IMG/VR virus record: IMGVR_UViG_2698536369_000018
Direction: 5' to 3' (one strand)
Source of the DNA: a virus
Taxonomy: Duplodnaviria; Heunggongvirae; Uroviricota; Caudoviricetes
Length of the DNA: 5,179 nucleotides
Shown here: in pieces, positions 1 through 5,179 of the stretch
Position numbering within the stretch: position 1 is the first letter of the stretch
Layout of the letters: each line of letters starts with the position of its first letter
Made by a program: the position numbers and the translations under genes
Notes under the pieces: model-generated
The model's input: the letters and a program-made list of their open reading frames with translations, nothing else
Databases searched by the model: none
Told to the model about the DNA's origin: nothing

Positions 1-281
1 GGGTTATCGCTCGCCACGGGAATATCTACGGCAGCAAGCCAGTAATGGGTTAAGTGATAACAGGTGTCTGGAAATATAGGGGCAAATCCAATCTCCTCGA
101 AATGGTCATCAATTATGTGACCACTATTCAGACAAGCTTCTTTGGCGCGCGTTAATACAGGTATAAAGTGACGATACTCAGAATAACCCAGTAGTTTCCC
201 AAGTTGTCTTGCTGACCATTGTTCTGCTCCGTTTGCATTAATCAGCTTTATCTCTTCAAAAGGTTGATGATGTTCGTTCAT
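1..281 (-). CDS. dinD: DNA damage-inducible protein D (DinD-like), 5' portion only; 93 codons in window, CDS runs off the window start
   Basis: Minus-strand ATG at 279-281 preceded by GGAG 6 nt upstream. Translation MNEHHQPFEEIKLINANGAEQWSARQLGKLLGYSEYRHFIPVLTRAKEACLNSGHIIDDHFEEI... matches the DinD N-terminus as I recall it (from memory, no search). Frame stays open to position 1. A second in-frame ATG lies 12 nt further upstream (291-293). Confidence 0.7.
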   Translation of the reverse strand, partial: MNEHHQPFEEIKLINANGAEQWSARQLGKLLGYSEYRHFIPVLTRAKEACLNSGHIIDDHFEEIGFAPIFPDTCYHLTHYWLAAVDIPVASDN

Positions 282-324
282 TGCCCACTCCATGTGATAT
301 CGATTGCAAAGAAAGTAAATCTGT

Positions 325-344
325 AACTGTATTTATATACAGTT
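325..344 (-). promoter_or_regulatory. LexA operator (SOS box) in the dinD promoter
   Basis: Plus strand reads AACTGTATTTATATACAGTT, a perfect CTGT-N8-ACAG LexA consensus. Its reverse complement AACTGTATATAAATACAGTT is the published dinD SOS box as I recall it. It sits 44-63 nt upstream of the dinD ATG and contains a TATAAAT -10-like element on the minus strand. Confidence 0.85.
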
Positions 345-578
345 GTGAGTATCTCACGTTCTCAGTGTGCTGGGCAAAAAGACATCGCAAAATCTGGAGC
401 AGGCACGCAAAACAGAATTGAATGTTGCGGGGAAGAAAAATGCCGCTCTGTTTGAGTGGGCGGCATTTGTGAAGGCTGAAAAGTAAGAATTGGCGTTACG
501 AGTTATTCTTGAATCTGTTTGTAGAGTATTGGCCTCAATGCCGCATTGTAGCTGATTTTTTTCTAATGCGTTTTTTGA

Positions 579-600
579 TTATGTACACCCTTATGTACAC
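579..600 (+). promoter_or_regulatory. Two direct copies of TTATGTACAC (12-bp period), each containing the palindrome TGTACA; candidate operator
   Basis: TTATGTACACCC / TTATGTACACGT at 579-590 and 591-602, flanked by T-runs at 556-562, 571-576 and 602-608, immediately upstream of the ORF at 631. No protein can be assigned to it from sequence. Confidence 0.25.
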
Positions 601-630
601 GTTTTTTTAAAGCGTTCAGCAATTACGCTG

Positions 631-891
631 GTGGATGATCACGGATGGCCTGATATCTACAGCCGCCTTAAAAAGCTGGACCCGACAAGCATTACTGCGT
701 ATCGGGTTCGTTCGCTCTTTCTACTCGTGGCAGATGAGTTTATTGGTGTGATTTTATCGGGCGAGGGTATTGTATCAGGCATCCCCTTTTCTATGCAGAT
801 TTGCATAGTTCCGAATGGTGGCGTTATGGAAGCCTCCCATATCAGCATCATGCCCACCAGCGTGAAGTATTTTTTTATTTCGCGGGTGTAA
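631..891 (+). CDS. Hypothetical small protein (86 aa), weakly supported
   Basis: ATG-initiated ORF from the six-frame track. No convincing Shine-Dalgarno (GGTGG directly abuts the ATG) and no recognisable motifs; codon usage is plausible. It could be a chance ORF in an intergenic region. Confidence 0.25.
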   Translation: MDDHGWPDIYSRLKKLDPTSITAYRVRSLFLLVADEFIGVILSGEGIVSGIPFSMQICIVPNGGVMEASHISIMPTSVKYFFISRV

Positions 892-932
892 AAATTTGAC
901 TAGGCGGGCGGTCCCATAAGCAATGGATTGTA

Positions 933-946
933 GGGATTTCGATCCC
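933..946. other. Short perfect hairpin GGGAT-TTCG-ATCCC
   Basis: 5-bp stem with a TTCG tetraloop, followed by a C-run. It does not fold into a canonical tRNA T-arm (5-bp stem with 7-nt loop) on either strand. Confidence 0.3.
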
Positions 947-967
947 CCCTCCTGAATGCAATTTTTC

Positions 968-979
968 GTATATATATAC
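968..979. repeat. 12-bp perfect palindrome GTATATATATAC containing (TA)5
   Basis: Read directly; it lies 8 bp upstream of the 9-mer repeat block. Confidence 0.6.
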
Positions 980-987
980 AAAACAGT

Positions 988-1013
988 GCGGGTTATGCGG
1001 GTTACCGGGTTAT
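988..1013. repeat. Three tandem direct repeats of a 9-bp motif GCGGGTTAY
   Basis: GCGGGTTAT (988-996), GCGGGTTAC (997-1005) and CGGGTTAT (1006-1013), read directly. Confidence 0.8.
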
Positions 1014-1088
1014 CTTAGCGTGCTAACTATTTTTTGTTCTTTAGTATCAATATGTTGAAAAATGCACTGTTCATTATTCAAGCATCGC

Positions 1089-1151
1089 ATAACCCGCAAA
1101 ACATCCCAAATAACCCGCAAACGCCCCAAAATAACCCGCAAACACATTGCT
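1089..1151. repeat. Three tandem 21-bp repeats, each beginning ATAACCCGCAAA (iteron-like)
   Basis: ATAACCCGCAAAACATCCCAA (1089-1109), ATAACCCGCAAACGCCCCAAA (1110-1130), ATAACCCGCAAACACATTGCT (1131-1151). The period is exactly 21 bp (two helical turns). The conserved core ATAACCCGC is the reverse complement of the GCGGGTTAT repeats at 988-1013, so the two blocks form an inverted pair across a 75-bp AT-rich spacer. Confidence 0.8.
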
Positions 1152-1751
1152 GAAAGCTGGGGTGGATAGTTCCACTGGTGCCACAGAACGGCTGAATACG
1201 GTAACTGTTGCTGGTGGTCTGTCCTGTTGTCGTTCCAGTCTCATCAAATTGAGAGGCAAGACAAAGTGCATTTTTGCACTATAGCCAAAGCCTCATAAAA
1301 CAGAGTTACCCCCACAGGTTGGCAAACCATTACCCAACGCAATTAAGTGCGTCAGAATCGATTACAGCGCGTTCCTGTGGCACATTGTTGCCGTTCTCAA
1401 CAGTGAAAGGAGAGCGTAAAAAGCGCATATCTATTACTGTTGAGGGGTGTAGCGGCATATATCGCGCATATCCACGCCGTTAATCCCGATACCGTCACTG
1501 CGCATTGAGATCCACCAGAAGATTAAGATAGTTTTACCTGAAATTATCCAAATAATTGTTTTAACTGATTAATTTTTCGAATATCTATTGTTAGGGAATA
1601 AATCATCAGATACACCATAAAACGACATCTTTCAGGGTGTAGAAGATGCAAAGCCGGTACTGAAGAAAAGACAAAGAATATGAATGGCTGGCCACACGAT
1701 GGAAGGATTGTCCATTGAAGGATCAATCCCCATGGTATAAGTATTAATAAA

Positions 1752-1796
1752 ACCGCGCAGCGGGCTTTTTTATCTGCGGTTTCCCGCCCGGGCGGC
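1752..1796. other. GC-rich hairpin cluster with T-runs on both strands; possible secondary or bidirectional terminator
   Basis: CCGCGCAG (1753-1760) pairs with CTGCGG (1774-1779) with one bulge. A small CCGC-GCA-GCGG hairpin (1753-1763) is followed by T6 on the plus strand (1766-1771), and TTTTATT follows on the minus strand. A 12-bp perfect palindrome CCGCCCGGGCGG lies at 1784-1795. Confidence 0.4.
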
Positions 1797-1809
1797 GGTG
1801 GCATTCGTT

Positions 1810-1836
1810 AAAAACAAGGCCGCGAAAGCGGCCTTG
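1810..1836 (-). terminator. Rho-independent terminator of the minus-strand operon
   Basis: On the minus strand: CAAGGCCGC-TTTC-GCGGCCTTG (9-bp perfect GC-rich stem, 4-nt loop) immediately followed by TTTTTAA. It begins 8 nt after the stop codon of the 104-aa ORF. Confidence 0.8.
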
Positions 1837-1843
1837 TGACATG

Positions 1844-2158
1844 TCACGATAGTTCCGTTTTGTTGAATTCAATTATATCAAGGTCAGAACTTTCGTAATC
1901 CTTACCGAATAAAGCAAAACATATCGCGTCAAGTTCTCTCTTATGTTTGGACGCCCGATCATAATTACCACCCCAACAGCAAATGAATCCACCAAGTACT
2001 GCTGATTCAAAAAGTAATGATGCTGCATCAATATGTCTGAACCAGGAGTCTATAAGTAAAGCAGAGAGTGATATTAATGTTCCCCACCCGCCAATCCTTC
2101 TCCATTTCTCAGCTTCATATTTAAGAGAAGCAATATATTCAATTTTATCTCTCGTCAT
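1844..2158 (-). CDS. Small putative membrane protein (104 aa), AT-rich and rare-codon-rich; last gene of the operon
   Basis: Its ATG overlaps the stop of the upstream 918-aa ORF (minus strand reads TGATG, sharing one base). Two hydrophobic segments (IGGWGTLISLSALLIDSWF and AASLLFESAVLGGFICCWGG). Codon usage is atypical for its neighbour: 4 AGA, 1 AGG and 4 ATA codons in 104. No family recognised. Confidence 0.6.
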   Translation of the reverse strand: MTRDKIEYIASLKYEAEKWRRIGGWGTLISLSALLIDSWFRHIDAASLLFESAVLGGFICCWGGNYDRASKHKRELDAICFALFGKDYESSDLDIIEFNKTELS

Positions 2159-4914
2159 CAGTTCCCCACCGCCTTTCCAAAATCCGGTGCTCTACGTGGC
2201 GCAATAGCACCCGGTTCCCACCAACTCGTTATGTCGAACTCCCGTTGCGCGCGGTCCCTTACTCGATCATTGTAACCAGGGTTTGCCATCTCCTGAAGTT
2301 GTTGCAATATCAGGTGATTGGTTATCGCTTTCGCATACCACAGGTTTGCGAATGGGGTGATCATGCGGGCTGTTTTCAGTGCATCGGCACCGAATGATGT
2401 TTCTTCACCCTGTATAGCCTTCTGTGGGTTAGTAATCAGTAATTTTGTTAACTGCTCTGCAAAGCTCAACACAGGGCCACCCATAGTGGCACCGATGCTG
2501 GAGCCATATTGCGTATGGTCCTGGAAAATAAAATCACCGTAGATACCGAACGAACCACCTTTCAGTAGAGCCTGAACCCATGTGGTTGGTTTTGTCATAT
2601 CCAGCGGGTCATTACCATTTAACAAACTGTTCATCTGGATCGCAAACATACCAGCAAGAGTTGTTCCCCCGATATATGAGGCCAGAAATTTAATGGCCGG
2701 AACGGTGTCCAAATCCCGTGTTCTGTTAACAAGTTGCCGAAATCCAGCAAATGGGGTTGTTTTGAAGAGCATGAAGCTCTTCATTAACTCGCCAGCATCA
2801 TCACGGGCATATGTATCAATACCCGTAGCGGTGGTCACAGCATTGGTCATCTCACCGTGCGTAATTCCCAGCAATTTCTGGGCTGCTTCAGCGCGTGCAT
2901 TACGAATCATGCGCATGATGGTCTGCTCAGCCTCAGCGTCGAATGCTTCTTTCATCCGTTTCTGGCGTTCTGGAGGGAGATCACCAAGGGCTGCCAGTGC
3001 CTTTTCACTCCCGGCACGAATCCGGGCAATACGGTCTGCCATAATGTCGGCGATTACGTTATCGGGCACAGCGTAAATCGCGTCTGGCGTCATCCCCATA
3101 TGCCCGGCTGTAGTCATCGGCCTGAGTTCTGCCGCTGCCATGATGGCCCAGTCCTCATTGCTCCATCCCTTGTTAGCCAGAATGGTTTTATCGGTTCCTT
3201 TTATATCGTCCAGCGTCTTAAATTTTCTGGTCAGCTCGCCAATGTTTTTGTACATCAGGAGACCAAACGACGCTTTGTTTGCGCGGTCCATAGCGATCAG
3301 CCCGGACCACTTCAGTGTCTTCTCTGCGAACCAGCCAGTTATGCCGCGAGACAAGTCAAACCCACCCATTTTCGAAACCACAGCAGCATGTGAATCCACC
3401 AGCAGACCGAGTTCAGCATTCGCCTTTTTGGCATCTCCACTAAACAGGTTTTTGATAGTGTTAACGGAAAGCCGCATTCCACCACGGGTAAAGCCCAGCG
3501 CCTGCGCATTTGCCCGCATAATGGCCTGGTCGCTGGTTGCTGTCAGTACGCTGGTGCCAAGCATGGCGCTGGTCATCAGGTTACGCAGACCACCAACTGC
3601 TGAAGAGAACACACTCGATGAAGCGACACCATTTAGGCCAGCCATTGAGTTGAACATACGGGCAACTAATTTGGCCTCATCCTCCATTTCTTTTTTGCGT
3701 TTCCCGCCTGTTACTGCGCGCTTATAGATGCGATCCAGTACCAGGGAAAAGTTTCTTTCGGCGTCCGGACCAAAGGCTTTAACGACGCCCAAATCCCTGG
3801 ATGATGATTGCAGGTGCGACATCATCACCCCCACCAGCGGCTGCTGAGTGTATCGCTCCATATAGGCGAAGTGTGACTGCGCATCCTTGAACGCCATCAC
3901 CCTGTGCTGAGAACCACGGCTCTTTATTCCTCCGGCTCCCATAAATGTACCAGGCTCAATTTTGTTTGCCCCATCAGTGGCCTTCGTTTCAAAGATCGCT
4001 TCCAGTGCCTGACGGTACTCAACGTCATTCATAATGCTGCCATCAGGATTAACGTAATTGCTGCGATCCTGCGTGTTGTAAACGTCATCAACCCATGCCT
4101 GGCGGGCAAACTCAATCGGTGGCTGGCGACCTGAAAGACGTGCTGTAGCTTGTTCTGTCACTGGTAACGATGCCAGCCATTCTTCGCGCCCGGCATTGCG
4201 AATAAGGTCAGCATCATCCACATATGGCATATTCCAGTCGTCTCGCTGGCCTATGTCAAAGCCGTTGTCGTTCATCTCATGGCGAACACGGCTTGTTACA
4301 TCCTTCCAAATCTGTGCAATTTTCTTCGCCAGTGGATTCCCGGTATCTTCGCCGTAAATCTCTTTAAGGATCTGGAGTTGTGCAGACTTTGCCGCCTGCC
4401 TGTCGAATACACTCCGAAACCGCTGCTCTCCAAGCGCCCTGCTCTGCTCGAAGAATTTGCGGACGTCATCACCTGCTTTTAGAAGTTCAGCACTGAGCTG
4501 ACGGGACCAGTCCTGATATGCCCCAATTGCAAGCTCTTCAGCAGAAGTAACGGAGATATCAGCTTTGTCTCTCGATCGTCGGCCAGCAAAAATAAACTGC
4601 TGCAAATTAACAGGTGTCTGCTGATCAGGCGGGATGTTAGCATCGAGAGTGTCAATAATTTTACTGATGGCGATCGCATTGTGGGCAACACGCTGTCTTT
4701 TCTTGTACACATCATGAACCACACGCTGGCGTACCAGTTCTGCTGCATCCATGTATGTTTGAGCATCAGGAATACCACTTTTTCCTTCTTTTGCATTCTT
4801 TCTGTGCACATGCTGCACAGCTTCTTTGATACGATCTTCAATATTTTTCAGCTCATCAGCCTTTGGCTGGCGACCAAGTGTCTGCGCAATAGCTTCAACA
4901 CATGCCTGTTTCAT
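2158..4914 (-). CDS. Large hypothetical protein (918 aa from the ATG at 4914; the track's 925-aa version starts at a GTG at 4935); function unknown
   Basis: Longest ORF in the window with codon usage typical of enterobacterial genes. The ATG at 4912-4914 is preceded by GAGGAA 6 nt upstream and overlaps the TAA of the upstream 53-aa ORF (TAATG). I see no Walker A/B, HNH, DDE or other catalytic signature by eye. It has a K/E/R-rich helical N-terminal third and a central Gly/Ala/Ser/Thr/Met-rich stretch (NSMAGLNGVASSSVFSSAVGGLRNLMTSAMLGTSVLTATSDQAIMRANAQALGF...). Confidence 0.85.
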   Translation of the reverse strand: MKQACVEAIAQTLGRQPKADELKNIEDRIKEAVQHVHRKNAKEGKSGIPDAQTYMDAAELVRQRVVHDVYKKRQRVAHNAIAISKIIDTLDANIPPDQQTPVNLQQFIFAGRRSRDKADISVTSAEELAIGAYQDWSRQLSAELLKAGDDVRKFFEQSRALGEQRFRSVFDRQAAKSAQLQILKEIYGEDTGNPLAKKIAQIWKDVTSRVRHEMNDNGFDIGQRDDWNMPYVDDADLIRNAGREEWLASLPVTEQATARLSGRQPPIEFARQAWVDDVYNTQDRSNYVNPDGSIMNDVEYRQALEAIFETKATDGANKIEPGTFMGAGGIKSRGSQHRVMAFKDAQSHFAYMERYTQQPLVGVMMSHLQSSSRDLGVVKAFGPDAERNFSLVLDRIYKRAVTGGKRKKEMEDEAKLVARMFNSMAGLNGVASSSVFSSAVGGLRNLMTSAMLGTSVLTATSDQAIMRANAQALGFTRGGMRLSVNTIKNLFSGDAKKANAELGLLVDSHAAVVSKMGGFDLSRGITGWFAEKTLKWSGLIAMDRANKASFGLLMYKNIGELTRKFKTLDDIKGTDKTILANKGWSNEDWAIMAAAELRPMTTAGHMGMTPDAIYAVPDNVIADIMADRIARIRAGSEKALAALGDLPPERQKRMKEAFDAEAEQTIMRMIRNARAEAAQKLLGITHGEMTNAVTTATGIDTYARDDAGELMKSFMLFKTTPFAGFRQLVNRTRDLDTVPAIKFLASYIGGTTLAGMFAIQMNSLLNGNDPLDMTKPTTWVQALLKGGSFGIYGDFIFQDHTQYGSSIGATMGGPVLSFAEQLTKLLITNPQKAIQGEETSFGADALKTARMITPFANLWYAKAITNHLILQQLQEMANPGYNDRVRDRAQREFDITSWWEPGAIAPRRAPDFGKAVGN

Positions 4915-5075
4915 TATGGGTTCCTCAAGAAGCACGCTGCCGCTACAGAATAAACCTTCGATTCGTTCTGGACTGTCTTAATCTGTTCATCCAACTCAGC
5001 CAGGAGATCAGAAAGTTTTGTCGGGTTTCCGGTTTCCGGGTGAGCTATAGTCAGCTCAGGATTGGCAACAGCCAT
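4914..5075 (-). CDS. Small hypothetical protein (53 aa) translationally coupled to the large ORF
   Basis: ATG at 5073-5075 with a G-rich stretch (GGGGCGG) about 8 nt upstream; translation MAVANPELTIAHPETGNPTKLSDLLAELDEQIKTVQNESKVYSVAAACFLRNP. Its TAA (4914-4916) overlaps the ATG of the 918-aa ORF. It is below the size cutoff of the supplied ORF track, so this is my own reading. Confidence 0.45.
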   Translation of the reverse strand: MAVANPELTIAHPETGNPTKLSDLLAELDEQIKTVQNESKVYSVAAACFLRNP

Positions 5076-5119
5076 GTTGAACCGCCCCGGGTTTCCTGGA
5101 GAGTGTTTTATCTGTGAAC

Positions 5120-5179
5120 TCAGGCTGCCAGATCATCGTTGCCGATGGAAGCATAATAAGCTTTTTCTGCTTCTGCCGG
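5120..5179 (-). CDS. 3' end of an upstream minus-strand gene (last 19 codons plus stop); partial
   Basis: This frame is open from the window edge and reads ...PAEAEKAYYASIGNDDLAA then TGA at 5120-5122, with typical high-usage codons. A second frame is also open from the edge and ends at 5056-5058 but uses rarer codons (CGG, AGG, CTT), so frame assignment is uncertain. Confidence 0.3.
   Translation of the reverse strand, partial: PAEAEKAYYASIGNDDLAA

Follow-up and report, generated by a model that had tools for sequence, protein, structure and literature searches.

A gene-free tract upstream of dinD is very probably the cis-acting end of a PICI-type satellite integrated at the 3' end of yicC

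Satellite P4 possesses two separated iteron clusters, ori and crr, while a full epsilon15-like podovirus encodes an Sf6-like terminase, portal, capsid, tail tube, tailspike and lysis genes. Gram-negative PICIs, which are smaller than the island described here, have been characterized as satellites whose origin consists of an AT-rich spacer with one set of iterons on either side (Fillol-Salom et al., 2018; PMC6092414). The ori tested experimentally in that work is the one of EcCICFT073, which is not of the DUF927 type; the same paper also mentions P4 alpha together with the origin cognate to it. Concerning packaging, the site bound by TerS in phage HK97 is an A-tract located 15 bp away from the point of cleavage (PMC11331095).

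Here, we analyse a window, i.e., the whole stretch of 5,179 nucleotides, in which the bases 282-508 represent the ordinary dinD promoter region and the bases ~509-1843 very probably constitute the gene-free, cis-acting end of a ~20-kb PICI-type satellite inserted in the last codons of yicC (Table 1). Sequence comparison establishes the insertion junction with its direct repeat, the exchange of the att/arm-site module along with the integrase, the homology to an annotated phage cos site, and the iteron module, which is identical in sequence and layout to that beside the DUF927 primase-helicase gene of the island. Intact copies of the island (L001, L002, and L024) share a backbone of integrase, HTH regulator, Icd-like protein, DUF4222, DUF927, SSB, ProQ/FinO, and PerC with the O157 cf-PICI L006, with the cf-PICIs L005 and L022, and with the small classical PICIs L010 and L025. 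As expected for a PICI, this backbone is unidirectional and comes without a full morphogenesis and lysis set according to the annotation of L001, L002, and L024, which contain no capsid, tail, terminase or lysis genes and only three virion-related genes, the homologues of epsilon15 gp15-17. The capsid set and the hnh-terS-terL genes by which a cf-PICI is recognized are present in L005, L006, and L022 but absent from L001, L002, and L024, so that the island is unable to make capsids or a terminase of its own.

Table 1. Features assigned to the window (coordinates in nucleotides; strand given where one applies).
Feature	Position	Strand	Remarks
IS2-type (IS3-family) terminal 90 nt	1-90		truncates dinD
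dinD, 5' 191 nt	91-281	-	start codon 279-281; collinear with dinD of K-12 and of L001
Normal dinD-yicC intergenic DNA	282-508	-	dinD promoter region and orphaned yicC terminator
attL core remnant (last yicC codons and stop)	504-518		6-nt deletion compared with intact L001
Integrase-specific attL arm	519-625		two ATGTACAC arm-type repeats, 581-588 and 593-600
Island-internal leader upstream of cos	626-870		no gene detected
cos, phiP27/HK97 (HNH-dependent) type	871-952		84.5% identity over 82 nt to the phiP27 cos region
Conserved A-tract motif TTTCGCGGGTGTAAAAATTTGAC	878-900		candidate small-terminase site
Putative 10-nt cohesive-end segment TAGGCGGGCG	901-910		differs from phiP27 at 2 positions
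Origin-type A-module	958-1142		palindrome, three iterons, spacer, three inverted iterons
TATATATA palindrome	958-989		part of the A-module
Three iterons TGCGGGTTA / TGCGGGTTA / CCGGGTTAT	987-1013		9-nt spacing
AT-rich A-module spacer, 75 nt	1014-1088		32% GC
Three inverted iterons ATAACCCGCAAA	1089-1142		21-nt spacing
Spacer without convincing ORF or RNA	1143-1505		Chi at 1210-1217 (+)
AT-rich tract (32% GC), joint of PICI backbone and epsilon15-like DNA	1506-1672		PICI-type homology ends at 1505; epsilon15-like DNA starts at 1673
3' flank of epsilon15-like module	1673-1843	-	ends in the intrinsic terminator of the operon
104-aa ORF at epsilon15 gp18 position	1844-2158	-	WP_000196352.1 in L001, L002, L024
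Homologue of epsilon15 gp17 virion (internal/ejection) protein, 918 aa, intact	2158-4914	-	phrog_684, E 1e-295
3' end of epsilon15 gp16-like gene, IS-truncated	4914-5076	-	collinear with 686-aa gene of L001 up to 5077
IS629/IS1203-type (IS3-family) terminal ~100 nt	5077-5179		96-99% identical to IS629 copies in Stx phages and plasmids

The first-pass annotation had found no convincing gene in 282-1843, and this can be upheld: the longest ORFs comprise 86 aa, and none of the small ORFs in this region, including the 86-aa ORF at 631-891, has a match in Pfam or PHROGs. Several searches for RNA and regulatory signals were equally negative within their scope. A permissive Rfam scan of the whole window returned nothing at E<=1 except two chance-level matches, an RNA-fold z-score scan of 520-1920 on both strands returned nothing below about -3 among 64 windows, and the number of sites in a promoter/terminator scan was not above that in shuffled sequence. 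The hairpins reported in the first reading are confirmed in two cases, namely the minus-strand terminator of the epsilon15-like operon (stem 1814-1837, -19 kcal/mol, z -4.1; U-run 1809-1813) and the orphaned yicC terminator on the same strand (438-468, -12.4 kcal/mol, z -4.4; U-run 433-437), while the one at 1750-1766 is weak (z +0.6) and was discarded as a plus-strand terminator because it is not stable. Similarly, the AT-rich tract placed at about 1500-1740 is real for ~1500-1672 (28-32% GC) and narrower than proposed, with about 40% GC at 1650-1740. PGAP annotates 'hypothetical proteins' of 234 aa and 162 aa over the tract in L001 and L024, which would fit the reading that we are dealing with decayed coding DNA, i.e., with pseudogene debris of a dead prophage that retains no cis role. 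However, the annotated ORFs of these two relatives, including the 234-aa ORF of L001, have no match in Pfam or PHROGs, they extend over the att junction, cos and iterons, and the window does not preserve them as ORFs. The copy is degraded by the cuts of IS2 and IS629 and by the 6-nt deletion in its attL core, and the stretches 626-870 and 1143-1672 are without an assigned role; set against this, the order, spacing and phasing of cos and iterons are kept in classical PICIs, in cf-PICIs and in this island despite an exchange of the iterons, indicating selection on sites rather than on codons and making decay an improbable explanation. The leader, which contains Chi sequences at 627-634 (+) and 854-861 (-), is common to islands with other integrases (L002 from 626, L025 at 627-692, L010 from 762, and L005 from 836), and the spacer blocks 1312-1382 and 1455-1505 are common to other PICIs.

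The cos site was assigned by homology to an annotated cos and by its conserved flanking motif. The counterpart region of phiP27 holds an annotated 10-nt cos-site between the HNH and terS genes, an assignment resting on the GenBank feature, and the same cos block comes after terL in the cf-PICIs L005 and L022. Exact copies of the 23-mer A-tract motif are present in 10 loci of distant Proteobacteria, and in several of these an HNH gene is the neighbour. Contig ends at cos were found neither in 23 IMG/VR loci nor in metagenome contigs carrying the site. A lambda-type cosN was looked for in the window and not found. Epsilon15 itself was dismissed as the phage that packages via this cos, its terminase being Sf6-like and the parts of its genome that were examined containing no cos motif.

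Next to cos, the repeats noted in the first pass proved to be real and non-random: the sequence TAACCCGC is present in five exact copies and one copy with a single mismatch, all within 987-1142 and in an inverted arrangement of two differently phased sets, a layout that matches the published PICI ori (PMC6092414). The same iterons in the same layout are found directly 3' of the DUF927 gene in L001, L002, L022, and L006, and islands of the L001, L002, and L024 type show the order known from PICIs, a pri-rep gene followed by two iteron sets around an AT-rich region. The distal and the rep-proximal cluster share one iteron in L001, L002, L022, L010, L025, and L028 as well as in the IMG/VR loci L037, L041, L042, and L043, and a distal cluster is seen in three specificity classes (TAACCCGC, GGGACAAGT, and TGAGGCAAC). 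Elements that share an iteron are 81-88% identical in the C-terminus of the DUF927 protein, whereas elements that differ in the iteron are 19-42% identical there; identity in the middle of the protein is 89-100%. Across four specificity classes and about a dozen elements, the iteron sequence hence appears to covary with the DUF927 C-terminus, one composite element (L026, see below) being an exception. The EcCICFT073-like elements L021 and L023 encode a different, P4-alpha-like primase and carry TGTTCACC iterons.

That the repeats at 987-1142 might be terminase sites (cosB-like) or integrase arm-type sites instead of sites for a replication protein is suggested by their closeness (~80 nt) to the putative cleavage site of cos and by lambda, in which cosB consists of repeated TerS sites (PMC6092414). 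However, phiP27 and other phage cos loci are without any such repeats, and TerS of HK97 requires only a 15-bp A-tract site (PMC11331095). In the composite element L026, the distal A-module linked to cos contains TAACCCGC iterons, which are non-cognate because the Rep-proximal modules of this element use GGGAC(A/G)AC; here the repeats accompany cos despite the mismatch with the Rep of the element, which would agree with a cosB role and from which it follows that the distal module is able to move with cos without being tied to Rep and is not required in every case. Conversely, L010 combines the cos region of the window, at 88% identity, with other iterons, showing that the iterons do not follow cos, and in both L010 and L025, which share the cos block, the differing iterons match those by their own DUF927 gene. 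Moreover, the O157 cf-PICI L006 has the same module by its rep gene and far from the island end, and the repeats stay the same in islands whose integrases are unrelated, with ~480 bp separating them from the att core. On these grounds cosB and arm sites were rejected as very unlikely, and the iterons are read as putative sites for the DUF927 replicase.

The position of the insertion was determined by alignment with E. coli K-12, in which yicC, a 220-bp gap and dinD follow each other with both genes on the same strand, in agreement with the first-pass annotation. The window is collinear with K-12 only at 91-508 (4951-4535 of the K-12 locus L003; 97.4% identity), and collinearity ends 6 nt inside the 3' end of yicC. 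The insertion edge suspected beside dinD is therefore located at ~508/509, and the breakpoint corresponds to the yicC stop codon (window about 504-518). A direct repeat had been predicted for the far end of the inserted block; indeed, TTATTCrATrTTCTGrATCTG recurs ~19.8 kb away in L001 and L024, where it adjoins the integrase gene and an intact yicC. In these two copies the island sits between dinD and yicC with the 21-bp direct repeat of the yicC 3' end at both ends, and from ~509 onward the window is the left end of this ~20-kb integrase-bearing island. Both L001 and L024 hence display the specific integrase and the att site with flanking direct repeats that are typical of PICIs, while the window itself has attL only. 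The sequences are TTATTCGATGTTCTGAATCTG for attB of K-12, TTATTCAATGTTCTGGATCTG for attL and TTATTCGATATTCTGGATCTG for attR of L001, and TTATTC------TTGAATCTG for the attL core of the window. The island integrase of the intact copies is a tyrosine integrase encoded beside attR with an Arm DNA-binding domain (PF13356). The arm repeat ATGTACAC, of which two copies are observed compared with 0.16 expected, has four further copies by the integrase gene at the attR of L001 and of L024. The same island is also found at tRNA-Gly (L002), where the integrase is 29% identical, homology to the window begins only at 626, and TCTATACACATT repeats take the place equivalent to the ATGTACAC arm; the att/arm-site module was swapped together with the integrase.

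A survey of 5426 complete E. coli genomes with the 720-nt K-12 yicC-dinD junction as query gave a match in 5425 of them, mostly a single one covering both genes. About six of 30 evenly spaced rows of this survey end precisely at the yicC stop, which marks this position as a recurrent integration hot spot. The proposal of the first reading that no insertion took place and that a lineage with another conserved gene order upstream of dinD was sampled, for which only the missing yicC speaks, is refuted by the adjacency of yicC and dinD as the norm across 5425 genomes, by the direct repeat flanking the breakpoint and the integrase in intact copies, and by the occurrence of the same 4.4 kb at the unrelated tRNA-Gly site.

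At the outer flank, homology to intact dinD loci begins at 91, and the preceding 90 nt match thousands of IS2 or IS3-family copies and are 93% identical to the annotated IS2 of L006. A LexA-box-like CTGT-N8-ACAG can be read directly from the sequence at 325-344. With 6 nt missing from the attL core, dinD cut off by IS2 and the gp16-like gene cut off by IS629, the island copy in the window is probably disabled and immobile. Towards the other side, 1673-1843 shows 88-96% identity with L030, an epsilon15-like prophage, and 94-97% identity with the phages TL-2011b, phiv142-3, and ZX5. The gp17 homologue shows 88.8% amino acid identity to epsilon15 gp17 and a pN/pS of 0.10, while the 104-aa ORF has no Pfam or PHROG match. 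The island does not contain a full epsilon15-like (Uetakevirus) prophage; it holds only the gp15-gp17 block and its 3' flank.

From these features we propose how an intact copy may work. The arm-binding integrase would bind the ATGTACAC repeats and the yicC-derived core and excise the island as a circle. The DUF927 protein is predicted to bind the iterons via its variable C-terminal ~110 residues at two places, the B-module beside its own gene and the distal A-module, to open the AT-rich spacers and to start replication. Genes for a terminase, an HNH protein and a capsid are all absent from the island, and packaging is therefore assumed to depend on a helper: HNH, TerS (P27-family) and TerL could be supplied by an HK97/phiP27-like helper or by a co-resident capsid-forming PICI, and this terminase would recognize the A-tract, cut at ~901-910 and package the island. 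The remaining tract consists of spacer, the recombination joint to the captured epsilon15-like module, and the terminator in which this module ends.

More tentatively, the island could represent an undescribed PICI subclass that combines gp15-gp17 in the cf-PICI capsid/terminase slot with a siphovirus-type (phiP27/HK97) cos and a split origin. According to this possibility, gp15-gp17 would be intact ejection (internal virion) genes of an epsilon15-like podovirus under purifying selection, and of the two halves of the origin a Rep-specific module would lie by rep and the other, the only A-type module of the island, ~10 kb away by cos, similar to ori and crr of P4. If so, the 'empty' 1.3 kb would be an obligatory half of the replicon that is physically coupled to the packaging site, and the island would interact with two unrelated helper types or the ejection proteins would serve interference.

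For annotation, the analysis explains a gene-less tract, flags pipeline 'hypothetical proteins' drawn across att, cos and iterons, and identifies the yicC 3' end as an often-used integration site. For satellites, it provides a sequence-level picture of a cis-acting end common to classical PICIs, cf-PICIs and this island, composed of an att arm, a Chi-containing block, a phiP27-type cos and an origin module, and it adds comparative evidence that DUF927 replicases may read iterons via a swappable C-terminal domain. It also points out an island with podovirus ejection-protein genes as cargo; neither an island at yicC/dinD nor a PICI with cargo of this kind turned up in the searchable literature.

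Compared with described systems, the island belongs to a familiar kind of element, although some of its details are unusual; it extends a known family and overturns nothing. With Gram-negative PICIs it shares the site-specific integrase with its own att site, a putative cos for helper-dependent packaging, the unidirectional set of HTH/AlpA-type regulator, Icd-like, DUF4222, primase-replicase, SSB, ProQ/FinO and PerC genes, and the origin of two iteron sets around an AT-rich spacer. It differs from them in its size (~20 kb compared with ~8-12 kb), in its cargo of three large homologues of epsilon15 gp15/16/17, and in having one origin-type module ~10 kb from the rep gene and beside cos; moreover, the tested cosN of EcCICFT073 is of the lambda type (PMC6092414), whereas the cos here is of the phiP27/HK97 type. 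In cf-PICIs such as EcCIEDL933 (bioRxiv 10.1101/2022.09.08.507074) the backbone is alike, the DUF927 gene has 88-92% nucleotide identity, the TAACCCGC iterons are identical, and in L005 and L022 the block of cos and A-module closes the island, but the capsid, protease, portal, connector, HNH, terS and terL genes of cf-PICIs are absent here and epsilon15-like genes occupy their slot. P4 resembles the island in its primase-helicase, the C-terminal domain of which reads short iterons, in its helper-type cos, and in two separated iteron clusters on one small replicon. However, P4 has an alpha primase instead of DUF927, TGTTCACC instead of TAACCCGC iterons, and another type of cos; the combination of alpha primase, TGTTCACC, sid/psu/delta and a P2-type cos that marks P4-like elements is not found here, and sid, psu and delta are not annotated. 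As in HK97/phiP27-like phages, the A-tract motif adjoins a G+C-rich ~10-nt segment followed by GGGATTT...CCCCCTCC. While cos lies between the HNH and terS genes in these phages, it has no adjacent terminase or HNH gene in the window, and the PICI copies have in addition a conserved block with Chi (CATGCCCACCAGCG) on the left side of the motif and an origin module on its right.

The tract upstream of dinD is, as judged from alignments, inserted DNA with an exact junction at the yicC 3′ end. In K-12 MG1655, dinD and yicC share a strand and a 220-bp gap separates the end of yicC from dinD, which agrees with the gene order given in the first-pass annotation; BLAST of the window against this locus returns a single collinear block (91-508, 97.4% identity) that stops six bases within the yicC 3′ end. 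A megablast search of 5,426 complete E. coli genomes with the window revealed 34 that carry it from 91, 249 or 626 to 5077 as a single block; many matches begin at 249 because dinD alleles diverge sharply ~33 nt into the gene. In L001 (NZ_OZ546940) and L024 (NZ_CP032892) the matching block makes up the left end of an element of ~20 kb with dinD on one side and intact yicC on the other, and in L001 a direct repeat of the breakpoint sequence, which the first-pass annotation had suggested seeking, lies at the far end of the inserted block, next to the integrase gene. The att core has lost 6 nt in the window (TTATTC------TTGAATCTG) and 3 nt in L024. The suggestion that the window spans an insertion edge next to dinD is borne out, while the alternative of a lineage with different synteny has to be dropped: a 720-nt query over the K-12 yicC-dinD junction matched all but one of the genomes, and in ~6 of 30 rows sampled evenly from the ranking (about one fifth) homology breaks exactly at the yicC stop codon, so that yicC-dinD is the normal order and the site is frequently integrated. 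By these counts the yicC 3′ end is a common integration site, also for islands other than the present one.

The longest ORFs across 282-1843 reach 86 aa, these small ORFs have no Pfam or PHROGs match and an Rfam scan of the window gave nothing credible, in line with the earlier view that the tract holds no convincing gene. The repeats and two of the hairpins noted there are real, and so is the AT-rich tract, which covers ~1500-1672 and not ~1500-1740. Two RefSeq 'hypothetical proteins' are called over this DNA, WP_187642373.1 (234 aa; L001 20379-21083) across the att junction, cos and iterons, and WP_023352369.1 (162 aa; L024 18293-18781) over the attL arm and cos region; neither frame is conserved as an ORF in the window, the 234-aa ORF has no Pfam or PHROG match, and both are probably annotation artefacts.

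Table. Features of the window and compared loci
Feature	Coordinates	Strand	Sequence or remark
IS2 end (IS3-family)	1-90		truncates dinD
dinD start codon	279-281	minus	from ORF listing of whole window
LexA-type box, dinD upstream region	325-344	minus	CTGT-N8-ACAG, read from sequence
Chi	627-634	plus	
Chi	854-861	minus	
cos-left motif, 23 nt	878-900		TTTCGCGGGTGTAAAAATTTGAC
Palindrome directly after cos	start of 958-1142 module		TATATATA
Three iterons, 9-nt spacing	within 958-1142		TGCGGGTTA, TGCGGGTTA, CCGGGTTAT
Spacer between iteron sets	within 958-1142		75 nt, 32% GC
Three inverted iterons, 21-nt spacing	within 958-1142		ATAACCCGCAAA
Chi	1210-1217	plus	
3′ flank of epsilon15-like module	1673-1843		ends in terminator of minus-strand operon
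Strong operon terminator (stem)	1814-1837	minus	-19 kcal/mol, z -4.1
Chi	3396-3403	minus	
Chi	3831-3838	minus	
IS629/IS1203-type end (IS3-family)	5077-5179		truncates gp16-like gene
K-12 empty site			TTATTCGATGTTCTGAATCTG; last six codons and stop of yicC
L001 junction, dinD side			TTATTCAATGTTCTGGATCTG
L001 junction, yicC side			TTATTCGATATTCTGGATCTG; tyrosine integrase gene adjoining
L010, L025 distal module by cos			ACCTGTCCC / GGGACAAGT; rep-proximal module same
L028 distal module by cos			TGAGGCAAC; rep-proximal module same

Next to the junction, two ATGTACAC repeats occur at 581-600 (0.16 expected) and another four at attR, next to the integrase; the integrase has an Arm DNA-binding domain. 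In other genomes this element sits at a tRNA-Gly gene; the integrase there is only 29% identical, window homology starts at 626 and the corresponding arm has TCTATACACATT repeats and a tRNA-derived core. The att arm thus reads as a module going with the integrase, and since arm and core are swapped with it and homology runs from 626, 504-625 is assigned to attL and the DNA from 626 onward to the island interior.

Sensitive blastn of 626-1843 against phage records matched the cos region of phiP27 (84.5% over 82 nt), where an annotated 10-nt 'cos-site' (GGGGCGGGCG; window counterpart TAGGCGGGCG at 901-910) lies between the HNH and terS genes, and 871-952 is considered a putative cos site of phiP27 type. 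In the capsid-forming PICIs (cf-PICIs) L005 and L022, both encoding a P27-family TerS and an HNH protein, this block comes after terL and ends the element; it also closes the small classical PICIs L010 and L025. Its 23-nt left motif recurs without mismatch in ten loci (Escherichia, Salmonella, Scandinavium, Halomonas, Modicisalibacter, Pseudaeromonas, Rheinheimera, Caballeronia, Castellaniella and a Gilliamella MAG), and in at least four of these the unannotated flank looks, by eye, like an HNH gene on the reverse strand, the arrangement seen in phiP27. The HK97 small terminase binds a 15-bp A-tract site starting 15 bp from the cut (PMC11331095), and by analogy the 23-mer is likely a TerS site. 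The epsilon15 terminase is Sf6-like and the examined parts of its genome yielded no motif of this kind, so that cos and cargo point to different phage types. Five Chi octamers (GCTGGTGG) occur in the 5.2-kb window against 0.14 expected from shuffles, three of them within ~300 nt of cos; that at 854-861 lies inside a block, CATGCCCACCAGCG, which PICI copies conserve to the left of cos and which phiP27 and the other phage cos loci lack. Chi sites so placed may protect cos ends from RecBCD.

The Gilliamella contig (CAMLMY010000005.1, ~3520-3542) carries the exact cos-left motif within a CRISPR array (repeat GTGTTCCCTGTATGCACAGGGATAAACCG), in a spacer (TTGATTTTTCGCGGGTGTAAAAATTTGACTAGG) with 27 nt identical to window 878-904, a match that takes in 4 nt at the start of the putative cohesive end. 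EcCICFT073-like islands end in a diverged phiP27-type cos-like block (L023 14001-14130; L021 ~10520-10625); a lambda-type cosN 12-mer is also present in L023 and was not found in L021, which hints at a second, HK97/phiP27-type cos retained in several PICI types. L021 (NZ_CP148328.1), a 10,790-bp circular record deposited as a plasmid, is itself an EcCICFT073-like PICI. It encodes integrase, AlpA, Icd-like and DUF4222 proteins together with a capsid-protease fusion and a P4-alpha-like primase whose iterons are TGTTCACC; the circular assembly presumably reflects an island that had excised and was replicating.

The module at 958-1142 has a layout which, directly 3′ of the pri-rep gene, is the hallmark of PICI origins (PMC6092414). 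The intact island contains a second module with the same iterons 3′ of its DUF927 gene, ~10.5 kb from the cos-side one, and in the O157 cf-PICI L006 both are adjacent to each other next to rep; further cognate pairs, of the TAACCCGC type, come from four IMG/VR loci. In their middle part the DUF927 proteins share 89-100% identity; over the last ~110 residues identity is 81-88% at the same iteron and 19-42% at different iterons. The iterons stay unchanged between islands with unrelated integrases. L010, whose cos block is 88% identical to the window's and whose iterons differ, speaks against iterons tracking the terminase site; they follow the replicase. Because of this pairing, the C-terminal covariation and the independence from cos and integrase, 987-1142 is read as a set of sites predicted to bind the DUF927 protein of the island itself. 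The distal module may fire as an origin, be an obligatory partner like crr in P4, or be regulatory. One exception to the pairing is the composite PICI region L026 (NZ_CP041429), located at tRNA-Pro with three PerC genes, where the cos-linked distal module has TAACCCGC iterons and the Rep-proximal ones, of which A-type (the kind at 958-1142) and B-type are both present, have GGGAC(A/G)AC (6538-6917 vs 13330-13650), so that cos and A-type module are exchangeable between islands as a unit. Among the chromosomal elements examined, L001, L002 (the island at tRNA-Gly), L022, L010 and L025 have no A-type module beside rep and the distal module is cognate in all five, a small sample suggesting that it is needed where no rep-side A-type module exists.

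Of the remaining tract, 626-870, with two Chi octamers, is common in pieces to other PICIs and 1143-1505 only in two short blocks; 626-870 and 1143-1843 gave no RNA or protein signal (Rfam, RNA folding, Pfam, PHROGs). PICI homology ends at 1505 and homology to the epsilon15-like prophage L030 starts at 1673, so the AT-rich 1506-1672 contains the point where the backbone meets captured phage DNA. The 71 nt at 669-739 fold as a hairpin (z -2.3) and match, at 84.5% identity, DNA of phage P1/P7 and P1-like plasmids from the extreme 3′ end of rlfB and just downstream of it. Two different IS elements flank the 5-kb block, and these junctions occur in no genome of the E. coli collection; given these truncations on both sides and the attL deletion, the present copy is probably immobile.

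The explanation of the observation that started this analysis is ordinary, namely a mobile-element end, with details of moderate specialist interest. In intact copies the gene order is integrase, HTH regulator, Rha / GIY-YIG / BRO-N genes, Icd-like, DUF4222, a 708-aa DUF927 primase-type protein, SSB, ProQ/FinO and PerC, after which come three large genes and one of 104 aa; capsid, terminase, tail and lysis genes are absent from the island. The same backbone is found in L010 and L025 at tRNA-Pro, in L006 between phoQ and roxA, and in L005 and L022. L022 (NZ_CP121356, 13114-28305) and a truncated PICI, L027 (NZ_CP122620, 14001-21441), are embedded in terL of HK97-like prophages, a helper-embedded configuration (PMC10111431). 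In the searchable literature no account turned up of a PICI carrying ejection-protein cargo, of a yicC/dinD island or of a distal origin module beside cos, an absence that is weak evidence. The three large genes (with the 104-aa ORF, window 1844-5076; intact in L001 21758-29419) are homologues of epsilon15 gp15, gp16 and gp17, labelled in the epsilon15 record as head, virion structural or hypothetical proteins and neighbouring gp13/gp14, labelled 'internal virion protein'; the 918-aa window gene shares 88.8% protein identity with gp17 (pN/pS 0.10) and its product matches phrog_684 (1e-295). The island has the sequence-testable features of Gram-negative PICIs and not those that define cf-PICIs, P4-like satellites or epsilon15-like prophages. 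Its backbone is of the kind published for Gram-negative PICIs and cf-PICIs, but the slot which in cf-PICIs holds capsid and terminase genes is filled here by the gp15-gp17 homologues and the 104-aa ORF.

Follow-up and report, generated by a model that had tools for sequence, protein, structure and literature searches.

What do two opposed sets of short repeats do at the edge of an integrated element, and which protein reads them? The question was raised by a stretch of 5,179 nucleotides (hereafter the window), filed as a Caudoviricetes record (IMG/VR IMGVR_UViG_2698536369_000018). In it, an initial annotation made from the letters alone had marked an inverted pair of repeat blocks around an AT-rich spacer and had offered three readings: iterons of a replication origin, recombinase or excisionase arm sites at an attachment site, or a multi-site operator around a promoter. 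We compared the window with related loci, denoted here by L numbers, and arrived at a reading that we hold with a probability of roughly 0.6. Namely, the repeat block, termed module A, would be one of two origin-type modules of a phage-inducible chromosomal island (PICI) in the 3' end of yicC, and its repeats would be iterons for the C-terminal domain (CTD) of the island's DUF927 Rep protein.

The repeat block and its island

The argument draws on the following features of the window:

496-520: island/chromosome junction; similarity to K-12 (yicC-dinD intergenic region) stops near 508, and a degenerate copy of the yicC 3' end (att core) lies here
580-600, plus strand: two copies of TATGTACAC, 12 bp apart, in the int-distal arm
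871-952, plus strand: block homologous to the annotated cos region of the Stx2e phage phiP27 (82 bp, 84.5% identity, E=1e-12)
959-984: element CAATTTTTCG(TA)nTACAAAAC with the GTATATATATAC palindrome (968-979), just outside the tight set
987-1013, minus strand: tight iteron set of module A, reading TGCGGGTTA, TGCGGGTTA, CCGGGTTAT at 9-bp spacing, the third copy with one mismatch
1014-1088: AT-rich spacer of 75 bp, 68% A+T against 53% for the whole window
1015-1026: palindrome TTAGCGTGCTAA, inside the spacer
1045-1057: IHF consensus TATCAATATGTTG in mid-spacer, the sole WATCAANNNNTTR match in the whole window
1089-1142, plus strand: phased iteron set of module A, 3 x ATAACCCGCAAA, spaced by exactly 21 bp, that is, two helical turns

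Positions 1 to about 500 of the window are E. coli dinD and its promoter, including the K-12 yicC-dinD intergenic region; a LexA box of that promoter, CTGTATTTATATACAG, lies at 325-342, in chromosomal context just outside the island. Beyond about position 508 the window is part of a ~19-kb island that 45 complete E. coli genomes share at 97-99% identity. To map the junction, we set the window and the homologous locus L001 (41 kb) against both K-12 (L002) and the int-proximal junction. The window is 98.9% identical to L001 and 99.4% identical to L010, which is the same island in another strain, and in L001/L010 the island spans from a tyrosine integrase gene next to yicC to the left part of the window. 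Its gene order is int, HTH, Rha, GIY-YIG, BRO, Icd-like, DUF4222, DUF927, SSB, ProQ/FinO, PerC, three large genes and a 104-codon gene. The annotation of L001 and L010 includes int at one end, a specific att site, AlpA/HTH, pri/rep with an ori, a length of about 10-20 kb and no full phage set. By this gene content the island is of PICI type, with the backbone of Gram-negative PICIs and of capsid-forming PICIs (cf-PICIs); it occupies the 3' end of yicC, and the window holds dinD together with the island's integrase-distal end.

Where this island has the three large genes, its cf-PICI relatives L004, L008, L012 and L016 have genes for capsid, protease, portal, HNH, TerS and TerL. As an observation on this cargo, the 925-aa ORF of the window (2158-4935, minus strand) shares 88.6% identity, from end to end, with a structural protein of the virion of the Salmonella podophage epsilon15. 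Together with two upstream genes (686 and 843 aa), it matches PHROGs 684, 1145 and 992, annotated as virion/head protein and transglycosylase; besides 2158-4935, these epsilon15-like genes are placed at window 1844-2158 (minus strand) and L001 24315-28906. Pfam and PADLOC gave no matches for this trio, and a defence system as cargo was ruled out on that ground. According to the epsilon15 and PHROGs matches, the PICI backbone bears an epsilon15-like internal virion/ejection-type trio where cf-PICIs have capsid and terminase genes, and the island may be a satellite of epsilon15-like phages, or a recombinant. Additionally, L008, L012 and L018 are PICIs or cf-PICIs that are inserted in, and split, terL, the large-terminase gene, of resident prophages of lambdoid or Gifsy-like type. 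The ~700 bp between module A and the 104-codon gene (window 1150-1843) contain neither a convincing ORF nor an Rfam match.

The repeat and motif search of the window confirmed that opposed repeat sets (987-1013 and 1089-1142) flank a 75-bp AT-rich spacer. Exact ATAACCCGCAAA starts at 1089, 1110 and 1131, with start-to-start distances of 21 + 21, so the 21-bp phasing seen initially is exact and places all three phased copies on one helix face. On the opposite strand TGCGGGTTA was found at 987 and 996, and only these two of the three left-hand 9-mers first described are intact: the third, at 1005-1013, reads CCGGGTTA(T), one base off the family consensus GCGGGTTA. This degeneration (G>C) is confined to the window, the copy being intact in all relatives, and L011 has lost one tight copy. 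Both palindromes reported at the outset are present; the TTAGC-GT-GCTAA palindrome is perfect only in the window's lineage and in Plesiomonas, most relatives reading TTCGCGTGCTAA. In the alignments, the CAATTTTTCG(TA)nTACAAAAC element is invariant in every module A regardless of the iteron flavour (see below). It was seen in the far (integrase-distal) or Rep-proximal modules of L001, L003-L006, L008-L013 and L015, with a diverged analogue in L016, and is a candidate for an extra unwinding element. The spacer itself (1014-1088) is the presumed melting and bending region; its IHF consensus is kept in most relatives, as read by eye from the alignment, and the motif search found no DnaA box in module A.

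The repeats are concentrated and conserved well beyond their surroundings. The exact 8-mer TAACCCGC has 12 copies in L001 against 1.44 expected, a number reached in 0 of 100 shuffles, and 11 of the 12 are grouped in two clusters. In seven related far modules the tight cores are invariant apart from the window's own G>C and the copy lost in L011. Over module A, 1 of 48 scored columns varies in the iteron cores, this one being that G>C, against 42 of 108 elsewhere; a Fisher p of about 1e-8 was obtained from 0/48 vs 42/108, with the third tight core framed at 1006-1013, where the right frame (1005-1012) gives 1/48. Across relatives the cores of the phased set are invariant and its 9-bp linkers vary, and the left half of the spacer is conserved across islands while the right half is variable. 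The block is carried by about 250 of 5,426 complete E. coli genomes, and a megablast search of phages gave no match. It occurs at several chromosomal sites, always inside islands of the PICI family, and is therefore no generic dispersed repeat. An Rfam scan of the whole window returned only chance-level matches, which leaves no RNA explanation for the block, and a promoter and terminator scan found nothing inside it.

A probable partner for the repeats among the island's proteins

A second cluster of the motif, module B, lies directly 3' of the DUF927 rep gene of the island, within the 210 bp that separate rep from ssb (L001 30994-31116). It consists of four copies of the 8-mer (three of them 21 bp apart), an AT-rich spacer of ~45 bp and two adjacent copies in opposite orientation, and is thus a mirror image of module A. 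The distance from module A to rep is 10.6 kb, which puts rep outside the window. The encoded Rep matches Pfam DUF927 (E=1.7e-46), the solved SaPI Rep 8tch (E=2e-14) and the SCCmec helicase Cch 5dgk; PHROGs annotates it as a DNA primase. The initial annotation had stated that no adjacent gene product explains the repeats. This is correct for the window, and the distant DUF927 Rep appears to be the product that does. Looking beyond the window for an initiator gene, as had been advised, was rewarded with this helicase gene and its own motif cluster; a second copy of the motif at the other, integrase end of the island was also sought and is absent.

We surveyed 14 islands, several of them related by descent and several loci read by eye. 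Among the DUF927 Reps the helicase core is nearly invariant, and the last ~110 residues fall into types that are paired with the iteron, of which there are four flavours: TAACCCGC, TAACCCAC, CTGTCCCA and TGAACCACG. Flavour TAACCCGC is paired with CTD type 1, whose members are 95% identical; this pair was seen in L001/L010 at yicC, L003 at tRNA-Pro, L004 at yifB, L012 in a prophage terL, and L006. Flavour CTGTCCCA, found in the far and proximal modules of L005 and L013, goes with a CTD that is 42% identical next to a helicase core that is 96.5% identical. Flavour TAACCCAC accompanies a 68%-identical CTD in L015 (an EDL933-type fragment), and occurs also in the far and proximal modules of the Plesiomonas cf-PICI L016 and in Salmonella L018. 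The fourth flavour, TGAACCACG, belongs to Klebsiella L017, with a Rep that is 65% identical; the co-variation with aligned CTDs covers the other three flavours. In every DUF927 island with a far module (L001, L010, L003, L004, L012, L005, L013 and L016), the far flavour equals the proximal one. Separately, CAGAATCGATTACAGCGCGTTC(C)TGTGGCA, at about 1354-1384 of the window, is conserved in L005 and L013 as well, despite their different iteron flavour.

Judged from this co-variation, it is probably the CTD of the island's DUF927 Rep that recognises the iterons. The AlphaFold (AF2) model of Rep has a pLDDT of 51 overall and below 50 in the CTD, and a search of the CTD profile against the PDB found no relative. 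Other candidate partners were rejected. The integrases of L003 and L005 are 88% identical and use the same tRNA-Pro att site, and the iterons differ; those of L001 and L003 are just 27% identical, and the iterons are the same. Groupings of the DUF4222 protein depart from iteron flavour, the L005 and L009 proteins being nearly alike beside differing iterons. The N-terminal domain of Rep fares no better, since L005 and L006 are alike in it and differ in iterons, and since it is also fused to three initiator families. The distribution of the motif, the homology of Rep, the co-variation of the motif with the Rep CTD and its independence from the integrase are all observed.

The N-terminal domain deserves a remark of its own. 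Its ~140 aa, 42-50% identical, are fused to three engines, a DUF927 helicase, a RepA-family helicase and a primase-family protein (L001 32848-33267, L008 25541-25960 and L009 24699-25109), and AF2 gives it an alpha/beta fold with a pLDDT of 60-86 in that part only. A full-length DUF927 Rep, 66% identical, was also found in the Klebsiella phage P12620-1 (PQ569648.1, 106.5 kb) at 98639-100738, which places this type of initiator also on a large phage or phage-plasmid.

These results bear directly on the reading of the repeats as integrase or excisionase arm-type sites at att, or as an array of transcription-factor operators. The block does lie within about 0.5 kb of the island end, and its phased direct repeats had been the argument for arm sites in the initial annotation. 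However, the iteron motif is missing from the integrase end, where TATGTACAC is found instead. This separate motif is paired at both island ends (the other end being L001 39508-39570, with the motif at 39510-39561), with all five exact copies in 41 kb lying within about 100 bp of the ends, and presumably represents the integrase arm-type sites. Iteron flavour is uncorrelated with the type of integrase or the DUF4222 protein, and neither a promoter consensus nor a downstream gene is positioned for control by the block, which speaks against the operator. Both variants are extremely improbable. With one cluster adjoining rep, and with the motif following the Rep CTD and not the integrase, the origin-iteron proposal of the initial annotation holds and its att-arm proposal fails.

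Two modules, a cos-like neighbour and mismatched initiators

Modules A and B come in two arrangements. They are contiguous 3' of rep, with the phased sets facing each other, in L006, L015, L017 and L018, and accessory or packaging genes spanning 8-10.6 kb separate them, with A integrase-distal, in L001/L010, L003, L004, L012, L013 and the Plesiomonas island L016; L005 shows both arrangements, and L003 retains a decayed proximal remnant. Recurring across many islands, the split arrangement is old and no accident of one strain. The distance of 10.6 kb between module A and rep counts against an origin, given that the published PICI origin sits immediately 3' of rep (PMC6092414, PMC9371898). Rep might therefore bind the repeats of module A without initiating there, the module being a distant cis partner: a looping enhancer such as P4 crr, or a negative copy-control/handcuffing locus such as P1 incA and F incC. 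Paired clusters of one iteron kilobases apart are annotated in P4 (ori 9086-9809, crr 4291-4590); module A lies 480-640 bp from the att junction, and P4 crr is found 200-500 bp off the attP core, on its int-distal side. In another PICI, EcCICFT073, the Rep-proximal segment alone supports plasmid replication (PMC6092414). Yet module A has the complete PICI-origin set of opposed iterons, AT-rich spacer, IHF site and TA palindrome, is contiguous with module B in L006, L015, L017 and L018, and has no feature that marks it as the lesser module. We regard a purely auxiliary role as possible but doubtful.

The nearest neighbour of module A is the block related to the cos region of phiP27. It contains a cosN-like 10-mer, TAGGCGGGCG, at 901-910, aligned with the 10-nt cos of phiP27, GGGGCGGGCG, and shares with the phiP27 cos the near-unchanged stretch ATTTCGCGGGTGTAAAAATTTGAC-N3-GCGGGCGGTCCC. 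The homology ends before the repeats, and phiP27 is without TAACCCGC repeats. In E. coli the far module A always stands beside such a phiP27-type cos-like block. An assignment of 901-910 (GGCGGGCGG) as a lambda cosN was rejected, the known lambda-type cos of PICIs lying elsewhere, upstream of rpp/DUF1441 (L009 19829-19840; PMC9026076). The real relative of 901-910 is the phiP27 cos. The cf-PICI L004 has a second, more diverged cos-like sequence at the canonical site upstream of terS. We also observed that many E. coli PICIs keep the cos-like block at their int-distal end, L009 with its extra lambda-type cos next to rpp among them, and that L004 carries, at 20496-20550 just inside module A, five GTCAC-containing repeats (tgtcactgtgtgtcactggttgtcactctccgtcacggtatgtcacc) with a period of about 10-11 bp, which are absent from the window.

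Such a neighbour suggests that the repeats could be packaging signals, namely cosB/cosQ-like sites for the terminase small subunit, an HNH protein or an Rpp-like protein acting at the adjoining cos. The cos homologue is only 50-240 bp away, inverted sites around an IHF bend also make up lambda cosB (PMC9026076), and the E. coli cf-PICIs examined (L004, L008 and L012) all have TAACCCGC, whatever their Rep. The details fit poorly: phiP27 has the end of the HNH gene beside its cos and no such repeats, the repeats are found not on the terS side but on the HNH side, the last to be packaged, and L004 and L012 combine identical TerS with divergent cos-like blocks. Moreover, the same repeats stand 3' of rep with no cos nearby in L006, L015, L017 and L018, and in islands devoid of packaging genes (L005 and L013 vs L003) their flavour switches together with the Rep CTD. 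A packaging role for the repeats is thus very unlikely.

Three islands, L008, L009 and L011, carry an intact or near-intact TAACCCGC module A beside a non-DUF927 initiator with other proximal iterons. L008 has a RepA-type helicase with CCCCAC iterons, and a tblastn search of this island found no Rep-CTD homologue. The initiator of L009 is of the primase family, with GTCTACC proximal iterons, as is that of L011 (tRNA-Ile/nfeF site), whose proximal origin (27760-28000) uses the P4 type I octamer TGTTCACC/GGTGAACA in >10 copies. By these motifs, module A should be unable to serve the resident initiator in any of the three. The far block is near-identical between L008 and L012, a DUF927 island at the same att site, and between L009 and L003, which fits recent swaps of the rep cassette, and in all three islands the rep-origin cassette was probably swapped recently. 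The N-terminal residues shared by the three initiator families go with a modular rep-origin cassette. These islands show that module A is dispensable for some of its carriers; in them it may be used in trans, or may merely be linked to cos.

Module A might then be a functionless relic, hitch-hiking with a selected phiP27-type cos about 50 bp away and moved together with it by recombination. The mismatched initiators are what a relic would produce, and the constant company of the cos-like block at the far position in E. coli, the tight iteron lost in L011 and the mutated third tight iteron of the window agree with it. We nevertheless consider a relic unlikely. In DUF927 islands the far flavour always fits the resident Rep, at 7 loci in 6 independent islands and for three flavours, and this holds even in the Plesiomonas island, whose Rep is 67% identical; the cores are invariant though the linkers and half of the spacer have diverged, and the exact 21-bp phasing has been retained.

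A further, rather speculative proposal, which we rate as improbable on present sequence comparisons, joins the two modules with the cos. The P27-type cos plus module A would be a portable origin-plus-packaging cassette that moves between unrelated satellites. In L008, L009 and L011 it would be kept because it allows these islands to be replicated in trans by a co-resident island's DUF927 Rep and packaged by HK97/P27-like helpers, and in DUF927 islands the split A...B would form an obligatory looped pair like P4 ori/crr. If true, it would mean satellites parasitising other satellites.

Proposed mechanism and known systems

In our preferred reading of module A as an origin-type module, Rep hexamers would assemble, after induction and excision, on both opposed iteron sets via the C-terminal domain. 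IHF would bend the spacer between the sets, the AT-rich DNA, perhaps with the TA palindrome too, would melt, and the Rep helicase would load itself without DnaA. The split of A and B, with A beside cos at the integrase-distal end, leads to two alternatives: the modules may be two origins, or an origin and a distant cis-acting partner as in P4 ori/crr. Binding, melting and firing, and how A and B share the work, are inferred by analogy with the SaPI and PICI origins.

As widespread satellites, PICIs and cf-PICIs mobilise genes for virulence and defence, and their origin has been described as a single iteron block just 3' of rep. In the large DUF927-Rep lineage of E. coli, Klebsiella, Salmonella and Plesiomonas we find instead a two-module origin, as it appears, whose modules can be split by 8-10.6 kb and whose distal module adjoins a helper-type cos. 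The determinant of specificity maps, by comparison of sequences, to the last ~110 residues of Rep, with four apparent natural iteron/CTD pairs, a ready-made system for how self-loading helicases read DNA. The arrangement raises questions about dual origins and cross-talk among satellites, and aids the annotation of island boundaries. In the PICI literature, of which our search had incomplete coverage, neither an origin-like module far from rep nor its association with a P27-type cos turned up, and a literature search for the repeat motif returned primers only.

Arrays of initiator sites outside a minimal origin are familiar from iteron plasmids (P1 incC/incA, F incB/incC, R6K gamma with alpha/beta), whose origins also contain IHF sites. 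Their initiators are RepA-type winged-helix proteins that recruit DnaB through DnaA. Module A resembles these plasmids in its auxiliary iteron array and IHF site, and differs from them in that the initiator is itself a helicase and that there is no DnaA box. The phiP27 cos, of HK97-like, HNH-dependent packaging, has its likeness in the adjoining 871-952 block, whereas the repeats themselves are not part of it.

P4 (NC_001609) comes closer. It is likewise an integrative satellite in which the octamer bound by the initiator forms two clusters separated by several kb: one directly follows the primase-helicase gene on its 3' side, and one lies some hundreds of bp off the att core, on its int-distal side. 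In the P4 system both clusters are required in cis. However, in P4 crr alone is both gene- and att-proximal, whereas two separate clusters take these places here, and the P4 alpha protein has no detectable similarity to Rep (BLASTP best E 0.11). The P4 iteron, TGTTCACC, is unlike TAACCCGC, although it does occur in the proximal origin of the relative L011. Module A may thus resemble P4 ori/crr in its working, and appears to be no member of the P4 family.

The closest counterpart is the PICI/SaPI origin (Ubeda et al.; Fillol-Salom et al. 2018, PMC6092414; Qiao et al. 2022, PMC9371898). SaPI Rep reads iterons by a C-terminal winged helix, and in the origin an AT-rich region separates iterons that run in opposite directions (PMC9371898). 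Module A has the same opposed sets of short iterons around an AT-rich region (here 3 + 3 around 75 bp), an island-encoded, self-loading helicase initiator that matches SaPI Rep 8tch by sequence, an iteron specificity that tracks the C-terminal domain (here by co-variation) and no DnaA boxes. Unlike that origin, it has iterons of 8-12 bp with strict 21-bp phasing, where SaPIs have penta- or hexanucleotides, and it lies 10.6 kb from rep, integrase-distal and by a cos-like site, with a mirror duplicate (B) in the canonical place. The position of the PICI/SaPI origin is occupied by module B, and by module A itself in L006, L015, L017 and L018. By its layout and its putative initiator, the block therefore appears to belong with the PICI/SaPI origins, and its distal position and its link to cos would be the new part.

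Follow-up and report, generated by a model that had tools for sequence, protein, structure and literature searches.

The operon at one end of the 5,179-nt stretch of DNA analyzed here (the window) very probably makes up the last part of a cassette for ejection (internal virion) proteins of the epsilon15 podophage type, carried in the post-primase module of a PICI-type satellite of ~20 kb that is integrated at the 3′ end of yicC beside dinD. The closest described relative of this island is EcCIMP1, and the window is, in our reading, one copy, now degraded, of an epsilon15-type counterpart. Features of the window are listed in Table 1.

Table 1. Features of the 5,179-nt window, in order of position
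Feature	Positions	Strand	Basis or remarks
IS2 right end, inserted in dinD	1–90	+	Matches IS2/IS3-family transposase ends in thousands of E. coli records (95 nt, 100% identity)
dinD 5′ fragment (191 nt, about 63 codons)	91–281	minus	IS2 cut at 90/91
Island attR core	503–520		Imperfect duplicate of last yicC codons; 6-nt deletion compared with other copies
Iteron cluster TAACCCGCA	987–1140		2–3 tandem copies at 987–1013 (inverted); 3 at 21-nt spacing at 1090–1140
Intrinsic terminator ending the cassette	1810–1837	minus	10-bp GC-rich stem ACAAGGCCGC/GCGGCCUUGU, loop UUUC, then T5
104-aa protein (gp18 slot), predicted two-helix membrane hairpin	1844–2158 (ORF 2158–1844)	minus	Start overlaps gp17 stop by 1 nt
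gp17 homologue, virion internal (ejection) protein, intact; 918-aa ORF	2158–4914 (ATG 4914–4912, stop 2160–2158)	minus	phrog_684 and epsilon15 identity
gp16 homologue 3′ stump (last 53 codons), pseudogene fragment; 53-aa ORF	4914–5077 (ORF 5075–4914)	minus	
IS3-family right end (IS1203/IS629 group)	5078–5179	minus	Terminal inverted repeat and last 19 orfB codons

The 918-aa protein was matched to phrog_684, "virion structural protein", over residues 1–916 of 918 (E = 1.2e-295) and is 88.9% identical to gp17 of Salmonella phage epsilon15 over 917 of 918 residues. By sequence, these alignments establish the gene as the orthologue of epsilon15 gp17, a protein annotated in RefSeq as "virion structural protein". 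The initial annotation had called the 918-aa protein motif-less and unassignable, part of an undescribed system; that description is wrong because the homology to a phage structural family is confident and full-length. Two observations had been named that together would speak against a new system: the first, homology to a structural family, was found, but the block is variably present. Presence of gp17 in virions and its release on infection are presumed from the RefSeq annotation, the literature and epsilon15 virion proteomics. The gene was intact in all of the island copies read (14/14), with dN/dS of 0.045 relative to epsilon15 and 0.11–0.29 among island copies. Synonymous divergence from epsilon15 is saturated (dS about 1.4), so epsilon15 itself was not the recent source of the cassette. 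The AlphaFold2 (AF2) model of gp17 is all-alpha (pLDDT 62), and hydropathy analysis gave a single hydrophobic window at residues 741–761.

Epsilon15 gp17 has been assigned to the T7 gp16 (IVP-D) group, and gp15/gp16 to IVP-C, with E = 8e-19 to T7 gp16 reached only after intermediate groups were joined in chained HMM comparisons (Hardies et al., 2016, PMC4819975). The likeness to T7 gp14-gp15-gp16 (IVP-B, -C and -D) lies in large alpha-helical proteins whose genes follow those of the tail tube and which are carried inside the head until they are ejected to span the envelope, and in a lytic transglycosylase activity in one internal protein, which in the island is predicted for gp15. Like IVP-D, gp17 is the product of the last large gene of the internal block and is alpha-helical with a hydrophobic C-terminal segment; it lacks a transglycosylase domain, however, and falls short of the length of T7 gp16 by 400 residues. 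In our comparisons, no significant sequence or fold similarity of gp17 to T7 gp16 or gp15 was reproduced: using hhalign and the gp17 family profile, which is shallow (Neff 2.7), E values were 0.16 against T7 gp16 and 0.23 against a 14-member alignment of the T7 gp16 C-terminus.

The 53-aa ORF upstream of gp17 corresponds to residues 582–634 of a gp16 homologue of 634–686 aa (81% identity to epsilon15 gp16, E = 5e-30) and matches positions 540–594 of 594 in phrog_1145. Its start is an internal Met located 2 nt from the IS end. All E. coli homology ends at 5077, and the IS3-family terminal repeat TGAACCGCCCCGGG, read directly from the sequence, starts on the + strand at 5078. From there to 5179 the window is 93–95% identical to IS3-family/IS1203 ends in >4,000 genomes, and carries both the TGA... 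terminal inverted repeat and the orfB 3′ end of that family. Thus the 53-aa ORF, listed initially as a gene, is the gp16 C-terminus left by an IS3-family insertion, and the "upstream gene" of the same operon (5179–5120, minus strand) is the 3′ end of the IS3-family transposase, outside the operon because the terminal repeat starts at 5078. Since gp16 is interrupted, the cassette in this genome has probably lost the ability to serve in virions; we infer that gp17 and the 104-aa gene, both intact, can be transcribed only via read-through from the IS or from an unrecognized internal promoter. The window resembles a short contig bounded by IS repeats, and many 2–10-kb contigs carry the 918-aa protein.

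The ORFs, both stop/start overlaps and the strong terminator of the initial annotation were all confirmed (from the ORF list, the sequence and folding), as were tight coupling of the genes and the terminator as the boundary of the unit. Overlaps are of 1 nt (TAATG at 4916–4912 and TGATG at 2160–2156). The terminator hairpin, which begins 8 nt 3′ of the last stop codon, was folded at −21.4 kcal/mol (z = −3.55), with 0/200 shuffles as stable. A consensus terminator scan missed this site in the window, yet detected the identical sequence in the intact island copy L009.

The 104-aa protein contains two hydrophobic segments (residues 22–40 and 43–64), in agreement with its earlier label of membrane protein, but these are only moderately hydrophobic (maximum Kyte-Doolittle values 1.25 and 1.64). 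No family was found for it in Pfam, PHROG, NCBIfam or PADLOC, and tblastn gave zero matches among 50,697 phage records; it occurs in 13 clusters only, Enterobacteriaceae throughout. Full epsilon15-like prophages of Salmonella and E. coli also encode it, at the same position behind gp17. In this phage group, the slot after gp17 nearly always holds a small two-TM protein whose gene overlaps the gp17 stop codon, and that protein differs from lineage to lineage; epsilon15 gp18 has no sequence relation to the 104-aa protein.

Positions 91–505 are 98–100% identical to dinD and the yicC-dinD spacer of empty-site genomes, with dinD homology beginning at 91, the dinD start at 281, and the end of empty-site homology at 505, which is the yicC stop. 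In L009, the int-yicC junction carries a further copy of the attR core TTAYTCRATRTTCTGRATCTG. The neighboring "SOS gene" of the initial annotation is indeed dinD, but only as the IS2-cut fragment of Table 1, located ~1.5 kb from the cassette with attR and an iteron cluster in between. Five exact copies of TAACCCGCA are present in the window, with an AT-rich spacer between the two halves of the cluster; a scan allowing ≤1 mismatch gave 6 matches compared with 1.06 expected, and 0/200 shuffles reached 6. In the full islands L009, L001 and L005, six copies of this 9-mer lie directly 3′ of the DUF927 primase gene and before ssb, and we read the window iterons as a second, crr-like copy of the replication-origin repeats of the island. 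Satellite P4 has a bipartite origin, consisting of ori plus crr. The island resembles P4 in its integrase, AlpA/Vis-type regulator and primase-helicase and in having one short repeat clustered at two separate places, and differs in that its clusters are about 11 kb apart. None of psu, delta and sid was annotated or detected among the subset of island proteins scanned, for which Pfam and PHROGs were used rather than direct P4 queries. The PICIs of E. coli and P4 have been regarded as separate lineages (Fillol-Salom et al., 2018, PMC6092414).

Among 5,426 complete E. coli genomes, the gp17 block is present in 54, and 37 have intact copies with gp15-gp16-gp17 and the small gene behind the satellite primase. 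The satellite encodes int, AlpA (with the AlpA Pfam domain), Icd, a DUF927 primase (phrog_1139) with iterons, SSB, ProQ and PerC. Its integration sites are yicC/dinD in L001, L003 and L009 and tRNA-Gly in L005, with the same architecture at both sites and different integrases, and empty yicC-dinD sites were found. The suggestion that the block is a variably present remnant of a mobile element and not a housekeeping neighbor was therefore correct; "prophage-remnant module" came closest of three early guesses, although the carrier is a PICI-type satellite and not a prophage.

In intact islands, gp15-gp16-gp17 and the small gene make up the whole cassette, which is located between the primase-proximal iterons and the attR-side cluster. 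Nucleotide homology to five epsilon15-like phages or prophages extends from the gp15 ATG to the gp17 stop codon at 73–79% identity. The genes have the order and the stop/start overlaps known from epsilon15, where a terminator likewise follows the small last gene immediately; gp15, which contains a lytic transglycosylase region (phrog_1044/873/7182), and gp16 of intact copies are 74–89% identical to their epsilon15 counterparts over conserved parts, and the middle of gp16 has been replaced. Unlike in epsilon15, the cassette is not in a phage: capsid, portal, terminase, tail and lysis genes were not found in the island by annotation and Pfam/PHROG scans, and gp11-gp14 and the tailspike gene are also absent. 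Outside the cassette, comparison with Uetakevirus genomes gave only a 27%-identical integrase, a short AlpA-like match and a BRO-N domain. The gp17 copy of ~80% identity that we examined in E. coli (L010) belongs to a complete epsilon15-like prophage, and the full prophage inspected is integrated between guaA and yfgI, unlike the islands. The island and a prophage with megablast-detectable gp17 were found together in 0 complete E. coli genomes, in a search that gave one place per genome; this counts against the satellite reading.

For classification, the features of Gram-negative PICIs were taken from PMC6092414 and PMC11773190, and core genes were judged in intact copies, as int, alpA and pri-rep all lie outside the window. 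Intact L001/L003, L005 and L009 have int, an alpA regulator and pri-rep in the conserved order, repeats are immediately 3′ of the replication gene in three islands, and the islands have their own attachment sites (an imperfect direct repeat of the yicC 3′ end; tRNA-Gly). The island departs from the expected size of ~15 kb and lack of structural and lysis genes, with about 20 kb and three ejection-protein genes. EcCIMP1, a verified PICI of E. coli MP1 that is mobilized by podophage vB_EcoP_Kapi1 and for which induction and transfer were demonstrated (Pick, Stadel & Raivio, ISME J 2025, PMC11773190), breaks this rule in the same way. It shares the backbone of int, AlpA, Ant, DUF4222, Icd, DUF927 primase followed by iterons, and PerC (primase 62% and Ant 60% identical), and also has podophage ejection-protein genes directly behind the primase without capsid or lysis genes. 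The EcCIMP1 block is P22-type (phrog_651, phrog_598 "DNA ejection", phrog_917/2534 and phrog_770 "DNA transfer protein") and is not homologous to the epsilon15-type gp15-17 of the island; EcCIMP1 is located at tRNA-Thr/proA, not yicC. The authors of the EcCIMP1 study discussed the ejection-type genes as possible packaging factors (PMC11773190). In a further relative, the slot behind the primase is occupied by capsid, decoration and terS genes.

From the homology with epsilon15 and the analogy with EcCIMP1 and its helper Kapi1, a mechanism can be proposed. When a Uetakevirus-like helper enters the lytic cycle, the island would excise, replicate from its iteron origin and express the cassette. 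Island gp15, gp16 and gp17 would be loaded into helper-built capsids and, at the next infection, be ejected to form a conduit for DNA across the envelope; the small membrane protein may act at the inner membrane, either in concert with these proteins or to counter the DNA of incoming phages. It is a puzzle for this model that a satellite should bring along ejection proteins that the helper already provides. A wider proposal, which we make tentatively and which may well be wrong, is that a PICI lineage of E. coli carries helper-matched, exchangeable podophage ejection sets (P22-type in EcCIMP1, epsilon15-type here and possibly a third in Pectobacterium L027), and that the yicC/dinD island is a Uetakevirus-type satellite that re-equips helper capsids with DNA-delivery machinery of its own, or uses those proteins and the variable small membrane protein to control superinfection.

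The post-primase slot holds an autotransporter gene in one relative of the backbone; because it also takes plain cargo, the cassette could be cargo with another role. It might serve anti-phage defense or superinfection immunity, and not satellite transfer: the ejection proteins of the island, its small membrane protein or both would disturb DNA entry or virion assembly of epsilon15-like phages, in that they poison helper particles or, at the inner membrane, obstruct the ejection complex as it arrives. This is compatible with the reading as an ejection cassette of a satellite, and besides the non-morphogenetic cargo of that one relative, it fits the variable presence of the element and the lineage-to-lineage variation of the small membrane gene, which is typical of exclusion and moron genes. 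We regard it as unlikely, since the proteins keep the full length of virion proteins under strong purifying selection and none of gp15, gp16, gp17, the 104-aa protein, its 113-aa alternative and two other island proteins had a match in PADLOC-DB 2.0. Moreover, in complete prophages as well, the small gene begins within the stop codon of a late structural gene; this points to expression along with the late operon and not from the lysogen, and a promoter scan of the window and L009 found no promoter-like site in front of it.

That the block is a functionless piece of a decayed epsilon15-like prophage, by chance beside an unrelated island, is much less probable still. Decaying prophages of this kind with frameshifted gp15-17 do exist (for example, in Klebsiella L006), and in the window the block is IS-flanked and gp16 destroyed. 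However, the same int-to-small-gene layout recurs at two att sites with different integrases, the phage homology starts and ends exactly at gene boundaries, and the block is internal to the island, enclosed by its two iteron clusters and attR; gp13, gp14 and the tailspike and lysis genes, its expected neighbors in a prophage, are missing without scars, and all copies are intact and under purifying selection. The leading idea of the initial annotation, a toxin-immunity or abortive-infection pair of a large effector and a small membrane immunity protein, drew only on the size pattern (large, then small hydrophobic) and tight coupling. Nothing found here supports such a module, and we consider it scarcely credible: the large protein is homologous to a virion protein throughout its length, the pair sits in the late structural operon of complete prophages, searches of gp17 and the 104-aa protein against Pfam, NCBIfam and PADLOC revealed no toxin, nuclease, NTPase or defense domain, and no PADLOC defense family is represented among the proteins. 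An ejection cassette carried by a PICI-type satellite remains the preferred reading.

The genes of the window are explained, and the type of island is only mildly unusual. The supposed orphan operon consists of ordinary phage-derived genes broken by insertion sequences and is not worth pursuing as a new defense or toxin system. Satellites are known to steal capsids, tails and packaging specificity; if the proposal above is true, satellites that supply ejection proteins themselves would extend this range of functions to DNA delivery, and exchange of ejection sets would be a form of helper exploitation not spelled out in the literature searched. It could also help to explain the superinfection immunity reported for EcCIMP1, which is so far unexplained, and would provide a natural system for testing the interchange of ejection proteins between podophages. 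With its variable two-TM product, the gene behind gp17 offers a small candidate, accessible to testing, for an inner-membrane factor in DNA entry.

The 918-aa protein, which the initial annotation had been unable to place in a known family, was matched over its entire length by phrog_684 "virion structural protein" (PHROGs, E 1.2e-295), and tblastn against a collection of 50,697 phage records aligned it to epsilon15 gp17 at 88.9% identity across 917/918 residues, followed by many epsilon15-like podophages at 26–29% identity. Pfam, NCBIfam and PADLOC returned no family for any of the three window proteins, so the identification was made through PHROGs and tblastn on phage genomes alone. At the sequence level, membership of the epsilon15 gp17 family is firm. 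Hardies et al. 2016 (PMC4819975) grouped epsilon15 gp17 with T7 gp16 as internal virion protein D, and regarded gp15 and gp16 as resembling IVP-C and gp13/gp14 as IVP-A/B; podophages carry internal virion proteins in the head and eject them to form a channel that takes DNA across the envelope (review PMC8954989). PDB sequence searches using the 918-aa protein alone and a 19-sequence profile were empty. The AF2 model was all-helical, and Foldseek with this model (pLDDT only 62) placed the T7 core gp16 chain third at E 0.55. The gp17 family was compared by hhalign with T7 gp16 and the T7 gp16 C-terminal family alignment (E 0.16–0.23, not significant) and with T7 gp15 (not significant). Because the profile, structure and hhalign comparisons gave no significant link, it is the published assignment (PMC4819975) that places gp17 in the T7 gp16 superfamily. 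gp17 was intact in 14/14 copies read and is under purifying selection, with dN/dS of 0.11–0.29 among copies of the island lineage and 0.045 in the comparison with epsilon15 (dS about 1.4). Judged from these sequences, the cassette (gp15-gp16-gp17 and the small last gene) is old and maintained, not decaying.

The physical description of the three ORFs was correct, including their coordinates, both 1-nt stop/start overlaps (TAATG at 4916–4912 and TGATG at 2160–2156, read directly from the sequence) and the terminator, a 10-bp GC-rich hairpin followed by T5, 8 bases past the last stop of the cassette, which folds at −21.4 kcal/mol (z = −3.55; 0/200 shuffles fold as well). Just beyond it is another GC-rich hairpin that has a T-run; together they may constitute back-to-back terminators. 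Rfam and tRNA scans over the window gave no match.

Two of the supposed genes were insertion-sequence artefacts. The 53-aa ORF is 81% identical to epsilon15 gp16 residues 582–634, the extreme C-terminal end of that protein, and aligns with positions 540–594 of 594 in the phrog_1145 profile, while the "upstream gene" leaving the window edge is the transposase end of an IS3-family element (IS1203/IS629 group); E. coli matches to the window all end at 5077. In window 1–281, the neighbouring SOS gene, dinD, is present but interrupted by IS2 at 90/91, with ~63 N-terminal codons left. Across assemblies, 170 recorded blocks carry the exact 918-aa protein, many of them on 2–10-kb contigs, and the long contigs with the exact gp17 all carry an intact island. 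Because insertion sequences lie at both ends and many of these contigs are 2–10 kb, the window is probably a short-read contig with IS repeats as its borders. Its cassette would be disabled, since gp16 is split, and because a promoter scan found no promoter-like site ahead of gp17 and the 104-aa gene, these two would be transcribable solely via read-through from the IS.

Coordinates of features in the window and in related loci (L001, L009, intact islands at yicC/dinD; L005, intact island at tRNA-Gly; L106, E. coli MP1 EcCIMP1 locus)
Feature	Location	Strand	Basis or detail
918-aa ORF (gp17)	window 4914–2158	minus	ORF reading
104-aa ORF	window 2158–1844	minus	ORF reading
53-aa ORF	window 5075–4914	minus	ORF reading
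IS3-family element, IS1203/IS629 group	window from 5078	plus (terminal repeat)	terminal repeat TGAACCGCCCCGGG...; 93–95% identity
IS2 right end	window 1–90		100% identity
Second hairpin	window 1745–1790	plus	CCGCGCAGCGGGCTTTTTT
attR core	window 503–520		yicC 3′ end duplicate
Iteron-like repeats	window 987–1140		TGCGGGTTA, 2–3 tandem copies; ATAACCCGCAAA, 3 copies at 21-nt spacing
Six-copy 9-mer cluster after primase gene	L009 29434–29558		TAACCCGCA
113-aa two-TM gene	L009 19663–20004		replaces 104-aa gene
PerC-family gene, frameshifted	L001 21854–22079; L005 29316–29541; L009 27784–28009		
attR-spanning hypothetical	window 469–1173; L001 12379–13083; L009 17933–18688	plus (window)	
EcCIMP1 complete P22-type ejection set	L106 14481–19649		gp14-, gp7-, gp20-, gp16-like by PHROG

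The block was found in 54/5,426 complete E. coli genomes. Empty sites are the rule, so that the variable presence beside dinD raised at the outset was borne out and a housekeeping neighbour of dinD was rejected. Seventeen copies had ~80% nucleotide identity, and the one inspected (strain EC25) lies in a complete epsilon15-like prophage, situated between guaA and yfgI, that carries terminase, portal, capsid, gp11–gp14, tailspike and lysis genes. Thirty-seven copies matched at at least 98% identity, and every inspected copy lay within a ~20-kb element with the order int, 216-aa protein, AlpA, Rha/Ant, BRO, Icd-like, DUF4222, DUF927 primase, SSB, ProQ/FinO, PerC, 68-aa protein, gp15 (843 aa), gp16 (686 aa), gp17 and small gene, ending with about 1.3 kb of non-coding DNA. 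ExPEC XM (NZ_CP025328) and AHB6 (NZ_OZ546940) are examples of strains whose island is intact. The element is mobile between two sites: at yicC it is inserted in the last codons, with window 505 as the limit of empty-site homology and both ends marked by an imperfect ~21-nt repeat, and in other strains it is found with a different integrase at tRNA-Gly. Nucleotide homology to five epsilon15-like phages or prophages extends from the gp15 start codon to the gp17 stop at 73–79% identity; the only counterparts of the backbone proteins in these phages are an integrase at 27% identity, a BRO-N domain and a short AlpA-like match. The gp15–17 alleles of the island and of the putative helpers differ at 11–25% of residues. 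Capsid, portal, terminase, tail and lysis families were not detectable among the proteins of the element scanned against Pfam and PHROGs.

Three further observations concern the island and its border. In 3/3 inspected islands, annotation shows a frameshift in the PerC-family regulator gene just upstream of the cassette: the gene is a conserved pseudogene, or it is recoded or wrongly annotated. Relative to attR of strain ExPEC XM, the attR core of the window has a 6-nt deletion, which might impair excision of this copy. A RefSeq hypothetical protein of 235–251 aa runs from the chromosomal spacer over attR into the island; its ORF is 117–251 aa depending on the copy and broken in the window (86-aa ORF, 631–891), Pfam, PHROG and PADLOC give no family for it, and it is probably not a real gene.

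The 104-aa protein had no family in Pfam, PHROGs, NCBIfam or PADLOC, zero tblastn matches in the 50,697 phage records, and no similarity to epsilon15 gp18 or to the post-gp17 gene of a Klebsiella prophage. Its homologues form only 13 protein clusters, all from Enterobacteriaceae, and those of Salmonella and E. coli directly follow gp17 in complete epsilon15-like prophages with the identical 1-nt overlap. When the ORF overlapping or abutting the gp17 stop was surveyed in a dozen relatives, it was nearly always 57–113 aa with two hydrophobic helices, and the proteins were unrelated between lineages (epsilon15 gp18; 113-, 97-, 91-, 65-, 64-, 61- and 57-aa versions). The 104-aa protein is thus the positional analogue of epsilon15 gp18; it had been called a membrane protein, and it does have two hydrophobic segments (22–40, 43–64), but its hydrophobicity is the lowest among the post-gp17 proteins compared. 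In 9/37 near-identical islands, an unrelated 113-aa two-TM gene takes its place. Because the terminator and all downstream sequence are common to both kinds of copy around unrelated small genes, the post-gp17 slot is exchanged as a cassette. In a Klebsiella pneumoniae contig (L006 2800–10000), an epsilon15-like prophage has gp15, gp16 and gp17 frameshifted into several ORFs, with a 103-aa homologue of the small gene still intact; this is real prophage decay, in contrast to the island copies.

A 9-mer, TAACCCGCA, occurs in 6 copies directly 3′ of the primase gene, which is the position of the classical PICI origin (PMC6092414), and in 5 more copies in the window close to attR. In this second cluster, the TGCGGGTTA and ATAACCCGCAAA groups are oppositely oriented around an AT-rich spacer. 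The two clusters flank the cassette, which therefore sits inside the element. Satellite P4 has ori and crr, and the two iteron clusters of the island suggest a resemblance to this pair.

The PICI EcCIMP1, from E. coli MP1, excises only upon induction of the P22-related podophage Kapi1, is transduced by Kapi1 and adds to superinfection immunity against it by an unknown mechanism (PMC11773190). Its primase and Ant share 62% and 60% identity with their counterparts in the element studied here, whereas its post-primase module is P22-type rather than epsilon15-type. Three genes behind its primase were likened by the authors to "DNA transfer proteins" and Kapi1 proteins, and 'DNA transfer'-like genes are mentioned there only as packaging candidates (PMC11773190). 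By PHROG, the block is a complete P22-type ejection set: phrog_651, phrog_598 "DNA ejection", phrog_917/2534 "released from the phage upon host infection", and phrog_770 "DNA transfer protein", whose protein has a transglycosylase N-terminus. The description that best fits the element studied here is that of an EcCIMP1-like PICI with an epsilon15-type post-primase module. In other backbone relatives, the slot behind ssb/ProQ/PerC holds major capsid, decoration and small terminase genes (L105 10257–12787) or an autotransporter (L103 8859–11228). A Pectobacterium zantedeschiae locus (L027 4969–13062) has gp15-gp16-gp17 and a 97-aa two-TM gene without gp11–gp14 or tailspike; its neighbours are a QueC-like gene, regulators and an excisionase-like gene, and it may represent a further carrier of the cassette that is not a phage. 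No explicit description of satellites or PICIs carrying ejection, injection or internal virion proteins was found in the literature searched.

By homology and analogy, a Uetakevirus-type helper would induce the island via AlpA, the island would replicate from its iterons, and gp15–17 would be made, packed into capsids of the helper and ejected when the next cell is infected, with the small membrane protein acting at the inner membrane. A plain decayed prophage is poorly supported: the initial reading as a prophage-remnant module holds insofar as this is a mobile phage-derived remnant, but the carrier is a satellite element. Origin as a deletion derivative of a Uetakevirus prophage was rejected, as four such genomes gave no homologues of the backbone proteins; the idea arose because some Uetakevirus prophages are classed as PICIs by SatelliteFinder (PMC10121019). 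A toxin-immunity pair is likewise poorly supported, and present evidence does not make the block a candidate for defence. A role of the cassette in interference or superinfection immunity in place of transfer seems unlikely; the two roles are non-exclusive, and the superinfection-immunity phenotype of EcCIMP1 makes interference worth testing.

The cassette genes are thus ordinary members of a known phage family. For their carrier, a PICI that combines an epsilon15-type ejection cassette with iterons in a bipartite arrangement, no published description was found.

Follow-up and report, generated by a model that had tools for sequence, protein, structure and literature searches.

An epsilon15 gp17-type ejection protein gene in the cargo slot of a PICI-like island of Escherichia coli

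We analyzed a 5,179-nucleotide stretch of viral DNA (IMG/VR record IMGVR_UViG_2698536369_000018), hereafter called the window, and found that it holds an intact 918-aa gene orthologous to epsilon15 gp17 and phiV10 gp20, which are the largest of the internal virion proteins in Uetakevirus podophages. In island-bearing genomes this gene is the third of a gp15-like (lytic transglycosylase), gp16-like and gp17-like cassette, which occupies the cargo slot of a ~19-20-kb integrative island whose backbone is of the PICI satellite type and not of the Uetakevirus type. Taken alone, the protein is unremarkable, belonging to a known but poorly understood family, and the interest lies in the island context. 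With slightly better than an even chance, the island is a PICI-like satellite that depends on Uetakeviruses but brings along ejection proteins of its own. A preliminary description of the window had seen a tape-measure-like or ejection-protein-like protein in an unexpected gene context. That interpretation was partly supported, and the truly odd context is the PICI-like island with an IS-cut cassette, which was invisible to the earlier reader.

The position and length of the 918-aa ORF were as first described, and the gene lies on the minus strand with an ATG start; an in-frame GTG at 4935 is an alternative start that would give 925 aa. Its GC content is 50.4%. PHROG 684 matched residues 1-916 (E 1e-295), and epsilon15 gp17 (NP_848225) aligned over the full length without gaps, with 815 of 917 residues identical (89%). 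Since full-length homologues occur in many phages and dN/dS was 0.02-0.28 in every comparison, a chance frame was excluded, and the ORF is evidently a real gene. Foldseek against BFVD matched the Vibrio VP2 "internal virion protein" (E 3e-21, TM 0.57-0.66) and, comparing predicted with predicted structures, entries named "internal virion protein D" or "internal core protein" (E 1e-7 to 1e-5, TM 0.35-0.45). Profile and fold searches both pointed to a phage structural family, and by homology and predicted fold the protein is of the phage DNA-injection (internal virion, ejection) type. No match to the 918-aa protein or to the gp15/gp16-like proteins was found in Pfam and NCBIfam, and no solved structure in the PDB was matched by Foldseek (best E 0.13, TM <0.15). 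The PDB contains structures of T7 gp15 and gp16. Searches of PDB chain sequences with phmmer and a 29-sequence family profile gave no match, with the presence of T7 gp16 chains among those sequences being unconfirmed. In mass spectrometry of epsilon15 virions gp17 was reportedly present. A secondary citation in PMC12391199 also places gp17 in these virions.

The composition of the protein is broadly as the preliminary description had it, though not extreme. Charged residues made up 24-36% across the first ~300 residues, and G/A/S/T/M made up 42-50% of residues 401-550, 601-700 and 801-850; in the whole protein Ala accounted for 12.1% and Gly for 7.7%. No canonical transmembrane helix was found in the protein, the top 19-residue Kyte-Doolittle mean being 1.34 at residues 741-759. 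The helix at 737-765 is moderately hydrophobic (KD 1.34), and the Gly-rich motifs at 755-814 are invariant. The AlphaFold model (pLDDT 62.9, medium confidence) is all-alpha, with ~40 short helices and no single long coiled coil. The latter result bears on the other half of the earlier suggestion, a tail tape-measure protein (TMP), for which only the size and the helical, Ala/Gly-rich composition speak. There was no TMP family match, the sole TMP fold match had a probability of 0.28 and a TM of 0.08, and the orthologues come from short-tailed phages with T7-like gp11/gp12 tail genes. The tape-measure identity, refuted by the orthology to epsilon15 gp17, was dropped with a likelihood of practically nil, and the ejection half of the suggestion stood.

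Like epsilon15 gp17, which is annotated as "virion structural protein" and is also 918 aa long, the gene follows a gp15-like and a gp16-like gene, with start and stop codons that overlap; unlike it, the gene lies in a satellite-like island and not in a 39.7-kb phage, and an unrelated 104-aa ORF comes next in place of gp18. With phiV10 gp20 (YP_512274) it shares the PHROG and the cassette order (gp18-gp19-gp20). As with T7 gp16 (internal virion protein D), this type of gene comes last and is the largest in an internal-protein cluster, one that follows T7-like gp11/gp12/gp13/gp14 homologues, and by analogy we infer that the protein would work like the T7 gp14/gp15/gp16 ejectosome family (PMC8954989). 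Unlike T7 gp16, the 918-aa protein has no N-terminal transglycosylase domain, this domain being on the gp15-like protein (residues ~244-364), and there are three large proteins instead of the two of the T7 ejectosome. The epsilon15 row in Table 1 of PMC8954989 (gp11 229, gp12 499, gp13 708 aa) was set aside, as the epsilon15 record gives gp11 201, gp12 825 and gp13 154 aa.

The small AT-rich gene and the terminator noticed earlier after the 918-aa gene were both found (Table 1). The start of the 104-aa ORF (37.8% GC) overlaps the stop of the 918-aa gene, and the hairpin, which was missed by a terminator scan, was confirmed by folding (dG -21.4 kcal/mol, z -3.45). About 90 bp at the hairpin are 94-97% identical to the phage-terminator region of phiV10/TL-2011b. 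Neither feature is the anomaly it was taken for: epsilon15 and phiV10 natively have a small gene and a terminator after the gp17-type gene, and the tail-tip genes and frameshifted chaperone that were missed in the neighborhood are not expected in a podovirus, so that the local context is not anomalous. The 104-aa ORF had no match in Pfam, PHROG or NCBIfam or, by tblastn, among phages, and no similarity to epsilon15 gp18. Its protein is annotated as WP_000196352.1 in the examined islands that have it, and a different small gene replaces it in some islands.

Table 1. Positions of the features recognized in the window
Feature	Position	Strand	Basis
End of IS2-like IS3-family element (OrfB C-terminus and terminal inverted repeat), inserted in dinD	1..90	+	Megablast
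dinD 5' fragment, first ~63 codons, IS-truncated, chromosomal	91..281	-	Annotated dinD in NZ_OZ546940; translation starts MNEHHQPFEE
Probable island att core, ~22-bp imperfect copy of yicC 3' end, island boundary	503..524		Empty-site comparison
Origin-like array, conserved non-coding island backbone	958..1142		Repeat search
Intrinsic-terminator-like hairpin closing the cassette, 10-bp GC-rich stem, 4-nt loop, T-run	~1814..1837	-	Folding, inverted repeat
104-aa ORF, AT-rich, two weakly hydrophobic segments	1844..2158	-	ORF call, hydropathy
918-aa epsilon15-gp17-type internal virion (ejection) protein, PHROG 684, last gene of the cassette	2158..4914	-	Homology, fold
gp16-like gene remnant, last ~54 codons	4914..5077	-	PHROG 1145 C-terminus, E 2e-17
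Right end of IS1203/IS629-like IS3-family element	5078..5179	-	Megablast

Both ends of the window are formed by IS elements. Megablast with 1..90 hit IS3 family transposase annotations in 4033 E. coli records, and the window matches island-bearing genomes from position 91 onward only. At the other end, Megablast with 5078..5179 hit annotations of IS3-like element IS1203 family transposase in 6211 records; the OrfB C-terminus, PAEAEKAYYASIGNDDLAA, is read from the minus strand, the transposase and the cassette being co-directional, and genome matches to the window all end at 5077. This element cuts the cassette 163 bp upstream of the 918-aa gene and truncates the gp16-like gene, the remnant of which matches the C-termini of a 686-aa island protein and of epsilon15 gp16. 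The cassette in the window's genome was disrupted recently by this insertion, and although the 918-aa gene is still intact there, the cassette to which it belongs has probably ceased to work.

A 12-bp repeat and the point where homology to the sister copy L003 stops had suggested an island boundary at 584-626, which was replaced by one at ~503-524 because of the empty-site comparison: empty-site genomes matched the window only to ~508, a stretch overlapping yicC. Both island junctions were aligned against each other for the att repeat; the yicC-type repeat in sister copy L001 is TTATTCRATRTTCTGGATCTG, and the window carries a shorter variant. In the origin-like array, an AT-rich palindrome occupies 958-989, inverted iterons lie at 987-1013, and three direct ATAACCCGCAAA iterons with 21-bp spacing are at 1089-1142. 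Positions 626-1843 are 97-99% identical in islands with another site and another cassette. An Rfam scan of the window found nothing, and a promoter scan found 3 sites, fewer than the 8.3 in shuffled sequence.

The island backbone contains a tyrosine integrase, AlpA (Phage_AlpA, 26.4 bits at a cut-off of 21), Rha/Ant/Bro regulators, an Icd-like gene, DUF4222, a primase (DUF927, PHROG 1139; integrase domains were also detected), SSB, ProQ/FinO, a PerC-like gene and the iteron array. Upstream of the cassette lie the 68-aa gene, PerC, ProQ, SSB and the primase, and downstream the att site and dinD. As in enterobacterial PICIs and cf-PICIs, an integrase/AlpA/primase core in the PICI order (integrase, AlpA-type regulator, primase/replicase) is flanked by att repeats (a 19-bp tRNA-Gly repeat and a ~22-bp yicC repeat) and accompanied by iterons, the element is small, and lysis and tail genes are absent. 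A classic PICI at cspD/clpS shares DUF4222, the primase, SSB, the 68-aa gene and the iteron motif with the island, and after the 68-aa gene it carries a protease/capsid fusion gene where the island carries the podophage ejection-protein cassette. The iteron motif, a fourth copy of which lies between the primase and SSB genes, occurred only in island loci, the classic PICI included, and never in phage loci. Unlike typical PICIs, the island is larger (19-20 kb), its helper dependence is putative, and it has three virion-protein genes, where a PICI would lack phage virion genes and instead carry one for capsid morphogenesis or packaging. By the criteria of SatelliteFinder, under which Types A and B require a gene of the latter sort, it would be only "Type C", a type with three core genes that was set aside as possibly comprising new families (PMC10085698).

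We found no genes for capsid, portal, terminase, tail or lysis in the island, no virion genes beyond the gp15-gp16-gp17 cassette, no terminase-small-subunit or Rpp-type gene (only a weak terminase-PHROG match on a 138-aa protein) and no recognizable helper pac/cos sequence. A search of the surroundings thus brought up the integrase but neither capsid nor tail genes, and the earlier terms "phage-derived" and "orphaned" are apt insofar as the neighborhood lacks capsid, tail and terminase genes. Such a locus might also arise from an epsilon15-like prophage by deletion of its head and tail genes; SatelliteFinder reportedly confuses intact Uetakevirus prophages with PICIs (PMC10121019), and PerC-family and Bro-N genes are common to the island and a Uetakevirus prophage. 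However, no Uetakevirus has a homologue of the island primase, which instead matches satellite-sized records, Megablast found no phage similarity in the island outside the cassette, Uetakevirus prophages replicate differently (DnaT-like, replication protein P) and have RecT/exonuclease genes, and the classic PICI has the same backbone, iterons and 68-aa gene. The deleted-prophage reading is therefore largely refuted and extremely unlikely. The island copy has neither gp11-gp14 upstream nor a tailspike downstream, in contrast to the podovirus morphogenesis operon of Uetakevirus prophages.

Sister copies L001, L003 and L093-L098 all have an intact three-gene cassette. The 843-aa protein of the cassette is 78% identical to epsilon15 gp15, and its 686-aa protein reaches 74-83% identity with epsilon15 gp16 at either end. 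At three chromosomal sites the same slot holds three different cassette alleles, in which the third gene always belongs to PHROG 684; in a sister island (strain F11) this gene is 99% identical to phiV10 gp20, whereas the window's protein is ~26% identical to phiV10 gp20 and represents an epsilon15-type allele. In window-type islands the first ~1.5 kb of the gp15-like gene has 89-96% nucleotide identity with phiV10-like phages. The epsilon15-type island allele also stands apart from epsilon15 gp17, with a dS of ~1.2-1.5 from the phage and prophage copies compared, and therefore was not recently acquired from any prophage copy compared.

The island junction was found in about 41-45 of 5426 complete E. 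coli genomes, and 37 complete genomes have kept the 7.3-kb cassette, which makes up ~40% of the island, intact at 97-100% identity. The exact 918-aa protein occurred in 170 blocks of an assembly index, with the cassette intact at all 6 places examined. All 6 aligned island copies were full length, with dN/dS of 0.05-0.28 against the lower 0.02-0.03 among phage copies, and dN between island and phage copies was 2-4 times that among phage copies. The island copies are intact and under purifying selection, and the dN and dN/dS pattern is compatible with some relaxation of constraint. If the cassette were functionless passenger DNA, gained by recombination between a satellite and a co-resident Uetakevirus, the gene would be literally "orphaned"; the short phage homology at the cassette edges (~57 nt of the gp14 3' end and the ~90 bp at the terminator), the IS insertions in several cassette copies, the window included, and the selection relaxed relative to phage copies would all fit. 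This explanation is nonetheless improbable in view of the 37 intact cassettes, the three independent alleles in one slot, the dN/dS well below 1 among island copies and the dS that excludes recent acquisition from the prophage copies compared. The three alleles in one slot, the one allele 99% identical to phiV10 gp20, the 41-45 genomes with the junction, the full-length copies with their dN/dS, and the 170 index blocks with the exact protein are evidence that the cargo is not accidental.

A second gp15-like copy was present in 17 of 41 island genomes and in 363 of 5385 others (6.7%), an odds ratio of 9.8 (p 5e-10) with genomes treated as independent; it was absent in 24 of the 41. In the one genome checked, that of strain E1, the second copy is part of a complete Uetakevirus prophage of the phiV10 type in the same genome as the island. 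The gp15-like protein of the E1 island is near-identical to that of the prophage over ~510 residues and is then of the epsilon15 type. Together with the allele shared with phiV10, the co-occurrence is indirect evidence of a link to a helper.

By analogy with T7, P22 and epsilon15, ejection proteins of the gp17 kind would be packed inside the capsid on the portal and, upon infection, would exit through the short tail and refold into a DNA channel across the periplasm and inner membrane. If the island lives as a satellite on Uetakevirus helpers, phiV10-like prophages for instance, helper virion assembly may take in the island's gp15C-gp16-gp17 module, which would dock via the gp15 N-terminal part common to island and helper, so that particles with island DNA would inject it with the island's own ejection machinery. 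A helper would already provide gp15-17, and why a second set would be needed is unexplained, which speaks against the satellite reading. So do the missing terminase small subunit and helper pac/cos sequence, the lack of phage similarity outside the cassette, the 24 island genomes with no second gp15-like copy, the raised dN and dN/dS of the island copies, and the IS insertions.

Helper interference is typical of PICIs, in which genes for hijacking or interference usually take up the slot behind the replication module (PMC10085698). The cassette might accordingly be made during helper growth for heterotypic ejection proteins to leave helper virions non-infectious, in the manner of poison subunits, and in E1 the island gp15C, gp16 and gp17 do differ in type from those of the prophage while the gp15 N-terminal part is common. 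This is rather unlikely, as the cassette of one island variant is 99% identical to that of phiV10 and would not poison it, poisoned capsids would disable particles with island DNA too, and three large genes are kept full length, beyond the need of dominant-negative fragments. Still less probable, indeed very unlikely, is a role in defense or superinfection exclusion, in which envelope-located cassette proteins from the integrated island would block podophage DNA entry. Anti-phage cargo is frequent in satellites (PMC10121019), but the cassette occupies the morphogenesis slot, whereas PICI defense cargo is reported between att and the integrase (PMC10085698); its alleles track phage alleles up to 99%, which is unexpected for a decoy, and nothing points to cassette expression from a resting island.

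Our literature search on satellites and PICIs with ejection or internal virion proteins, podoviruses, epsilon15 and Uetakevirus found no description of such islands; in the satellite literature found, no satellite carried its helper's DNA-injection proteins and no short-tailed enterobacterial helper was named. What satellites are known to hijack is capsid size, packaging specificity or the tail. To extend the satellite reading, we suggest tentatively, at somewhat less than an even chance, that the islands are an undescribed satellite class parasitizing short-tailed Uetakeviruses, with an exchangeable ejectosome module (gp15 C-terminal part, gp16 and gp17) that would plug into helper virions via the shared gp15 N-terminal part instead of remodeling capsids or redirecting packaging, and that would act, to the satellite's advantage or as helper sabotage, at DNA delivery. 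A wider post-adsorption host range and escape from entry-blocking exclusion would then be possible gains. If phiV10/epsilon15-like phages mobilize the islands, the satellite concept would extend to enterobacterial podophages, ejection proteins would be a modular, exchangeable determinant, and the chimeric gp15 with heterotypic gp16/gp17 in one cell would offer a natural system for mapping ejection-protein interactions. Prophage finders will label the 20-kb islands as defective prophages, and the annotation of the 918-aa protein can be changed from "hypothetical" to internal virion (ejection) protein.

The composition reported in the preliminary description is present in the 918-aa protein, though it is not extreme: charged residues make up 24-36% of the first ~300 residues, and Gly, Ala, Ser, Thr and Met account for 42-50% of residues 401-550, 601-700 and 801-850 (Ala 12.1% and Gly 7.7% overall). 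An in-frame GTG at 4935, upstream of the ATG, would add seven codons if used. Transmembrane prediction was negative, with no segment reaching a canonical score (best 19-residue Kyte-Doolittle mean, 1.34). The small downstream gene had been described as an AT-rich membrane-protein gene followed by a terminator; the AT-rich gene (GC of 0.378 versus 0.504 for the large gene) and the hairpin were found, and hydrophobicity was weak, in two stretches of the 104-aa ORF. Since the ORF, its composition, the overlapping 104-aa ORF and the hairpin are all present, the original observation is confirmed.

Coordinates of features in the window and in related loci
Feature	Locus and position	Strand	Details
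IS2-like (IS3-family) element end	window 1-90		cuts dinD after ~63 codons
Flanking repeat, yicC-dinD island	window ~503-524		~22-bp copy of yicC 3' end
Origin-like array	window 958-1142		AT-rich palindrome, three inverted and three direct ATAACCCGCAAA iterons
Direct ATAACCCGCAAA iterons	window 1089-1142		21-bp spacing
GC-rich hairpin and T-run	window ~1814-1837		dG -21.4 kcal/mol, z -3.45
104-aa ORF	window 1844..2158		start overlaps stop of 918-aa gene
918-codon ORF	window 2158..4914	minus	ATG start
IS1203/IS629-like (IS3-family) right end	window 5078-5179		cuts gp16-like gene, last ~54 codons left
ATAACCCGCAAA motif	L001 (sister copy of the yicC-dinD island) 31526-31537; L007 17753-17786		
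Flanking repeat, sister island at tRNA-Gly/actS			19-bp copy of tRNA 3' end; bounds 19.1-19.5 kb

Pfam and NCBIfam gave no match for the 918-aa protein, and remote homology search placed it in a phage structural family, PHROG 684 ("virion structural protein"), which covers its whole length (E 1e-295). By tblastn against phage genomes, it is 88.9% identical over its full length to gp17 of Salmonella phage epsilon15 (815 of 917 residues in the pairwise alignment, no gaps) and ~26% identical to proteins of the phiV10/SPN1S group, with further matches in many Vibrio, Pelagibacter, Pseudomonas, Yersinia and other podophage-like records. Among species-representative genomes, 120 confirmed family loci are spread through Proteobacteria. 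An AlphaFold model built with 29 homologues was all-alpha with ~40 helices and of medium confidence (pLDDT 62.9, pTM 0.64; low at residues 428-545 and 693-918). Against predicted viral structures, it matched the "internal virion protein" of Vibrio phage VP2 (E 3e-21, TM 0.57-0.66) and, more distantly, proteins named "internal virion protein D", "internal core protein" and "protein inside capsid D" (E 1e-7 to 1e-5, TM 0.35-0.45) from sources including phages LKA1 and RSB3 and Xylella phage Cota. In epsilon15 and phiV10, the homologue follows T7-like gp11, gp12, gp13 and gp14 (the last a "virion core protein, T7 gp14 family" in RefSeq), then gp15, which has a transglycosylase-like region, and gp16. 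On the grounds of family, fold matches and this gene order, the protein is rightly read as an ejection protein and wrongly as a tape measure; the sole tape-measure fold match had a probability of 0.28 and a TM of 0.08, and the relatives are of podophage type.

No sequence similarity to T7 gp16 was detected in searches of PDB chain sequences, which presumably include it. Unlike in T7 gp16, the transglycosylase domain here lies on a different protein, the gp15-like one. The 918-aa protein is described as being of the ejection-protein kind, without assignment to the T7 gp16 family itself. By analogy with work on T7, P22 and epsilon15, such proteins would be carried inside the capsid and, once ejected, build a trans-envelope DNA channel (PMC8954989, PMC12391199). 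The ejection proteins listed for "Epsilon 15" in Table 1 of PMC8954989 (gp11, 229 aa; gp12, 499 aa; gp13, 708 aa) disagree with the epsilon15 genome record; the row looks like that of a P22-like phage.

A small gene and a terminator after the 918-aa gene are expected, because epsilon15 and phiV10 have the same arrangement, with a 64-aa gp18 and a rho-independent terminator in the former and a 46-aa membrane protein and a terminator in the latter. Podoviruses lack a tape-measure chaperone and tail-tip genes, so the local context is not the anomaly it had been taken for. The 104-aa ORF itself is unrelated to epsilon15 gp18, and tblastn against phages found no phage homologue.

The window corresponds, in complete E. 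coli genomes, to the segment between dinD and yicC. There, the 918-aa gene closes a run of three large genes (843, 686 and 918 aa), the cassette of an integrative island. The 843-aa protein is 78% identical to epsilon15 gp15, and the 686-aa protein matches gp16 at its two ends (74-83% identity) around a replaced middle. Upstream of the cassette lie, in order, a 68-aa gene, a PerC-family gene annotated as frameshifted, a 138-aa gene, ProQ/FinO, SSB, a DUF927 primase, DUF4222, an Icd-like gene, Bro-N, GIY-YIG and Rha regulators, an AlpA-family HTH gene and a tyrosine integrase. Of the phage genes sought beyond the cassette in these genomes, the integrase was found, and the island lacks genes for capsid, portal, terminase, tail and lysis. 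An identical 918-aa protein occurs in 170 blocks of the assembly index, and all six places examined showed the intact arrangement adjoining dinD. In the window, the IS1203-like transposase reads in the direction of the cassette, the 3' ends of both IS transposases face the enclosed 4,987-bp segment, and the IS junctions were found in no complete E. coli genome of the collection. The disruption of the cassette is probably recent, because the 918-aa gene is intact though severed from the rest.

The island backbone, its non-cassette genes, is of satellite type and not that of a phage. Nucleotide similarity to any phage is confined to the cassette region. The primase has no homologue in Uetakeviruses, and its matches include satellite-sized records of 10-17 kb (PT1028, vB_KppS-Ant and Pmp8); Uetakevirus prophages have a replication and recombination gene set that differs from the island's. 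A classic ~10-kb PICI at cspD/clpS has the same 68-aa gene, followed there by a protease/major-capsid fusion gene and a DUF1441 gene. The iteron ATAACCCGCAAA is present in all island loci and in the classic PICI, and in none of the phage loci. Its three direct copies are clustered with inverted ones and an AT-rich palindrome, and the interval from the primase gene to the SSB gene holds a fourth copy. The array could be the island's replication origin or packaging site. That the island is instead a deleted prophage is largely refuted. The combination of integrase, AlpA and primase corresponds to the "Type C" PICI of SatelliteFinder, a class of >6000 elements kept apart by its authors as potential satellite families not yet described; their paper mentions neither ejection proteins nor podoviruses (PMC10085698).

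The cassette is regular cargo of this backbone, which carries three different cassettes in one slot at three chromosomal sites: an epsilon15 type (843/686/918 aa) at yicC-dinD and tRNA-Gly/actS, a phiV10 type (837/600/824 aa) at tRNA-Gly/actS, and a third type (873/565/849 aa, plus 186) at dadX. The third protein belongs to PHROG 684 in all three, and that of the phiV10-type island copy is identical to phiV10 gp20 at 817 of 824 residues. The junction of the 68-aa gene with the gp15-like gene was found in 45 of 5426 complete genomes, and the epsilon15-type cassette, at 97-100% identity, in 37. In a further 17 genomes, the gp17 genes are 77-81% identical; L004, the only one of these inspected, proved to be a complete Uetakevirus prophage. 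The close homologues from other genera all lie within full prophages. In IMG/VR, no island-type copy is on a contig longer than 20 kb (one contig is 19,987 bp), and phage-type copies are mostly on contigs of ~39-41 kb.

All copies of the 918-aa gene compared for dN/dS are full length. The ratio was 0.05-0.28 among six island copies (6-28 synonymous and 2-22 non-synonymous differences), 0.02-0.03 among five phage/prophage copies, and ~0.045 between island and phage, where dS is saturated at about 1.2-1.5. The island gene is under purifying selection, less tightly than the phage copies, and its acquisition from any phage or prophage copy compared was not recent. A rival reading takes the cassette to be a non-functional passenger.

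A probe of 430 nt, taken from the 5' end of the gp15-like gene, matched 404 genomes, of which the 41 with the best matches (identity of 97% or more, no gp14 before the match) are island-bearing. A second probe copy was present in 17 of these 41, with only 24 two-copy records in the whole collection, and 363 of the 5385 remaining genomes (6.7%) had any copy (odds ratio 9.8, Fisher p 5e-10, clonal relatedness ignored). Strain E1, the one case inspected, carries the island at tRNA-Gly/actS together with a complete phiV10-type prophage at guaA. Its two gp15-like proteins (island L003 15410-17941; prophage L171 38120-40633) are nearly identical over ~510 residues, including the transglycosylase-like region, save a short divergent patch at ~205-225; residues 510-843 of the island protein belong to the epsilon15 type, a stretch in which the two types diverge strongly. 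The island protein is a chimera, and the C-terminal part of gp15 thus moves jointly with gp16 and gp17 as a module on a shared N-terminal part. Within this module, the island and helper proteins are unlike at most positions.

We infer, with moderate confidence, that the island acts as a Uetakevirus satellite and brings its own ejection module. Rival explanations are that the cassette proteins interfere with the helper as poison subunits, or that the cassette is a defence that blocks entry. No description of satellites with ejection-protein cargo was found in the literature searched, which is absence of evidence from a limited library. The 918-aa protein is an addition to a known family, and its carrier, a mobile element of known type, may exploit a helper phage in a testable and possibly new way.

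Several minor observations concern island genes. The middle ~200 residues of the gp16-like protein (L001 24828-26888, residues ~277-480) are unrelated to those of epsilon15 gp16 and had no Pfam match; close relatives have gp16 proteins of 521-686 aa, and the middle is a variable insert in a predicted ejected protein. The position after the cassette is variable, because some islands have a different small gene there, such as WP_023151891.1 in place of the 104-aa ORF in the E. coli ExPEC XM island (L089 3054-3357). The PerC-family gene is annotated as frameshifted in all islands examined (L001 29854-30079 and equivalents in L003, L005, L006 and L088), and Uetakevirus prophages have an intact gene of this family (L171 14851-15150); the common family may tie island and helper gene expression, or the frameshift may be an artefact of annotation. 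The 138-aa protein (L001 30088-30504), the only island gene product with any hint of a packaging role, weakly matched an anti-repressor PHROG (E 2e-26) and a "terminase" PHROG, the latter in the N-terminal part of that family (E 2e-10). Finally, the RefSeq 234-aa "hypothetical protein" WP_187642373.1 (L001 20379-21083; window ~469-1173) spans the island/chromosome att junction, is not a single ORF in the window and is probably a spurious call.
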